DNA of 64,000 bases from Pseudomonadota bacterium (GTDB taxonomy: Bacteria; Pseudomonadota; Alphaproteobacteria; Rhodobacterales; Rhodobacteraceae). The stretch is from contig JBCCHI010000004.1 of NCBI GenBank assembly GCA_039028815.1, positions 221-64,220 of the forward strand, given 5' to 3'. Position numbers and translations under genes: made by a program. Positions 1-64,000 of this stretch are shown piece after piece; positions within the stretch are counted from its first letter, which is position 1; every line of letters begins with the position of its first letter. The notes below the pieces were generated by a model, which made no database searches, was not told the origin of the DNA, and worked only from the letters and a program-made list of their open reading frames with translations.

Positions 1-281
1 ACTTTCATCTCGGTGGAACACTGGGGCTCGGGTATCTCAGACTTGACCGGTTTGAAGAGGCGGTCAGTGTTTTGGAACATGCGACATCGCTCGAAGAGGA
101 AAAGACTGCCGGACCAATTGCCCGCTCCGAGGTTTGGGCGGTTCTTGCAAGCGCCTATCGTCAGGCAGGTCGGATGAACGACGCCGAGCGGGCGCTTACG
201 ATTGCAGAAGGCATTGAAAGCGACAAATATTGGGCGAAATTCATCTCCGAAGAACGCGCTTTGCTCAATGAAGCCCAGTAG
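1..281 (+). CDS. TPR-repeat protein, C-terminal fragment (5' end outside window)
   Basis: Frame is open from the window edge to the stop at 279-281. TPR-like helix pairs LGLGYLRLDRFEEAVSVLEHA and WAVLASAYRQAGRMNDAERALTIA. Confidence 0.45.
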   Translation, partial: FHLGGTLGLGYLRLDRFEEAVSVLEHATSLEEEKTAGPIARSEVWAVLASAYRQAGRMNDAERALTIAEGIESDKYWAKFISEERALLNEAQ

Positions 282-330
282 TTTTTCAAAATCAGAACAC
301 TAATTTTCAATCTACGGAACAATGAAGTCC

Positions 331-351
331 GCTTCGAAAATTTTTTGAAGC
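331..351. terminator. AT-rich palindrome GCTTCGAAAATTTTTTGAAGC between convergent genes (possible bidirectional terminator)
   Basis: Self-complementary 21-mer in a visibly AT-rich spacer (282-386) between the stops of the TPR ORF and the 766-aa ORF. Confidence 0.3.
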
Positions 352-386
352 ACTCTTTTCAGATGCCACAAACGTTTGCCCAGTTT

Positions 387-2687
387 TCAGAGCTCCAGAG
401 GCTCTTTGCCCAGGTTGCGCCACTTATCAATGGCTCGCCGCGTCCATTGCGCGTCCGAGTCAAGCGCATCAAACACCATGTAATCTGCAAGATGCATGAT
501 CGCATCCTGCGCGCGCAGTATGGAGCCATCATAGAGTTCCGGCGTTTGCGAAAAGTCCGCATCGGATTGCCCGATCAGACGCAAGTCAAGTTTACGCGAC
601 CGGCACCCTCGCGCCTGAAGCGCCGCAAGCTTTTGCGTCTGTTCCCTGAAGTCGTCCAGACCAAACGCCGCCTGATCCACTGCCTTTAACGCCTGAATGT
701 CCATGTAAGCCGGGCTTGCCGCATTAAGCTCAAGGATCGAACAGGGCCGACCAGTGACGCCCATCCAGGCCTCTGCGATAGCCAAAGCTGCCAGCCGGTC
801 ATAACCGGGTGCGTTGGGTGTCACTATTTCCAGGGCCTTCTGCGGCAAAAGACTGTCCTTTTCTGCAATCTTGTCCAGCAGAGCTTTGGCGGCATCCTGC
901 GAGGGCGCCGATTTCACACCGAGCGGTCCGATGACACCCAACCGCACCACCTTTCGCCAGCAGGACGCTGCCTCAGCAGCTTCCTGACGTTCCAGTCCGA
1001 GGGTCAGCGCGGATTTGACATTGCGCTCGTCCTTGACGGGCTGGTCCACTGGAAGCTCGGCATAGGGCACCATCAACGGGTGCAGCTTCTTTTCATTGTC
1101 TCGTGGTGCCCCTTTGGGGGGCGCCTGATACCCTTCAAGTCGCCGTTCCGCCACCCAGCGGGTGTGTTCTGTACGCGCCAGATCTTCGATCAGCTGCTCG
1201 TCACCCAGCACCTGATTCCCCACGCTTCGTTCAAGCCGCAATCCGGCAAGAGATGTCCCTCCGGTCGGCACAAAACCCGCGGCATAGAAAATCTCCACCG
1301 ATGACATCGCCGCGCGATAACTCGGTCGCCGCATCGCTGTCGGCATGTTTTTCCACAGATTGCCTTCGGTCTTGTCGTCCGCAGGCAGGTTGTCACGCCA
1401 GATACTGTGAATTTCTTCCGCAAGTCCGTTGTAAATCCGCTCAAGCTCGACATCCTCGGCGTCCAGCCTTCGTCCTCCAAACGGAACAATACCACCGGTC
1501 AGATCGTTGAAGGGCTGCGGAGCGATCGAGGCCAGACTGTCACTGCGCATGAAAATTGGCGCTTTGAGACAAAGATGCTGAAGCTGTAGACGGCGCAACC
1601 GCATCGCAATTGCCACATTTCGCGTGTCCTCTCCCGCCGCGACCACGATGGCCGTGAGAGGCAACTCCGCCTCAAGTTTCATCAAATCGGCAGCGCGGTT
1701 CTCTGCGCAGCATTCCAGGCCATCAAGTTCCAGGAACTCGATCTGCAGCCCGTCGGGTCTGAAGTCCGGGTTAAAGAGATCAGGGCGTTCCGCCCTTATG
1801 CGTGCGCAGGCAGCATCTGGCGCCTGGTCGATCACTGTAAGTCGAAGAGCCCGAAGGTTAGGGTGGTGACAGCGCAGCGCCAGTTGTTCGGCCACGGCAA
1901 GATTCACGCTGCCAAGCCCCATCAGTGCAACATGGACGCGCTCTTGGTCTCGGAGGGTCGCAAGTGCAGTCGGAGCCATGCCCGTCACCAGCGCCCGCGC
2001 GATTGTCTCACTGCGTGAAATGAGCGTGGCATGCTCGAAATCATCACCCAGCAGGTGCAAGTCGCGCGCAACCGAATTATCCTCGATCCTCAGAACAAGG
2101 TTTGTTTCCTGGCGTCGTTCAGGCGGCACGCCGGATAACCAGATGCGCGCGCGTTCAACATTGGTGACGGTGTCCGCCGCACCGAAAATCACAGCGTCCG
2201 GCCTTTGGCCCAGACTGGCGCCCGTGGCTGTTCGATCGTTCATGCGATCAACAAGTCTGAGAGTTGGGCGCGACCTTGGCGCCAGCGACGAAAGTGCATC
2301 CTTTGTGTCAAAGACTGTCACGCTTCCCTGCCGAGACGTGTAGTCCAGTGCGAACTCGGAAACCCCGACCATGACCTGATGATGCCTTTTCCGTCTGGCT
2401 CTCAGGCGCTTGACCTGCTCACCAAGAAAAATCGCCGCCACGCCGATCAGGGCAGATATCGTTGTGACCAAGCCCGTAAAACGGGCAGTGGCTGTCAGGG
2501 CATTGGGCGTATGTATGTAGGTTTCATCACCCGTGAACGCCAACAGAGCGAGATAAAGCGCGTCAAAAATCCGCCACTTTCCGGTTTCGCTGAAAAAATG
2601 CTCAGTCCATCCCCACGTTGCGGTCACAAGGGTCGTGGCAGCAAAGATCAAAAGCACCCAAAGTGCGAGCTGACGACTGCTGTTCAA
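387..2687 (-). CDS. Membrane protein: 2-TM channel-like pore module + two Rossmann/RCK-like domains + RyR domain + C-terminal SLOG/YpsA-like domain
   Basis: 766-aa ORF. TTG start lies 5 nt after a GGAGGA SD and overlaps the patatin stop (TTGA). TM1 - FDALYLALLAFTGDETY - TM2 resembles a K+ channel pore. Rossmann-like segments VMVGVSEFAL and VALMGLGSVNLAVAEQL. RyR signature LARTEHTRWVAERRLEGY...KKLHPLMVPYAELP. C-terminal VTPNAPGYDRLAALAIAEA. Confidence 0.8.
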   Translation of the reverse strand: MNSSRQLALWVLLIFAATTLVTATWGWTEHFFSETGKWRIFDALYLALLAFTGDETYIHTPNALTATARFTGLVTTISALIGVAAIFLGEQVKRLRARRKRHHQVMVGVSEFALDYTSRQGSVTVFDTKDALSSLAPRSRPTLRLVDRMNDRTATGASLGQRPDAVIFGAADTVTNVERARIWLSGVPPERRQETNLVLRIEDNSVARDLHLLGDDFEHATLISRSETIARALVTGMAPTALATLRDQERVHVALMGLGSVNLAVAEQLALRCHHPNLRALRLTVIDQAPDAACARIRAERPDLFNPDFRPDGLQIEFLELDGLECCAENRAADLMKLEAELPLTAIVVAAGEDTRNVAIAMRLRRLQLQHLCLKAPIFMRSDSLASIAPQPFNDLTGGIVPFGGRRLDAEDVELERIYNGLAEEIHSIWRDNLPADDKTEGNLWKNMPTAMRRPSYRAAMSSVEIFYAAGFVPTGGTSLAGLRLERSVGNQVLGDEQLIEDLARTEHTRWVAERRLEGYQAPPKGAPRDNEKKLHPLMVPYAELPVDQPVKDERNVKSALTLGLERQEAAEAASCWRKVVRLGVIGPLGVKSAPSQDAAKALLDKIAEKDSLLPQKALEIVTPNAPGYDRLAALAIAEAWMGVTGRPCSILELNAASPAYMDIQALKAVDQAAFGLDDFREQTQKLAALQARGCRSRKLDLRLIGQSDADFSQTPELYDGSILRAQDAIMHLADYMVFDALDSDAQWTRRAIDKWRNLGKEPLEL

Positions 2688-3952
2688 CTGGATCCTCCGC
2701 CTTTGTCTGCACCAAAGATCAGCGTGCCGATATCGGGACCCTGAGCAATAAAGGCCTTCGTGATGTCATACAGTGGAAGGATGACCTCTGGATCATCCAT
2801 GCGTTGAAGACGGCGTATGTCCTTGATTTCCGGTGAAATGCCCAAATTGGAGAGCGCCTCTTGTTCAAGCGGCAGGTCCAGTCGCAGATAGCGGAACAAC
2901 GGCTCTGGCGCCAGCGTATCCTGGGCAAGGTCACCAATCTCGGAATTGACCCTTTGGGGCAAAACAGAATGTCCAAGCCACTGCATCATGGTCAGCGCTT
3001 GCTCTTCCGCATCTCCGGCCATCCCGAGCATCGACAAAAATGCAAGGCGCACCGGTCCCATTCTTGCCGCAGTGCGTGGATCAATGCGTTGACGAAACCG
3101 CCCGGTTCCGATCGAAAGCACGTGGAGATTGTCAATTCCAACGGGCCATTCCAGACCGAAAGCCCGAAGCCTGGCGAGCTTCAGCAGCGCCAGACTGGGG
3201 TCATTGTAGGGCGACAGCCCTCCATCTACAAAAGTCGCCAATTGATCGGTCCCGACATGCACCGGGGTTTGTTCAAAATAGACCGGGGCTGCCGTGGCCG
3301 CCTTGAGAAGCCGCGCCATCTCGTAGTGCCGATTGCCAACGTAGCCGCCATGCGGCGGATCTTCAAAGTAGGGCGACGTCGGAATATTGCTGACAATCCA
3401 CGCGCTTCCTGTGTCTAGTCGTTTGGTGACAAGCGCCACAAAGCTCTGAAATTCCGGATCACCCAGTTTGACGTCACCAATGATCTGTCGGATTTCCGCT
3501 TCGAGTTGCGCGCCGTCATAGACAGGTGCCTGCCCCCAGGCCCACCACCTGCGGCGCCCAAAGAACCTGGTGGCGCGCGTCAGGTAAAAATCCTTGATCG
3601 TGGAAAGTGGCAAACCAAGTGACAGCGCCGTTGCAATCAGTGCCCCGGTCGACGTGCCGCCAATCAGATGAAAGACATCCGCAATACTTGCATCCGGTCC
3701 GTAGCGCTTTTTCACCGCGAGATCGACTTCTTCCAGAAATGCGACCTCTACAATGCCCCGCACGCCGCCTCCCGACAGGGAGAGGATGCGTCGAGGGCCG
3801 GAATCTTGTAGGTTCGGGCACATGGGGGTTTCCAGTTGGACCGGCGTCTGCTTAGCGGTTCGTACCATGCTTGAATCAGCACCGGGTGACAATCTTTCGA
3901 ATAGAAAGCGTTTGGAAAACCTGATCTTGCGACCTGCTGTCCGACCCGGCAT
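2684..3952 (-). CDS. Patatin-like phospholipase
   Basis: Oxyanion motif SGGGVRG, nucleophile elbow GGTSTG (GxSxG), catalytic Asp motif FVDGGL. Start uncertain (ATGs at 3952, 3868, 3823; none has a clear SD). Confidence 0.85.
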   Translation of the reverse strand: MPGRTAGRKIRFSKRFLFERLSPGADSSMVRTAKQTPVQLETPMCPNLQDSGPRRILSLSGGGVRGIVEVAFLEEVDLAVKKRYGPDASIADVFHLIGGTSTGALIATALSLGLPLSTIKDFYLTRATRFFGRRRWWAWGQAPVYDGAQLEAEIRQIIGDVKLGDPEFQSFVALVTKRLDTGSAWIVSNIPTSPYFEDPPHGGYVGNRHYEMARLLKAATAAPVYFEQTPVHVGTDQLATFVDGGLSPYNDPSLALLKLARLRAFGLEWPVGIDNLHVLSIGTGRFRQRIDPRTAARMGPVRLAFLSMLGMAGDAEEQALTMMQWLGHSVLPQRVNSEIGDLAQDTLAPEPLFRYLRLDLPLEQEALSNLGISPEIKDIRRLQRMDDPEVILPLYDITKAFIAQGPDIGTLIFGADKGGGSS

Positions 3953-4035
3953 CGACAGGATGGAACAGCTCTGGAGGGCTCAGATCTCCCGGTCAGTCGT
4001 CGATTGTGACCCTGATCCGGTTAAAGGTGGGTATC

Positions 4036-6267
4036 ATGAAGGTTTGGACACTCGGCATCTTTATCGGACTTCTGGCGTCCCGACTTCTCGCGGACGAGGC
4101 AGCCACATGGGCTTTTGATCCGGGACAAGACACGTTTTCACAGACCGCCATCCTGGATCTGTCGGGCCTGAACGAAGACACTGCAGGCGAAGCCGGATTT
4201 GTCAGACGCTCCCGCGACGGCGCCAACTTTGTTCGCGGAGATGGTTCACCTGTGCGCTTTTGGGCTGTCAACACATCCGTCGCGCAGATGGGGATGCCTG
4301 CCTTGCGCCACCACGCCCGTTTTCTCGCGAAACGCGGGGTGAACATGGTTCGGTTTCACGGCCAGATCCCGCAAGGCGGCAAGACGGGCGGACCGCTGCA
4401 TGCGATCGACGCGACAGAACGCATGCGGCTCTGGATGCTTGTCGCCGCCATGAAGGACGAAGGGATCTACGTGACGTTCAGTCCCTACTATCCACATGCC
4501 GTCCGCGAAGAGGCCGCCCGGCGGTGGAGCTCGCCCAGGGACAGTGCGGGACTGGCCGGTCTGATATACTTTGATCCTGACGTTCAGGATGCCTACAAGA
4601 ACTGGCTGCGGCAAACTCTGACACCGGTGAATCCGCACACCGGTCTGGCGTTGAAGGATGATCCGGCTCTGGCGATCATTCAGATGCAAAACGAAGACTC
4701 TCTTCTGTTCTGGACACTGAACGAAATCGAGGGGCGCGAAGCAGACCTGCTCGGCGCCAGGTTCGGATCCTTCCTGAAAGCAAAATACGGCTCTTTGGAG
4801 CAGGCGAAGATGCACTGGAACAATGCCGGAGCGCCAGGCCCGCTCGACGGCATGGATGACGACTGGGCGCGTGGCGTGATTGCCCTGTCCAATATCTGGC
4901 ATCTCACAGACGCCGCAGGCAAAAGTTCTGCCGAAATCCGGCTGCGCGATCAGGCCGAGTTTCTGACCCTGACCATGCGCGACTGGCATGCCGAGATGGC
5001 CCGCTTTCTGCGCGAAGACATCGGGGCGCCGCAGCTTTTCAATCCGGGAAACTGGCGCACGGCGGACGACATATTTCTCGATGATCTCGAACGCTACGCC
5101 CACACCACCGGCGACGTGGTTGGCGTGAACCGCTATGTCGGAAACCGGCACGACGGCGAACGCCCCGGCTGGGCAATCGTCAATGGCGACCGGTTTCGCG
5201 AAAACGGCCTGCTGAACCGGCCGCTCGATCTGCCGGTCGCGGTAAGGCAACCTGTCGGGCACCCCTACATTGTCCCTGAAACACTCTGGGTTCCGCCGGT
5301 GTGGCAGCAATCCGAGGGGCCTGTTCTGATGGCGGCCTACCAATCGCTTACAGGTGTCGACATCAGCTATTGGTTCGAAACCAACACAGTCCAGTGGCGT
5401 CAACCACAAAGCGCGAACGGCTACCTGCCAAGCATCGGAAAGTGGGTTGTGGCGACACCGCAGATCATCGGGGCTTTTCCGGCTGCGGCATTGATGTTCC
5501 GCAACAGAGCGATCGATACGCCTGATCCCGTTCTCACAGAGCGGCGCGCGCTGGATGACCTCTGGTCCAGGACACGCCCTCTGGCCGCCCCCGGGCAAGG
5601 CAGGGATCCAAACCGTGATACCCCGCTGACGGCGCTCTGGTCAGGTGCCCGGGACATGCCGGAAACTTCGACGATCAGCCCCTATGTCTTTCTCACCGGG
5701 CCGGTTTTGGTCGAATTTGACAGCAGCGCGGCAGATGTCGTTCACCCGAAGCTTGACAGACTGATCAACCCGGAGCAGCGCAGCGTCACCAGCGCGAACG
5801 GGCAATTGCACTGGAACTGGGGCGCCGGCGTTGTGACGCTGGACGCACCGCGTGCACAGGGAGTGATCGGGGCATTGGCCGCGCAACACGAGTTCAGGCT
5901 GCAGGATGTCACGATTGCAAGCCCCGAAGACTATGCCAGTGTGATCGTCGTGCCACTGGACAAGGCACCCATTGCCAGATCCGAACGGTTGCTGATTCAG
6001 ATCGGCAGCATCGCACGGCCAACCGGATGGCGCGCGGATCCTGTCCAACTCGAAGATGGGCCAGCGCTGGAGGTGGTCGACTTTGGCACAGCGCCCTGGC
6101 AGATCAACAGGGTCAGCGCGAACATAACCCTGAACAACAGCGCCGTGTCCCGCGCCACGGTGCTTGACCCAAACGGCATGCCGGACCGTGAACTGACAGT
6201 CCTGCACGGTGACGGCCAGTTGTCTTTTGAGCTGCCGGACGACGCGCTTTATGTCGTTGTTGACTAA
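4036..6267 (+). CDS. Secreted glycoside-hydrolase-like protein (TIM-barrel clan GH-A type)
   Basis: ATG at 4036 preceded by AAGGTGG. Signal peptide MKVWTLGIFIGLLASRLLA. Motifs VNMVRFHG and IIQMQNEDSLLFW (NE acid/base-like). Family assignment is tentative. Confidence 0.6.
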   Translation: MKVWTLGIFIGLLASRLLADEAATWAFDPGQDTFSQTAILDLSGLNEDTAGEAGFVRRSRDGANFVRGDGSPVRFWAVNTSVAQMGMPALRHHARFLAKRGVNMVRFHGQIPQGGKTGGPLHAIDATERMRLWMLVAAMKDEGIYVTFSPYYPHAVREEAARRWSSPRDSAGLAGLIYFDPDVQDAYKNWLRQTLTPVNPHTGLALKDDPALAIIQMQNEDSLLFWTLNEIEGREADLLGARFGSFLKAKYGSLEQAKMHWNNAGAPGPLDGMDDDWARGVIALSNIWHLTDAAGKSSAEIRLRDQAEFLTLTMRDWHAEMARFLREDIGAPQLFNPGNWRTADDIFLDDLERYAHTTGDVVGVNRYVGNRHDGERPGWAIVNGDRFRENGLLNRPLDLPVAVRQPVGHPYIVPETLWVPPVWQQSEGPVLMAAYQSLTGVDISYWFETNTVQWRQPQSANGYLPSIGKWVVATPQIIGAFPAAALMFRNRAIDTPDPVLTERRALDDLWSRTRPLAAPGQGRDPNRDTPLTALWSGARDMPETSTISPYVFLTGPVLVEFDSSAADVVHPKLDRLINPEQRSVTSANGQLHWNWGAGVVTLDAPRAQGVIGALAAQHEFRLQDVTIASPEDYASVIVVPLDKAPIARSERLLIQIGSIARPTGWRADPVQLEDGPALEVVDFGTAPWQINRVSANITLNNSAVSRATVLDPNGMPDRELTVLHGDGQLSFELPDDALYVVVD

Positions 6268-6356
6268 ATCATTCACAACCAAACGAAATCACCTGATACC
6301 GGAACACCGGGCATAGGAACGACGGGCAATGCCAAAGGCGTCGCGCGCGCCCCGGC

Positions 6357-7052
6357 TCAGGACCCGGTGCTGTCGTCTTCGATCCGCGAAAGAAGCGCTT
6401 GTGCAGCCAACTGTTCTGCCTTGCGCTTGGACCCTGCGGTCGCCGACGCGCGCCGTCCATCGGACAGCCGCGCCTCGATCGTGAACTGTGGCGCATGGTC
6501 GGGCCCCTTGCGTGCAAGCTCCACATAGTCGGGCGGGGCATGTCCGCCGGCCTGCGCCCACTCCTGCAAGGCTGTTTTGGCATCTCGCGCATCATCTTCG
6601 ACCGTCCGAATGCGACCGGCCCAGTGACGCTGGACCACCTTCTGCGCCGCATCAAATCCAGCATCGCGATAAACAGCCGCGATCACGGCTTCCATCGCAT
6701 CTCCCAGAACCGCCAGCTTGCGTCGTCCGCCCGACAGCATCTCGGAGCGTCCGAGTTTAAGAACCGCACCGAGATCCAGAGTCTGCGCGACTTCGGCACA
6801 GGCCTCCTTTCGCACAAGCGCGTTGAACCGCGGCGCAAGCTGGCCTTCGTTCGCCTGTTTGTCATGCTCCAGAAGCGCCTCGGCGACCACCAGCCCCAAA
6901 ACACGGTCTCCCAGAAACTCCAGCCGCTGATTGTCGTCTCGCGTACCTGTGCCGCGTGACCCGTGTGTCAATGCGCGCACCAGAAGTTCCGGCCGCTCAA
7001 AGGTATGGCCCAACCGATCCTCGAAAGCTTTCAGCGCACCTGAAAGTTTCAC
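6357..7052 (-). CDS. rnc: Ribonuclease III
   Basis: RNase III signature [17 protein letters not shown] plus C-terminal dsRBD ([11 protein letters not shown]). Confidence 0.95.
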
Positions 7053-7059
7053 GCCGCGC

Positions 7060-7890
7060 TCACTGCAGCTTGTGAAAGAACCGGTCGCCGCGCCAGGTCC
7101 AGAAGAACAGCATCGAGCGCCCGGCCGAGGAAAAAATGACCCGATCGGCGCGGCCGATCAGATTTTCGAACGGGACAAACCCCACACCCTGCGCGGTCAC
7201 CCGCGCGCGGCTGTCCTGTGAATTGTCCCTGTTGTCGCCCATGAAAAAGTAATGCCCCTCCGGCACAACAAAGACCCCGGTGTTGTCGGACCCCTGAGGG
7301 CCGATATTGAGGATGTCGTGAGAGCGTCCGTTCGGCAGCGTTTCGATAAAGCGTTCCTTGATGCAGATGGCGCCGATCCCGGCCACTCCGTTCGAGCAAC
7401 GTGGCGTCTTGCGCAACGGCCCTTGCGGTGCGAACACCTCTTCAAAGTAACCGGCCTCCTGCAGCTTCACCGGTTCACCGTTGAGATTCAAAACCCCGTC
7501 AATCATCTGCACCCGGTCGCCCGGCATCCCAATCACGCGCTTGATATAGTCCGTCCCGTTCACCGGATGGCGGAAAACGATGATATCACCCTGCTCCGGC
7601 TCGGTGCCCCAGACACGCGTGTTGTCACCGTCCAGAAAACCGCAGATCTTTTGCGCGTCAATGTTGAGTCCGGGAAGGCGAATGTTCGGGCAGGATGCGA
7701 AGGAATAACCATATGCCATCTTGTTCACGAACAGGAAGTCGCCAATCAGAAGCGTGTCCTTCATGGACCCCGACGGAATCCAGAACGGTTGAAACAGCAC
7801 CGTGCGGAAGATCCCCGCAATAACCAATGCCCAGAAAACCGTCTTCAGTGTTTCCCAGATCGTGCTCGATTTCTTCACGTCGTCGGCCAT
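7060..7890 (-). CDS. lepB: Signal peptidase I
   Basis: PSGSMKDTL (Ser), [11 protein letters not shown] (Lys), [11 protein letters not shown] box. ATG 7890 (MADDVKK) preferred over the TTG at 7944. Confidence 0.9.
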
Positions 7891-7940
7891 GCCGTCCCTC
7901 CGGAGGTTTGGGCGCTTCATGCGCAGGGCACGGGCGGGTG

Positions 7941-8405
7941 TCAAGCCAAGCGGCGTCGGGGTCCACCTGGCGGTGTGTCCGGCACAGCGCCGCCGGCCGG
8001 ACGCGCTTCGATCACGACAAATGCCTGGGCCCAGGGATGATCGTCGGTGAGGCTGACATGAATGACCGCCTCATGGTCATCGGGTGTCATGGCGGCAAGA
8101 CGCTCTGCTGCCCATCCCGTCACGACCATCACAGGTTGACCGGTGTCCAGATTGCGCACCGACATGTCCTTCCATGCGATCCCCATACGCAGACCCGTTC
8201 CAAGCGCTTTGGAACAAGCCTCCTTGGCGGCCCATCGTTTGGCATAAGTGCCCGCAACGTCCGCGCGTCTCTCTGCCTTTGCCTGCTCGGTTTCGGTGAA
8301 GACGCGGTTGCGAAAGCGGTCGCCGAAACGCTCCAGCGTGCCCGCAATCCGTTCGATATTGGCAAGATCCGTTCCGATACCAAGGATCATTGTACCGCCC
8401 TTCAT
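7941..8405 (-). CDS. acpS: Holo-ACP synthase
   Basis: [16 protein letters not shown]-terminus typical of AcpS. ATG 8405 overlaps the upstream stop (ATGA); alternative ATG at 8390. Confidence 0.9.
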
Positions 8406-9838
8406 ACGTTTGAGAACAGGGGAAAACTTACGCCCAATGCCCAGGCAAGCGCCAGCCCCAGTCCCAGGCCGGCCGACATCGGGCCAAACCGCCGACCAGC
8501 AACGCGTCCCATGCCGCCGATACTGAGATAGAACAACACGATCACCGGAGCGATCAGCAAAACAAAGAACAGACCTTTGAAATCAAGCGCCACGGCAATG
8601 GCAAGCGAGATCAGGAACCCGAGCCGCGCCACGACCCGCCGCAAGATCGGAGCGCGATAGACCAGCCAGCTGTCCGACAACATAAAGGGCACGGTGCCAA
8701 GTGCCAGCGCTGCAATGATCGTGATCCTTTGGGATGTCGGCCAGAAATTTGCGCCATACCGGTCCAGCACGAATCCGAAAACACCGATCGTCCAGATGAG
8801 CAGAACGCACGTGCCCGGCAAGTTGATCCGCGCGGGCCAACCCCGAAGCCGCCACTGAACCAGACCCTGCACTACACCGTATATCAGCAGGTGCAGCGCA
8901 AGATAATCCGCCACGAGCACAGGCAAAACACGCACGTCCAGTAACCATGCAATCAAAGGTGTGGCCACCATCGGCACACCAACGGCAACGGCAAAGCCAC
9001 GCACGGACAAGGGCTGCGGCGGATCGTGCTGCGGCGGCAGGAGCCGGGCAACCGGCGCGAAAAGTACCGTAATCGCCGCCAGCAAACCCAGAATGGCCCA
9101 GCCCGTTTGCGGAACGGGCGGCGTCGACGTGCGGTCATAGTAGTCGTTCAGCCAGCTCAGCGCTGCGGCACGTCCTGCCCTGGAATGCAGGATTGCGACA
9201 TGCTCGACCGCCGGTGCTACAATAGCCGCGCGCCGCACACCGGGCGCTGCACCGGCTTCCGCGCGGGTGGCGAAACCCTGCAGGCGCGGCTCCCACGCAC
9301 CGGTGATCATCAGCATGTCATCGGGAGAGTCCGGCGTCACTGCGCCGGAAAATGTGGCCAGAAGCACAAGTGGCCCGATGGGACCGGCCTGTTGCGCCGC
9401 GCGCACCAGCACATCGGTGGCCATGGAATGCCCCAGAAGTGCAACCTCTTCTCCAGGCGACCGTACGGCATTGATCACCTCAAGCGTCTGATCGACCAGC
9501 AAACGTGTGGTTCCGTCCGGCGATGTGACGTCGCCCGACATCGGGACCGGATGGCGGCCATGCCCTTCGAAGTCGAACGCGTAGACACGATACCCCGCCT
9601 GCGCAAGGACATGCCCGTAGCCCTGCATCATCTGGCGAGACCCGGCAAAGCCGTGGGCCATCACGACAGAAGGGCCATCCTCTCGGCCCTGGATCGAGAC
9701 AACAGGCGTTGCGCCAACATGGAACGTCGCGTGGTCCAGACCTGACCGCGCGCGTTCCAGTACCCAGACCGCCCAAACCGCTGTCGCAAGCGCCAGAAGA
9801 TACGCCCCAAGGTGCCACACCTGTGTACCGTGTGACAC
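8402..9838 (-). CDS. Alpha/beta hydrolase fused to a polytopic membrane domain
   Basis: N-terminal TM, HGFAGS and GHSMATD (GxSxG) hydrolase motifs, then about 230 aa of hydrophobic helices. Confidence 0.7.
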
Positions 9839-9846
9839 CGCGCGCG

Positions 9847-10632
9847 TCAGCCAGCCGGACGTAAAACGTCCGCCCGTGCCTCATCCATCAGCCGGCGCAT
9901 CTCGGTCATTGCGGGACCCAGACCACGGAAAATCGCCTCGCCGATCAGAAAGTGACCGATATTGAGTTCCATCACCTCAGGCATGGCCGCCACGGGACCG
10001 ACCGTTTCATACCCAAGTCCGTGGCCTGCGTGCACTTCCAGCCCCAGAGAATGGCCATACACGCTCATTTCCCGCAGGGCCTGCATCTCTTTGTCGCGCT
10101 CATCAAAGCGCCCGTCGGCATGGGCGTCGCAGTAAGCGCCGGTGTGCAATTCAATCACCTCTGCGCCGATCCGGTGCGCGGCCGAGATCTGTCGCGCGTC
10201 CGCTGCAATGAAAATCGAAACCCGGCACCCTGCCTCGCGCAAAGGGGCGATAAAGTGTGCCAGCCGGTTTTCTTCGCGCGCCACCTCAAGCCCGCCCTCG
10301 GTTGTGCGTTCTTCACGCTTTTCCGGGACCAGACAGACTGCGTGCGGCTTGTGCCGCAGCGCAATCTGCTGCATTTCGTCCGTCGCCGCCATTTCGAAAT
10401 TCAGCGGCACCTCCAGCGACTCCACCAACGCTTCGATATCCGCGTCAGAGATATGCCGCCTGTCTTCACGCAGATGTGCCGTGATCCCGTCCGCGCCCGC
10501 CTCTTCAGCCAGCCTGGCCGCGCGGACCGGATCGGGCACTGCACCACCACGGGCATTGCGCACGGTGGCCACATGATCAATGTTTACCCCAAGCCGCAGT
10601 TTTCCGTCGCTCATCGCAGGCTTCTCCTTCAA
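9847..10632 (-). CDS. pdxJ: Pyridoxine 5'-phosphate synthase
   Basis: LGVNIDHVATVRNARGG signature; length is right. Confidence 0.92.
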   Translation of the reverse strand: MKEKPAMSDGKLRLGVNIDHVATVRNARGGAVPDPVRAARLAEEAGADGITAHLREDRRHISDADIEALVESLEVPLNFEMAATDEMQQIALRHKPHAVCLVPEKREERTTEGGLEVAREENRLAHFIAPLREAGCRVSIFIAADARQISAAHRIGAEVIELHTGAYCDAHADGRFDERDKEMQALREMSVYGHSLGLEVHAGHGLGYETVGPVAAMPEVMELNIGHFLIGEAIFRGLGPAMTEMRRLMDEARADVLRPAG

Positions 10633-10659
10633 GACATCACTTCGTTTTCCCGGCAGGAC

Positions 10660-11388
10660 CTAGCGTGAATCACCACCGGCGTCAGCTTTGTCACCGACGT
10701 TTCTGCCGATCACCGCGTCCGTCGCTGCCTTCGTACCGGACTTTGCGGCATTTTTTGCCGCCTTCTTTTGCTTGAAGGCATTCAGCTTGGCCTTGAGACG
10801 TCCCTTCCGGCGATTCTGATACGCCTGAATCACCGGAAGACTGACGTAGTACGCCACCAGACCGGCAAGTATCCCCGGGATGATCCCGCCGACAAGATAA
10901 GGAAAGAACACCTCATCGAAAAACAGAACCAGACCACTCCAGTCCGCGCTGTCATCGGTGAAGAGGGCGATGAAATTGTTTTTCAGATCACGCCATGCTT
11001 CGACGAATTTGCTCCCGAGAGAGCCGTGTTCCTCGAACTCGGGCATGTTGCGCATACCAAGCAGCCAATACCCAGTCTGCAAAGACGTCGCCGCGATCGG
11101 AACGAATGTCAGCGGATTGCCAAAGAACGTCGACAAGAGCGACGCCACGATGTTTCCGCGCATGATCCACGCGATCAGGGCCGCCGCAAAAAAGTGAAAG
11201 CCGAAGAGAGGCGAAAAACTAACAAACACCCCTGCAAAGATCCCCCGCGCGATCCGGTGCGGCGGATCGGGCAAACGTCGCACCCTGTGCCTTACGTAGT
11301 GAAACGCGCGCGTCCAGCCGCCTCTGGGCCACAGAAACTGCTGAGTGGCTTTCCACCAGGGCAATCTGTCTCGGCGTTTGAACACCAC
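10660..11388 (-). CDS. DUF2062-family membrane protein
   Basis: N-terminal WPRGGWTRAFHYVRHRVRRLPDPPHRIARGIFAGVFVSFSP pattern typical of DUF2062; multiple TM segments. Confidence 0.7.
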   Translation of the reverse strand: MVFKRRDRLPWWKATQQFLWPRGGWTRAFHYVRHRVRRLPDPPHRIARGIFAGVFVSFSPLFGFHFFAAALIAWIMRGNIVASLLSTFFGNPLTFVPIAATSLQTGYWLLGMRNMPEFEEHGSLGSKFVEAWRDLKNNFIALFTDDSADWSGLVLFFDEVFFPYLVGGIIPGILAGLVAYYVSLPVIQAYQNRRKGRLKAKLNAFKQKKAAKNAAKSGTKAATDAVIGRNVGDKADAGGDSR

Positions 11389-11400
11389 GCTGGATAGCTC

Positions 11401-13548
11401 CTAGGCCAGATGCGGCTCTGGTGTCGTCGATCTGACGCGCGCGGGATCGCGGTGCCGCTCGATCGCGGCGACTTCGCTTTCAGCATCCAGCACCGAAATC
11501 AACCCGTGCAGATGTTCCACGTTACGCAGTTCGACATCAATCAGAAGCCGAAAGAAATCCGGTTTACGATCAACAAATGTCAGGTCCGAGATATTTGCGT
11601 TCTGTTCACCAATCAACGTACAAATACGCCCCAGCACGCCAGCATCATTTCCGATCGTGATATCCAGCGTTGCGACATACACGGCAGGATGCGTCCCGTC
11701 GTGCCAGCGCAGATCCAGCCACCGCTCGGGCTGTTCTTCGAACGCCTGAAGTGAATCACAGTCAATTGCATGCACCACCACGCCGCGTCCGCGATACGTG
11801 ATGCCCACAATGCGCTCACCCGGCAAGGGCTGACAACACGGCGCGCGCTCGAACAGTTGATCCGGCGCAAGTCCGATGACCGCGCGTTCCCAGTCGACTT
11901 CTGCACTCTTCGCGGGCGACAGATCCGGATAGACAGCGTTCAGCACTTGTTGTGCGGTGATTTCCGCGCTTCCCAGCTGGGCCAGAACTTCATTGCGATC
12001 CTTGATCCGAAGCGTCTTGGCGGCCCGATCCAGCGCCTTGTCCGTGGGTTTCTTTCCCAGATGCTCGAACGCGGCGCGCGCCAGTTCGCGCCCCAGACGC
12101 ACAAACCGGTCACGGTCAATTTCGCGCAGGGCACGCCGGATTGCGCTGCGTGCCTTTCCTGTCGTTGCAATATCCAGCCAGGACGGCTGGGGTTGCTGAC
12201 CGTCTGCGGTGATGATCTCGACCGACTGCCCGTTCTTGACACGCGTCCACAGCGGAACGCGCATCCCGTCCACCTTTGCCCCGACGCAGGCATTGCCGAT
12301 CCGGGTATGAATCGCATATGCGAAATCAATGGGTGTCGCCCCGCGCGGCAGTTTGACGACATCACCCTTGGGCGTGAAACAGAACACCTGGTCGGGATAC
12401 ATCTCCAGTTTGACGGCTTCTAGAAACTCGTCGTGGTCGTCCTCTGCGTCGAACTGCTCTGACAGGGCCGTGATCCATTTCGCCGGGTCGACGGCAAAAG
12501 GGTTTTCGGCGCGTTCGCCATCCCGGTACGCCCAGTGAGCCGCAACGCCCGACTCGGCCACATCATGCATCTGCCGGGTGCGAATCTGCACCTCGACCAA
12601 CTTGCCATCGCGTCCGGACACGGTTGTGTGCAGGGATCTGTAGCCGTTTGACTTTGGCTGGCTGATGTAGTCCTTGAACCGTCCGGGCACGGCGCGCCAG
12701 CGGTTGTGGATCACGCCCAGCACGCGGTAGCAATCCTCCTTGCTGGTGGTAATGACACGAAACCCGTAGATGTCGCTCAACCGTGAGAACGCCATCTTCT
12801 TTTCCTGCATCTTGCGCCAGATCGAATACGGCTTCTTCGCGCGTCCGAAAATCTCGGCTTCGACACCCGCGCGGTCCAGTTCGGAACGCATATCGTGGGT
12901 GATGCGCTCGATCACATCGCCCGCTTCCCGCTGCAGCGTGATAAAGCGGCGCATGATCGAGGCCCGCGCCTCGGGGTTGATCACGCGAAACGCCAGATCC
13001 TCCAGTTCCTCACGGACACCCTGCATCCCAATCCGCGAGGCCAGGGGCGCGAAAATATCCATCGTTTCTCGCGCTTTCTTCAGCTGCTTTTCGAGCGGCA
13101 TCGCCCGGATCGTGCGCATGTTGTGCAGACGGTCCGCGAGCTTCACCAGGATCACGCGCATGTCCTTGGACATGGCCATAAACAACTTGCGGAAATTTTC
13201 GGCCTGCTGGGTCTCTGTGCTGGACAGTTGCAGGTTGGTCAGCTTCGTCACCCCATCCACAAGATCGGCAATCTCAGTGCCGAACCGTGTCTCAACCTCG
13301 GCATAGGAGGCACGGGTGTCTTCGATCGTGTCGTGCAACAGAGCGGTGACGATAGTGGCATCATCCAGGCGCTGTTCCGTCAGGATGGCCGCGACCGCCA
13401 CCGGGTGCGAAAAATAGGGTTCGCCGGACTGCCGGAACTGGCCTTCATGCATATGGTGGCCAAACTGATAGGCCTCGCGCAAAAGGTCCTGATCTGTACG
13501 CGGGTTGTAAGCGCGGACCATCTCGACCAGAGTATCTGCGCCGATCAT
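11401..13548 (-). CDS. spoT: Bifunctional (p)ppGpp synthetase/hydrolase (RelA/SpoT homolog)
   Basis: HD domain HPVAVAAIL...LLHDTIEDT, synthetase YRSLHTTV, TGS and ACT regions; 715 aa. Confidence 0.95.
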   Translation of the reverse strand: MIGADTLVEMVRAYNPRTDQDLLREAYQFGHHMHEGQFRQSGEPYFSHPVAVAAILTEQRLDDATIVTALLHDTIEDTRASYAEVETRFGTEIADLVDGVTKLTNLQLSSTETQQAENFRKLFMAMSKDMRVILVKLADRLHNMRTIRAMPLEKQLKKARETMDIFAPLASRIGMQGVREELEDLAFRVINPEARASIMRRFITLQREAGDVIERITHDMRSELDRAGVEAEIFGRAKKPYSIWRKMQEKKMAFSRLSDIYGFRVITTSKEDCYRVLGVIHNRWRAVPGRFKDYISQPKSNGYRSLHTTVSGRDGKLVEVQIRTRQMHDVAESGVAAHWAYRDGERAENPFAVDPAKWITALSEQFDAEDDHDEFLEAVKLEMYPDQVFCFTPKGDVVKLPRGATPIDFAYAIHTRIGNACVGAKVDGMRVPLWTRVKNGQSVEIITADGQQPQPSWLDIATTGKARSAIRRALREIDRDRFVRLGRELARAAFEHLGKKPTDKALDRAAKTLRIKDRNEVLAQLGSAEITAQQVLNAVYPDLSPAKSAEVDWERAVIGLAPDQLFERAPCCQPLPGERIVGITYRGRGVVVHAIDCDSLQAFEEQPERWLDLRWHDGTHPAVYVATLDITIGNDAGVLGRICTLIGEQNANISDLTFVDRKPDFFRLLIDVELRNVEHLHGLISVLDAESEVAAIERHRDPARVRSTTPEPHLA

Positions 13549-13597
13549 TCCGCCATCCCTTCCGTCTTACCAGGCGAGGGGGCCCTCCTCCGGCGTT

Positions 13598-13951
13598 TCA
13601 GCCCTGGCCCTGCGCCTCCATCAGCGCACGCAACAGTTTTTCTTCCGACATATCGTCTTCGACCGGTTTCTCGGCCTCGTCCCCCATCAGAAGAGCCATC
13701 GCATCTTCTTCCGGTTCGTCCACTTCGATCTGCGTCTGGTTCGATTCGATCAACCGTTCGCGCAGATCATCAGCCGGCTGCGTTTCCTCTGCGATCTCGC
13801 GCAAAGCCACGACCGGGTTCTTGTCGTTGTCCCGATCAACACTGATCGGAGACCCGGATGAAATCTCGCGCGCGCGATGTGCTGCGAGCATCACGAGCTC
13901 AAACCGGTTCGGAACTTTGTCGACACAATCTTCTGTCGTAACGCGGGCCAT
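13598..13951 (-). CDS. rpoZ: RNA polymerase omega subunit
   Basis: [30 protein letters not shown]. Confidence 0.95.
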
Positions 13952-14067
13952 GCGACCTCCGGGCCAAATGATCGGGATACAGAAGCCCGTGTACTAGACC
14001 CAAAAGAAAACCTTGACAAGTAAAGAGTGAACTCAACGCACATGACCCGCATGCCGGAACATCGGCG

Positions 14068-14631
14068 TCAGACCGGCGTGATCGCGTCCACATCCCCGGC
14101 GGGCAAAGTCCTCAGCATCTGATCCACACGCAACCCTGTTAGCGGGTGGCGCCAGTCGGGTGCGATATCGTTGAGTGGCACAAGCACGAATGCCCGGTCC
14201 TGCAGGCGGGGATGGGGCAGGATCAACCCATCCGGCACGTCCTGCATCTGCCGCTCCGGTGTCAGATCGCGCCAGCGCGTCTGCGTCGCAGCGTCCGGCA
14301 GAACCGTGTCACCGGCCGCCAGAAGATCCAGGTCTACCGATCGCGGAGCCCAGCGGTCGCGCCGTTCGCGCCCCAGCCCGGCCTCGGCGTCGTGCAGCAT
14401 TTTCATCAGCTCCGCCGGGCCGCCTTCGGCGAAAAGCCGCGCAGCCGCATTCACAAATTCGGGACCCGACCCGGCCGGGTAGGCCGGCGTCCGAAAAAAT
14501 CGACTTACGGCATCAACTCGGGCACCCGACGAGGCAAGCCGGTCAAGCGCCTGTAACAACGTCTGTTCCGGCCCGATCTCGCCACGCGGCAGATTGCCTC
14601 CGAGGGCAATCAAGAATTCTTGAACACTCAC
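14068..14631 (-). CDS. folK: 2-amino-4-hydroxy-6-hydroxymethyldihydropteridine pyrophosphokinase
   Basis: HPPK motifs: RTPAYP, WAPRSVDLDLL, ILPHPRLQDRAFVLVPL. Confidence 0.88.
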   Translation of the reverse strand: MSVQEFLIALGGNLPRGEIGPEQTLLQALDRLASSGARVDAVSRFFRTPAYPAGSGPEFVNAAARLFAEGGPAELMKMLHDAEAGLGRERRDRWAPRSVDLDLLAAGDTVLPDAATQTRWRDLTPERQMQDVPDGLILPHPRLQDRAFVLVPLNDIAPDWRHPLTGLRVDQMLRTLPAGDVDAITPV

Positions 14632-14774
14632 AGGACGACCCTATCCTTTTGTACATGGCAAAACGCTTGCGAAGTCCAAACTAAACCAATAAGTTTTGTT
14701 GCCAATCTGCCGTGTGAAAATCCACTCAATACACAAACCCAACGGCAGACACATTGCACTCGGAAGGACATTTA

Positions 14775-15347
14775 ATGTTTTACAAGGACGAGCGGCTCGC
14801 GCTGTTTATTGACGGCTCGAATCTCTACGCCGCTGCGAAGTCCCTCGGCTTCGATATCGACTACAAATTGCTGCGTGCCGAGTTCATGCGTCGCGGCAAA
14901 CTGCTGCGCGCGTTCTACTACACCGCGCTGCTGGAAAGTGACGAATATTCGCCCATCCGTCCGCTTGTCGACTGGCTGAATTACAACGGATTCACGATGG
15001 TCACCAAACCGGCGAAGGAATACACCGACAGTCAGGGACGCAGGAAAGTCAAGGGAAACATGGACATTGAGCTGGCCGTGGACGCAATGGAACTTGCGCC
15101 CCGCGTTGATCACATAGTTCTGTTTTCCGGCGACGGCGATTTCCGACCGCTGGTGGAAAGCCTCCAGCGTCAGGGTGTGCGTGTCTCGGTCGTCTCCACG
15201 ATCCGCAGTCAGCCGCCGATGATTGCCGATGACCTTCGGCGTCAGGCCGACAACTTTATAGAACTTGAAGACCTGCGGGACGTGATCGGCCGCCCGCCGC
15301 GTGAACAAAGCGAAGACCGGCAGGAAGCCTTCGTTGCAAACAAATAA
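14775..15347 (+). CDS. NYN-domain (LabA/DUF88-like) protein
   Basis: ATG 14775 preceded by GGAAGGA. LFIDGSNLYAAAKSLGFDIDYKLL and LFSGDGDFRPLV motifs. Confidence 0.85.
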   Translation: MFYKDERLALFIDGSNLYAAAKSLGFDIDYKLLRAEFMRRGKLLRAFYYTALLESDEYSPIRPLVDWLNYNGFTMVTKPAKEYTDSQGRRKVKGNMDIELAVDAMELAPRVDHIVLFSGDGDFRPLVESLQRQGVRVSVVSTIRSQPPMIADDLRRQADNFIELEDLRDVIGRPPREQSEDRQEAFVANK

Positions 15348-15405
15348 ATCAAGCCGGCACGCGCAAAGGTTCTGAGATTTCAAGGGCGCCCGTAAAACGG
15401 CGTCC

Positions 15406-15951
15406 TTGATCGTTCAGGCCGGGGGTTCTAAACCCGCATCAACGCAACCACGGTCGCATCTCCGGCCGTATCCGGACACGCCTTTTTCTGTGACACAGAT
15501 TCCCCGCACGCCACTTTATCTCTCGCTCGCAGGCCTGCTGCCCTTTGTCTGGAGTGCAGCCACGGTCGTATCGCCCGACCTTGCATTGTGGACGATCAAG
15601 GTCCTTGGATCGGCAGGACATCGTTTCGTCGGACCCTATCTCGGGCTGCACTACGGCGCGATCATTCTGGGTTTCATGTCCGGTGTGCTCTGGGGTTTCT
15701 CGGCACGGCTCGAACCGCCGCAGGCTGCTTCGGGTTATGTTCTGTCAGTGATCCCGGCGCTCTGGGTGTTCTTCACCAACGGGGGGGGCGCAGAGCAGGC
15801 CGGCATTCTGATGATGTTCGGATTTGCCGGCATTCTCATGCTCGACTGGTTCTTCTGGCGCAACGGCGCGGCACCGGACTGGTGGATGGGGTTGCGTCTC
15901 ATGATCACCGCAGGCGTGCTGATCTGCCTTGGCATTGGCGTGTTCCTGTGA
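15406..15951 (+). CDS. DUF3429-like membrane protein
   Basis: Four or five TM helices, IPRTPLYLSLAGLLPFVW N-terminus. Start uncertain (TTG 15406 or GTG 15490). Confidence 0.6.
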   Translation: MIVQAGGSKPASTQPRSHLRPYPDTPFSVTQIPRTPLYLSLAGLLPFVWSAATVVSPDLALWTIKVLGSAGHRFVGPYLGLHYGAIILGFMSGVLWGFSARLEPPQAASGYVLSVIPALWVFFTNGGGAEQAGILMMFGFAGILMLDWFFWRNGAAPDWWMGLRLMITAGVLICLGIGVFL

Positions 15952-16541
15952 CCGGTGATGACGAAACGATCCGGGTCTACGGGTCCGAGGCCGCGCGCTA
16001 CGCCGCATTCTCCGAAGGACAGGAAGCGATTCCGGCGCTCAGCGATTTCATCGCCCGCCTGCCGCGCGGTGGCCAGGCGCTCGACCTGGGCTGCGGGCCG
16101 GGATGGGCTGCGGCACGCATGGCGGCGGAAGGCCTGAACGTGACAGCCACCGATGCCACGCCGGAAATGGTCGAACTGGCCGCGCGTCACCCCGGCGTCG
16201 CGGCCCGGTGCGCGACATTTGATGATCTCGGGGGCACAGATCTCTACGACGGCATCTGGGCGCACTTTTGCCTGCTCCACGCGCCCCGCGCCGACCTGCC
16301 CCGCCACATCTGTGCGCTGGCGCGCGCGCTCAAGCCCGGAGGCTGGTTTCACATTGGCATGAAAACCGGCACCGGCGCCGCGCGCGACAGAATCGGTCGC
16401 CTTTACACGTATGTCACGGCCGCGGAACTCGACGACCTGTTGCGCGCGGCGGGGTTTTGTCCTCACCAAACGGAAAGAGGCGAAGACCCGGGTCTTGATG
16501 GCACCGTGGCGCCCTGGATCACGGTTCTCGCCCGTGGCTGA
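15948..16541 (+). CDS. Class I SAM-dependent methyltransferase
   Basis: GTG 15948 overlaps the upstream stop (GTGA). Motif [13 protein letters not shown]. The longer ORF from 15588 would overlap the DUF3429 gene. Confidence 0.75.
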
Positions 16542-16998
16542 TCTTGTGGCCTATACAGACGGTGCGTGTTCCGGCAATCCCGGTCCGGGGGGTTGGGGCG
16601 TGCTGCTGCAGGCACGCAAGCGGGGTCAGGTGGTGAAAGAGCGTGCGCTGAGCGGCGGCGCAAGCGACACCACCAACAACCGGATGGAGCTTCTGGCAGC
16701 GATCACCGCGCTTGAAACACTCGAACGACCGGCCCGCATCACCATCGTGACCGACAGCACCTATGTCAAAAATGGTGTCACGCAATGGATTCATGGCTGG
16801 AAACGAAACGGTTGGAAAACCAGCGGCAGAAAACCTGTGAAGAACGCCGATCTCTGGCAACGCCTGGACGACGCTGCAGCGCATCACGATGTCGTCTGGG
16901 AATGGGTGAAGGGCCATGCCGGACATCCCGAAAACGAACGCGCAGACGCGCTGGCAAGGGACGCAATGACACCGTACAAGGCGAACCAGCCCGAATAA
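16534..16998 (+). CDS. rnhA: Ribonuclease HI
   Basis: [48 protein letters not shown] 16534 overlaps the upstream stop and gives a 154-aa product; alternative ATG at 16498. Confidence 0.9.
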
Positions 16999-17026
16999 CT
17001 CCGTTCACCGGACCTGACTCTGCCGC

Positions 17027-17266
17027 TCACTTGCCGGCCGTTACCTTCTGGTAGATCCAGATCAGCAGAACCGCGCCCAGAACTGCGCCAAGGATGCCGC
17101 CGAGAACACCAAGAATACCCAGCGCGACGCGCAGCAAAAAGCCGCCCAAAAGCGCGCCGGCCACGCCAATCCCCACCGTCACCAGAGGAGAAGCCTCGAT
17201 CTTCAGAACGCGGGTCGCCAGGTAACCGGCGACGGCCCCTACCAGTATGAGTGTCAGAATTCCCAT
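17027..17266 (-). CDS. GlsB/YeaQ/YmgE-family small membrane protein
   Basis: MGILTLILVGAVAGYLATRVL..., Gly-rich TM helices, 79 aa. Confidence 0.8.
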   Translation of the reverse strand: MGILTLILVGAVAGYLATRVLKIEASPLVTVGIGVAGALLGGFLLRVALGILGVLGGILGAVLGAVLLIWIYQKVTAGK

Positions 17267-17511
17267 TATCGACCTCCCTTGCGCCAGTGCGTGGGCACGA
17301 TCACCAGCGCCCCGACCGAAGACAGGATCGCGTCAAGCCCCGGACTTCCCACACTGATCCCGAACATCAGCCGCACGAAGAAAAAGAGAAACGCGCCGCC
17401 CACGCAGATAATGATCGACGGGATAAACCCGTTGCGTGTGAACCCGCTGCGCTCGCTGGCATAGCCCACGATACCTGCGACCACCACTGTGCCGAACAAC
17501 TGCAAGAACAT
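17266..17511 (-). CDS. GlsB/YeaQ/YmgE-like small membrane protein (second copy)
   Basis: ATG 17511 (MFLQLFGTVVVAGIVGYASE). Its stop overlaps the next start (TAATG). Confidence 0.65.
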   Translation of the reverse strand: MFLQLFGTVVVAGIVGYASERSGFTRNGFIPSIIICVGGAFLFFFVRLMFGISVGSPGLDAILSSVGALVIVPTHWRKGGR

Positions 17512-17607
17512 GCGCGCCGCCTTTCCCTGATCCCTGCCAATGTGAGGGCGCAACCCGCCATGCGCAAGCACCGGACCGACGCGGGAACGGGATGATGCCT
17601 CCGGCGG

Positions 17608-17664
17608 GAGTATTTTTGGAAAGATGAAGCCGGACCCGGTCTCTTCATCTTTCCAAAAATACTC
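17608..17664. repeat. Perfect 22-bp inverted repeat (GAGTATTTTTGGAAAGATGAAG / CTTCATCTTTCCAAAAATACTC) with a 13-nt loop
   Basis: Read directly. Arms at 17608-17629 and 17643-17664; intergenic between the fmt stop and the yeaQ-like start. Confidence 0.9.
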
Positions 17665-17697
17665 AATTCCCGACGCTGCCGATACGTGTCCGCGGTG

Positions 17698-18603
17698 TCA
17701 AAGCCGGGTCCCTGCCGGAACAGGCATGCCGCGCAGGAGGTCAGATACAGTCTGCGCGCCGCGCCCAGCGCGCTGCGCCCGCAGGATCCGCACGGCACCG
17801 GAGCCGCAGGCCACGGTCAGCATATCGTCAAGCACCTGACCCGGCGTACCTGCGGTATCACTCAATCGCGAGGCCAGCAGTTTGACGCGCTGATCGCCGA
17901 TCTCGGTCCATGCGCCCGGAAACGGGGACAGCCCCCGGATCTGGCGGTCGACCTCTGCTGCGCTGCGCGACCAGTCCACCCGCGCCTCTGCCTTGTCAAT
18001 CTTCCGCGCATATGTCACCCCGGTCTCGGATTGCGGCTCGGGCACCAGATCGTCCAGCCGCGACAGCGCCTCTGCCGCAACCGATGCGCCCATCGCCGCC
18101 AGGCGATCGTGCAACGCCCCTGTCGTCTCCTGCGCGCCGATCGGCGTGGCACGACGCAGCAGAACCGGCCCGGTGTCGAGTTCCGCCTCCATGCGCATGA
18201 CACACACGCCTGTCTCGGGATCGCCGGCCATGATCGCACGGTGGATCGGGGCCGCGCCGCGCCAGCGGGGCAGAAGGCTCGCATGCACATTGAGACAGCC
18301 CCGTGCGGGCGCGTCGAGCACGGGTTGCGGAAGGATCAGCCCATAGGCGACCACCACCGCCACATCGGCGCCGAGAGCTGCGAAGTCCGATTGCGCGGCG
18401 CTGTCGCGCAGGCTGTCCGGATGCCGCACATCAAGACCCAGATCCGTGGCGCATGTCTGCACCGGGCCTGGCCGGTTTTTCCTGCCGCGTCCGGCAGGGC
18501 GCGGCGGCTGGCTGTAAACGGCGCAGATTTCGTGCCGCTGTGCCACCAGCGCGTTCAGAACCGGGACAGCAAAGTCGGGCGTACCCATGAAAATAACGCG
18601 CAT
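17698..18603 (-). CDS. fmt: Methionyl-tRNA formyltransferase
   Basis: ATG 18603 gives [19 protein letters not shown]; [14 protein letters not shown] motif. Confidence 0.93.
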
Positions 18604-18811
18604 ATTTCCTCTCGTCCGGTCGATTCGAATGCGTTCTATCCCGCTCTTGCCGAAGAGGCCAAGCCTTTGGGCGCGCGCGAGATCGCCCGTGTTTCGGCAG
18701 GGCGGACGCACGCGGCGTCCGGAACTGCTGGCGGTCCTGCGCGAACACACGGCGCAAACATGCTGCGTCGGGGCCATGCGCCGGTTCGGGCGGCGTGCCG
18801 GATACGAGGGT

Positions 18812-19312
18812 CTACGCGGTCGAGACCTTGCGCGCCTTGCGCAGCAGCATGTCGCGTTTCATCCTGCTAAGCCGGTCAAAGAACATCCGACCGTCCAGAT
18901 GGTCGATCTGGTGCTGCACGCTGGTCGCCCAGAGACCCTCGAACGTCTTCTCCTGCCACACACCCGTCTCGTCGAGAAACCGCACCGTCACGGTATCTGG
19001 CCTCAGAACACGCGCCTGCACACCGGGGAGATTTGGGCTCCCCTCGTCATGGGCGCGCAAGGTCGCGTCCGCGGCGATGATTTCTGGATTGGCCATGCGC
19101 AGGGCCTGGCCGCGCGCCCGGCTGGCATCGACCACCGCAAGGCGTTCCATCACACCGATCTGAACCGCGGCGAGTCCGACGCCCGGCATCGCCTCCATCG
19201 TGTCGATCATGTCCTGCCAGATCGCGTGATGTTCAGGGCGGATGGCCGCAACGCTGTCCGCGCGTGTGCGCAGTCTCCTGTCCGGCCAGAGCAGACAGCG
19301 CCGGGCGGTCAC
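18812..19312 (-). CDS. Peptide deformylase-like protein lacking catalytic Cys and Glu
   Basis: Motif 1 [10 protein letters not shown] is intact. Motif 2 is EGSPN instead of EGCLS. Motif 3 is QHQIDH instead of QHEIDH. Confidence 0.85.
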
Positions 19313-19839
19313 TCCGCCTTTTCCCGCGCCTGCTCGCGCTTGAATTTCTGAGACTTGCGCGTCATCAGCTGACGCTTCATCGGGCCGAGATAATCAATAA
19401 AGAGCTTGCCATCGAGATGATCGATCTCGTGCTGCACGCAGGTGGCCCACAGACCGTCCATCGTTTCCGTCCGTTCGACCCCATCGCGGTCAATCCAGCG
19501 CACATCGACAACTTTCGGCCGGGTCACCTCGGCAAATTGCTCGGGGATCGACAAACATCCTTCCTCATGCACATTCGTGTTGTCCGAAGACGCCAGAATT
19601 TCAGGGTTGAACATCACCAGCGGGCGCGGCGCCTCGGCGCTGTCATCCTTGACGCAATCCATGACGATCAGCCGCGTCAGGACCCCGACCTGCGGCGCTG
19701 CAAGACCGATGCCCGGCGCATCATACATGGTTTCCAGCATGTCATCGGCCAGCACGCGCAGCGTATCGGACAAATCGTCCACCGGCGCGCTTGGTTTCTT
19801 GAGGCGCGGATCGGGATGAATAAGGATCGGTCGCAGCAT
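19309..19839 (-). CDS. def: Peptide deformylase
   Basis: Canonical GIGLAAPQVG, EGCLSIPE, QHEIDHLDG. Confidence 0.95.
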   Translation of the reverse strand: MLRPILIHPDPRLKKPSAPVDDLSDTLRVLADDMLETMYDAPGIGLAAPQVGVLTRLIVMDCVKDDSAEAPRPLVMFNPEILASSDNTNVHEEGCLSIPEQFAEVTRPKVVDVRWIDRDGVERTETMDGLWATCVQHEIDHLDGKLFIDYLGPMKRQLMTRKSQKFKREQAREKAE

Positions 19840-19931
19840 GACGGTCCGTTTGCTTGGCTTGACCGCTCATTTAGGCGATTGCTCCCGCGCCTTCAACGCC
19901 CTAGCTATAACCGACGGCAAAGGAGAGGCGG

Positions 19932-21113
19932 ATGACCATCGAGGCGCGGTTTGACGAGGTGATCGACCGGCGCGGCAGCGGCTGCGACAAATGGGACATG
20001 ATGGAAGCACTCTTTGGTGTCCGGTCCGAGGACGGCCTGGCCATGTGGGTGGCCGACATGGATTTCCGCCCACCCGATTGCGTCACCGACGCGTTGCGCG
20101 GCCTGCTCGATCACGGCGTGTTCGGCTATTATGGCAGCGACACCTCGTACCGCCGGGCCGTTCAATGGTGGTGGCAGTCGCGCCAAGGCTGGGAGATCTC
20201 GCCGGACTGGGTGCTGAATGCCGCAGGGTTGGTCAACGGCACCGCGCTTTGCGTGGACACGTTCAGCGAACCGGGCGACGGCGTGGTGCTCTTTACCCCG
20301 GTCTATCATGCGTTTTCCCGCGTCATCACCGCCAATGACCGGCGCGTAGTCGAATGTCCGCTGACCCAGGTGAATGGACGCTACGAAATGGACTTCGATG
20401 CCTATGAGACCATTCTGGACGGGTCGGAAAAGCTGGTTGTCCTGTGTTCGCCGCATAACCCCGGCGGCCAGGTGTGGACACCCACCGAACTCGGGGCGCT
20501 GGCAGAGTTTGCCCGCCGACATGACCTGATCATTGTCTCGGACGAGATCCACAACGATCTGGTTTATACCGGCCAGCGCCACACCCCGATGGCGTTGATC
20601 GAGGGCGTCGCGGACCGGCTCGTGATGATGGGGGCGACGACAAAGACCTTCAACATCGCTGGGGCGCATCTGGGCAACCTGATCGTGTCCGATGACGCGC
20701 TGCGTGCCCGGCTGTCCAAGCGAATCAAGGGGCTGGGACTTTCGCCCAACCTGTTCGGATACGTGATGGCCGAAGCCGCCTATTCACCTCAGGGCGCCGA
20801 CTGGCTCGATGATCTGGTGATTTACCTCGAAGGCAACCGGCGCGTGTTTGACGATGGCGTCAACGCCATCCCCGGCCTGCGTTCGATGCCACTGCAGGCG
20901 ACCTATCTCAGTTGGGTTGATTTCTCCAGCACAGGCATGCCACGCACGGAATTCACCGAGCGCGTTGAAAAGCGGGCAAGGATCGCCGCCAATCGCGGCC
21001 CGACCTTCGGCACCGGTGGCGAAAACTGGATGCGGTTCAACATCGCCATGCCCCGTGTCCGCGTTCAGGACGCGGTTGAACGCCTGCAATCGGCCTTCTC
21101 CGATCTGCAGTAA
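19932..21113 (+). CDS. MalY/PatB-family PLP-dependent C-S lyase (class I/II aminotransferase fold)
   Basis: DRRGSGCDKWD N-terminus, PLP-lysine context TTKTFNIAG, 393 aa. Confidence 0.85.
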   Translation: MTIEARFDEVIDRRGSGCDKWDMMEALFGVRSEDGLAMWVADMDFRPPDCVTDALRGLLDHGVFGYYGSDTSYRRAVQWWWQSRQGWEISPDWVLNAAGLVNGTALCVDTFSEPGDGVVLFTPVYHAFSRVITANDRRVVECPLTQVNGRYEMDFDAYETILDGSEKLVVLCSPHNPGGQVWTPTELGALAEFARRHDLIIVSDEIHNDLVYTGQRHTPMALIEGVADRLVMMGATTKTFNIAGAHLGNLIVSDDALRARLSKRIKGLGLSPNLFGYVMAEAAYSPQGADWLDDLVIYLEGNRRVFDDGVNAIPGLRSMPLQATYLSWVDFSSTGMPRTEFTERVEKRARIAANRGPTFGTGGENWMRFNIAMPRVRVQDAVERLQSAFSDLQ

Positions 21114-21115
21114 CC

Positions 21116-21754
21116 ATGGGGCCGCTCACGCTTTTCGGCCTGCCGGGCAGCGTCTACACCCGCATCGCAGAGATCGTTCTGCGTGAAAAGGGCTGCACCT
21201 TCGACATGGTGGCGGTCGATCCCTTCGATCCTCCGCTGCCCGGCAGCTACCTGCAGATGCATCCCTTTGCGCGTGTCCCGGTTTTGCGGCACGGCGATGT
21301 CACGATTCACGAAACCTTTGCAATCGCCACCTATCTTGATCGCGCGTTTCCCGAACCGTCGCTGACACCGGACACCGCGCTGTCCGTGGCGCGGATGATG
21401 CAGGTGATCTCTGTTGTGGATGCCTACGGGTATCACCCGCTGGTGCGAAAAGTCTTCGAGCAGCGGGTGTTGGCCCCGATCGAAGACGAGATCCCCGACG
21501 AGGCGATCATCGCCACCGGACTGGCAGCCTCGAAAACAACACTCGCCGTGCTCGACCGTATCGCCGCCGAAGGTCTCGTGCTAAGCTCCGGTGCTTTCAC
21601 GCTGGCCTGCGCGCATCTGGTTCCCATGATCGCCTGTTTCCGGCAGGCACCCGAAGGCCTGGCCGCGATGGCGGGCGCACCGCATCTCTCGGCATGGTGG
21701 GACACCGTGAAAGACCGCCGCTCCATTGTGGACAGCGCCCGCGACTTGCCGTGA
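21116..21754 (+). CDS. Glutathione S-transferase family protein
   Basis: GST N-terminal thioredoxin-like pattern (LFGLPGSVYTRIAEIVLREKG...VPVLRHGD) and length. Confidence 0.75.
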   Translation: MGPLTLFGLPGSVYTRIAEIVLREKGCTFDMVAVDPFDPPLPGSYLQMHPFARVPVLRHGDVTIHETFAIATYLDRAFPEPSLTPDTALSVARMMQVISVVDAYGYHPLVRKVFEQRVLAPIEDEIPDEAIIATGLAASKTTLAVLDRIAAEGLVLSSGAFTLACAHLVPMIACFRQAPEGLAAMAGAPHLSAWWDTVKDRRSIVDSARDLP

Positions 21755-21804
21755 TCGCGTCCCGGCATAGGTAGACGTCCAGCCGTCAATTCAACGGATG
21801 CACC

Positions 21805-22332
21805 ATGCGCCTTGCCGCCCTCCTTTTTGCTCTGACCGTGCTGGCCGCCTGTTCGTCAGGCCGGCCTTCGCCCGACGACCCGTTGCTCAGCGACCGCGCC
21901 TTCGAACTGCAAGAGTTCTTTAACGGTGATCTTGTCGCGCATGGCCAGTTTCAGGACCGATTCGGCACGGTCCGGCGCCGCTTCACGGTTGACATCAAAG
22001 GCACCTGGAACGGCGAGGTCCTGCGGCTGACCGAGGATTTCATCTATGAGGACGGCACCGAAGAGCAGCGCATCTGGACGCTCACCCCGACCGGCGATGA
22101 AACATGGGAAGGCTCGGCGCCCGGCGTGATCGGCGTGGCGCGCGGGACAGAAGACGGCGACAGCTTCAACTGGACATACACTATCGACCTGCCCGTGCCT
22201 GACGGCACATTGCGCGTCAGCTTCGATGACTGGATGTGGCAACTCACCGACGACCGGTTGCTCAACATCGCCTATATGGAACGGTTCGGCATCGAGATCG
22301 GCAAAGTCATCATCATGTTCGAAAAACTCTGA
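21805..22332 (+). CDS. DUF3833-like lipoprotein
   Basis: Lipobox LTVLAACSS. FFNGDLVAHGQFQDRFGTVRRRF pattern. Confidence 0.65.
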   Translation: MRLAALLFALTVLAACSSGRPSPDDPLLSDRAFELQEFFNGDLVAHGQFQDRFGTVRRRFTVDIKGTWNGEVLRLTEDFIYEDGTEEQRIWTLTPTGDETWEGSAPGVIGVARGTEDGDSFNWTYTIDLPVPDGTLRVSFDDWMWQLTDDRLLNIAYMERFGIEIGKVIIMFEKL

Positions 22333-22398
22333 GACGACACGGGCCGCCCGACCGGTTTCCGGGTGGTTTCAAAAAGATGTCCAAACACGAGCCATGCC

Positions 22399-22514
22399 AA
22401 AGCCATTCGCCTTTACCCTGAAACATCAGCTGAAGGTGAAAGGCGCGCAGCATAGGAACAATGCACAGCATTGCGCGACACTCTGTGATTTCAGGTTTTC
22501 GCGAAACGCTTTAG
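22399..22514 (+). repeat. ~115-nt structured intergenic element, copy A (inverted homolog at 62654-62766)
   Basis: Near-identical blocks shared with copy B: CAGCATAGGAACAATGCAC, GCGACACTCTGTGATT, GAAACGCTTTAG, GAAAGGCGC. Ends 36 nt before the VOC start. Confidence 0.85.
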
Positions 22515-22550
22515 GATGTGCCAGGACATCGCGCATACACACAGGCCCCC

Positions 22551-22934
22551 ATGATCGACCATATCACCTTCGGCATTTCGGACTTTGACAGGTCCGTTGC
22601 ATTTTATGACGCGGCCTTCGCCCCGCTCGGGGTCACCCGGCTTTACAACGTGCCGCTGAAACACACGAACGATGTGCGGGTCACCGGCTACGGCGACAAC
22701 CGCCCGTGGTTCTGGCTCGCCGAGGAAGACACCACAAAGGGCAAGCTGCATGTCGCCCTGCAGGCCAGCGACCGCGCTGCGGTAGACGCCTTTCACGCCG
22801 CCGCCCTGCGCGCGGGAGGCCTGGACAACGGCCCGCCCGGCCCGCGCCCTCACTATCACGCAGACTACTATGGCGCGTTCGTGCTGGATCCGGATGGCAA
22901 CAACATCGAGGCCGTGTGTCATGCACCCGCGTGA
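22551..22934 (+). CDS. VOC (glyoxalase/bleomycin-resistance/dioxygenase) family protein
   Basis: MIDHITFGISDFDRSVAFYDAAFAPLGV typical VOC N-terminus; ...DPDGNNIEAV. Confidence 0.85.
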   Translation: MIDHITFGISDFDRSVAFYDAAFAPLGVTRLYNVPLKHTNDVRVTGYGDNRPWFWLAEEDTTKGKLHVALQASDRAAVDAFHAAALRAGGLDNGPPGPRPHYHADYYGAFVLDPDGNNIEAVCHAPA

Positions 22935-22961
22935 CAGACTTTTGTCGCGCAGGCGCTCACC

Positions 22962-23390
22962 ATGACGCAGATCACCGGGCACTGCTTCTGTGGCGAATGC
23001 CGCTGGGCCGCACAGCTCCCCATGCTCTGGGCCGCTCTGTGCCATTGCGAGGATTGCCGCCGCGCCGCCTCCTCGGACTATGTCAGCTGGTTCGGCGTGC
23101 GCCGCGAAACCGTGACATGGCATGGCCCCCGTGTCACATATGCCTCGTCCCCCGGGGTCCGGCGCAGCTTCTGCGCGGCCTGCGGTGCGCCAATGTCCTT
23201 TGAAACAGATGTATTTCCCGATGAAACGCATCTTTACGCCGCAACGCTGGATGACCCGACGCTCTATGAACCGCAGGCGCATATCTTCTGGTCCGAGCGG
23301 CTGCCCTGGGTGGAGGTCCGGGATGATATGCCCCGGCACGAAAAGGGCCTGCAGGTCGCAGCGCAAAACGGCACGGAACTGCTGCGCTGA
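22962..23390 (+). CDS. GFA (CENP-V/glutathione-dependent formaldehyde-activating) family protein
   Basis: Cys pattern GHCFCGEC...CHCEDCRRA...FCAACG. Confidence 0.85.
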   Translation: MTQITGHCFCGECRWAAQLPMLWAALCHCEDCRRAASSDYVSWFGVRRETVTWHGPRVTYASSPGVRRSFCAACGAPMSFETDVFPDETHLYAATLDDPTLYEPQAHIFWSERLPWVEVRDDMPRHEKGLQVAAQNGTELLR

Positions 23391-23584
23391 TCCGCCCGCT
23401 CCCGCGCTCTGTCGATGCCGGAACCGGTCCGCGCGGGCTCGGTGCGACAACGACGCAATGCCGACGTGATACCGACAGCGTGCCCACTCGGATTTTCCGC
23501 GCTTTCCGCGCACTTGCTCCGGGTCACGCGCCCAGAGAAGTCGCGCGCTCGCTCGGGTGAATTCTTTCTTTCAAAGTGTTAAAG

Positions 23585-23935
23585 TCAGGCCTCGGCAATC
23601 AGACCAGCAGGTGCATCATCCGCGCGTTCGAAATCCACCGGCTGCTCAAGACCCGCTTCGTTCACCACCTTGAGCTCATAGCGCACCTCGTCGCCTTCTT
23701 CCTCACAGGCCACGATAAGACATCGCTTCAGCAGCCTTGCGCCATCATACAGATCGACCAGGCCGCGCAGATGGGGCGCAGTGGTGGCATGCAGTGCAAA
23801 GCCGCCCTCCCAGGCGCGTGTCACGGAATACCGATGATCGCCGGTCTCCACTCTCAGACGCCTGCTCTTGATCCAGCCAGAGCGGCGCGCCGCATCCAGC
23901 CCGGCCAGCACGTCCTTGGACAAAAAGGTACTCAT
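23585..23935 (-). CDS. Hypothetical protein (weakly PilZ-like), distal to cobM
   Basis: ATG 23935 preceded by GAGGA (4-nt spacer); 116 aa. SRRLRV...AWEGGFAL loosely resembles the PilZ RxxxR...DxSxxG pattern. Confidence 0.55.
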   Translation of the reverse strand: MSTFLSKDVLAGLDAARRSGWIKSRRLRVETGDHRYSVTRAWEGGFALHATTAPHLRGLVDLYDGARLLKRCLIVACEEEGDEVRYELKVVNEAGLEQPVDFERADDAPAGLIAEA

Positions 23936-24043
23936 ACCATCCTCGTGACATCTCTGCGTGGCATTCTTATCTACGCATTCTTCGCGACAGTCACGCAAAA
24001 AGGTTTCTGCATTGCAGTGGGTTACATGCTGCACCGCAACAGA

Positions 24044-24817
24044 TCAGGCGGTCCTGCCCGCCACCGGACGCAACACGTGCGGGCAGGCCGGATCATAGAG
24101 CGCACTGTCCTTGAAATCCGCGATCTCGCCCAGCACCGGCCCCACAAGTATCAACGCCGTGCGTGTGATCTTCTCCGCCTTCACCCTGGCCTGAATGTCG
24201 GCCAGGGTGCCGCGGATGAACATCTCGTCCGGCCAGCCCACGCGATATGCCACGACGACCGGGCACGCCTCTCCATAATGCGGCGCCAGAACGCGCCGGA
24301 TCTCCGCCAGCGCCCGAACGCCAAGATGAATGGCCAGGGTCGCGCCGGTGCGTGCGAAGTTCTCCAGCGTCTCGCCCTCTGGCATCGAGGTCGACTTCAT
24401 CGACACCCGCGTCAGCACGATCGACTGGGCAATCTCGGGCAGCGTCAGCTCCTGTCCCAAAGCGGCTGCCGCGGCCGCATAGGCCGGCACGCCCGGCACA
24501 ATCCGATAGGCGATCCCGTCCAGACGCAGCCGCCGGATCTGCTCGGCAATGGCACCGTAGAGCGAGGGATCACCGGAATGCACTCGGGCCACATCCATGC
24601 CACGCCTGTGGGCGGAAAGGATTTCCGCATGCGTCTCCTCCAGCGTCATCGACGCCGTGTCGAGGATACGCGCACCCTCCGGCGCGCAGGCCACAACCTC
24701 CGGCGGCACAAGCGATCCGGCGTAAAGACACACAGGGCACTGCCCGATGATCCGCTCCGCTTTTCTTGTCAGCAACTCCGGATCGCCCGGACCCGCGCCG
24801 ATGAAATATACGGTCAT
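24044..24817 (-). CDS. cobM: Precorrin-4 C11-methyltransferase
   Basis: MTVYFIGAGPGDPELLT tetrapyrrole methylase N-terminus; AGGAG SD upstream of ATG 24817. Confidence 0.9.
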   Translation of the reverse strand: MTVYFIGAGPGDPELLTRKAERIIGQCPVCLYAGSLVPPEVVACAPEGARILDTASMTLEETHAEILSAHRRGMDVARVHSGDPSLYGAIAEQIRRLRLDGIAYRIVPGVPAYAAAAAALGQELTLPEIAQSIVLTRVSMKSTSMPEGETLENFARTGATLAIHLGVRALAEIRRVLAPHYGEACPVVVAYRVGWPDEMFIRGTLADIQARVKAEKITRTALILVGPVLGEIADFKDSALYDPACPHVLRPVAGRTA

Positions 24818-24831
24818 GCCCGGCGCTCCTG

Positions 24832-24853
24832 CTTCATCTTTCCCCAAATACTC
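24832..24853. repeat. Half-copy (20/22 identical) of the 17.6-kb palindrome arm
   Basis: CTTCATCTTTCCCCAAATACTC versus CTTCATCTTTCCAAAAATACTC. Fills most of the 39-nt cobJ-cobM spacer. Confidence 0.8.
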
Positions 24854-24856
24854 ATG

Positions 24857-26686
24857 TCACCCACCTGCGCCCGACAGATCGCCGTCGATTTTCCGGGCAT
24901 ATCCCCGTGGCGTGTACATCCGTCTGCCCTCGCCCAGATCCGCGATCCGGGAATTGCTGGATCCGATCAGCACCACGGTCAGCATATCGACCTCATCCAC
25001 CTCCAGGCCCTCAAGCCTGCGGTACCTGATCTCCTCACCCGCGCGCCCCAGATTGCTGGCCAGCAAAACCGGGGTTTCTGCGGGCCGGTGGCGCAGCAGG
25101 ATGTCCCGCGCCTCCGCCAGAAGCGTGCGCCTGGTCCTGGAGACCGGATTGTAGAACGCGATCACGAAATCCCCTTCCGCGGCCGCCGTCAGCCGACGCA
25201 GGATGTCCGCGCGCGGCGTCAGCAGATCGCTCAGACTGATCGTGCAGAAATCATGGCCCAGCGGCGCACCCGCACGCGCCGCGGCAGCCTGCAGTGCAGA
25301 TACTCCGGGAGAACAGATAATCTCGGCGCGCCGCGCCGCATCCGAAACGCCCAGATGCTCGGGCCTGCGGTCCAGCAATTCGAAAACCAGCGCGCCCATG
25401 GCATAGATCCCTGCGTCGCCGGAACAGATCAGCGCGACATTGCGGCCCTCACCCGCACGTTCGAGCGCGTAACGGCACCGCGCTTCTTCGCCGCCCAGCG
25501 GAAAGTCCGATCGTGTCTTGCCCGCCGCGAGCGGTCCCAGCAGGTCGATATACAATCCGTAGCCGACAATCTCTTCCGCCTCGGCGATCAGGCGGCTCGC
25601 CTCGGGTGTGCGCCAGCCCGAGTCTCCGGGCCCGATGCCGACCACACTCAGCCGGCCCCGTGCCCGTCCGGCCGGAGTGTCGATCGCCCCGGGCGCGCGG
25701 GCAATCGCACAGGTGCAGGTCGCCGATTTCTGCTTTTCCACCGCCAGCACTGCGCCCGCGCCCGCGCCCGCCAGCGCAGCGCCTTCTGCAACGCCGTGGC
25801 ATCCCACCTCAGCAAACACCACGTCGGACGGATTGGCCAGCCGCCCGGCCTCCGCTTCCAGGTCACTGGCCGAAAATAGCCGCAGCGGCACATGCAGTTC
25901 GCGTGCGACGGCATGAAGCGCGGGTTCGTCGGCCTTCAGATCGATCGTGGCGATGCAGGCGATCGCATGGGCGTCCACGCGATTCTCCCTGAGTGTTTCG
26001 GATACAAGATCGAGCATGTCCTGCTGGGGCGCGCCGCGCGCGCAGCCCAGACCAAGCACCAGGCGCTGTTCGGTCCAGACCAGCGTCTTGTCCCCGGCAA
26101 CTGATGACAGCGTGACCCGGCCCTCCTGCCCCTGCTCACTCTCCACGTTGTCGCGCTGTGTCAGCGGGCGCAGCCAGTCCGCCGCACCGCTCAGCCGCAG
26201 GTTTTGCCCCGACAGAAGGTCAGCCATGATGTCCCTGGCCGCCGCGCCACCGCTCAGTCGCCAGCCGGGCGGCGGCGCATCCAGCGCCACTCCGACCGAC
26301 ACATCACCCGCCGTTGTAACCGCCGCCAGCGCGCCCAGAGCCTCTGCAATCTGTGCCGCCAGGCGATTGGCCCCACGGTGTCCGCCGAGCAGGGGTACGA
26401 CAACACGGCCATCGTCGCTGACCGACACCACAGGCGGTTCGGTCGTCTTGTCGGCCAGAAGCGGAGCCACCGCGCGGATCAGAATCCCGCTGGCGCACAC
26501 CCCGACGACCGGCACACCGGCGGCAAAGAGATCGCGTGCATGATCCAGCGCATTGTCAAAGAAGGCATCGGCGGCATCCACCCGACCCGTTCGGCCATGC
26601 ACCTGAACACCAAGCGTTTCGGCCACCTTGTGCGCGACCGGCTCGCCCGAGCGGCTGAGCGCCAGAACAACAGGGGCTACAGCCAA
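24857..26686 (-). CDS. cobJ: CbiG-like domain fused to precorrin-3B C17-methyltransferase
   Basis: TTG 26686 preceded by GGGAGGTGA. N-terminal ~340 aa is CbiG-like; C-terminal RLSVVGIGPGDSGWRTPEA methylase domain. Confidence 0.85.
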   Translation of the reverse strand: MAVAPVVLALSRSGEPVAHKVAETLGVQVHGRTGRVDAADAFFDNALDHARDLFAAGVPVVGVCASGILIRAVAPLLADKTTEPPVVSVSDDGRVVVPLLGGHRGANRLAAQIAEALGALAAVTTAGDVSVGVALDAPPPGWRLSGGAAARDIMADLLSGQNLRLSGAADWLRPLTQRDNVESEQGQEGRVTLSSVAGDKTLVWTEQRLVLGLGCARGAPQQDMLDLVSETLRENRVDAHAIACIATIDLKADEPALHAVARELHVPLRLFSASDLEAEAGRLANPSDVVFAEVGCHGVAEGAALAGAGAGAVLAVEKQKSATCTCAIARAPGAIDTPAGRARGRLSVVGIGPGDSGWRTPEASRLIAEAEEIVGYGLYIDLLGPLAAGKTRSDFPLGGEEARCRYALERAGEGRNVALICSGDAGIYAMGALVFELLDRRPEHLGVSDAARRAEIICSPGVSALQAAAARAGAPLGHDFCTISLSDLLTPRADILRRLTAAAEGDFVIAFYNPVSRTRRTLLAEARDILLRHRPAETPVLLASNLGRAGEEIRYRRLEGLEVDEVDMLTVVLIGSSNSRIADLGEGRRMYTPRGYARKIDGDLSGAGG

Positions 26687-27378
26687 GGGTCACCTCCCTT
26701 CACCAGCAGGATCATCGAAAAATAGGGCGCTGTTTCAGGCGCGTCTGCCAGCGGGCAGATACGCTCTCTGGGCAGGGTGGCCCGTTCGACGAATACCGCC
26801 CGGGCGGTCAAGCCGAGCCCGTCGATCACGCGGCGGATCTTCTTCAGATGCCGCCCGACCTTCAGGATCGCGACGCTTTCCGCGCCTTCGATGCGGGCGC
26901 GCAGTTCGTCCTCGGACAAGGGGCCCGGCAGAACGGTCAGCCTCTCGTTGCGCGCCGCCAGAGGCAATCCCGCACGTGCGGCGCAGGCCGTCACCGAACT
27001 GACGCCGGGAACGACCTCGACCTCCACGGTATCCCTCAGACGCGCAAACAGATACATGAACGATCCATAGAAGAACGGATCGCCTTCGCACAGACAGACG
27101 ACATCCTGACCCGCCTCCAGCGCAGCACGAATTTCTGCTGCGCCGGTGTCGTAGGCCGCCTGCGCCGGAGCACGTTCGGTTGTCATCGGCACGTCAATGA
27201 CGATCTCCCGCGCAGTTACGGCAATATGTTCTGCCGCGATGGCGCGGGCAAAACTGGGGGTTCCGGCCAGCGCCGGATATGCCAGCACGTCGGCCTGCGC
27301 GATCAGACGCTGGGCGCGCAGTGTTATCAGATCGGGGTCGCCGGGCCCCACGCCGACACCGTAAAGCTTGCCGGTCAT
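26677..27378 (-). CDS. cobI: Precorrin-2 C20-methyltransferase
   Basis: GKLYGVGVGPGDPDLITLRA. ATG 27378 overlaps the cobL stop (ATGA); alternative ATG at 27396. Confidence 0.9.
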   Translation of the reverse strand: MTGKLYGVGVGPGDPDLITLRAQRLIAQADVLAYPALAGTPSFARAIAAEHIAVTAREIVIDVPMTTERAPAQAAYDTGAAEIRAALEAGQDVVCLCEGDPFFYGSFMYLFARLRDTVEVEVVPGVSSVTACAARAGLPLAARNERLTVLPGPLSEDELRARIEGAESVAILKVGRHLKKIRRVIDGLGLTARAVFVERATLPRERICPLADAPETAPYFSMILLVKGGDPWL

Positions 27379-28607
27379 CGTTTCACCAGGTTCCATTGCG
27401 TGACCGGCATTGCGGGACGCCAGCCTGTGAGACCGCCAACCGGCTCTGCCCTCGCGGTATTGATCTTGACCAGTTGTCCTCCGTGTCTCCGGTGCAGGCT
27501 GATCATCAGCGCCTCGGATTCCAGCGTGACTGCGTTGGCGACAAACCGCCCCAGAGGCCGCAACGCCTGCCAGGCCCGGTCGAAGACCTCTTCCGACAAC
27601 CCACCGCCAACAAAGACGGCATCCGGGGCGTCAAGTCCCTGCAAGGCATCGGGTGCGGTACCATCAATCAGATGCAGACGCGGCGCGCCGAGCGCCAGCG
27701 CATTTTCCGCCGCCATAGCCCGACGGTCCGCCCTCGGTTCAATGCCGACCGCCCGCGCATATCGTGCGCCACGCATCCATTCGACGGCCACCGAACCGCA
27801 ACCGGTTCCGATGTCCCACAGCAACGCACCGCGCATCGGCATGAGTTTGGCCAGTGTCAGCGCGCGCACCTCTTGCTTGGTCATTGTGCCATCGTGGCGG
27901 AACAGGTCATCGGCCAATCCCGGAACACGCGGCAACAAGGCGGCCTCGGGGGATGCCACGCAATGCACGGCAAGCGTATTGAAGGCAGGCACCTCGTGTG
28001 ACCAGCTGTCCGCGCGACCGTCAAATCGGCTCTCGTCTGCCCCGCCCATGGCGGCAAGCACCGTCATGGAAGAGGCACCAAACCCCCGATCGGTCAGAAA
28101 CCGGGCGATCTGGCCCGGCGTTTCACGTCCGGTCGTCAGGACAAGAAGCCGTGCATCGGGTTGGATGAACGCAATCATTTGTTCAACCGGGCGACCATGC
28201 ACGGTCAGTGTTTCAAGATCGGCCAGGCTCCATCCCATACGCGCAGCCGCCAGCTGGAAGGCACTGAGTTGCGGATGATAGACGATCTCAGCCGGGTCGA
28301 TCTCTCGTCCGATCCGCGCACCGACGGAGAACCACAACGGGTCACCTGTCGCCAGAACCACAACGCGCCGGTCGGAATAGGCCCGGAGCATGTCGATCAC
28401 TGCATCAAAGGGTGAGGGCCAGCCAACCCGCTCGGCGCGCACGGTTTCGGACAGTTTGTGGTGACGGTCCCCGCCAACAATGACCTCGGCGGCCTCGACC
28501 ACGGCGCGGGTTGCCGGCGCAAGTCCCGACATGCCCTCTTCGCCAATACCAACCACGTGCAACCAGGGTTTGACGGTTTTCCCCTGTCCGACAGTCTGTT
28601 CGTTCAC
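27375..28607 (-). CDS. cobL: Precorrin-6Y C5,15-methyltransferase (decarboxylating), CbiE/CbiT fusion
   Basis: GTG 28607 overlaps the cobH stop (GTGA). PWLHVVGIGEEG methylase N-terminus; C-terminal SAM motif LWDIGTGCGSVAVE. Confidence 0.88.
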   Translation of the reverse strand: MNEQTVGQGKTVKPWLHVVGIGEEGMSGLAPATRAVVEAAEVIVGGDRHHKLSETVRAERVGWPSPFDAVIDMLRAYSDRRVVVLATGDPLWFSVGARIGREIDPAEIVYHPQLSAFQLAAARMGWSLADLETLTVHGRPVEQMIAFIQPDARLLVLTTGRETPGQIARFLTDRGFGASSMTVLAAMGGADESRFDGRADSWSHEVPAFNTLAVHCVASPEAALLPRVPGLADDLFRHDGTMTKQEVRALTLAKLMPMRGALLWDIGTGCGSVAVEWMRGARYARAVGIEPRADRRAMAAENALALGAPRLHLIDGTAPDALQGLDAPDAVFVGGGLSEEVFDRAWQALRPLGRFVANAVTLESEALMISLHRRHGGQLVKINTARAEPVGGLTGWRPAMPVTQWNLVKR

Positions 28608-29242
28608 CGGACGCCCTCCCCAAGACCGCCGGACAGCGCGTTGACCGCGGCACACGCCATTGCGGACCCGCCACGCCGCCCGCGCAACGCGATGAATTCG
28701 CACCCGCGCGGATGCGCGGCCAGTTCTGCCTTGCTCTCGGCGGCGCCGACAAATCCCACAGGGAACCCCAGGATCACCGCCGGACACGGCGCGCCGTCGT
28801 CAAGCAGCTCCAACAGACGAAACAGAGCCGTGGGCGCGTTTCCGATGGCCACCACCGCGCCCTCCAGATGCGGGCGCCAGAGATCAACGGCCGCTGCGGA
28901 CCGGGTTGTGGCCTGCTGCGCGGCCAGCGCGGGCACGCGCTCGTCGTTCAGCGTCACCCGGATCTCGTTCTCGGCGGGCAGTTGCCGCCGGATGATGCCC
29001 GCGCGAACCATCTCGCAATCGCACAGAACCGTCCGGCCGGCATAGAGCGCTGCGCGCCCCGCCTCGGCCGCGCGCTCCGAGAAAACCAGCCGGTCCGCGA
29101 CCTCGACCATCCCGCAGGCGTGGATCAGCCGGATGGCCAGCGCTTCCATACCGGGACCGAACCGGTCCAGACGCGCCTCGCGGCGCACGGTCGCAAAACT
29201 CTCGGCATAAATCGCCGTGGGATTCTTTTCGTACGGCCGCAT
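28604..29242 (-). CDS. cobH: Precorrin-8X methylmutase
   Basis: MRPYEKNPTAIYAESFATVRREA..., ...IAIGNAPTAL pattern. Confidence 0.9.
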   Translation of the reverse strand: MRPYEKNPTAIYAESFATVRREARLDRFGPGMEALAIRLIHACGMVEVADRLVFSERAAEAGRAALYAGRTVLCDCEMVRAGIIRRQLPAENEIRVTLNDERVPALAAQQATTRSAAAVDLWRPHLEGAVVAIGNAPTALFRLLELLDDGAPCPAVILGFPVGFVGAAESKAELAAHPRGCEFIALRGRRGGSAMACAAVNALSGGLGEGVR

Positions 29243-29251
29243 CGCGTCAGT

Positions 29252-29482
29252 TCAGGCGTTCTCGAGGTTTTCTTCGTTGGGGTCCGCTTCTGTTTCGGTC
29301 TCCCCTTCAACGTCAGACGTCTTGCGCCCCTTGGCAGCCAACAGCAGGGCCAGCGCGGCCGCTGCGGCAAGAGCACCGGCAGCCAGCCAGTGACCGTGAC
29401 CCGCGACCTCGGCCAGATGGCCCGGGTGCGCGCGGGCGGCACTGCCCGTGGCGAGTATGGAAAGGATCATAAGGTATCTCAT
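29252..29482 (-). CDS. Small His-rich membrane protein (signal peptide, HPGH...HGH, TM, acidic tail); first ORF of the cob operon
   Basis: ATG 29482 preceded by GGGGAG. MRYLMILSILATGSAARA | HPGHLAEVAGHGHW - TM - acidic tail; 76 aa; 9 nt upstream of cobH. Confidence 0.65.
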   Translation of the reverse strand: MRYLMILSILATGSAARAHPGHLAEVAGHGHWLAAGALAAAAALALLLAAKGRKTSDVEGETETEADPNEENLENA

Positions 29483-29800
29483 TGTACTCCCCTGTACAGA
29501 ATCCAGATGCACCACTGGCATCCGGTCAGCGGAGATCCCGAAACACCGCGCCCACGCGCGCGCCATCCCGCGACGATCTCGGGCGACACCCCCTGTGTGG
29601 GTCGATCTCGCCCTTCGCACCTGTCCGGCCCCTTCGGGCATCGTCACAACGGTCTATAGGCGCGGTCCAGGGGTCGTGCAAACACAATAGCGGCACAGTT
29701 TGCGCCGGTCCCGGCAGAATGTGCGCTGACGCAGATCTGCTGCGCTTGGTCTGGGATTACGCCACCGACCGCGGTGACTTACCTTTGCGGCAAAGGAGAA
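29483..29800 (-). promoter_or_regulatory. Long structured 5' leader of the cob operon; candidate cobalamin riboswitch
   Basis: About 320 nt non-coding upstream of the cob operon. Minus-strand RNA contains GGUGGCGUAAUCCC (GGUG..AAUCC), GCGCAAACUGUG (CGCAACUGU-like), CCUGGACCGCGCC (B12-box-like) and GCCAGUGG. The match to the consensus is partial. Confidence 0.4.
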
Positions 29801-29805
29801 CGGGC

Positions 29806-30792
29806 ATGGGACAGCTTATCGACGGCGTCTGGCATGACGATTGGTACGACACTGCATCAACCGGTGGCGCGTTCCGGCGGGCCGCCAGCCGGTTTCGCAA
29901 CTGGATCACACCTGATGGCGCCCCGGGGTCGTCGGGCGAAGGCGGATTTGCCGCACAGGACGGACGCTACCATCTCTACGTCTCGCTGGCCTGTCCCTGG
30001 GCACACCGGACGCTGATCTTCCGCAAGCTCAAGGGGCTGGAAGATCTGATCGGTATCTCTGTCGTACACCCGGACATGCTGTCCGATGGGTGGACTCTGG
30101 ATGACGGGTATCCGGGCGCAACGGGCGATCAGCTCTACGGCCTGCCCTTCGCGCGCGACCTCTACGTCAAGGCAAAGCCGGATGTGTCCGGTCGCGTCAC
30201 CGTGCCCATCCTTTGGGACAAGGCACGCGAAACCATTGTGTCGAACGAATCAGCCGAGATCATCCGTATGTTCAACAGTGCCTTTGATGATCTGACAGAC
30301 AATCGGGCGGATTACTGGCCCGAAGCGCTGCGCGACGCCATCGAGCCGGTGAACGCCCGCATCTATGACTCGTTGAACAACGGAGTTTACAAGGCTGGGT
30401 TTGCCACCACGCAAGAGGCGTACAACGCCGCCATCCTCCCGCTGTTCGACACGCTGGACTGGCTGGAAGAGCGGCTGGGACAGTCTCGTTATCTCATGGG
30501 CGCACAGGTGACCGAAGCCGACTGGCGCCTGTTCACGACGCTGGTGCGGTTTGATGCCGTCTATCACGGGCATTTCAAGTGCAACCGCGCGCGGATCGTG
30601 GATTATCCGAATCTTTGGGGCTATCTGCGCGAGCTCTTTCAATGGCCGGGCGTGGCCGGGACGGTCAACATGGACCACATCACGCGGCACTACCATTACA
30701 GCCACAATAGCATTAACCCGCACCGTATCGTGCCGATCGGACCGAAACCCGATTTCACCGCACCACATGGCAGAGAGCGCATACAGGCATGA
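29806..30792 (+). CDS. yqjG: Glutathionyl-hydroquinone reductase (Xi-class GST)
   Basis: AAAGGAGA SD. GRYHLYVSLACPWAHRTLIFRKLKGL (CPWA motif). Confidence 0.88.
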   Translation: MGQLIDGVWHDDWYDTASTGGAFRRAASRFRNWITPDGAPGSSGEGGFAAQDGRYHLYVSLACPWAHRTLIFRKLKGLEDLIGISVVHPDMLSDGWTLDDGYPGATGDQLYGLPFARDLYVKAKPDVSGRVTVPILWDKARETIVSNESAEIIRMFNSAFDDLTDNRADYWPEALRDAIEPVNARIYDSLNNGVYKAGFATTQEAYNAAILPLFDTLDWLEERLGQSRYLMGAQVTEADWRLFTTLVRFDAVYHGHFKCNRARIVDYPNLWGYLRELFQWPGVAGTVNMDHITRHYHYSHNSINPHRIVPIGPKPDFTAPHGRERIQA

Positions 30793-30947
30793 CCTGGGCC
30801 GGGCGCAAAAATCCGTCTGAACGGCTTGACGGGTCTGACCATTCTCCTTAATGAGCCACGACGGATTCACGGCGCCCCGCCCGGCGGCGCATTAAGCTTT
30901 GGTTCGACGCTCGGGTGCGTTTCGAACCGCAACCCGAGGATAAACCA

Positions 30948-31238
30948 ATGTCGCGCCGCTGCGAACTGACCGGTAAGGGCCCCATGGTTGGGAACAATTC
31001 CAGCCATGCCAACAACAAGACCAGGCGTCGTTACCTGCCGAACCTGAACAACGTGACCCTGCAGTCCGAAACGCTGGGGCGCGGGGTCAAGCTGCGGATC
31101 AGCGCCGCTGCCCTGCGCAGCGTGGATCATCGTGGTGGTCTGGATGCATATCTGGCCAAGGCCAAAGAGTCGGATCTGTCCGAAAATGCTCTGAAGATCA
31201 AAAAAGAGATCGCAAAGGCACAGGCAGCGAACGCCTGA
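30948..31238 (+). CDS. rpmB: 50S ribosomal protein L28
   Basis: [33 protein letters not shown]; GAGGA SD. Confidence 0.95.
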
Positions 31239-31258
31239 TCCTAAATCGTTTCGTCGAC

Positions 31259-31293
31259 AAGGGCTTGCCGGTTTCGGCTGGCCCTTTGTTTTT
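31259..31293 (+). terminator. Rho-independent terminator after rpmB
   Basis: AAGGGC..GCCG-gttt-CGGC..GCCCTT stem followed by TGTTTTT. Confidence 0.6.
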
Positions 31294-31297
31294 GGTG

Positions 31298-32509
31298 CTA
31301 TTGCGCTGCTACCGCGTGGTTTTGTCCCACAAATCCCAGAACGCTGCCCTGGAAATGGGCAAGCGCGGCCTCGCCGCCGGCGCCCCTTGCCAGATGCGCC
31401 GCACGGTGGCGTGGCGACGCAAGCGCGCGCTGCATTTTCTCACAGACCCAGACGTCTTCGGTCTGGAAATCGCCAGTCTCCAGCGGGTGCATTGTCCAGT
31501 GCGACGACTTTACGAGACCTGTTTGCCTGTCAAAACCCGGCGCATCCTTGGCGCTGTATCGGTAACTCATCATGCCCTTGGGCGCCCAGTTGCGGACGCG
31601 CAGCAAGGATACACCCGGACCAGCCGGTTCGATGACAGAGATCGAAAACCCCCAGGGGTTCGGGGTCAGCAAGGTTGTGGGAAACAGCAGATAAACCCCG
31701 CCATAACCGATATCCCGCGCCGCGTGCGCCTCTCTGGCGGGCCAGGTCTTTGCTGCATCCTCGACGAACCGGGGGATGCGGTGCTTTACGCCGTCACGTT
31801 CTGTCGACCACCAGACAAGATGACGGCCAAACGCTTGCCAAAGGTTTTTATCATAGGTGGGTCCACCCAGTGTTTTCTTGTGCAGATAGGCCAGATGATA
31901 CCCGTCCAGCGCGTTCTCTGCGAAAACCTTCCAGTTGCACTGCATTTCGTAGACGATTTCGTCAGAGGATTCGACAAGTCCCCCCGGCGCCAGATCATGC
32001 GGCCAGGGCACCGATGCAAGATCGTCGATCCAGACCTCAAAAGGTTCCGATGGCTCTGCTTCGGGATGAATGAAAACCAGATCCCGGTAGATGCCGATGG
32101 CGGCTTTGTGCAGCCCGTTGCGGGCCTTGTCGAGACCGGGAAAACAGACCGCCTGCGCCGGAACGCCCCGCAGGTTGCCGTCAAGCGCGTAGACCCAGTT
32201 GTGATAGGGGCACACGATCGTTTTGCCGACATTGCCGCAGTCTTCCAGCAGTTCGGTTCCCCTGTGACGGCAGATATTGTGAAACCCCTGCAGCTCTCCC
32301 GCCGCGTTGCGCAGCATGATCAACGAATAGGGCCCGGCCTGCACGGTGCGGTAATCGCCCGCATCCGGGACATCATGAACCGTTCCGGCAAAGGCCCAGG
32401 TCGTCCCGAAGAGATCGCGCTGTTCGAGGTCATACCAATCCTGTGACAAATAGGACTCTCGGGGCAGCAGCTGCACAGGCGAAACGGGCAACGGGTGATG
32501 TGTCTTCAT
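31298..32509 (-). CDS. Rieske [2Fe-2S] ring-hydroxylating oxygenase, alpha subunit
   Basis: CRHRGTELL...CPYHNWVY Rieske motif; 403 aa. Confidence 0.85.
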   Translation of the reverse strand: MKTHHPLPVSPVQLLPRESYLSQDWYDLEQRDLFGTTWAFAGTVHDVPDAGDYRTVQAGPYSLIMLRNAAGELQGFHNICRHRGTELLEDCGNVGKTIVCPYHNWVYALDGNLRGVPAQAVCFPGLDKARNGLHKAAIGIYRDLVFIHPEAEPSEPFEVWIDDLASVPWPHDLAPGGLVESSDEIVYEMQCNWKVFAENALDGYHLAYLHKKTLGGPTYDKNLWQAFGRHLVWWSTERDGVKHRIPRFVEDAAKTWPAREAHAARDIGYGGVYLLFPTTLLTPNPWGFSISVIEPAGPGVSLLRVRNWAPKGMMSYRYSAKDAPGFDRQTGLVKSSHWTMHPLETGDFQTEDVWVCEKMQRALASPRHRAAHLARGAGGEAALAHFQGSVLGFVGQNHAVAAQ

Positions 32510-32626
32510 GCTGATCGTCCTGAAGGTTACGAGCTGTTGATTGCCAATATAGATTATTAATCATTATTGACAACATAAGCCGAAACGTTAGCCTCCACCC
32601 CTGACAGGACGCAAGGGACAGCGCGC

Positions 32627-32920
32627 ATGACACCCAAACCTCGCAATCAGGAGCTCACGCTGCCTCAGGCGCTCGGGCAGCAAAAATGGCTCACGCTTGT
32701 CGCGCTTCCCATCCTGACCTATGCGATGATCCACGGCCTTTTCTTTGTCTGGGGACTGCTTTTTTTGTTCTGGGGCGCCGGTTCTCTGGCGTCTGGGCGG
32801 ATATTCCTGGTGGAAGACATCGACCGCCAGAGTGACCCGGCCCTGTTCTGGATTGTCTTCTTCATGTGGATCGGGTCTGGCGTCACGTATGTCTATTATG
32901 ATCTCACACGCTTTTTCTAG
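32627..32920 (+). CDS. Small membrane protein (hypothetical)
   Basis: 97 aa with three hydrophobic helices. No recognisable family. Confidence 0.5.
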   Translation: MTPKPRNQELTLPQALGQQKWLTLVALPILTYAMIHGLFFVWGLLFLFWGAGSLASGRIFLVEDIDRQSDPALFWIVFFMWIGSGVTYVYYDLTRFF

Positions 32921-33392
32921 TATCCGGCAAATCAGGATAAGCCGTGTCCGGCTGTCCAATAGTCTTGCCCTCACCGGGTTGGGCCTCGTTCTTGCAATCA
33001 GCTATGGTCCGCAACTGGCGACGGGTAAAACTCTGACCGTGGACGTGCAGGGCATCCGCAACAAGGAGGGGCTTGTCCATATCATGATTTACGACCGCGC
33101 AACCGCATTCGAGAACCAATCGGAAACAGGGATGGCCAGACTTACCACCGTCGGCGCGGAAGAAGGGGACATGGCCTTCAGGTTTCGCAAACTTTTGCCA
33201 GGCCGATACGCGATTTTCGTGCACCATGACGAAAATGCCAACAATGCGTTTGACACCACTGCCGGTTCCTACGAAGGCTATGCATACTCGCAGAATGTCG
33301 GCCAATGGACCGAGCCGAGTTTCAGCGAAGCGGCCTTTGTCCTAGAGGGCGATACCGAACTTGCCCCTCTGACGGTGATCTACACGGAGTAG
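32889..33392 (+). CDS. DUF2141-family protein
   Basis: LTVDVQGIRNKEGLVHIMIYD...VHHDENANNAFDT...GYAYSQN. Start uncertain (ATG at 32889 or 32898). Confidence 0.7.
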   Translation: MSIMISHAFSSIRQIRISRVRLSNSLALTGLGLVLAISYGPQLATGKTLTVDVQGIRNKEGLVHIMIYDRATAFENQSETGMARLTTVGAEEGDMAFRFRKLLPGRYAIFVHHDENANNAFDTTAGSYEGYAYSQNVGQWTEPSFSEAAFVLEGDTELAPLTVIYTE

Positions 33393-33395
33393 GCC

Positions 33396-33995
33396 ATGGC
33401 ACGACCCAGTCTGAAAGATGTGCGGTCTCGCGAAATCCTGGACGCATTCGTCAGATGCGTTGCCAGGTACGGAGTTGATGGCTCGACGCTGGAACGGATC
33501 GCGGAAGAAGCCGGAATGCGCCGCACCTTGCTGCGTCACTATCTGGGCAACCGTGAGGATATGGTCACGCGGCTTCTGCATCACACATTGTCGATGTTCG
33601 AGGACATGATTGACCTCCTTGTCGAGGACCTTCCGGAAAAGAACAGATGGCCCGTGCTGTTTGACAGGCTGTTCAGCCACGAACAGCACAGCCCCGCAAA
33701 CGCGGCCGTGTTTCAGGCTCTTGTCGCTGCATCGGCCCAGCACCCTGCGCTGAAACAGCCGCTTCTTGGTTTCGTGACCGATTTCGAACGCATGCTCTGC
33801 CACGAAATCAGCCTGCAGCATCCGGCGGCAGGCCGGAACAGGTGTGCGGTGGCGGCGAGTGGCATCACATCCATCTATTTCAGCGTCGACGCTATGCTCC
33901 CGCTGTCGCCGTCCATCGAATGGCGGCAAAGGCAAAAGAACGCGGCCGCCCACCTGACCGCAGCATTACAAGGGAGCGTTTCGGGAAACACCTGA
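33396..33995 (+). CDS. TetR-family transcriptional regulator
   Basis: N-terminal HTH REILDAFVRCVARYGVDGSTLERIAEEAGMRRTLLRHYLGNREDM. Confidence 0.85.
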   Translation: MARPSLKDVRSREILDAFVRCVARYGVDGSTLERIAEEAGMRRTLLRHYLGNREDMVTRLLHHTLSMFEDMIDLLVEDLPEKNRWPVLFDRLFSHEQHSPANAAVFQALVAASAQHPALKQPLLGFVTDFERMLCHEISLQHPAAGRNRCAVAASGITSIYFSVDAMLPLSPSIEWRQRQKNAAAHLTAALQGSVSGNT

Positions 33996-34084
33996 CTTAC
34001 GGGATTTTCGTGAAACGCCGCGACCTCCTCGGATGGCGCACGTGTTTCGCCTGAGGTGATGTCTCGGGGTCAGGGCGACATGCT

Positions 34085-34777
34085 TTAGGTTGTCAGAAGC
34101 TCGTCCACCCATGCCGGCACACTTTCACTGGCCCGACCACGCCGGCATTCCGAGAACGCGCCGGATATCTCTGAGTGCTCCAGATTCATTTCAATCGTAC
34201 GAGCACCGGCGCGCCGGGCTGTCGTCACAAAGGTCGAGGCCGGATAGACCTGACCGGACGTGCCGATTGCCGCAAAGATGTCCGCGCGGGACAAGTCTGC
34301 ATATATGGTGTCCATCTCATAGGGAATTTCACCGAACCAGACGACATCCGGTCGCGTGGCCCTGGCCCCGCACGCCTTGCATGTGTCTTCGGCGTGCATC
34401 TCCGGCGGGGCCGGCCAGCGCAACCTGCAGCTCTGGCAAAGGGCCGTGTCCAGCCGGCCGTGCATATGAATGACCCGACGACTGCCTGCGCGCTCATGCA
34501 GAGCGTCGACGTTCTGCGTGATGATCACCACCCGGCCGGGGCGTTCCGCCTCAAGCCGGGCCAATGCAAAATGCGCAGCGTTCGGTTCTGCATCCCGGGC
34601 CTGGGCACGGCGTGCATTGTAGAAGCCATGCACGCGCGCGGGATTTCGGCTGAACCCTTCCGGTGTAGCAACATCGTCCAGTCGATGTTGGGCCCATAGC
34701 CCGTCTTCGTCACGGAATGTACCCAATCCGCTTTCTGCCGAAATCCCGGCACCGGTCAGTATGACAATCCGACTCAA
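34085..34777 (-). CDS. cobB: NAD-dependent protein deacylase (Sir2 family)
   Basis: LTGAGISAESGLGTFRD, QNVDALHERAG, Zn cysteines CQSC...CKAC; 230 aa. Confidence 0.9.
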   Translation of the reverse strand: MSRIVILTGAGISAESGLGTFRDEDGLWAQHRLDDVATPEGFSRNPARVHGFYNARRAQARDAEPNAAHFALARLEAERPGRVVIITQNVDALHERAGSRRVIHMHGRLDTALCQSCRLRWPAPPEMHAEDTCKACGARATRPDVVWFGEIPYEMDTIYADLSRADIFAAIGTSGQVYPASTFVTTARRAGARTIEMNLEHSEISGAFSECRRGRASESVPAWVDELLTT

Positions 34778-34971
34778 CGCGAGACATCCTGTGTGTCGAT
34801 GGTTCGTCGATCTGTTCAGTTTTCAGACAAAGTTCACTGAAAATTCAAGTCCTCGGCTGCTGCGGCTTGAAAGCAAGACACTTGTATTACACATCTTTGC
34901 AAGATGCTGTCACGTATGACCGAAACGCGCGCGGCAGAGCCAGTCTGCCCCGGAACAAGGAACGCAGCGAC

Positions 34972-35592
34972 ATGAGATCTGTCGGCATCCTCGGAAGTGT
35001 TGCCCCGGAGGCAACGGTTTTGCTGATGCAGAAGCTTCTGGATGTGGTGCCTGAAACGATGTCGGGGGCAGGTGTTCCCCTCGTGGTTCATCACAATCCT
35101 CAGATGCCGGATCGCCTTCGGGACCCCTCGCAAGGTGGGGGCGTTGATCCGATGCCGGTGTTGGTCAGCATGGCACAGGATCTCGAGCGCGCGGGTGTCG
35201 CGGCGTTGGCCACGCCGTGCCTTTTCACGCATCACTACGCGCTTGCCATATCGCATGCCACAACCCTTCCGTTTCTGAACATGATCGAGCTTGTTGCGGA
35301 CGATCTTGCAGCCTCGGGTGCAAAACGTGTCGCCATGCGGATGGCGCCTGAAATCAGGCGCACCGGGCTGTTCGACATGGCGTTCGGGCAGCGCGGCCTG
35401 ACGCAGCTGTGGGCCGAGTCGGAGCACGCGAAAGCCGACTGCAGCCTGTCGCACGGATCCGGGTGGCCTGCTGCGACGGACCCACCGGCAGGTCACGCGG
35501 CACCACCTGTCATGGACTGTCTCGATTGTCTGGCGTCGGGCATTGTTGCCTTTGCAAGAGCCGACGGAAAGCGATTGGATGTGGTCGGCTGA
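34972..35592 (+). CDS. Aspartate/glutamate racemase family protein (divergent)
   Basis: MRSVGILGSVAPEATVLLMQKLL N-terminus. Cys contexts TPCLFTHH and DCSLS in place of CNTAH/GCTE. Confidence 0.6.
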   Translation: MRSVGILGSVAPEATVLLMQKLLDVVPETMSGAGVPLVVHHNPQMPDRLRDPSQGGGVDPMPVLVSMAQDLERAGVAALATPCLFTHHYALAISHATTLPFLNMIELVADDLAASGAKRVAMRMAPEIRRTGLFDMAFGQRGLTQLWAESEHAKADCSLSHGSGWPAATDPPAGHAAPPVMDCLDCLASGIVAFARADGKRLDVVG

Positions 35593-35646
35593 CCGCACAG
35601 TGTTTGTCGCGCGACACCCTGCACGGCGGAACGATCGCGAAACGTG

Positions 35647-35970
35647 TCAGTCCCTCGCGGCGGACAGGTCGGAGCGCAGGCTTTCCGCCTCTTGCCGCGC
35701 TTCGCGCAGACCTTCCATGGTCGCGTTCAGTTCTGCTTCGGTCTGATTGAGCTGGTTGGTCAGCTCCGCCTCTCGTTGCTGCAGATACGTGATCGCCTGA
35801 TCGCGTGTTTCCTCTGCATCATGCAGTTCCTGCGCCAGGCGCTCCAACTCTCCGACATCGGATCCGGCGACCCGAATGAACCGGTTGACCAGCCAGTGCG
35901 CAAACCAGCCCATACAGAACGCCACGAAAAGCACGATGGCTGTGGCCAGGATAAATTCCGTTCTATTCAT
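35647..35970 (-). CDS. Membrane-anchored coiled-coil protein (hypothetical)
   Basis: ATG 35970 overlaps the OmpA-like stop by 8 nt. N-terminal TM, then a heptad-like ELERLAQELHDAEETRDQAITYLQQREAEL. Confidence 0.6.
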   Translation of the reverse strand: MNRTEFILATAIVLFVAFCMGWFAHWLVNRFIRVAGSDVGELERLAQELHDAEETRDQAITYLQQREAELTNQLNQTEAELNATMEGLREARQEAESLRSDLSAARD

Positions 35971-37894
35971 CTGATGCGCTGCCCTCTGTTTCGGCGGGGT
36001 CTTCGGCGTCCTCAAGACCAGGGGTGGCGTCGGCGTCCGTTTCGGTCTCCAAAGCTTCCAGAGTGGTCTGCTCTTCGACAATGGGTTCAGGGCGGATCAC
36101 CTTGAATTCGATCCGGCGGTTGGCCTCGCGGCCTTTTTCGGTGTCGTTATCGGCAATCGGAGCGCTCTCGCCATAGCCCCTGACGGTGATCGAGGCCGTC
36201 AGAACGCGGCGCGCGCGCAATTCGTTCAGCACAGTCTGCGCCCGCGACTGACTGAGCTGCTGATTCATCACTTCGCGACCCTGGCTGTCCGTGTGACCAC
36301 CAATCTCCATTCGGATTTCACCACATTTCTGAAGTATCTCGGCGATGTCATCCATCACGGCGCGCCCGTTGGTGTCGATTTCGGACGAACCGGGCTCAAA
36401 CGTGATCTTGCGATCCACCTGCACCTCCGCGACCTTGGCCTCGCACTCTTCCGGTGTCGGCAGGCTGGCCACGGGATCGAGTGTTTCGCGGTACGACACG
36501 TCAATCTCGAACCGGGCGGCCTCGCCCAGCTTGCGGGCAAACAGGGCCGAGATATCCGCACTGGCGGTTTCGCGACCGGTCTGGCCGCGCACAGACACCG
36601 TATCGGGCGCGACGGTGACCGCACCATTCGACAGATAGGCGAGGGCCTCGATCCCCGTCAGAACACGCAGCGTCCAGTCTGATGGCAAATCGTCGGCCAC
36701 GCGCGCGGCCGTGCTGACCGTATCAGACGCGAATTTTGCCTGAGCGAAACTGTCGATGGTGCGCCGGCTCACCGCACTGTCAACGCGTCCGCGGATTTGC
36801 ACCAGCCCTTCGGGCGAGAGGGTTGCAACAACCTCCGGCGCCACGGGGGCATCCTCGGATACCGGTTCCGGTAGAACCGCCTTCAGCGCGTAGACCTCCG
36901 GTAACGTCGTTTCAAGCCGGCCAATCACGGTATCGAACCGCTCCTGCGGTGTCGTTTCCAGGGCGACAAGAGCAATATCAGCATCGGTGAACGTCAAGGT
37001 GCCGCCTCCCAGATCCGCAAGCGCCTGGATCGCCAAACCAGTGGCCTGGCCCCATGTCGGTGACGGCACGCCCAGCGCAAGCCTGCATTCCGGCTTGCCC
37101 GAAAGACCGGCCTGCCCTGCCGCGGCGAGGATGGTCGCGCGGGTCTCTTCGGTATCGGCATGGCAGGCATCGAACCGGCCAAGTCCGTTTTCCAGCGTGT
37201 ATCGCAGGGTAAACGGCGTCGCGACAGGTCGGGGGGCCGAGACATCCAGTGTCAGCCGCACGTCCTCTGGCAACCGACGCGCCAGCCGCGTTTCGAGGTC
37301 GATCTTGGACTGGACGCTGTCCGCCATCGTGACGACACTGACGCGATCAGCCTCTACCGATATCTTGGTGCGCGGCATGTCACCCAAAGCCGCCACAGCG
37401 AATTCGAGCGCGTCGTCCCAGGTCGCGGGCGTCGGATAGTCTGCGGTTTCGAGAAAGTCCGTTACGTCCACATTTCTGACTTCCGCTCGAATACGCTTCA
37501 GAAGCGCCTCGCGATCCGTGTCCGCCGGAACGAGCCCGATCAAGGACAGGCCGGCTTCGTTGCGCAACATCTCGATCGAGAACCGGGGCGGGCTGATTGG
37601 CACGGATTCCTCGACCAGCATCTGATCAATGATCCGCGCCGATTCGACGACAGAGCCCGCAACCGAAAGCGCACGAAACCGGGCTGCCTCCGAGGGCGCC
37701 GTTCCGGCAAGATAGACCTGCAGCCCGTCAGCGTCGATCTGGGTCCAGACCATGCCCTGAGCGTCAAGAGTATCCCGCACCGCGTGGCGCGAAGCTTCTT
37801 CTATGACGCGCACTGAAAACTGCGCCGCAAGCACGCAACTCAGAAAAGCCGCGCCAAAAACCCCCGCAATCGCGAAAACCACTGAAAGGCGCAT
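35963..37894 (-). CDS. OmpA-family protein with long N-terminal periplasmic region
   Basis: C-terminal OmpA-like ITFEPGSSEID...GGHTDSQG...LSQSRAQTV. ATG 37894 (MRLSVVFAIAG) gives a signal or anchor sequence. Confidence 0.85.
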   Translation of the reverse strand: MRLSVVFAIAGVFGAAFLSCVLAAQFSVRVIEEASRHAVRDTLDAQGMVWTQIDADGLQVYLAGTAPSEAARFRALSVAGSVVESARIIDQMLVEESVPISPPRFSIEMLRNEAGLSLIGLVPADTDREALLKRIRAEVRNVDVTDFLETADYPTPATWDDALEFAVAALGDMPRTKISVEADRVSVVTMADSVQSKIDLETRLARRLPEDVRLTLDVSAPRPVATPFTLRYTLENGLGRFDACHADTEETRATILAAAGQAGLSGKPECRLALGVPSPTWGQATGLAIQALADLGGGTLTFTDADIALVALETTPQERFDTVIGRLETTLPEVYALKAVLPEPVSEDAPVAPEVVATLSPEGLVQIRGRVDSAVSRRTIDSFAQAKFASDTVSTAARVADDLPSDWTLRVLTGIEALAYLSNGAVTVAPDTVSVRGQTGRETASADISALFARKLGEAARFEIDVSYRETLDPVASLPTPEECEAKVAEVQVDRKITFEPGSSEIDTNGRAVMDDIAEILQKCGEIRMEIGGHTDSQGREVMNQQLSQSRAQTVLNELRARRVLTASITVRGYGESAPIADNDTEKGREANRRIEFKVIRPEPIVEEQTTLEALETETDADATPGLEDAEDPAETEGSASDE

Positions 37895-37956
37895 CGCGCG
37901 AACGTCCAAAATTGTTGGTCCCGAACCTGTTTAGGCAAGCGCGCCGACGAGTGCAA

Positions 37957-38946
37957 TCAAAGCAGTATGGCAATGGCGAAAAACGGCAATGGCAAAAGGC
38001 CGGCATCGCGATTCGACCGGAAGAGGCGCACGAGAGCCGTATCATCCTCCGGATTGAACGAACGCAATTGCCAGAACAGATGCAACCCGAACGCCCAGGG
38101 CCCCACCAGCGCAACAAGAACTGCGCCCGGAGCCCCGTTGACCGCCGCCAGGATCACTGCCAGCGCCATCAGCGAGACCGCCGCGATCAGAAAGCGGCGC
38201 AGCCATGTCGGGGTCGCGCGGCCAAACAGACGTGCTGTCGACTTGACACCGATCAGGGCGTCATCCTCGGCATCCTGATGCGCGTAGATCGTGTCGTAGA
38301 ACAACGTCCATGCGATCCCGGCAAGATACAGCACGCAGGCAGGCGCCTGCAATTCACCGGTATGCGCGGTCCATGCCAGCAGGGCGCCCCAATTGAATGC
38401 GATGCCCAGAAAAACCTGAGGCCACCAGGTAAAGCGCTTGGCGAACGGGTAGATCGCCACAGGAACCAGTGACACAACACCCAGCACAATTGCCATCGGA
38501 TGAAAGGTCAGAAGAATACAGAACGCCAGCAGAGACTGCACGATCGCCCAGATCAGCGCGGCGCGCGTGCTGACCTGGCCCGACGGGATCGGGCGCGCGG
38601 CGGTACGGCTGACCCGACCGTCAATATCGCGGTCGGTGATATCGTTCCAGGTGCATCCCGCCCCGCGCATCAGAAACGCACCGATCGCACACCCGCAGAA
38701 AATCCACAGGTCGTGCCAGCGCGCCTCTCCGTCATACAGCATCGCCAAGGCCAGTCCCCACCAGCACGGCAAAAGCAAAAGCCATGTACCGATTGGCCGG
38801 TCCGCCCGTGACAGTCGCAGGAATGGCCGGGTCCCGGCAGGGGCGTAGCGATCGACCCAGTTGCCCGCGACCGCATCCGCGATATGCGTGTCTTGAGACA
38901 CATCGCTTTGCCGAGCAGGCTCTGGCGTAGGAGTCTTTCCGGTCAT
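37957..38946 (-). CDS. ubiA: 4-hydroxybenzoate polyprenyltransferase
   Basis: NDITDRDIDGRVSRTAARPIPSG and YAHQDAEDD motifs; polytopic. Confidence 0.9.
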   Translation of the reverse strand: MTGKTPTPEPARQSDVSQDTHIADAVAGNWVDRYAPAGTRPFLRLSRADRPIGTWLLLLPCWWGLALAMLYDGEARWHDLWIFCGCAIGAFLMRGAGCTWNDITDRDIDGRVSRTAARPIPSGQVSTRAALIWAIVQSLLAFCILLTFHPMAIVLGVVSLVPVAIYPFAKRFTWWPQVFLGIAFNWGALLAWTAHTGELQAPACVLYLAGIAWTLFYDTIYAHQDAEDDALIGVKSTARLFGRATPTWLRRFLIAAVSLMALAVILAAVNGAPGAVLVALVGPWAFGLHLFWQLRSFNPEDDTALVRLFRSNRDAGLLPLPFFAIAILL

Positions 38947-38957
38947 ATGGTGCCCTC

Positions 38958-39686
38958 ATGACTGCGCCCAGGATCCGGCTTTTTGTAGATCACTCGCTGT
39001 GCCGGGCGCAATGCGTCCCGCTTGATCGCGATCAGGCACACTATCTTTTTGGTGTGATGCGACAGACCACGGGTGGCGCGATTCTGGTCTTCAACGGCCG
39101 TGATGGCGAATGGCGCGCGCGGATCACCACTGCGGGCAAGCGGTCGGGCCTGCTGGAGATCGAAGAACAAACGCGGCCCCAGCACGACCCGCCTGATCTT
39201 TGGCTCCTGTTTGCACCGATCAAGAAGACGCGCACGGATTTCATTGTCGAAAAGGCCACGGAACTTGGCGCGGCGCGTATCCTTCCGGTACAAACCGAGT
39301 TCACCAACTCCGAACGCCTGCGGCAGGACCGTCTGCAGGCACATGCCATTGAAGCAGCGGAACAATGCGGCGGAACATATGTCCCGGAAGTCGCCGCACT
39401 GCAAAAGCTTGACGTCCTGCTGTCAAGCTGGCCCGAGGATCGCAGCTTGATGTTTTGTGACGAGGCGCAGGCCGGCAAGACGACACCTCTGACCCGCGAC
39501 AGATCTGTTGCGCCCTGGGCCATTCTGATCGGACCGGAAGGAGGCTTTTCAAAGGCCGAACGCGACAGACTGACCACACTTGGCAGCACACGGGTCACAA
39601 GCCTCGGACCACGCATATTGCGTGCCGACACAGCCGCGGTTGCGGCAATGACGCTCTGGCAGGACGCCATGGGAGACTGGCGGTGA
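38958..39686 (+). CDS. rsmE: 16S rRNA (uracil1498-N3)-methyltransferase
   Basis: RIRLFVD... N-terminus and LIGPEGGFSKAE SPOUT motif. Confidence 0.88.
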   Translation: MTAPRIRLFVDHSLCRAQCVPLDRDQAHYLFGVMRQTTGGAILVFNGRDGEWRARITTAGKRSGLLEIEEQTRPQHDPPDLWLLFAPIKKTRTDFIVEKATELGAARILPVQTEFTNSERLRQDRLQAHAIEAAEQCGGTYVPEVAALQKLDVLLSSWPEDRSLMFCDEAQAGKTTPLTRDRSVAPWAILIGPEGGFSKAERDRLTTLGSTRVTSLGPRILRADTAAVAAMTLWQDAMGDWR

Positions 39687-40210
39687 CATTTGTACGTCCC
39701 GAAATCCGTGCCGGGCTGAATCGCTGGCGAGAGGCGATCGCAGGTGTTTGTGTTTCGGGGCTGGGTCTGTGGTGGACGTTCGTGACCGGCGGCTTGTTGT
39801 TCTATCTCGGTCTTGTGCTCATTCCCGTCGGATTTTCGTTTACGGCCCTCGGTGTGCAGCGGGCAAGGCTGCGCACAGGGTCCGTTGGCCCCGGTATTGT
39901 CCAGATCGACGAAGGCCGGGTGATTTACTTTGGGCCATTGACCGGCGGCGTGGCCGATCTCGACTCCCTGACGCGAATCGAGATCAATCCCGGCGGCCGA
40001 CCTGCCCATTGGCTGCTTCACAGACCCGGCGAAGAGGTACTTGGCATTCCGGTCAGCGCAAACGGTGCAGAGCAGTTGCTGGATGCATTCTCCATTCTGC
40101 CGGGTTTTCAGTCCGCCCGCGCCGTCGCTGCCATGCGACAGACCGGTCAGCACGCGCTGATCATCTGGCAGCGCGGACGACAAGACCCCGCGCTTCCCCT
40201 GATGCCTTAG
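39683..40210 (+). CDS. Hypothetical membrane protein
   Basis: GTG 39683 overlaps the rsmE stop (GTGA). Two N-terminal TM helices. Confidence 0.5.
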   Translation: MTFVRPEIRAGLNRWREAIAGVCVSGLGLWWTFVTGGLLFYLGLVLIPVGFSFTALGVQRARLRTGSVGPGIVQIDEGRVIYFGPLTGGVADLDSLTRIEINPGGRPAHWLLHRPGEEVLGIPVSANGAEQLLDAFSILPGFQSARAVAAMRQTGQHALIIWQRGRQDPALPLMP

Positions 40211-40345
40211 TGGCTGTGCGCCCCGGCCTTGCGCCAGCCCGATGCTCTGATCCGAGACGGCCATGACTGCATCCGCTGCATTGACACCCCTGCACATCCA
40301 AGCCAACTGTGCCGGAATTGCGCGTAGCACGGCAGGAGATCCCCG

Positions 40346-41716
40346 ATGTCCATTCCCCAGTCCGGTGGCGGCCCGATCGAGCATCAGGCGCAACTTGCGG
40401 AGTATCTCGACTCCGGTTGCAAACCGCGCGATGACTGGCGCATCGGGACCGAGCACGAGAAGTTCGGCTACTGCCGCGACACGCTCGAGCCGATTCTGTA
40501 TGACGGCCCGCGCAGTGTGCTGTCGGTTCTGGAAGGCTTGCGCGACAAGCACGGCTGGACCCCGGTGGAGGAAAGCGGCAAGCTTATCGGCCTGACCAAG
40601 GATGGCGCCAATGTCTCGCTTGAACCGGGTGGGCAACTGGAACTTTCGGGCGCGCCCCTGACCACGATCCACGAAACCTGCGACGAGGTGAATGATCATC
40701 TGCGCGACGTCAAGGATATCGCGGACAAGGTCGGGGTCGGCTTCATCGGGCTGGGCGCTGCGCCGATCTGGCGGCACGAGGACATGCCCGTGATGCCCAA
40801 GGGGCGCTACAACCTGATGACGGATTACATGGACCGTGTCGGCACCATGGGCAAATCGATGATGTACCGCACCTGTACCGTGCAGGTGAATCTCGATTTT
40901 GCCTCCGAGGCGGACATGGTGCAAAAGCTGCGCGTCGCGCTGGCGCTGCAGCCGGTGGCAACGGCGCTCTTTGCAAATTCCCCCTTTTTCGAGGGCCGCC
41001 CGAACGGCCACAAATCGTGGCGCAGCCGGGTCTGGCGGTCGCTTGACGATGACCGAACGGGCATGTTGCCCTTTGTGTTCGAGGACGGATTCGGTTTCGA
41101 AGCCTGGGTCGACTACGCCCTGGACGTGCCGATGTACTTTGTTTACCGCGACGGGCGGTACCTGGATGCGCTTGGTCAGTCGTTCCGGGATTTCCTCAAG
41201 GGCCAGTTGCCCGCCTTGCCAGGCGAGACGCCGACGCTCTCAGACTGGGCGGATCATCTGACAACGATCTTCCCAGAAGCGCGCATCAAGAAGTTCATGG
41301 AGATGCGTGGCGCGGATGGCGGGCCCTGGCGGCGCCTGTGCGCCCTGCCTGCCTTCTGGGTGGGTCTTATGTATGATCAGGGCGCGCTCGATGCGGCGTG
41401 GGATCTTGTAAAGGGGTGGAGTGCGGAGACGCGTGAAGCCCTGCGCATCGCCGCCAGCGAACATGCGTTGCAGGCCCGCGTCGGCAACATTGAGATGCAT
41501 CAGCTTGCGCGAGAGGTTGTTTCGCTTGCAGAATCGGGGCTCAAGGCCCGCGCCTGCCCCGGCGCCGGCGGTCTGGTCCCGGATGAGACGCATTTTCTTA
41601 ACGCGTTGAAGGAAAGCCTCGACTCCGGTCAGGTCGCAGCCGACGAATTGCTGTCTCATTACTACGGAGACTGGGACGGTGATCTGACCCGGATTTACGC
41701 CGAATACAGTTACTGA
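40346..41716 (+). CDS. gshA: Glutamate-cysteine ligase (plant/alphaproteobacterial GCS2 type)
   Basis: GGAG SD. IGTEHEKFGY, LEPGGQLELSGAP, 456 aa. Confidence 0.9.
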   Translation: MSIPQSGGGPIEHQAQLAEYLDSGCKPRDDWRIGTEHEKFGYCRDTLEPILYDGPRSVLSVLEGLRDKHGWTPVEESGKLIGLTKDGANVSLEPGGQLELSGAPLTTIHETCDEVNDHLRDVKDIADKVGVGFIGLGAAPIWRHEDMPVMPKGRYNLMTDYMDRVGTMGKSMMYRTCTVQVNLDFASEADMVQKLRVALALQPVATALFANSPFFEGRPNGHKSWRSRVWRSLDDDRTGMLPFVFEDGFGFEAWVDYALDVPMYFVYRDGRYLDALGQSFRDFLKGQLPALPGETPTLSDWADHLTTIFPEARIKKFMEMRGADGGPWRRLCALPAFWVGLMYDQGALDAAWDLVKGWSAETREALRIAASEHALQARVGNIEMHQLAREVVSLAESGLKARACPGAGGLVPDETHFLNALKESLDSGQVAADELLSHYYGDWDGDLTRIYAEYSY

Positions 41717-41747
41717 GCATGTGATCCGTCAAGCACCCGGCGCCGTG

Positions 41748-42299
41748 TCAATTCAGAAGTTCGCGCAACCGCGCCAGCCAGTCCTCTTTCCGGTTGCGCG
41801 CCTTTCCGATGGCCTGGTGACCGAAGTAGAGATGCAGAATCACATCCGCCAGATCTGCGGCATGACCGGATTCGAGATCCGGCTTGTGGCGGGTGAGCAC
41901 CTGCAGGATTGCCTGTTGCAACCGCGCCGCCATCTGATTGGCCTTGTCGGCCACCTGCGGGTTGAACGGCGCAAGCTCAACCATCGCGTTGCAGATAAAG
42001 CAGCCGCGCGTCGGATCGCCTGACCCTTCAAACAACAGGGAAAGACACGTGGCAGCATCCGGATCCCGACACCGGGCCAGATTGTCCACTGTTTTATCCA
42101 CAATGATGCGATCGTACTGATCGAGCGCCGCAAGATACGCTGATTCCTTGTCGTCAAACGCCTTGTAGAAACTACCACGCGTGAGGCCCATAGCTCCAAG
42201 AAGCTCTGGCAGGTTGGTTCCCTGATACCCCTGCCTCCAGAAGACATCCATTGCTCCCGAAAGAGCGGTGTCCATATCGAATTCTCTTGGTCGTGCCAT
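41748..42299 (-). CDS. TetR-family transcriptional regulator
   Basis: MARPREFDMDTALSGAMDVFWRQGYQGTNLPELLGAMGLTRGSFYKAFDDKE HTH. Confidence 0.85.
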   Translation of the reverse strand: MARPREFDMDTALSGAMDVFWRQGYQGTNLPELLGAMGLTRGSFYKAFDDKESAYLAALDQYDRIIVDKTVDNLARCRDPDAATCLSLLFEGSGDPTRGCFICNAMVELAPFNPQVADKANQMAARLQQAILQVLTRHKPDLESGHAADLADVILHLYFGHQAIGKARNRKEDWLARLRELLN

Positions 42300-42477
42300 A
42301 GCCGTACTACGTGTGTTGCGAAGAACTATGCTTAAATTCACGAGTGTTCACAATCATTTGTTTTGTACTATTTGGTTCCTAATCCCATTTTTCACCTGTT
42401 CACAAGGCAACGCCGTGAACTGACTTATCCACATGGCAACGGACGTCAGATCGTCGCCCCCCATTCGGAAACCAGAA

Positions 42478-42948
42478 ATGACCCACATAAAGACCCTTGT
42501 ATTCGGACTTGTCACAAGCGCCGTTCTCGCAACGTCCGCCATCGCAGCGGGTGTCGAACTCAACGCCTCTTCCACAGGTCTTGCCCTTCAGGGCTATGAC
42601 CCGGTTGCGTATTTCACGAAAGGCAGACCAACCAAAGGCAGTTGGAAAATCACAGCGACGCACAACGAGGCGACATACCGTTTCGCCAGTGAAGAGCACA
42701 AAGCCGCGTTCGAGGCAGACCCGGATGCCTACCTGCCGCAATACGGCGGCTATTGCGCGTTCGGAACGGCAATGGGGTTCAAGTTCGACGGTGACCCAAA
42801 CTACTGGAAGATCGTGGACGGCGAGCTGTTTCTGAACATTTCCGAAGATGTTCAGCAGCGCTGGCAGGAAGACATCCCCGGCTTTATCACTCAGGCGGAT
42901 GAAAACTGGACCGATATCGCAGACAAATCCCCTGCAGAACTCGAATAG
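42478..42948 (+). CDS. YHS-domain protein, secreted
   Basis: Signal peptide MTHIKTLVFGLVTSAVLATSAIA. GYDPVAYF...YRFASEEHKAAFEADP...YGGYCAF. Confidence 0.8.
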   Translation: MTHIKTLVFGLVTSAVLATSAIAAGVELNASSTGLALQGYDPVAYFTKGRPTKGSWKITATHNEATYRFASEEHKAAFEADPDAYLPQYGGYCAFGTAMGFKFDGDPNYWKIVDGELFLNISEDVQQRWQEDIPGFITQADENWTDIADKSPAELE

Positions 42949-42985
42949 CAACGTCCGGCGCACTTGCGCAGTCAGACAGATCAAA

Positions 42986-43007
42986 GCGGCAGCGATTGCG
43001 CTGCCGC
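42986..43007 (+). terminator. GC-rich hairpin after the YHS gene (no U-tract)
   Basis: GCGGCAGCG-attg-CGCTGCCGC, perfect 9-bp stem, 38 nt after the stop. Confidence 0.3.
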
Positions 43008-43156
43008 GTCACGCCTGCCTGACAATACTGAAACGCAGTTTCCTATCGCCGGCAGATGATCCTCTACCGGTTGCGCGCACCCGACACGCGTGCCGAAACG
43101 CGCCGCATCTCCGACAGGGGTGAACCCAGATGCCGCCCACCGGACGGCGGCACGCG

Positions 43157-43762
43157 TTACTTCTGGCCGATTTTGGGTTCCGTACCAGCTTTCAAACGGC
43201 GGATGTTGGCGGCATGGCGCATATAAACAAGGACTGTCAGAACGAGTCCGAGCGCCAGCATGTCAAAGCGGCCGAAGAGTCCCATCCAGATCGTTGAAAG
43301 CGAGGCACTTGTGATTGACGCCAATGACGACATACGGCCTATCGCGGCGACAACCAGCCATGTCAGGCAACACGCCGCACCCACAGGCCAGGCCAGTGCC
43401 AGCAGAACACCAAGAAACGTGGCGACGCCCTTGCCCCCCCTGAAGCCCAGCCAGATCGGGTAACAGTGCCCCAGAAACGCCGCGAGCGCGGCCACCTGAG
43501 CGGCATCCTCGCCCGAGATCACCCTGGCCAGAAGAACGGGCACCGCACCCTTGACCGCATCCATCACCAGCGTCAGCGCGGCGGCCGCCTTGTTTCCGGT
43601 GCGCAGCACGTTCGTGGCGCCAATGTTGCCCGATCCGATCTGCCGCAGATCGCCAAGGCCCAGCATTCGGGCCACCAGAACACCAAACGGAATCGCACCG
43701 ATCAGATAGGCGGCCAGCGCCCAGACCCCGAGAAGAACATAGGGCGTCGTCACATCAGGCAT
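43157..43762 (-). CDS. plsY: Glycerol-3-phosphate acyltransferase PlsY
   Basis: GAIPFGVLVARMLGLGDLRQIGSGNIGATNVLRTG. ATG 43762 overlaps the pyrC' end by 8 nt. Confidence 0.92.
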   Translation of the reverse strand: MPDVTTPYVLLGVWALAAYLIGAIPFGVLVARMLGLGDLRQIGSGNIGATNVLRTGNKAAAALTLVMDAVKGAVPVLLARVISGEDAAQVAALAAFLGHCYPIWLGFRGGKGVATFLGVLLALAWPVGAACCLTWLVVAAIGRMSSLASITSASLSTIWMGLFGRFDMLALGLVLTVLVYMRHAANIRRLKAGTEPKIGQK

Positions 43763-45035
43763 GATCCGCCCCATAAACAGACCGCCCCGCGACAAAGGTT
43801 GCGCGGACAATGCCCGGCAGTGTGGTTCCGTCAAAAGGCGTGTTCTTGGATTTCGACCGCAACATCCATCGATCGACCACCTGCACGGCAGTCGGGTCAA
43901 AAAGAACAAGGTCAGCGGGCGCCCCTTTGGACAGGCGTCCGCACTCCAGCCCCATGCGCCGTGCCGGGTTCAGCGACAAGGCCCGGAAGAGCCCCGGAAG
44001 GTCCAGAGCGCCCTCCTTTACCAGCAGCAACGCGGCGGGCAGCAGAGTTTCCAACCCGACCGCGCCACTCGCAGCTTCTTCAAACGGCAGGCGTTTGGAT
44101 TCCTCGTCCTGCGGCGTGTGCATCGAACTCAGCGTGTCGATCAACCCGTCGCGCAAGGCGGTCAGCACGGCGGCGCGATCCTCTTCTGCGCGCAAAGGAG
44201 GCTTTATCTTGAAGAACGTCCGGTAGTCCGCGATATCATGCTCTGTCAGGGTCAGATGATGAATTGAAGTCCCGGCGGTGATATCAACCCCAGCATCGCG
44301 GGCGCGCGCCAAAACCGGCAGCGCAGCGGCTGTGGTGACCTGATCGGCGTGATAGCGGACGCCCGTCAGTTCAAGCAGCGAGATGTCTCGCTCCAGCCCC
44401 ATTCTTTCCGCCAGAGCCGGCACGGCGGGCAGGCCCAGCTTCGAGGCAAACGCCCCCGAGGTCGCCGCCGCACCCGCGCTCAGATCCGGTTCCTGCACAT
44501 GTCCCAGGACAAGAGCACCCAGACCGGATGCGTAGCGCAGAGCCCGTGCAAGCACCTTGGTGTCGCGCACCACCCGGTCGCAATCGGTGAAGGCCACGGC
44601 ACCTGCATCCATCAGAAATCCGATTTCCGTCATTTCCCGTCCGGCGCGGCCCTTGGTCAGGGCGGCCATTGGAAGGACGTGTACCGGCGCCACCTCGTTC
44701 GCGCGACGGGCGACGAATTCCAGCGTCTCAGGGCTGTCAATCGCAGGCTCGGTATCGGGTCGCGTTATCATCGTCGTCACGCCACCGGCGGCTGCCGCCG
44801 CCCCGGCGGAGCGGTAGCTTTCCTTGTGCCGTTCTCCCGGTTCGCAAACCTTGACGCCCACATCGACGATGCCCGGCGCGAGACACAGGCCCTTGCAGTC
44901 GCGCTCTGCATCAGCCGTTGGCGGATCGCCTTGCCCTGTGGCTCGGATCTTTCCATATTCCGCCAGAAGCCAGCCAGGCGAGTCCTGTCCGGTCTCGGGG
45001 TCAATCAGACGGGCGTTTGTGAAAATCTCGCTCAT
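43755..45035 (-). CDS. pyrC: Dihydroorotase-like protein lacking metal/catalytic residues (PyrC'-type)
   Basis: Class I DHOase fold motifs are recognisable, but HxH is replaced by GIVDVGVKV and DHAP by SMHTP. Confidence 0.85.
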   Translation of the reverse strand: MSEIFTNARLIDPETGQDSPGWLLAEYGKIRATGQGDPPTADAERDCKGLCLAPGIVDVGVKVCEPGERHKESYRSAGAAAAAGGVTTMITRPDTEPAIDSPETLEFVARRANEVAPVHVLPMAALTKGRAGREMTEIGFLMDAGAVAFTDCDRVVRDTKVLARALRYASGLGALVLGHVQEPDLSAGAAATSGAFASKLGLPAVPALAERMGLERDISLLELTGVRYHADQVTTAAALPVLARARDAGVDITAGTSIHHLTLTEHDIADYRTFFKIKPPLRAEEDRAAVLTALRDGLIDTLSSMHTPQDEESKRLPFEEAASGAVGLETLLPAALLLVKEGALDLPGLFRALSLNPARRMGLECGRLSKGAPADLVLFDPTAVQVVDRWMLRSKSKNTPFDGTTLPGIVRATFVAGRSVYGADHA

Positions 45036-45577
45036 GCCGCGATCCAGATGATCAGCGCGGTGATTGCGAAAATGACCAGAAGCGCGGTCATCGCGACACG
45101 GCCCGACATGGCTGCGTTGGATCTCCCCCGCGCGCGCATCGGGGCCGGTTCCGTCCCGCCGGTGGGCAGCGGATCAAACTGGACAGGGCTGTGCTCTTCC
45201 CTGAACGTACCGATCCAGCGCAGGGGTGCACGCGGCTGAAGAGAGACGGCAAGCCCCTTGAACGCCCGCGACAGCAGCACCAGCACCGCGCCTGCAACCG
45301 CATCAAGCTGCGCCCGGTGCTCTGCAATGTCGGCGTCGGAAATACCCAGGCCGTCGGTCATGTAACCTGCAAGCCCCATTTCGCCCAGATCATCCACGGA
45401 CATGATGTCGACAAAGGTCTCATCGAGATCCTCCACCCCAAGCGCCTGCTGGACGGGCCAGCGACCGGTCAGCGGATCCCTTTGCAAGAAGCGCTTTGTT
45501 TCTTCTGCCGGAAGGTCGATCCGAAACAACCGTATGACGCCGCGTTCACCCGATCTGATGTCAAAACGTTCGCTCAT
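45032..45577 (-). CDS. Hypothetical tail-anchored protein between pyrB and pyrC'
   Basis: 181 aa. ATGA overlaps at both ends (45574-45577 and 45032-45035). C-terminal [22 protein letters not shown]. Confidence 0.6.
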
Positions 45578-46527
45578 GCGCTGACCTCCGCTGACCGCTG
45601 CGCAGTTCGCGCGCGCACCAGAAGATCCATCGCCGCCATGCGCACGGCCACGCCCATCTCGACCTGCTCCTGAATGACTGATCTGTTGATGTCGTCCGCC
45701 AGTTCTCCGTCGATCTCGACGCCCCGGTTCATCGGACCGGGATGCATTACAATCGCGTCGGATCGCGCCGCGGACAGTTTCCGGGAATCCAGCCCGTAGC
45801 GGTGATAATATTCGCGCTCTGACGGAATGAACCCGCCGTCCATGCGTTCGCGTTGCAACCGGAGCATCATCACAACATCGGCGTCGGCCAGCCCTTCGGA
45901 CATCGAATCCGTTACAGTTGCCCCCATCTGCGACGCGCCCGCAGGCATCAGCGTGGGGGGACCGATCAGGCGCACTGCGTTGTTCATGCGCGAAAGCAGC
46001 GCAATGTTTGACCGTGCAACGCGGCTATGGGCGATATCACCGCAAATCGCCACGGTAAGTCCGCTCAGACGCTTTTTGGCGCGCCTTATGGTTAGCGCGT
46101 CAAGCAGCGCCTGCGTGGGGTGTTCATGCTTGCCATCGCCTGCATTGATCACCGCGCAGTTGACCTTTTGTGCCAGCAGATCGACCGCGCCGGAATGCGG
46201 ATGGCGCACGACCAGAAGGTCTGGATGCATGGCATTGAGCGTCAGTGCCGTATCGATCAGCGTCTCCCCCTTTCGGATAGACGAGGCCTGCATCGCCATG
46301 TTCATCACATCCGCGCCCAGTCTTTTGCCGGCCAGTTCGAAACTGGATTGCGTGCGGGTGGAGTTCTCAAAGAACATGTTGATCTGGGTGAGGCCCGCCA
46401 GCGCATCGCTTCGCTTCACGGCTCTGCGGTTCAGCGCAACGTATTGCTCGGCGAGATCAAGAATGGCGGTGATATCATCACAGGACAGCGGTTCTATGCC
46501 AAGCAGGTGCTGGTGATCGAAACCCAT
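45574..46527 (-). CDS. pyrB: Aspartate carbamoyltransferase catalytic subunit
   Basis: [34 protein letters not shown] 46527 ([12 protein letters not shown]). Confidence 0.93.
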
Positions 46528-46659
46528 CCGCCGCCCTCGTGTCGTGACTATATGCTCTATAGAAAATCCATCCGCCGGGGGCAATCGCCAAACCAGGCCC
46601 CGGACCGGTGGCAAACATACGGCTTTTCCCGGACAGGCGCAGGAGCTACATCATGAAAC

Positions 46660-47442
46660 ATGACGCTTACCCGTGATCAGGCGCGCGCAATGCTGGAATG
46701 GCAGATCGAACTTGGCGCAGACGAAGCGATCGGTGACACGCCGGTTGACCGGTACAGCCTGCCCGATCAGAGCCCGTCGAGGCGCCCCGGACCGACACGG
46801 AAGGACGCCGTCCCATCGCCGGGCTCGTCGACCGAAAAACCGGATGCCGTTGCCGAGGCACGCGCGGCGGCGGACAACGCCGGATCGCTTGACGATCTGC
46901 GGCATGCGCTGGAGACCTACCCGCATTGCGAGCTTCGACGCGGGGCGCGCAACCTTGTTTTTTCCGACGGCGCGGCAATGGCCCGCGTGATGATCATAGG
47001 CGAGGCGCCGGGCCGCGACGAAGACCGTGAAGGCCGTCCCTTTGTCGGACGTGCCGGGCAACTGCTCGATCGTATGCTGGGCGCGATCGGTCTGGACCGC
47101 CAGGCAGACACGCCCGAGCGCGCGGTCTACATCACAAACGTTCTGCCGTGGCGCCCGCCGCAAAACCGCGACCCGAGCAATGAAGAAATCGCGATGATGC
47201 GGCCATTCGTGGCGCGTCACGTGGCGCTGGTGCAGCCGGAGATGTTGATTCTCATGGGTAACATCAGCTGCGACGCCGGGCTGGGCCGGCGCGGGATCAC
47301 CCGGTTGCGCGGCCAGTGGACCGACGCCTACGGCACACCCGCGCTGCCCATGTTTCATCCCGCTTATCTGCTGCGCACGCCCTCGGCAAAGCGTACGGCC
47401 TGGGCGGATCTGCTCGATATACGGGCACGGCTCGATTCATGA
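46660..47442 (+). CDS. Uracil-DNA glycosylase, family 4
   Basis: IIGEAPGRDEDREGRPFVGRAGQLLD and HPAYLLR motifs. Confidence 0.88.
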   Translation: MTLTRDQARAMLEWQIELGADEAIGDTPVDRYSLPDQSPSRRPGPTRKDAVPSPGSSTEKPDAVAEARAAADNAGSLDDLRHALETYPHCELRRGARNLVFSDGAAMARVMIIGEAPGRDEDREGRPFVGRAGQLLDRMLGAIGLDRQADTPERAVYITNVLPWRPPQNRDPSNEEIAMMRPFVARHVALVQPEMLILMGNISCDAGLGRRGITRLRGQWTDAYGTPALPMFHPAYLLRTPSAKRTAWADLLDIRARLDS

Positions 47443-48041
47443 AGGTTCTGGCCTTCTCCGATCTGCATCTGGCACGCGCGCCTGCGACAGAACTGGTTGC
47501 GGTCAGCGCGGATGCAGACCTGGTGATCGGTGCGGGCGACTTCTGCAACCACCGTACCGGTCTTGAGGATGCGATGGAGATGCTGGCAGGGATATCGGCG
47601 CCGTTCGTCGTTGTCCCCGGCAACGCCGAAAGCGCGCCCGAGTTGCGCAAGGCCGCCGGCGCCGGCACGCATGTTCTGCATGGCAGTGGTGTCGAGATCG
47701 ACGGTCTGTCTCTTTTCGGGCTGGGATACGGTGTGCCGCCAACGCCCTTTGGCGACTGGTCCTGCGACTTGACGGAAAAAGAAGCAGAGGTGCTGCTGGC
47801 GCCGTGCGATCAGGCCGATATCCTTGTGTTGCATTCACCACCCAGGGGTCTGGGCGACGTTACGGGCACGGGCGCATCTGTCGGGTCTGACGCGATCCGT
47901 GACGCGATCTTGCGGATCGCACCACGCCTTGCCGTGTGCGGCCATATCCACGACAGCTGGGGTGCGCGCGGCATGCTCGGCGTTTCGGAAGTGGCCAATC
48001 TCGGGCCGCGCCCGAACTGGTTTGACATCTCGTGTAGCTGA
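47439..48041 (+). CDS. Metallophosphoesterase
   Basis: ATG overlaps the UDG stop (ATGA). MKVLAFSDLHL, GAGDF, GNAE, CGHIH motifs. Confidence 0.8.
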   Translation: MKVLAFSDLHLARAPATELVAVSADADLVIGAGDFCNHRTGLEDAMEMLAGISAPFVVVPGNAESAPELRKAAGAGTHVLHGSGVEIDGLSLFGLGYGVPPTPFGDWSCDLTEKEAEVLLAPCDQADILVLHSPPRGLGDVTGTGASVGSDAIRDAILRIAPRLAVCGHIHDSWGARGMLGVSEVANLGPRPNWFDISCS

Positions 48042-48056
48042 AAAGGTCCGATTCAT

Positions 48057-48599
48057 ATGTCCCGCATTGATGACACGCTCGAATTCGTACCCGTCCGAAT
48101 CGCGCTAATGACGGTCAGCGACACCCGCAACGCAAGCGACGACCGATCCGGCGACGTCCTGGCCGGGCGCATTGAGACGGCGGGGCATGTGCTTGTCGAG
48201 CGCACGATCCTGCACGACGAACGTGCCGATATCAGCGCGCAGCTACGCCTTTGGATCAGTGACCCCGAGATTGATGTGGTCATCACCACAGGTGGCACGG
48301 GGCTGACGGGCCGCGACGTGACCGTCGAGGCACATCGCGATGTGTACGAAAAGGAAATCGACGCCTTTGGCACGGTCTTTGCAATGGTTTCCATGACCAA
48401 GATTGGCACCAGTGCGGTGCAGTCGCGCGCCACGGGCGGGGTCGCCGGCGGCACCTATCTCTTTGCCCTGCCCGGCAGCCCGGGGGCGTGCAAGGATGCC
48501 TGGGACGACATTCTGGAGAAGCAGTTCGATTATCGTCACCGGCCCTGCAATTTCGTCGAAATCATGCCCCGCCTCGACGAACATCTGCGACGGAAATAG
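48057..48599 (+). CDS. moaB: Molybdenum cofactor biosynthesis protein B
   Basis: RIALMTVSDTR...VVITTGGTGLTGRDVT. Confidence 0.88.
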   Translation: MSRIDDTLEFVPVRIALMTVSDTRNASDDRSGDVLAGRIETAGHVLVERTILHDERADISAQLRLWISDPEIDVVITTGGTGLTGRDVTVEAHRDVYEKEIDAFGTVFAMVSMTKIGTSAVQSRATGGVAGGTYLFALPGSPGACKDAWDDILEKQFDYRHRPCNFVEIMPRLDEHLRRK

Positions 48600-48694
48600 A
48601 AAGCTGTCGCGTTTCATCCGGGCAAACCCGGCGATCGTATCTATCTTATATGACAGCCAGTCCGTGACTGTGGACACGCCAAGGACGATGACAG

Positions 48695-50152
48695 ATGCGC
48701 TTTCTGCGACAGAGTTTGACCGGCCTGCTGATGCTCTCGCTTACTGCGGGGCTCTTGTTCTATGCCGGGTACAGCATTTATCAGGCACTCGCGATCCGTG
48801 CGGCAGAGTCTCCCACTCCACCCCCAAGGCGCGAGCGCGTCTTCGTCGTGAACACGGTGACAGCCCGGCCCGGCCCGGAAACGCCCGTACTTGAAGTTTT
48901 CGGAGAAATCGAAAGCGCGCGCGTGCTCGAAATCCGGACTCGATCGGGCGGTGTTCTGGTTGAAGTTTCGGATGTGCTGGAAAACGGCGCGCGGGTGCGG
49001 GCGGGGCAGTTCCTGGCCAGGGTGGATCCGGCCGAGGCACAGTTCGCTCTTGATCGCAGCGAGGCCGATCTGACGGACGCGCGTGCCGAGGTGCGCGAAG
49101 CGGAACGTGGTCTGACACTGGCGCGCGACGAACTGGCGGCAGCCCGGCAGCAGTCGGGTCTTCGTGACCGCGCGCTTGCCCGGCAACGAGACCTTGAAAC
49201 ACGCGGCGTCGGGACGTCAGCGGCTGTTGAACTGGCAGAGTTGGAAGCCTTCCAGGCGGATCAGACCGTGCTGACCTTGCGTCAGGGCGAAGCTGCGGCA
49301 GAGGCCCGCGTGGATCAGGCGCAAACGCGGCTGGCGCGTGCACGCACAGCATTCGCCGAAGCAGGAAAACGTCTGGAAGACACGACAATTGTGGCGAACT
49401 TCGATGGTGTTCTGCAGGATGTCGCGGTGGTTCAGGGCCGGTTCGTTGCCGCCAACGAACGGATTGCCACACTGGTCGATGACGCGGCGCTCGACGTGGC
49501 ATTCCGGGTCTCGACCGCACAGTACGCCCGGTTGCTGGATGACACCGGGCATCTTGTGCGGGCACCGGTGACCGTCAGGCTTGACGCGTTTGGCCTTGCG
49601 ATCGAGGCGCCCGGCTCGATCACCCGCGACAGCGCCTCCGTGGGCGTCTCTGAAACCGGGCGGTTGCTCTATGCCCGCCTGGACAAGACACAGGGTCTGA
49701 AGCCCGGCGACTTTGTAACGGTTCGGATCGAGGAGCCGCAGCTTGAAAATGTTGTGCGGCTGCCCGCCACGGCGCTTGGACCGGACGGCGACATTCTGAT
49801 CGTCGCCCAGGACAGCCGCGTGCAGACGCAGCCTGTGACCCTGGTCCGTCGTCAGCGTGACACCGTTCTCGTTCGCGGCGACAATCTGCAGGGGGTTGAG
49901 GTTGTGGCGCAGCGCACCCCTGTGCTGGGCGCGGGCGTCAGGGTTCGTGTCCAGCCGATGAGCATCGGGCCCGGTCTGTCCGATGCACGCTTTGTAACTC
50001 TGGCGGAAGATCGCCGCACGCGTCTGATTGCGCATGTCGAAGCAAGCGGCGACATGGCGGACGAGGTCAAGGCCCGTCTGATCGAAGAGTTGCAGGCACC
50101 GCAGGTCTCGCGCCGGACAATCGAGCGTCTCGAACAACGGATCGGGGGCTAG
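48695..50152 (+). CDS. RND efflux periplasmic adaptor (HlyD/MFP family)
   Basis: N-terminal TM, long coiled-coil (AEAQFALDRSEADL...), beta-barrel region. Immediately upstream of the RND pump. Confidence 0.8.
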   Translation: MRFLRQSLTGLLMLSLTAGLLFYAGYSIYQALAIRAAESPTPPPRRERVFVVNTVTARPGPETPVLEVFGEIESARVLEIRTRSGGVLVEVSDVLENGARVRAGQFLARVDPAEAQFALDRSEADLTDARAEVREAERGLTLARDELAAARQQSGLRDRALARQRDLETRGVGTSAAVELAELEAFQADQTVLTLRQGEAAAEARVDQAQTRLARARTAFAEAGKRLEDTTIVANFDGVLQDVAVVQGRFVAANERIATLVDDAALDVAFRVSTAQYARLLDDTGHLVRAPVTVRLDAFGLAIEAPGSITRDSASVGVSETGRLLYARLDKTQGLKPGDFVTVRIEEPQLENVVRLPATALGPDGDILIVAQDSRVQTQPVTLVRRQRDTVLVRGDNLQGVEVVAQRTPVLGAGVRVRVQPMSIGPGLSDARFVTLAEDRRTRLIAHVEASGDMADEVKARLIEELQAPQVSRRTIERLEQRIGG

Positions 50153-50155
50153 CGG

Positions 50156-53100
50156 GTGACAGACCCGGCACGCAACTGGACCCCTGTTGGCGGCGTCATC
50201 GGATGGTTCACGCGTCATCGCACCGCCGCCAATCTTCTGATGGTGCTTGTCGTTGTGCTGGGGATTGCCGCGATGCCGCGCATGCAGGCCCAGTTCTTTC
50301 CCGATGTGGTGGTCGATAACGTCTCTGTTTCCGTCACATGGGAAGGCGCCAGCGCCGAGGATATGGATGGGGCGATCGTCCAGATCCTTTCACCGGCCCT
50401 GCGCGAGGTCGAAGGGGTGACTGAAACCGTCGCCGTCAGTCGCGAGCAATCTTCGACCATAACGCTGGACTTCGAGCCGGGGTGGGACATGGGGCGCGCG
50501 ACGGACGAGGTTCAGGCGGCCGTGGACGCTGTCACCGAGCTGCCGGCGGATGCTGACGTACCAAGGATAGCACGAGCGGCCTGGCGCGACCGGGTGACAG
50601 ATGTTGTTGTGACAGGGCCTTTCCCTGTGGAGCAGCTCGGACGCTACGCGGACGAGGTGGTGAACCGGCTCTATGATGTGGGTGTCACACGAACGACGTT
50701 GCGCGGTCTGTCAGACCCGCGCCTTGCCGTCGAGGTTTCGGGCACCAGCCTGATCGAACACGATATCACACTCGGAGAAATCGCGGCCCTTATCGCGGAA
50801 GAGGCAGACGCAGACCCCGCCGGCGACGTCACCGGGGGTGCGGCGCGCGTGCGTGTCGGCACCGAAAAGCGAACCATCCGGCAACTCAGCGATCTGGTGC
50901 TTCGGTCGACACCGGATGGCGGGCAGTTGCGGCTGGGCGATATCGCTTTGATCCTTGATGATACCGCGCAAAGCGATCGGGCCTACTTTGTCGGCGACGC
51001 GCGAGCCGTGGTGATGCGCGTGGATCGGTCCGCCGACGGCGACGCTCTGGAAATTCAGGCAAAGGTCGAAGACGTCATTGATGACATTCGGGCCACCCTG
51101 CCCGAGGGCGTGGAGATTGCGCTGATGCGCACGCGGTCCGAGGCGATTTCCAGCCGTCTTTCGGTGCTTCTGGATAACGGGCTGGCGGGCCTGGGTCTGG
51201 TGCTGGCGTTGCTGTTTCTCTTTCTCAACGCGCGCACGGCATTCTGGGTCGCGGCAGGCATTCCGGTGGCGATGATGGCGGCGATCGCGGTTATGTACGT
51301 GGCTGGCCTGACGCTGAACATGATTTCGCTGTTCGCCATGATCATCACCATCGGAATTGTGGTCGACGACGCGATTGTCGTGGGAGAGCACGCGGATGCC
51401 CGTCAGCGCAAACTGGGAGAACCGCCGGTGGTCGCCGCAGAACGCGCGGCGCGGCGCATGGCGCTGCCTGTCTTTTGTGCCACGCTGACGACTGTGATCG
51501 CGTTTTTTGGCCTGACAGTGATTGGCGGACGGTTCGGGGAGCTCATCTTTGACATTCCGCTCACCGTCATCGCGCTTTTGCTGGCCTCGCTGCTGGAGTG
51601 CTTTCTGATTCTGCCACATCACATGTCGAAGGCGCTGGCCCAATCGGCCCGCGAGCATTGGTATGACTGGCCCAGCAAACAGGTGAACCGTGGCTTCGTC
51701 TGGGTGCGGGAGCATGCCTTCCGGCCAGTCATGCATGCGGTGATAAAGGCCAGATATCCGGTGCTTGCGGCCGCTGTGGCCCTTCTGGCGTCGCAAACGG
51801 CTCTTCTGATCGACCGCGATGTGCCGTGGCGCTTTTTTAACGCGCCTGAAAGCGGAAGCGTGACCGCCAATTTCGTCATGGCCGCAGGCGCTGATCGCGG
51901 CGACAGCATGGAGATGGTGCGTGAACTGCAACGCGCCACAGAAGCGCTCGCCCGGGAGTACGAGGCACAACGCGGGGCCAACCCGCTCAGATCGGTCGTG
52001 GCACAGGTCGGCGGCAACACAGGCGGTGGTCCTGGCGATGACGGTACGCGCGACCCTGACCAGCGTGGGGCGATCACGATTGAACTGACGGATGCCGATC
52101 TGCGACCCTTCACGAGTTTTGAATTTGCCGCCGCGCTTCGGGACAAGGTGGTCCGACATCCGCTGGTCGAAGAGCTGAGTTTCCGTGGCTGGCGCAGCGG
52201 GCCCGGTGAGGATGCGCTGCGTGTCGAGTTCTTTGGGGCGCCTGTTGACGTTCTGAAATCCGCATCGCTGAGGTTGCAGGAGGATCTGATCCGTCTGCCG
52301 GAAGTCACCGGGGTGCAGGACAATCTCAGCTACGACAAAGATGAGCTGATCCTGGATCTGACGCCGCAGGGTCAGGCGCTTGGCCTGACGATAGATATGC
52401 TGGCAAGCGATTTGCGCGCACGGATCAACGGGCTCGAAGCCGCCCGCTTTCCCGTCGGGCCGCGCACCGCGGAAATTCGCGTCCTGCTGCCGGAGGAGGA
52501 GCTGACCGCAGATTTCCTGGAGCGCATTCAGATTCGGGCACCGGGCGGCACCTATGTGCCACTTGCGGATGTGGTTCGGGTTGAAAGCAGAACAGGATTC
52601 TCCACAGTCCGGCGTGAAAACGGTGTGCGACTTGTGTCGGTCACAGGCGACATTGACGAAAGCGATGCCGCCAGAGCCACAGAAATCGCCACGGTTCTCA
52701 GCGAACAGATCCTGCCCGCCATTGCCTCTGAAAAACAGGTGGACTGGCGAATGACCGGTCTCGCTGAACAGGAACGCGACTTTCTGCGAGATGCGCAAAC
52801 GGGCTTTGCGGTGACACTGATCGGAATCTATCTTGTGCTGGCCCTCGTTTTTGCAAGCTGGTCCAGACCATTGGTCGTCATGGCGGTGATCCCGTTCGGT
52901 CTGACCGGCGCAATATGGGGGCACGCCGTATGGGATGTGCCGTTCAGCATGTTTTCCGTGATCGGATTGCTTGGCCTGTCCGGCATCATCATCAACGACT
53001 CGATTGTTCTGGTGACAACGATTGACGAACACGCGACCCGGCGCGGGCTCGCGCACGCCATCGTCGAAGGCGCGGCAGACCGCTTGCGTCCGGTGATTTT

Positions 53101-53557
53101 GACCACGCTCACCACGGTTCTTGGCCTGACGCCGCTGTTGTTCGAGCAATCAACGCAAGCGCAGTTCATGAAGCCGACCGTCATCACGCTGGTTTACGGT
53201 CTGGGGTTCGGAGTGGCACTTGTTCTGCTGGTCGTGCCCGCGATCATGGCCATTCAGCACGATCTGCAACGACAGTTTCAGGCCTTGCGTCGGGGACTGA
53301 AGGCCAGCGACGGGCGGATACGTCGGACAACGCGCGCCATCGCCGGGCTGATTGCCCTTTGGTTTCTGGCCACGCTGGGTCACACAGCATTGACCGGGGA
53401 CCTGCCTGCGCCACTGGCCGGGATCTCTTCCGGTCAGGACGAGACGGCCGTGTTCGCGCTGGCACTCGGTCTTTTTTCAGCGGGTGCCGTGATACTGGCG
53501 ATTTGCGGGTACGCCGTTGGCGCCGGTTTCGAACGCAAGCGGCCTCAGCCCGCCTGA
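50156..53557 (+). CDS. RND efflux permease (AcrB/AcrD/AcrF family)
   Basis: 1133 aa, 12-TM two-fold repeat architecture, GIVVDDAIVVGE and IIINDSIVLV motifs. Confidence 0.9.
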   Translation: MTDPARNWTPVGGVIGWFTRHRTAANLLMVLVVVLGIAAMPRMQAQFFPDVVVDNVSVSVTWEGASAEDMDGAIVQILSPALREVEGVTETVAVSREQSSTITLDFEPGWDMGRATDEVQAAVDAVTELPADADVPRIARAAWRDRVTDVVVTGPFPVEQLGRYADEVVNRLYDVGVTRTTLRGLSDPRLAVEVSGTSLIEHDITLGEIAALIAEEADADPAGDVTGGAARVRVGTEKRTIRQLSDLVLRSTPDGGQLRLGDIALILDDTAQSDRAYFVGDARAVVMRVDRSADGDALEIQAKVEDVIDDIRATLPEGVEIALMRTRSEAISSRLSVLLDNGLAGLGLVLALLFLFLNARTAFWVAAGIPVAMMAAIAVMYVAGLTLNMISLFAMIITIGIVVDDAIVVGEHADARQRKLGEPPVVAAERAARRMALPVFCATLTTVIAFFGLTVIGGRFGELIFDIPLTVIALLLASLLECFLILPHHMSKALAQSAREHWYDWPSKQVNRGFVWVREHAFRPVMHAVIKARYPVLAAAVALLASQTALLIDRDVPWRFFNAPESGSVTANFVMAAGADRGDSMEMVRELQRATEALAREYEAQRGANPLRSVVAQVGGNTGGGPGDDGTRDPDQRGAITIELTDADLRPFTSFEFAAALRDKVVRHPLVEELSFRGWRSGPGEDALRVEFFGAPVDVLKSASLRLQEDLIRLPEVTGVQDNLSYDKDELILDLTPQGQALGLTIDMLASDLRARINGLEAARFPVGPRTAEIRVLLPEEELTADFLERIQIRAPGGTYVPLADVVRVESRTGFSTVRRENGVRLVSVTGDIDESDAARATEIATVLSEQILPAIASEKQVDWRMTGLAEQERDFLRDAQTGFAVTLIGIYLVLALVFASWSRPLVVMAVIPFGLTGAIWGHAVWDVPFSMFSVIGLLGLSGIIINDSIVLVTTIDEHATRRGLAHAIVEGAADRLRPVILTTLTTVLGLTPLLFEQSTQAQFMKPTVITLVYGLGFGVALVLLVVPAIMAIQHDLQRQFQALRRGLKASDGRIRRTTRAIAGLIALWFLATLGHTALTGDLPAPLAGISSGQDETAVFALALGLFSAGAVILAICGYAVGAGFERKRPQPA

Positions 53558-54354
53558 CAGCCCTTTATGTCCACGGCCTTGCTGCGTCCGAGAACCGTGA
53601 TCCTCAGATCCGAACGATCCAGCGCAAAACTGCCACCATCCACATGGTGCAATGTCGTCTCTGCAACCAGCCGGCCGCCTTCGCGCCGGGTGTCCGCCGG
53701 AGCCACCCAAACTCTGGGATTGGACGTCTCGACCACGGCCAGTTCATCGCCGCCCAACGACTTTATCTCTATGTCAGCGCGTAGTCTCAGGCCATCACTA
53801 TGCGGCGACAACCGACATTCAACCGTCCCGACCCCGGCCTCTCGCGCGGTGTAGGGGCGTTCTGCCAAAGCCGCGACGATGCGGGGATCGGGCCGCGTGC
53901 GGTCGGTCGGCAAGACCTGCGAAAGCTCAAGCCGCACCGGCACGCACACATCGCGGCACAGGCCCAACTCTACCTCTCCCTCAAGCCTGATCGGCTGGCC
54001 GCTGGCCGTCGGACGAACCCTCAAAGGCAATGTGACGCCGCCCTCGTACCCGATGGTCATGTAGCGCCCCTGCTTGATCGGGTTGGGGGCGGGCCATTCG
54101 ACCTCGACCTTTTCCAGGTTATGAGAACCCTGCCAGCTGAAACTGGGCGGAATGCCCGCATCGCCTGGCGCGCGCCAATAGGTCTTCCAACCGGGCGCCA
54201 ATTCAAGCCGGAGCGCCGCCATATGATCGCCGTCAGCCGCGCGCCATCCCTGCACGATCGTCGCCTTGATAGCGTCTTCGATCGACTGGGCCCCCGATGT
54301 CGTGGCCGTGGCAGCGAACAGACAAACTGCCAAAAAGTGAAGTGTCCTGAACAT
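53545..54354 (-). CDS. DsbD N-terminal-domain-like periplasmic protein
   Basis: Signal peptide. GWKTYWRAPGDAGIPPSFSW motif typical of DsbD/ScsB-type N-terminal domains. Confidence 0.65.
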   Translation of the reverse strand: MFRTLHFLAVCLFAATATTSGAQSIEDAIKATIVQGWRAADGDHMAALRLELAPGWKTYWRAPGDAGIPPSFSWQGSHNLEKVEVEWPAPNPIKQGRYMTIGYEGGVTLPLRVRPTASGQPIRLEGEVELGLCRDVCVPVRLELSQVLPTDRTRPDPRIVAALAERPYTAREAGVGTVECRLSPHSDGLRLRADIEIKSLGGDELAVVETSNPRVWVAPADTRREGGRLVAETTLHHVDGGSFALDRSDLRITVLGRSKAVDIKGCQAG

Positions 54355-54495
54355 TGCGCGACCATGACGACCGCCGCGTGAAATGCCAACTCACATTCAA
54401 GCGAGAAAACGCGATCGGGATGTGTCTGGCCTCTTGCAGGCTTTCGCGCCGACCTCCATGCTCTACATCTGTCGTGAACGAGCGAGGCGCGCACC

Positions 54496-55065
54496 ATGAC
54501 GGTTGGCGAAATTGAGTTAAATGGCAAACTGCTCGTGGCGATGCCCGGCATGGGTGATCCCCGTTTCGAGAAGTCTGTCGTGTTCATGTGCGCGCATTCC
54601 GACGAGGGCGCAATGGGCCTGATCGTGAATCGCCGCGCCGACAATCTGCGGCTGCGCGACCTATTCGATCAACTGGATATCGACACGACACGTGAAGCGC
54701 GCGACATGCCTGTCCACTTCGGGGGTCCGGTGGAACACGGTCGGGGCTTTGTGCTGCATGACTTTGGCTATCATTCGGCCATTTCCACGCTGGATGTGAA
54801 CAGCGATTTCGCGATGACAGCCACGCTGGACATTCTGGAGGACCTTGCGGCGGGCCGGGGTCCCGTGCGCAATCTTGTGGCGCTCGGCTATGCCGGTTGG
54901 GGTCCGGGGCAGCTCGAATCCGAGATCGGGCAGAATGCGTGGCTGACCGTCGACGCGGACAAGGCAATTGTCTTCGATGCAAACGACGACGGCAAATGGG
55001 ATGCGGCGCTGGCCAAGCTCGGGATCAGCGCGGTGACGCTTTCCAGCGATGCCGGCCGGGCCTGA
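54496..55065 (+). CDS. YqgE/AlgH family protein (UPF0301)
   Basis: LLVAMPGMGDPRFEKSVVFMCAHSDEGAMGLIVNR. Confidence 0.88.
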   Translation: MTVGEIELNGKLLVAMPGMGDPRFEKSVVFMCAHSDEGAMGLIVNRRADNLRLRDLFDQLDIDTTREARDMPVHFGGPVEHGRGFVLHDFGYHSAISTLDVNSDFAMTATLDILEDLAAGRGPVRNLVALGYAGWGPGQLESEIGQNAWLTVDADKAIVFDANDDGKWDAALAKLGISAVTLSSDAGRA

Positions 55066-55117
55066 GTGGTACGGCACCGGACCGGTACATCGCGTGGCCC
55101 GTGGTAGACACAGTCCT

Positions 55118-56134
55118 TTACATCGTGCGGCGCGCAATCATATCGGGTCGCACACCGTCCGTGATCATATGTGGCGCCTGTCGAAGCGACGGCGCCTTGG
55201 TCGACCGGCCCAGTGAACGACGCATCACGACGCCCAGGACTTCAAGATTCGAGCGGAAAAACCCGGCGTCCGGCGTTGGCACCTGATCACGCACCTCGTC
55301 GGCCAGCTGCGGCAACGCATGAAAGGGGACTTGCGGATACAGGTGGTGTTCGACGTGATTGTTCATGTTCATGTAAAGGAACGCGCCAATCGGTCCTGTC
55401 ACGAAACTGCGCGTGCTTTCCAGAATCGACGGAGAGTTCTCCTGCAGCTCGACATGTTGCAGCAATGTGAAAAGCAGCATAACCGGCGCGCCCAGCACCC
55501 GGGGCACCGCGAGCAGCCAGATCGGCCACCATACGCCGAAAACCGGCGCAATCAGGATGGCCGCGTAGAGCACCAGCATGATGCGTGCGTTGCGGGTCAT
55601 CCTGGGCAGCATCGCATCGGGACATGTGTCGCGCATCATGTCGCTGTATCGCCGTGTTGCAAGCTGCACGAAGACCTGCCAGTGAAATCGCGCCAGACCC
55701 AGCCCTGTGATCTCGGTCAGCCAGCCGCGCAGATCCATAGGAGTGTCAAACGGCATCTGACTGTCGCGCCCGACATGCCACGTATACATATGGTGATTAG
55801 TATGCGTGTAGCGCCGATGCAGCGGCTCCTCCATGTAGATAAAGGAACTCACCCAGAGCACGGCCTCGTTCAGCCAGCGCGACCGAAAGGCGGTGCCATG
55901 CGCGGTTTCATGGCTGATCGCGTAGCTCGGGACGCACAGCACAATGCCCTGAAGACACATCGCAGGCAGTATCCAGAATGTGCCGACGCTCGCCAACACC
56001 GCCCAGCTTGTCAGCACCAGACACACCGCCAGTTTGGCAAGATAGATCAATCCGGGCCAATCAGACCGGGCCGACAAGTCCTTTACCGTCCGGGCGTCAA
56101 TCCTGACACCCGATGACGCAGCATTTGTGCGCAT
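55118..56134 (-). CDS. Fatty acid desaturase family protein
   Basis: His boxes HETAHG, HRRYTHTNHH, HVEHHL; TM segments. Confidence 0.85.
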   Translation of the reverse strand: MRTNAASSGVRIDARTVKDLSARSDWPGLIYLAKLAVCLVLTSWAVLASVGTFWILPAMCLQGIVLCVPSYAISHETAHGTAFRSRWLNEAVLWVSSFIYMEEPLHRRYTHTNHHMYTWHVGRDSQMPFDTPMDLRGWLTEITGLGLARFHWQVFVQLATRRYSDMMRDTCPDAMLPRMTRNARIMLVLYAAILIAPVFGVWWPIWLLAVPRVLGAPVMLLFTLLQHVELQENSPSILESTRSFVTGPIGAFLYMNMNNHVEHHLYPQVPFHALPQLADEVRDQVPTPDAGFFRSNLEVLGVVMRRSLGRSTKAPSLRQAPHMITDGVRPDMIARRTM

Positions 56135-56161
56135 GTGAGCCTCCGTACGCTCTGGATTCGA

Positions 56162-56926
56162 TCAGGTCGCGTAGTCGCTTTTTTCAGAGTCGAGAATCGT
56201 CTTCAGCTCTGCCAGATGCCGTTCATCCTGTTCGGGATACTGCTCCAGTTCCTGTGCGGTCTTCTCCGCGATCTCATCAGAGAGCACCCGCAGTTTCTGG
56301 CCGGTCTGCAGCGCGCGGATATACGTTTCGGCAGCGCGTTCGAAATAATACATCCGATTGAAGCACTGGGCGACAGTGTCGCCCGCGACCAGGATGCCGT
56401 GATTGCCCATGATCATGACCTTCTTCGAGGGGTCGCTGAGCATTGCGGCGCACCGCTCGCCTTCTTCTTCAAAAGCCAGACCACCATAGGCATCGTCAAT
56501 CACCGTGCGGTTGTAGAAGATCGCGCAATTCTGATCGATCGGCGGCAACGTGCTGTCGGCCAGGCTGGCCAGAACAGTGGCATGGATGGAATGCACGTGC
56601 ATCAGGCACCGATGGTGGGGGCAATGGCGATGTACGGATCCGTGCAGTCCCCACGCCGTCGGATCGGGTGCATCCGGGCGATTCAGCGTTTCAGGGTCGT
56701 TGGCGTCCAGTTCCAGCAGTTCCGATGCCCGGATCAGACTGAAATGGCGCTGATTTGGATTGATGAGGAACCGGGTGCCATCCTCACTCACGGCAAAGCT
56801 GAAATGATTGGCCACACCTTCGTGCATTTTGAGACGCGCGGTCCAGCGGAACGCCGCAGCAAGGTCAACACGGTCCTGCCAATGCGTGATGTTCGGTTGA
56901 GCAGTCTGGCTGTGAGCTGGCCGCAT
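56162..56926 (-). CDS. Class II aldolase/adducin family protein
   Basis: HxH-type metal site region GLHGSVHRHCPHHRCLMHVHS, length about 250 aa. Confidence 0.75.
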   Translation of the reverse strand: MRPAHSQTAQPNITHWQDRVDLAAAFRWTARLKMHEGVANHFSFAVSEDGTRFLINPNQRHFSLIRASELLELDANDPETLNRPDAPDPTAWGLHGSVHRHCPHHRCLMHVHSIHATVLASLADSTLPPIDQNCAIFYNRTVIDDAYGGLAFEEEGERCAAMLSDPSKKVMIMGNHGILVAGDTVAQCFNRMYYFERAAETYIRALQTGQKLRVLSDEIAEKTAQELEQYPEQDERHLAELKTILDSEKSDYAT

Positions 56927-56978
56927 GTGGTCTCTCCTTTTCCGTAAACCTGACGCAGTGACGAAAAAATGACAAACA

Positions 56979-56999
56979 ATGCTTTTTGAGGTTAAGCAT
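56979..56999. promoter_or_regulatory. Candidate LysR-type binding site (ATGCTT-N9-AAGCAT)
   Basis: Dyad in the AT-rich divergent spacer between the aldolase and LysR genes. Fits the T-N11-A LysR box pattern. Confidence 0.35.
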
Positions 57000-57039
57000 T
57001 AAGAAAACTAATGATTGGGTTATTTAAGGGTTCGGACGC

Positions 57040-57933
57040 ATGACCGGCAGGCAATTGCCCCCCCTTACATGGCTGCGCGCCTTCGAGGCTTCGGCGCGCC
57101 ACTTGTCCTTCACGCAAGCGGCGCATGACCTGAACCTGACGCAAAGCGCGATCAGCCAGCATGTGCGGAGCCTTGAAGAGCATCTGGGGCACCCTCTGTT
57201 CGTCAGAAACCCGCGCGCGCTGCGCCTGACAGAGGCCGGGGCAAATTACCTGCCCAGTGTGCGCGAGGCATTCGATCTTCTGGCGCGCGGAACGCAGGCA
57301 CTGACCGGTGGGGGCTCCAGACATCGTCTGGCGGTGCATTCCAACCTGTCATTTTCAGTGCACTGGCTTGCCCCGCGACTGCGCGGTCTTGCACGGCTTC
57401 ATCCCTGGCTGCGGCTCAATCTGACCACATCGGCCTGGGAGGAAGGCAATCCGTTCGGAGAGCGTACCGTTGAAATTCGCTTTGGTCGCCCCGGGGACAT
57501 GCCGGATCAGGCCGTGCGCCTGAGCCACGACAGATCCTATCCCGTCTGTGCGCCGACATATCAGGCGGGACAGTATGATCTTGCCACGGCTCAGCTTTAC
57601 GATTGTGCCGGAATGGTGAGCACGTGGGACACATGGGCCCGCGCCACGAACACGCCCTTCGAGCGCTCGGGCGAAGTCACCCTGGCCTCAACGTATCTGA
57701 TCGGTCTGGGCGCGACGCTCGCCGGAGGGGGGATGGTGATGTGTCATGACATGCTGGTCTCCGGACTTCTGGCTTCGGGCACACTTGTCAGGCCGTTTGA
57801 AGGCCACGCGAAGATGACCGAAGGCTATTTTCTGATCCCTCCCGCCGAAAACTATGCAACCCCTGCCAGCCGCGCGTTTACGGACTGGCTGCTGACAGAG
57901 ATCCGTGCCGGGCACGATCACGGCACGGTGTAG
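57040..57933 (+). CDS. LysR-family transcriptional regulator
   Basis: LPPLTWLRAFEASARHLSFTQAAHDLNLTQSAISQHVRSLEEHLG HTH. Confidence 0.92.
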   Translation: MTGRQLPPLTWLRAFEASARHLSFTQAAHDLNLTQSAISQHVRSLEEHLGHPLFVRNPRALRLTEAGANYLPSVREAFDLLARGTQALTGGGSRHRLAVHSNLSFSVHWLAPRLRGLARLHPWLRLNLTTSAWEEGNPFGERTVEIRFGRPGDMPDQAVRLSHDRSYPVCAPTYQAGQYDLATAQLYDCAGMVSTWDTWARATNTPFERSGEVTLASTYLIGLGATLAGGGMVMCHDMLVSGLLASGTLVRPFEGHAKMTEGYFLIPPAENYATPASRAFTDWLLTEIRAGHDHGTV

Positions 57934-58093
57934 TGCAACCGCCTCAGGCGTGCGTTTTGCGTCTGCGTCGGCCGAAACTCAGTTTTGTCTTGGTTTCAAT
58001 CAGCGAAGTCACAATACTGCGCGCATCTCTTTTTTACGCCACCCGGCGAAACCACATTGAACTGAACGCATTTTCATGCCCCGGAGCATCACC

Positions 58094-58798
58094 ATGGTGA
58101 ACCCAAAGATCTTTATGATCGCCACCTCATCATCCATGATGAACAACGGCGAACCCACCGGCCTTTGGCTGGGGGATTTGACAACGCCCTACTACACCTT
58201 TGCCGATGCCGGCTGCGAGGTCACACTGACTTCGATGTCTGGTGGGCCGATCCCCGTCGAGCCGCGCAGTCTGCTGCCACGGGGGACAAACGAGCGGTCG
58301 ATCGAGCGCTACCTGGGAGATCCGTCGTTGCAGGAGAAGTGCGAAACAACACTGCGATTCGACGCGGTGAGTCTGGCCGGGTTTGACGCGCTGTTTCTGT
58401 CGGGGGGCCACGGAGCGATGTTCGACTTTCCGGGAAACGAGGCGCTGACCGGCGTCATCGAAGCATTCGATCGCGCAACGAAGGTGATTGCCGCCGTGTC
58501 TCACGGACCGGCCGGTCTGATCGACGCACGGTCCGAAACCGGTGCGCCCTTTGTGCGCGGACGTCATGTTGCGGCGTTCACCGAGACCGAGGAGCGGGCC
58601 GCCGGATTGCAGGACGCCATGCCATTTGGGCTGGAGTCCCGGTTGCGCGCGCTCGGCGCACTCTATCAGGCCGGGCCGGACTCGGGCCCGTTTGCCGTGC
58701 GCGACGGTCGATTGATCACGGGTCAGAACCCTGCCTCTGCCGCCCGGGTTGCAGATCTTGCACTGGATGCGATCGGCCAGACGAAAGAGGCGGCCTGA
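58094..58798 (+). CDS. DJ-1/PfpI (type 1 glutamine amidotransferase-like) protein with Ser at the nucleophile position
   Basis: GGAG SD. Family fold pattern, with AAVSHGPAG where AAVCHGP is expected. Confidence 0.75.
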   Translation: MVNPKIFMIATSSSMMNNGEPTGLWLGDLTTPYYTFADAGCEVTLTSMSGGPIPVEPRSLLPRGTNERSIERYLGDPSLQEKCETTLRFDAVSLAGFDALFLSGGHGAMFDFPGNEALTGVIEAFDRATKVIAAVSHGPAGLIDARSETGAPFVRGRHVAAFTETEERAAGLQDAMPFGLESRLRALGALYQAGPDSGPFAVRDGRLITGQNPASAARVADLALDAIGQTKEAA

Positions 58799-58869
58799 CG
58801 TGGCATAACAAAGATCCACGCGCTTGTCGTAACGGCATGCCACGGGCTTTGGGCCGCATGGTTACGTGT

Positions 58870-59637
58870 TCAGACATCCCTCAGAATCGCGAGAACCGCG
58901 CTTGAGATGTCGGGCGCGACAGCGCTCGGGGCGGGTGTAAAACGGGTTTCGTCCCCCGGTTGATACTTACCGGTCTGAACGAGAACCGCGTGTCCGACAC
59001 CCGCCGAAATTGCCCCGGCGACATCGCTTTCGGCATCATCACCGATCATGATCACCGTGGCTGCATCACACCCCAGTTGAGCGACACCGGCCTGAAAGAA
59101 GGACGCGGAGGGTTTTCCGAAAAGCCGAGCCCGGGTTCCGCTGGAATACTCCAGCGCCTGCACAAACGCCCCTGCATCCATGCTCAACGCACCATCGGCA
59201 TCGCGAAATGTCCGGTTGGCCGCCAACGCAAGAAAGGGCGCACCTTCGTTCAGCACCCGAAACGCTGCATTGAGCCTCTCATAGGTGAAAAACTGCCCGG
59301 CATCTCCAAGCACGACGGCCGGTGGGCCGGTGCGCGGCACATCCTTGAAATCCTCTTCCAGATCCGGGTGCACCAGCAGATGCGGCGCGCGCCCTTCCCG
59401 CCGCAACCAGTCACAGGCCGCCGCGGCAGGTGTCAGCAGCTCTTTTGCCGCAATATCAAATCCCATCCCCGCAAGGCTGTGCAGGATGCCTTTTCTGGAC
59501 CGACGCGTCGAGTTGGTCAGAAACCGCAGGGGCAGGCCCGCCGCGCGCAGGCGCGCAACCGCCTCCGCAGCCCCGGCAACGGGGCGTGTGCCGTCGTAAA
59601 GAACGCCGGCAAGATCCAGCAGAACGCCCTGTGTCAT
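58870..59637 (-). CDS. HAD-IIA family hydrolase
   Basis: VLLDLAGVLYDG motif I, FLTNST motif II, MIGDDAESD motif IV. Start at ATG 59637 or GTG 59664. Confidence 0.8.
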   Translation of the reverse strand: MTQGVLLDLAGVLYDGTRPVAGAAEAVARLRAAGLPLRFLTNSTRRSRKGILHSLAGMGFDIAAKELLTPAAAACDWLRREGRAPHLLVHPDLEEDFKDVPRTGPPAVVLGDAGQFFTYERLNAAFRVLNEGAPFLALAANRTFRDADGALSMDAGAFVQALEYSSGTRARLFGKPSASFFQAGVAQLGCDAATVIMIGDDAESDVAGAISAGVGHAVLVQTGKYQPGDETRFTPAPSAVAPDISSAVLAILRDV

Positions 59638-59688
59638 CGTGCTTGTACCGCGCTTGTCTGTCACGGAGCGTACTGCAGACGGATATCG

Positions 59689-60864
59689 TCAGCCAAGTCC
59701 GGTCGATGGGCACGCCTGCATATCCGGGTCGAGCCGCGCGCCCAGGGCATTGGCCACCAGCTTCTGGAAATGATGCACCGCATGTTCGCTGAGTTCCGTC
59801 AGCCCTTCGTCCACGACAAACCGGCCCTGATTGTAGCCCGATGATTTCAGACCTTTCTGAACACTTTCGCAAAGGCCGATGTCCTCGGGCTGCAACACGT
59901 CGATCTGATAGTTGATTGCATCGCGCAACTGCGTCGTGACTTTGCCATCTTTCACGAACCAGTCCTGAAACTCGACACAGCGTTCCGGCGCGTCCGGGTT
60001 CATCTGCAGAACCGACAGATTGGCCTCGCCGGGGTAGGCCCAGATCGTAAAGTTGGGCCAGACGAACCACCCGGCATATCCGAAATCCACGTCGCCCGGT
60101 TGAAACGAGTAGGCCTTTGCGTTGAGGCTGCGGGGCTGACCCGCGCACTGGCTGGAGTACAGTCCGCAGGTGATCGTGCGGTAGCTGTTCATATCGACCA
60201 GATCGACGAAATCCTTGTGTGCCGGCGCGCAATGATAGCATTCAAGAAAGTTGTCTACGAGCACCTTCCAGTTGGCCGCCACGTCGTATGTATCGCGCTG
60301 CGCAAACTGCAGATCGTCGACCGAAGGCACATAGCGGCGGATTTCCTGCTCCAGATCCCCCATCTGCTCGGCAAAGGGTGCCGCATCCGGGTCAAGATTG
60401 ACCAGCACAAGCCCGCAGAACACCTCGACCCGCACAGGTTTCAGGGAAAACTCTTCTTTGCGGAACCCGCTGACATTCTCGGTGTTTCGCGCGGACCTGA
60501 GCACGCCGTCGAAATCGAACGCCCAGGCATGGTAGGGACAGGTGATCACGTTTTTCCGGCCTGTTCCGCTGACCAGTTCGTGTCCACGATGCGGACAGAC
60601 ATTGTGGAACGCGTTCAGTTCGCCCGATCGGCTGCGCGCCACAAAAACGTTCTGTTCGTGAATGCGCACGGTCAGGTATTGCCCGGCCTCGGCGACCTGA
60701 CTGGCATGCCCGGCATAGTACCACGACCGGTAGAAGATGGTCGCCTTCTCTGCCTCCCAGATATCGCGGTCATGATAGAACCGCGCGGGCAGGGTATAGG
60801 ACTGTTTGGGATCGGTACGAAAGGGCGCATCGCCCGGCATCAGGTCCAGGACTGGCAGAGTCAT
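59689..60864 (-). CDS. Rieske [2Fe-2S] oxygenase, alpha subunit
   Basis: CPHRGHELV...CPYHAWAF. C-terminal catalytic domain with ECYHCAPAH. Confidence 0.85.
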   Translation of the reverse strand: MTLPVLDLMPGDAPFRTDPKQSYTLPARFYHDRDIWEAEKATIFYRSWYYAGHASQVAEAGQYLTVRIHEQNVFVARSRSGELNAFHNVCPHRGHELVSGTGRKNVITCPYHAWAFDFDGVLRSARNTENVSGFRKEEFSLKPVRVEVFCGLVLVNLDPDAAPFAEQMGDLEQEIRRYVPSVDDLQFAQRDTYDVAANWKVLVDNFLECYHCAPAHKDFVDLVDMNSYRTITCGLYSSQCAGQPRSLNAKAYSFQPGDVDFGYAGWFVWPNFTIWAYPGEANLSVLQMNPDAPERCVEFQDWFVKDGKVTTQLRDAINYQIDVLQPEDIGLCESVQKGLKSSGYNQGRFVVDEGLTELSEHAVHHFQKLVANALGARLDPDMQACPSTGLG

Positions 60865-61176
60865 CTCATCCTCCTTGGCTGGTCATCCGGCATTAGACTA
60901 CACTGACCCGGTCCGGGGCAAATGCGGATTTCTGACCGCTTTGCCTAGTCAGAGGTCACCCGGGTGCCGATTGCCCCCTGTGATGAGGATGACCGACGAC
61001 GCACGCTCGCAACACTTGATCCGTGTCTCGGGCCAGCGCGACCGGTTCGGAGCAAGAGGCCCGCGTTGCGCTGACATTCACGACAAAAGGTCAGGCCAAC
61101 GTGGCGCAGGCCGTCGCCGCACGCATGTGTGGCGATGGTCCCTGTGATCCGACATCCCCGGACCGTGGCAATTCTC

Positions 61177-62013
61177 TCAGGGAACCGGCGAGACTTGCAC
61201 AAACGCGATTCCGTCGCAGACCGACAGTTGTTCTTCGTAGTTCAGGATATGCCGCGCGATGAACCGTTTTGCACGTCCTTGCGGTTGCTTTACGTGCGCA
61301 ACACACTGGTAGTATTCCGGCCCTGCGATCCCGAGAAGTTTGCAACGACTGTCTGCGCTCATTTTCCTCAAGGCCGGTTCCACATCCGGAAAACTGATCG
61401 CGTCATGTACCAGGATCACACCTCCCTTTGGCATCATCTGCGCCACGAGGCTGACATTCATCTGAGTCGCCGCAAAGGAGTGATCACCGTCAATGAACGC
61501 GAGATCAAACTCTCCGACCGGCTCGCGAACAACCCTGATATCCTCAAGAATTCGAAGTGCTTCGGCTCTGGTTTTTTGGGGTTCGTATTTCATGTAATCA
61601 TACAAAAACATCTCAGTGTTTTTTTCGCTAAGGCAGGCATCAACAAAGGATAGTCTGTTCAGAAAAGATACATTGAACAACTCAACGTGCTTTTTCAGAT
61701 CATCAAATACCCGGTGGCGCAACCTTGGATCAAGAGACGTGACAGTACACTCACTTGCGGATGAAACCTCACATATCCAACGCGTTGAAAATCCCAGAAA
61801 ACTGCCCACTTCCAGAATTGATCTGGGTTGATACTCATCAATAGCCGATTTTATGGAGAACGCATCGACCGGCTTTATCGAGCCTTGCAAAGCATGCAAA
61901 ATCTCATCGCGGCCGATTCCACTATAAAACGAGCTCAGAGAGTCTATAAATTCGCTACGCAAATCACTGTAAAGCTGCGCTGGAAAGTTCCGACCCGAGA
62001 GGCGTTGATGCAT
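61177..62013 (-). CDS. Class I SAM-dependent methyltransferase (AT-richer, likely acquired)
   Basis: ILEVGSFLGFST (motif I) and FIDGDHSF. Visibly lower G+C than its flanks. Confidence 0.75.
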   Translation of the reverse strand: MHQRLSGRNFPAQLYSDLRSEFIDSLSSFYSGIGRDEILHALQGSIKPVDAFSIKSAIDEYQPRSILEVGSFLGFSTRWICEVSSASECTVTSLDPRLRHRVFDDLKKHVELFNVSFLNRLSFVDACLSEKNTEMFLYDYMKYEPQKTRAEALRILEDIRVVREPVGEFDLAFIDGDHSFAATQMNVSLVAQMMPKGGVILVHDAISFPDVEPALRKMSADSRCKLLGIAGPEYYQCVAHVKQPQGRAKRFIARHILNYEEQLSVCDGIAFVQVSPVP

Positions 62014-62185
62014 AGTTCAGCAAGTCCTTCTGCAGATGGATCATGCACAGTATCATGAACAGGTCCCGTGCCGCCACTCTGGTTGTCCGAACGCAAACAA
62101 GCACCGCGCACGGAACAGGATTTCGGTCTTGCTTGCAACAGCGTCCGACGCGCTCGGGGCACCGGAACGCGGGCGACGCGCTGGC

Positions 62186-62644
62186 TCATTCTGTCAGATC
62201 CCGGACAAAACGCGGCAGAGTTCGCCCGGGAATGGAACCCGAACGCGCGCTCCCCTCATGCCTGCACCCCATCGCGCGGTAGAACAGAACGGCGTCAGGA
62301 TCGGCTTCGACAATCATCTGTGTTGCGTTCTTGTCGCGTGCGGCCGAGCAACTCCAGTCGAACAGCGTCCTGCCAATGCCTTTGCCCATGTCCGCCGGAT
62401 TCACGAAAAGCTTCTCAAGAAAACAGCCATCCCTGTCGTTTGAAACCTGTGCAAGACCCACCAGACGACCGCTGTCGACTGCAACAACAACCGAGTCGCG
62501 CTGCAGATCCTCTGCTTTCAGGGTCAGTTCCTCAACGCACGCGGCCATGAAGCTTTCATCGTACCCCCAATGCGCTTTTGAACGCAGACACAGATCGCTC
62601 GCCGCCGAAAGCTCATCTTGATGTGGTGGGCGCAACAAAATCAT
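62186..62644 (-). CDS. GNAT-family N-acetyltransferase
   Basis: LFVNPADMGKGIGRTLF acetyl-CoA-binding motif (Q/RxxGxG/A); 152 aa. Confidence 0.85.
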   Translation of the reverse strand: MILLRPPHQDELSAASDLCLRSKAHWGYDESFMAACVEELTLKAEDLQRDSVVVAVDSGRLVGLAQVSNDRDGCFLEKLFVNPADMGKGIGRTLFDWSCSAARDKNATQMIVEADPDAVLFYRAMGCRHEGSARSGSIPGRTLPRFVRDLTE

Positions 62645-62653
62645 GGGGCCAGT

Positions 62654-62766
62654 CTAAAGCGTTTCTCGACGAACCTGAATCACAGAGTGTCGCGTTCGCC
62701 GTGCATTGTTCCTATGCTGTGCGCCTTTCGCCTTTAGCTGGTATTTCGGGGTAAAGATGAAAGGCT
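62654..62766 (-). repeat. ~115-nt structured intergenic element, copy B (homolog of 22399-22514)
   Basis: The reverse complement aligns with copy A over its whole length. Ends 9 nt before the GNAT start. Confidence 0.85.
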
Positions 62767-62836
62767 TCCGCGTCTTTGCGAGGGGCCAGCCCCTCGCGCT
62801 ACCCGGGAGTACTTCGGGGTAAGGGTGAAAGGCTTC
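62744..62836 (-). repeat. Duplicated ~25-nt sub-unit (TTCGGGGTAARGRTGAAAGGCTTC) flanking a perfect 8-bp GC hairpin
   Basis: Units at 62744-62768 and 62813-62836. Hairpin GCGAGGGG-ccag-CCCCTCGC at 62778-62797. Confidence 0.75.
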
Positions 62837-63001
62837 AGGGTTCCGGATTGTGCCAGGCAACGGACAACCAGACCAAGCAGACGTCAGAGCGTGGTGCCGT
62901 CGCTCACCCAAGCCGACACACTAAGGCATTGAAAAAAATGAGATATCGCCCAAAACAAAAGCCACCTAAGGGCAGAAATGGACGCGCCCCATCGGAAATC
63001 C

Positions 63002-63078
63002 TGGTGGCGTGGGGGAGACTTGAACTCCCGACCTCACGATTATGAGTCGTGCGCTCTAACCAGCTGAGCTACCACGCC
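63002..63078 (-). tRNA. tRNA with CAU anticodon (elongator tRNA-Met type; tRNA-Ile2 not excluded)
   Basis: 77 nt and folds by hand: acceptor GGCGUGG/CCACGCC, D arm GCUC/GAGC, anticodon arm CACGA-CUCAUAA-UCGUG, T arm GGGAG-UUCAAGU-CUCCC, encoded CCA. The 1:72 pair is intact, so it is not an initiator. Confidence 0.93.
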
Positions 63079-63508
63079 AGAAGTCTGGGGGTCGTATGAC
63101 AGCGCGCCCTTGGGCGTCAAGCGAAAACCGAAATCCGGGGCATTGCCGGACGCGTCCGTGTAACCCGACAGAAAACAGAGTGTTCTTGAATTCGCACCGA
63201 TCGCCCTGCGCAGCGCGAATTCCAGCCGCAGAATTGGCTCAATTCGAAACGACTTCTGACCTGCGCCGGGCATTCGCTCTGCCTGGCAAAGCGACGTGCC
63301 CGGTCCCTGCTGCCATGCCTATCAACCGGGATTGCACGTCTTTCGAGTGCGCCCCTGCAGCGCAACTCGACTGGTGCGGGGGGACAGGTGATGACTGACT
63401 CATCAGGCGAAGTCCCTCCGCGCCGCTCGGCGCGCGCCCTGGCCTGACCCAGGGCCGCGCGGAACAACGCCACTTGCGCCGCCCTTTTATCGACAGCATC
63501 TTGGCGCC

Positions 63509-64000
63509 ATGTCCGAGAGCCTTCTGTCTGCCTTACGTGACGCGATCGGTCCGACACACGTTCTGACCGGCAGCGACACCGAAGCGTTTGCACGGGACTG
63601 GAGCGGCGCCCCCACCCCGCCACCGCTGGCGGTTCTGCGCCCCGCCAATACCCAGGAGGTGTCATCCTGTCTTCAGCTTGCCCACGCACAGTATTGTCCG
63701 GTCGTTCCGGTTTCGGGCGGAACCGGACTGACAGGCGGCACAGAGGCCGGAGACATGCTGATGCTGTCATTGGGACGGTTGAACTCGATCCGTGAGATCC
63801 GGCCGGAGGCACGCCTGGCGATTGTCGAGGCCGGGGTGATCCTGTCCCGTCTGCACGACGCGGTGGCCGACCATGATCTGATTTTTCCGCTCACGTTCGG
63901 TGCGCGCGGCTCCGCCCTGATCGGCGGAGCGCTGGCCACCAATGCAGGCGGCTCGAACGTGGTGCGCTATGGCAGTACCCGGGGTCTGTGTCTGGGACTA
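63509..64000 (+). CDS. FAD-binding oxidoreductase (GlcD/D-2-hydroxyacid dehydrogenase-like), 5' part; runs off the window
   Basis: Hand translation from ATG 63509: MSESLLSALRDAIGPTHVLTG...VVPVSGGTGLTGG...ATNAGGSNVVRYG (FAD_binding_4 pattern). No stop before the window end. Confidence 0.8.
   Translation, partial: MSESLLSALRDAIGPTHVLTGSDTEAFARDWSGAPTPPPLAVLRPANTQEVSSCLQLAHAQYCPVVPVSGGTGLTGGTEAGDMLMLSLGRLNSIREIRPEARLAIVEAGVILSRLHDAVADHDLIFPLTFGARGSALIGGALATNAGGSNVVRYGSTRGLCLGL

Follow-up and report, generated by a model that had tools for sequence, protein, structure and literature searches.

Near one end of a 64,000-nt stretch of Rhodobacteraceae DNA (the window), the gene of a patatin-like phospholipase runs directly into that of a large, channel-like protein. 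What is such a pair for? An earlier note, made from the letters of the DNA, took the two genes for a self-contained sensor/channel and lipase module with no signal generator nearby, a reading that proves only partly right. We posit, tentatively, that the two genes make up the membrane-directed effector arm of a TIR/nSTAND1 (NLR-like) anti-invader system, in which a cation channel gated by cADPR-type nucleotides would act together with a CapV-like lipase.

A translationally coupled gene pair

Both ORFs lie on the minus strand, and the locus comprises the following elements:

331 to 351, no strand assigned: terminator-like hairpin GCTTCGAAAATTTTTTGAAGC (consensus scan; pattern match only)
387 to 2687, minus strand: gene of the 766-aa channel-like protein, with a TTG start (ORF; homolog clusters; AF2 model; Foldseek)
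2684 to 2698, minus strand: coupling junction with GGAGGA (2693-2698), a 5-nt spacer, TTG (2685-2687) and the stop codon TGA (2684-2686) (sequence reading)
2684 to 3823, minus strand: patatin-like phospholipase, 379 aa if translated from M44 (Pfam Patatin; PADLOC PDLC00758; NCBIfam CBASS_lipase; motifs)

Plus-strand positions 2684-2687 read tcaa, or TTGA on the minus strand, so that the patatin TGA overlaps the TTG of the 766-aa ORF, with the GGAGGA Shine-Dalgarno element ahead of this start codon at a spacing of 5 nt. That translation begins at the TTG is supported by 34 homologs that start at the same alignment column. The overlap and ribosome-binding element noted earlier are confirmed, and the two genes form a translationally coupled pair. 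Comparably tight junctions occur in relatives (TTGA in locus L017, ATGA in L001, ATGCTAG in L028); in others the patatin and large genes are separated by gaps of 8-46 nt. Neither is a chance ORF, since homologs are 34-66% identical across the full length; those of the 766-aa protein form 41 clusters among 5.8 billion proteins. The hairpin sits in the AT-rich 105-nt gap (GC 0.35, vs 0.61 for the window) that separates the large gene from a convergent nSTAND1-type gene.

The lipase assignment is supported by profile and motif: Pfam PF01734 matches at 85 bits (cutoff 27.7; 8.8e-24), and the GGGVRG (3755-3772), GTSTG (3644-3658, with the Ser nucleophile) and DGG (3218-3226) motifs are unchanged across 8 homologs. 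The length of 422 aa given earlier did not hold up as well. The reading frame stays open up to 3952, and translation probably starts at M44 (ATG 3821-3823), because homologs are 362-385 aa long, alignments begin at about residue 51, and the sister MAG is annotated with 379 aa. In PADLOC, the best match of the patatin is a CBASS-type phospholipase effector (PDLC00758, 6.7e-40), and the large protein has no model.

An RCK channel scaffold with added domains

The AF2 model of the 766-aa protein (pLDDT 91, pTM 0.85) and fold searches support a chain composed of a 2-TM pore-like module, two RCK domains, tandem RyR repeats and a C-terminal Rossmannoid domain, bearing out the architecture first read from the translation:

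2391 to 2687, minus strand: residues 1-99, TM1, pore helix, filter-like loop and TM2 (model helices; conservation; NaK alignment)
2517 to 2546, minus strand: conserved pore motif LLAFTGDxSY (alignment)
1953 to 2390, minus strand: residues ~100-245, RCK1, a Rossmann domain whose glycine motif, GxSxFA, is degenerate (Foldseek GsuK/MthK/TrkA; Pfam TrkA_N in relatives)
1473 to 1952, minus strand: residues ~246-405, RCK2 Rossmann domain (alignment conservation; Foldseek two-RCK gating rings TrkA/BK/CASTOR)
975 to 1472, minus strand: residues ~406-571, tandem RyR repeats, a Repeat12-like domain (Pfam RyR; phmmer; Foldseek; conservation)
1029 to 1169, minus strand: predicted ligand-pocket residues H508, W511, R529, H536, K552 and D553 (conservation; match to phage RyDEP/RyR Tad)
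390 to 974, minus strand: residues 572-766, C-terminal five-stranded Rossmannoid domain, ~195 aa (model secondary structure; Pfam YAcAr; Foldseek BFVD)

Foldseek matches the model to GsuK (the best structural match, 4gx1, E 1.8e-6), the TrkA ring, BK/Slo1, CASTOR, MthK and human RyR3 Repeat12. In the pore region, the modelled helices span residues 2-35, 40-49 and 63-99; G26, W27, Y45, L49 and A79 are invariant, and conservation reaches at least 90% at F51, G53 and D54. The NaK channel (3e83) aligns in register (DALY...GD) at an E value, 8.7, that is not significant, and neither Pfam Ion_trans_2 nor any other sequence profile detects a pore in the protein; the case for the putative pore is one of fold and topology only. 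Its candidate filter, AFTGD, differs from the TVGYGD of known selective channels, and the NaK-like FTGD suggests that the predicted channel is probably poorly selective.

In distant superfamily members, Pfam TrkA_N matches the RCK1 position, and TrkA_N and RyR are found together. A signature of the dinucleotide-binding type is present in RCK2, namely GLGSVN and, where β2 ends, a conserved Asp (D287). As in GsuK, MthK, Kch, BK/Slo1, the TrkA ring and NaK, TM1, pore helix, loop and TM2 precede two RCK domains per chain; unlike these channels, the 766-aa protein adds RyR R12 and C-terminal Rossmannoid domains, and its gene is accessory and lies in a conflict-type rather than a housekeeping context.

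The C-terminal domain has the conserved motifs GVIGPL, TPNAPGFDR and RPLGxSDAD. Its five-stranded Rossmannoid fold agrees with the earlier description; its SLOG identity is less clear. Pfam YAcAr (PF10686) matches 2 of 24 members (best E 0.005), Foldseek against BFVD returns YspA/cpYpsA-SLOG and DUF2493 proteins (prob 0.97-1.0, E 0.03-0.3), and hhalign against the D29 gp61 family was not significant. The domain is possibly a YAcAr-type SLOG domain, a weak assignment.

A predicted pocket for cADPR isomers

Pfam RyR matches the protein at 32.8 bits (cutoff 27.4), phmmer finds RyR1/RyR3 Repeat12 and bacterial 3NRT in the PDB, and Foldseek aligns ~190 columns with RyR3 R12. Phage RyR proteins, also structural neighbors by Foldseek, bind or cleave TIR-made 2'/3'cADPR, as shown by two preprints from 2026 (PMC13232231; 10.64898/2026.06.04.730250); one of them, RyR Tad, binds 3'cADPR with a KD of 43 nM (10.64898/2026.06.04.730250). 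The six pocket residues listed above are invariant or at least 90% conserved in the family alignment. H508/W511, R529/H536 and K552/D553 are spaced like H129/W132, K147/H154 and K170/D171 of RyR Tad (10.64898/2026.06.04.730250) and also match H75, W78, H100 and D117 of RyDEP (PMC13232231), so that all six gcADPR-contacting residues of the phage proteins are kept. Binding of cADPR isomers by RyR domains gives this bacterial domain, called poorly understood at the outset, a specific predicted role.

RyDEP and RyR Tad share with the present domain Pfam PF02026, the Repeat12 fold and the six contacts (HxxW, K/R...H, KD) (PMC13232231; 10.64898/2026.06.04.730250). Both are phage proteins, small, soluble and dimeric, and act by sequestering or cleaving a host signal, whereas the RyR domain described here is host encoded, a single-chain tandem repeat and part of a membrane-channel scaffold beside TIR genes, a setting that would make it a receiver in the pathway.

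Recurrent TIR and nSTAND1 neighbors

The window begins inside another gene:

3 to 281, plus strand: C-terminal TPR-like tail of a convergent nSTAND1-type STAND NTPase gene (tblastn; sister-MAG contig L051)

This tail matches the C-terminus of the nSTAND1-TPR protein of L006 (34% identity over 91 aa, E 8e-9, tblastn). The gene body runs beyond the start of the window and of the contig; in the sister-MAG contig the tail ORF grows to 681 aa and aligns, at 27% identity, with the 1638-aa nSTAND1 proteins of both L016 (E 7e-60) and L006 (E 3e-55) over their residues 983-1638. L016 and L019 have the same convergent nSTAND1/large-gene layout, with a TIR_2 gene ahead of nSTAND1, and relatives of the window's nSTAND1 gene have a TIR domain preceding or fused (L006, L016, L019, L028, L005, L007). 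The remaining ~60 kb of the window yielded no TIR match. Because both MAG contigs stop inside the nSTAND1 gene, a TIR at this locus is extrapolated from relatives. The apparent lack of a nearby signal generator was an artifact of the window and contig edge.

Linkage was counted over 31 loci of the rare alphaproteobacterial large-protein family. In 15 of them the large gene has TIR or TIR-like genes beside it, often where patatin is missing, and nSTAND1 NLR-like NTPases are present in 10. In at least seven loci (L003, L005, L009, L011, L017, L018, L043) the TIR or TIR-like gene is operon-like, that is, directly upstream or downstream of the large gene on the same strand. Among the TIR partners there are five different architectures, a diversity that speaks against mere hitch-hiking of a single neighboring system. 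The full flanks of L001, L002, L004, L010, L013, L020 and L029 contain neither TIR nor nSTAND1, so the large protein can exist without those genes nearby. The patatin clade, in turn, also occurs beside nSTAND1 genes where the large gene is missing (L032, L033), and on Sinorhizobium and Rhodococcus plasmids it adjoins (TIR-)nSTAND1 genes.

Since TIR/NLR-type genes usually lie beside relatives of the channel gene, it probably encodes a bacterial immune channel opened by those NAD-derived signals that phage RyR proteins sequester. We envision that a STAND NTPase bearing TPR, WD40 or ankyrin repeats would detect the invader and switch on a TIR domain encoded just upstream or fused to it; the TIR domain would turn NAD+ into an ADP-ribose-derived nucleotide, e.g., a cADPR isomer. 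The 766-aa protein would assemble as an RCK-regulated 2-TM cation channel with its NaK-like filter, and the RyR Repeat12 pocket of its cytoplasmic ring, perhaps together with the Rossmann/SLOG-like domains, would bind that nucleotide, opening the pore and collapsing ion gradients. Translational coupling would give a fixed patatin:channel ratio, and the CapV-like patatin, activated either in the same step or through contact with the channel, would degrade phospholipids, leading to abortive infection.

Against casting TIR as the source of a signal stands the fact that the TIR domain of many STAND-TIR proteins acts as an effector that depletes NAD+ and is not a signal maker.

Less probable, yet the strongest competitor, is that the two genes form an autonomous abortive-infection or stress module. 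The RCK/Rossmann domains of the large protein would then respond, without any involvement of TIR, to some general metabolic cue, e.g., NAD(H), ATP/ADP, K+ or Ca2+; the protein would act as a channel and/or license the lipase, and TIR and nSTAND1 would be separate systems in common defense islands. RCK rings such as those of GsuK, TrkA and MthK classically sense NAD(H), ADP and Ca2+; coupling is kept in several loci; in L001 and the window the nearest visible genes are patatin and the large gene, with no adjacent TIR; and TIR plus nSTAND1 pairs resemble complete NLR-type systems by themselves. Yet patatin lies upstream of the large gene in only 9 of the 31 loci and is absent from 22, which undercuts the idea of a self-contained pair; the neighbors are specifically TIR, often in the same operon, rather than mixed defense systems; and the RyR pocket retains every gcADPR-contacting residue (PMC13232231; 10.64898/2026.06.04.730250).

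The conserved H/D pair raises a different alternative, as it corresponds to the RyDEP glycosidase catalytic dyad and the RyR domain might therefore hydrolyze rather than sense the signal. The large protein would then mainly terminate or buffer signaling, with RyDEP-like cleavage or sponging of cADPR isomers setting a threshold for the TIR pathway or resetting it, and the real killer would be the patatin or NAD+ depletion by TIR. Conservation of the dyad equivalents H508 and D553 (PMC13232231) and the structural kinship with phage RyR proteins fit this idea, which we consider improbable: for a soluble enzymatic task, a scaffold of a 2-TM pore and two RCK domains would be elaborate, the majority of RyDEP homologs carrying the same residues bind the signal without cleaving it (PMC13232231), and loci with TIR and the large gene that lack patatin would have no effector unless TIR depletes NAD+.

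The family is sparse and patchy, with 14 loci among 185,579 species representatives; IS elements/transposases and T4SS genes lie near its members, and no relatives of the large protein were found in viral contigs. GC and GC3 of the pair are slightly below their surroundings (GC3 0.60-0.63 vs 0.65-0.76 for neighboring core genes). This context supports the conflict-system character suspected from the outset. That the pair serves housekeeping or stress physiology outside any conflict, with an RCK-regulated K+/cation channel acting in osmotic or pH homeostasis and a lipase in membrane remodeling, is, despite the fold matches to ordinary RCK channels and the adjoining core cluster (rnc, lepB, acpS, pdxJ, spoT), very hard to reconcile with this rarity, the deviant composition, the IS, T4SS, TIR and STAND genes nearby, the pseudogenized copies (patatin in L004, the large gene in L013) and a patatin nearest to CBASS killing effectors.

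Relation to known systems

No paper describing this channel/lipase system was found in the literature. Our favored reading, that of a TIR/nSTAND1 effector arm, has its closest precedent in type X Thoeris, which combines TIR with an ion-channel effector acting through an unidentified signal, according to the text and tables examined of preprint 10.64898/2025.12.03.692087. As there described, Thoeris (type X ThsK; type I ThsA with its SLOG sensor) likewise sets a TIR gene beside a non-enzymatic, membrane-acting effector with a putative nucleotide sensor, and the predicted logic, from infection via an NAD-derived signal and effector to abortive infection, is alike. The same portions list "SLOG-patatin" among candidate effectors and make no mention of an RCK channel with RyR R12 and Rossmannoid domains. 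Whereas ThsB is small there, the TIR proteins here are large STAND/repeat proteins (TIR_2 + nSTAND1-TPR, TIR-nSTAND1-WD40, TIR-WD40, TIR-TPR) that give only weak matches to ThsB profiles (E 1e-4 to 1e-10), and a second effector, the patatin, is co-encoded; ThsK is compared by description.

The patatin resembles CapV (NCBIfam NF041079; PADLOC PDLC00755-758) in its fold, its GGGxRG, GxSxG and DGG motifs, its best profile matches and its predicted role as a membrane-degrading killer. It differs in scoring 110 bits against CBASS_lipase, under the equivalog cutoff of 200, in its ~25% identity to plasmid-borne CapV proteins, in a distinct, conserved C-terminal region of ~100 aa, and in its partners, the channel-like protein and/or nSTAND1 genes; no CD-NTase was found near it. 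The nSTAND1 NLR-like systems of Kaur et al. 2021 (PMC8195603) also combine nSTAND1, TPR/WD40/ankyrin repeats and TIR in variable loci. Their effectors are N-terminal fusions, whereas those here are separate genes, and PMC8195603 makes no mention of patatin, RyR, TrkA or ion-channel partners.

Parallels extend to animal channels. The protein described here shares with them a predicted cation channel, a RyR Repeat12, possibly a SLOG-type domain and a predicted ADP-ribose-derived ligand. Animal RyR is modulated by cADPR and has a nucleotide/dantrolene site in R12; TRPM2 is gated by ADPR and has an N-terminal SLOG-like MHR1/2 domain. The 6-TM RyR/TRP pores are unrelated to the 2-TM RCK channel and the sizes very different; in animal RyR, it is the R12 domain alone that is demonstrably homologous to the 766-aa protein.

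The coupled gene pair and its lipase

The pair lies on a MAG contig labelled 'Pseudomonadota bacterium', and ORF reading of the window places both genes on the minus strand.

Features of the pair and its flanks
3-281: C-terminal tail of a gene convergent with the large gene
387-2687, minus: large gene, encoding the 766-aa channel-like protein
2684-2687, minus: TTGA, in which the patatin stop TGA overlaps the large-gene start TTG
2693-2698, minus: GGAGGA Shine-Dalgarno sequence, 5 nt upstream of the large-gene TTG
2684-3823, minus: patatin gene, counted from its most likely start, the ATG at 3821-3823 (M44)

Translational coupling of the two genes, as the earlier note proposed, is confirmed by the overlap and Shine-Dalgarno sequence read from the window and by overlaps in relatives (TTGA in locus L017, ATGA in L001, ATGCTAG in L028); in the other loci that combine patatin and large gene, 8-46 nt separate them. 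The unusual TTG start is supported by 34 homologs that begin at the identical alignment column. The patatin frame is open from 3952 down to the stop at 2684. Because patatin homologs are 362-385 aa long, their alignments start near residue 51 of the window ORF, and NCBI annotates 422 aa in the window MAG (MEM7073636.1) but 379 aa in the related sister MAG (MEM9497024.1), M44 is most likely the true start, with a predicted product of 379 aa. Logan calls a 359-aa gene from a GTG that falls within GGGVRG, surely an error. A promoter scan found no sigma-70-like promoter upstream of the patatin gene.

The lipase call is secure: residues 57-252 of the 422-aa ORF match Pfam PF01734 with 85.2 bits (gathering threshold 27.7), and GGGVRG, GTSTG and DGG are invariant across 8 homologs, so that oxyanion hole, nucleophile (Ser101; Ser58 counted from M44) and catalytic Asp243, in DGG, are all present. 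The closest profiles are those of CBASS lipase effectors (PADLOC, 6.7e-40), but the protein scores 110.2 bits against the CapV equivalog NF041079, under its cutoff of 200, and annotated CapV proteins are only ~25% identical to it. No CD-NTase lies beside the pair, whose neighbours are, besides the 766-aa gene itself, an nSTAND1 tail, a 753-aa protein without a Pfam match and rnc/lepB/acpS, and none appears in the Pfam listings of homolog loci. In PADLOC v2.0.0 no family matches the 766-aa protein at E<=1.

A putative channel with RCK and RyR domains

With a 35-sequence alignment, AlphaFold models the 766-aa protein as a monomer with pLDDT 91 and pTM 0.85; a single-sequence run gave pLDDT 39 and was unusable.

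Domains of the 766-aa protein in the AlphaFold model
Residues 2-99: pore-like module; helices 2-35, 40-49 and 63-99 in a TM1/pore-helix/loop/TM2 topology
Residues ~100-405: two Rossmann (RCK) domains
Residues ~410-570: all-helical (RyR) region
Residues 577-766: five-stranded Rossmannoid domain

Foldseek against the PDB matches the model to GsuK (E 1.8e-6), the TrkA ring, BK/Slo1, the CASTOR/DMI1 rings and full-length MthK, and the GsuK, TrkA, BK and CASTOR matches support two RCK domains after the pore-like module. Pfam TrkA_N does not match the window protein itself and is found at the equivalent RCK position in superfamily members; in the homolog alignment RCK2 carries GLGSVN and a conserved Asp closing beta2, a signature of the dinucleotide-binding type. 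The pore and Rossmann modules proposed from sequence are thus borne out by model and Foldseek together, the pore at the level of fold and topology. Its conserved DALYxTLLAFTGDxSY falls in register with the NaK pore IDALYFSVVTLTTVGDGNF at a non-significant E of 8.7, aligning AFTGD with the NaK filter TVGDG at a position where RCK-gated 2-TM K+ channels have T[VI]GYGD. Because fold and topology support a pore while the NaK alignment is non-significant and the Ion_trans_2 profile finds no match at E<=1, we call the N-terminal module a NaK/K-channel-like putative pore of uncertain selectivity.

The RyR domain is the sole Pfam match of the protein (PF02026, 32.8 bits; gathering threshold 27.4). The signature noticed earlier is upheld by phmmer matches in the PDB to the R12 of RyR1 and RyR3 and to bacterial 3NRT, and by a Foldseek match to human RyR3 Repeat12 (prob 1.0) whose ~190 columns indicate a tandem RyR domain. 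In two preprints of 2026, phage PF02026 proteins are shown either to bind 2'/3'cADPR and cADPR at nanomolar affinity or to cleave these nucleotides (PMC13232231; 10.64898/2026.06.04.730250). Two such anti-Thoeris proteins are RyDEP, with residues H75, W78, H100 and D117 (PMC13232231), and RyR Tad, with H129/W132, K147/H154 and K170/D171 and a KD of 43 nM (10.64898/2026.06.04.730250). In the window protein H508/W511, R529/H536 and K552/D553 are spaced as in the RyDEP and RyR Tad numbering, and all six residues are invariant or >=90% conserved across the 35-sequence alignment. With HxxW, a basic residue plus His, and Lys-Asp all in place, the RyR region holds a predicted nucleotide pocket.

The C-terminal domain of ~190 aa is Rossmannoid in the model, as proposed; its SLOG-like label finds weak support. 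Pfam YAcAr (PF10686) matches 2 of 24 family members below threshold (E 0.005), and Foldseek against BFVD returns YspA/cpYpsA-SLOG and DUF2493 proteins (prob 0.97-1.0, E 0.03-0.3), the aligned query region not being given. Comparison by hhalign, with D29 gp61 alone (non-significant) and then with a 7-member YAcAr/DprA-like phage alignment, yielded for the D29 gp61 family a non-significant probability of 0.3%, with NAPGFDR opposite GGAxGAD; a PDB profile search returned only spurious pentapeptide-repeat matches. Neither hhalign run nor the PDB search establishes SLOG membership by sequence, and the domain is possibly, on weak grounds, a YAcAr-like SLOG.

A rare, patchily distributed family

The full-length large protein is far from being a universal core component: its family comprises 41 clusters among 5.8 billion proteins, to which a second, word-indexed homolog search with alignment added just one, and occupies 14 loci among 185,579 species representatives. 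All 14 are in Alphaproteobacteria, mostly Rhodobacterales, with Hoeflea, Niveispirillum and Hyphomicrobiales; another 10 loci are in metagenomes, and viral contigs hold no relatives. The wider 2TM-TrkA_N-RyR superfamily counts 6,584 representatives at E<=1e-3, many of them ~570 aa long and without the C-terminal domain. Searching plasmids by tblastn with P0100, a short-form superfamily member, gave no match, and a Sinorhizobium relative found three plasmids only, all from Sinorhizobium. The pair has a GC content of 0.57-0.58 against 0.61 and a GC3 of 0.60-0.63 against 0.65-0.76 in the core neighbours rnc, lepB and spoT. Decay is seen in Ruegeria halocynthiae, where the patatin gene is frameshifted (L004, 6875-8004), and in Citreicella sp. 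C3M06, where the channel-like gene is split over several frames beside a 1364-aa RTX protein (L013, 7830-9752); such copies fit a costly accessory system.

TIR and nSTAND1 genes in the neighbourhood

Neighbours were counted at 31 distinct large-gene loci, several of those without TIR or nSTAND1 being short contigs.

Neighbours of the large gene
Patatin directly upstream: 9/31 loci
TIR or TIR-like gene: 15/31 loci
nSTAND1 STAND NTPase: 10/31 loci
At least one of TIR, TIR-like and nSTAND1: 18/31 loci

Architectures of the TIR partners
TIR_2 with a separate nSTAND1-TPR: L006, L016, L019, L028
TIR-nSTAND1-WD40 fusion: L005, L007
TIR-WD40: L017, L018
TIR-TPR, fused or as an adjoining gene pair: L011, L027
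TIR-like proteins of ~393 aa: L003, L005, L009

Many TIR partners adjoin the large gene directly, on either side and in its orientation. Thus L006, from Hoeflea sp. AS16, combines TIR_2, nSTAND1-TPR and channel; L028 has patatin in addition to TIR_2, nSTAND1 and channel; L018 is a compact locus of TIR-WD40 and channel; and L011 and L017 join patatin and channel to a TIR-repeat protein. The ~393-aa upstream proteins had nucleoside 2-deoxyribosyltransferase as a candidate identity, with Pfam matches below threshold; they are treated as TIR-like because the PADLOC TIR effector model fits better.

No TIR gene occurs across the 64 kb of the window, and both the window contig and the sister-MAG contig end inside an nSTAND1 gene. 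The latter contig extends the convergent ORF to 681 aa, which align over their whole length with the C-terminal ~650 residues of 1638-aa nSTAND1 proteins in L016 (E 7e-60) and L006 (3e-55); these C-terminal 681 aa are the part that can be read, the NTPase domain being off-contig. Judged by this tail, the window would conform to the TIR/nSTAND1 neighbourhood pattern, its pair adjoining an nSTAND1 gene as in 10 of the 31 loci. The observation that no signal generator lies nearby therefore needs amending: neither TIR nor CD-NTase is present within the window, but an nSTAND1 tail stands at its edge and TIR or TIR-like genes accompany about half of the relatives. The patatin linkage is likewise partial, given the nine loci with a directly upstream patatin gene.

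Related patatins also keep company with STAND genes. S. meliloti pEm1132b carries a patatin of 39% identity ahead of an nSTAND1-ankyrin gene, and on a plasmid of Rhodococcus sp. JS3073 (L033; 1487-5764 and 7374-9095) a TIR-nSTAND1 gene is followed by a patatin of 34% identity, with no channel-like gene nearby; this actinobacterial locus therefore extends the patatin-nSTAND1 link beyond Alphaproteobacteria. On Sinorhizobium plasmids an NB-ARC/TPR STAND gene shows translational coupling to the gene of a distant TrkA_N-RyR relative, and a patatin homolog lies 5-7 kb off.

Effectors of an NLR-like defence system?

The explanation with the best support, which we rate as somewhat short of probable, makes the lipase and the putative channel effectors of an NLR-like defence system built on TIR and nSTAND1. 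A STAND sensor would switch on a TIR, which would produce an ADPR-derived nucleotide; a tetrameric cation channel would bind this nucleotide in its RyR pocket, and perhaps also in RCK2 and the SLOG-like domain, and the opened channel and co-translated lipase would together wreck membrane function. Tetramer and ion conduction are predictions built on a monomer model. Against the effector proposal stand the lack of a visible TIR gene in the window, the several loci that have full flanks and neither TIR nor STAND genes, and the non-significant sequence-level support for pore and SLOG domains.

Rather unlikely, by our estimate, is an autonomous pair that senses metabolic state and merely shares islands with TIR systems. 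For the autonomous two-gene conflict module of the earlier note, the domains and the coupling hold, whereas the scarcity of patatin and the TIR/nSTAND1 linkage across the 31 loci argue against it. It is improbable that the RyR domain, whose pocket keeps the RyDEP spacing within a chain that also holds pore-like and RCK modules, terminates the signal in the manner of RyDEP, and housekeeping ion homeostasis, for a channel-like protein so patchily distributed, is highly improbable.

Within the TIR/nSTAND1 effector proposal, a more specific and doubtful possibility is that, in bacteria, TIR-made cADPR-type nucleotides have host RyR Repeat12 domains as their physiological receptors; in the present family the domain would gate a cation channel directly, and the lipase would act as co-effector. 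Piecewise, TIR signal-to-effector relay, patatin killers, RCK channels and nucleotide binding by RyR domains are known; their combination, and the placement of RyR R12 on the host receptor side, appear to be new and undescribed. The validated Thoeris type X, according to a 2025 preprint on Thoeris diversity, comprises a TIR and an ion channel with an unknown signal, and a 'SLOG-patatin' candidate is listed there as unvalidated (10.64898/2025.12.03.692087); its text and part of its tables make no mention of RyR, TrkA or RCK. Plasmid tblastn with a published type X TIR sequence, aimed at the ion-channel effector ThsK, matched only type II (TIR+macro) operons. A literature search found no paper on host-encoded RyR-domain channels beside TIR or STAND genes, and none of the Aravind-lab papers examined mentions RyR, TrkA or patatin in a comparable context.

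The connection between cADPR and RyR in animals has long been debated, and plant TIR-NLRs signal to helper-NLR channels. If the receptor hypothesis is correct, bacteria would offer a prokaryotic counterpart of the animal cADPR-ryanodine-receptor axis, with a homolog for the R12 module, and R12 gating by a cADPR isomer would become testable in a simple system. The hypothesis would also account for phage use of RyR-domain decoys, identifying the host receptor that phage RyR proteins mimic or compete with and thereby supplying the host counterpart still lacking from the 2026 findings. An NLR-like (STAND-TIR) sensor would signal in trans, via a small molecule, to a channel, so that STAND-TIR proteins may address separate effectors beyond NAD+ depletion. 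TIR/NLR-like immunity would gain a new kind of effector, an RCK channel opened by a ligand and translated together with a lipase, and the widespread, uncharacterised bacterial 'TM-TrkA_N-RyR' proteins (~6,500 representatives, E<=1e-3) a first predicted role.

Further features of the loci

A conserved island recurs on the S. meliloti plasmids CP050559.1 and NZ_CP148088.1 (L031/L032) and S. medicae NZ_CP149879.1: an NB-ARC/DUF7779/TPR STAND gene coupled to a 780-aa distant TrkA_N-RyR protein, whole or fragmentary genes for T4SS coupling proteins, and, ahead of a 1650-aa nSTAND1-ankyrin protein, a patatin sharing 38-39% identity with that of the window; in NZ_CP148088.1 the channel-like gene is apparently split or mis-annotated. 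In an uncultured Roseobacter (L001; 293-2860 and 3490-4986) patatin and channel are immediately preceded by a second, divergent paralog of 855 aa, 23% identical and with TrkA_N plus a weak RyR match, and by a T4SS coupling protein, which suggests carriage of this pair on a conjugative element.

DUF4062-nSTAND1-FGE-sulfatase is a sensor-type architecture known from other conflict systems; FGE-sulfatase (SUMF1/EgtB-type) recurs near the loci (L021, 2342-5065; L030, 3464-5218; L032, ~18825-19065), once in this fused form. Pfam finds nothing in several large ORFs of the neighbourhood, 605, 469, 642, 940 and 1136 aa long (L011, 1910-3727; L012, 28-1437; L021, 10451-15702; L029, 1572-4982); a TIR HMM faintly matches the first of them, the 605-aa product encoded upstream of the L011 patatin (E 0.005).

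Between patatin gene and rnc, the window encodes a 753-aa protein (4006-6267, plus strand) with a signal-peptide-like N-terminus and no Pfam match, present in the sister MAG and a Logan contig and absent from all homolog loci; since its gene breaks up the lepB-rnc-(era) core cluster as normally arranged, the edge of the island may lie here. At the other end, the gap between nSTAND1 tail and channel gene (282-386) has a GC content of 0.35 and contains a 21-nt hairpin.
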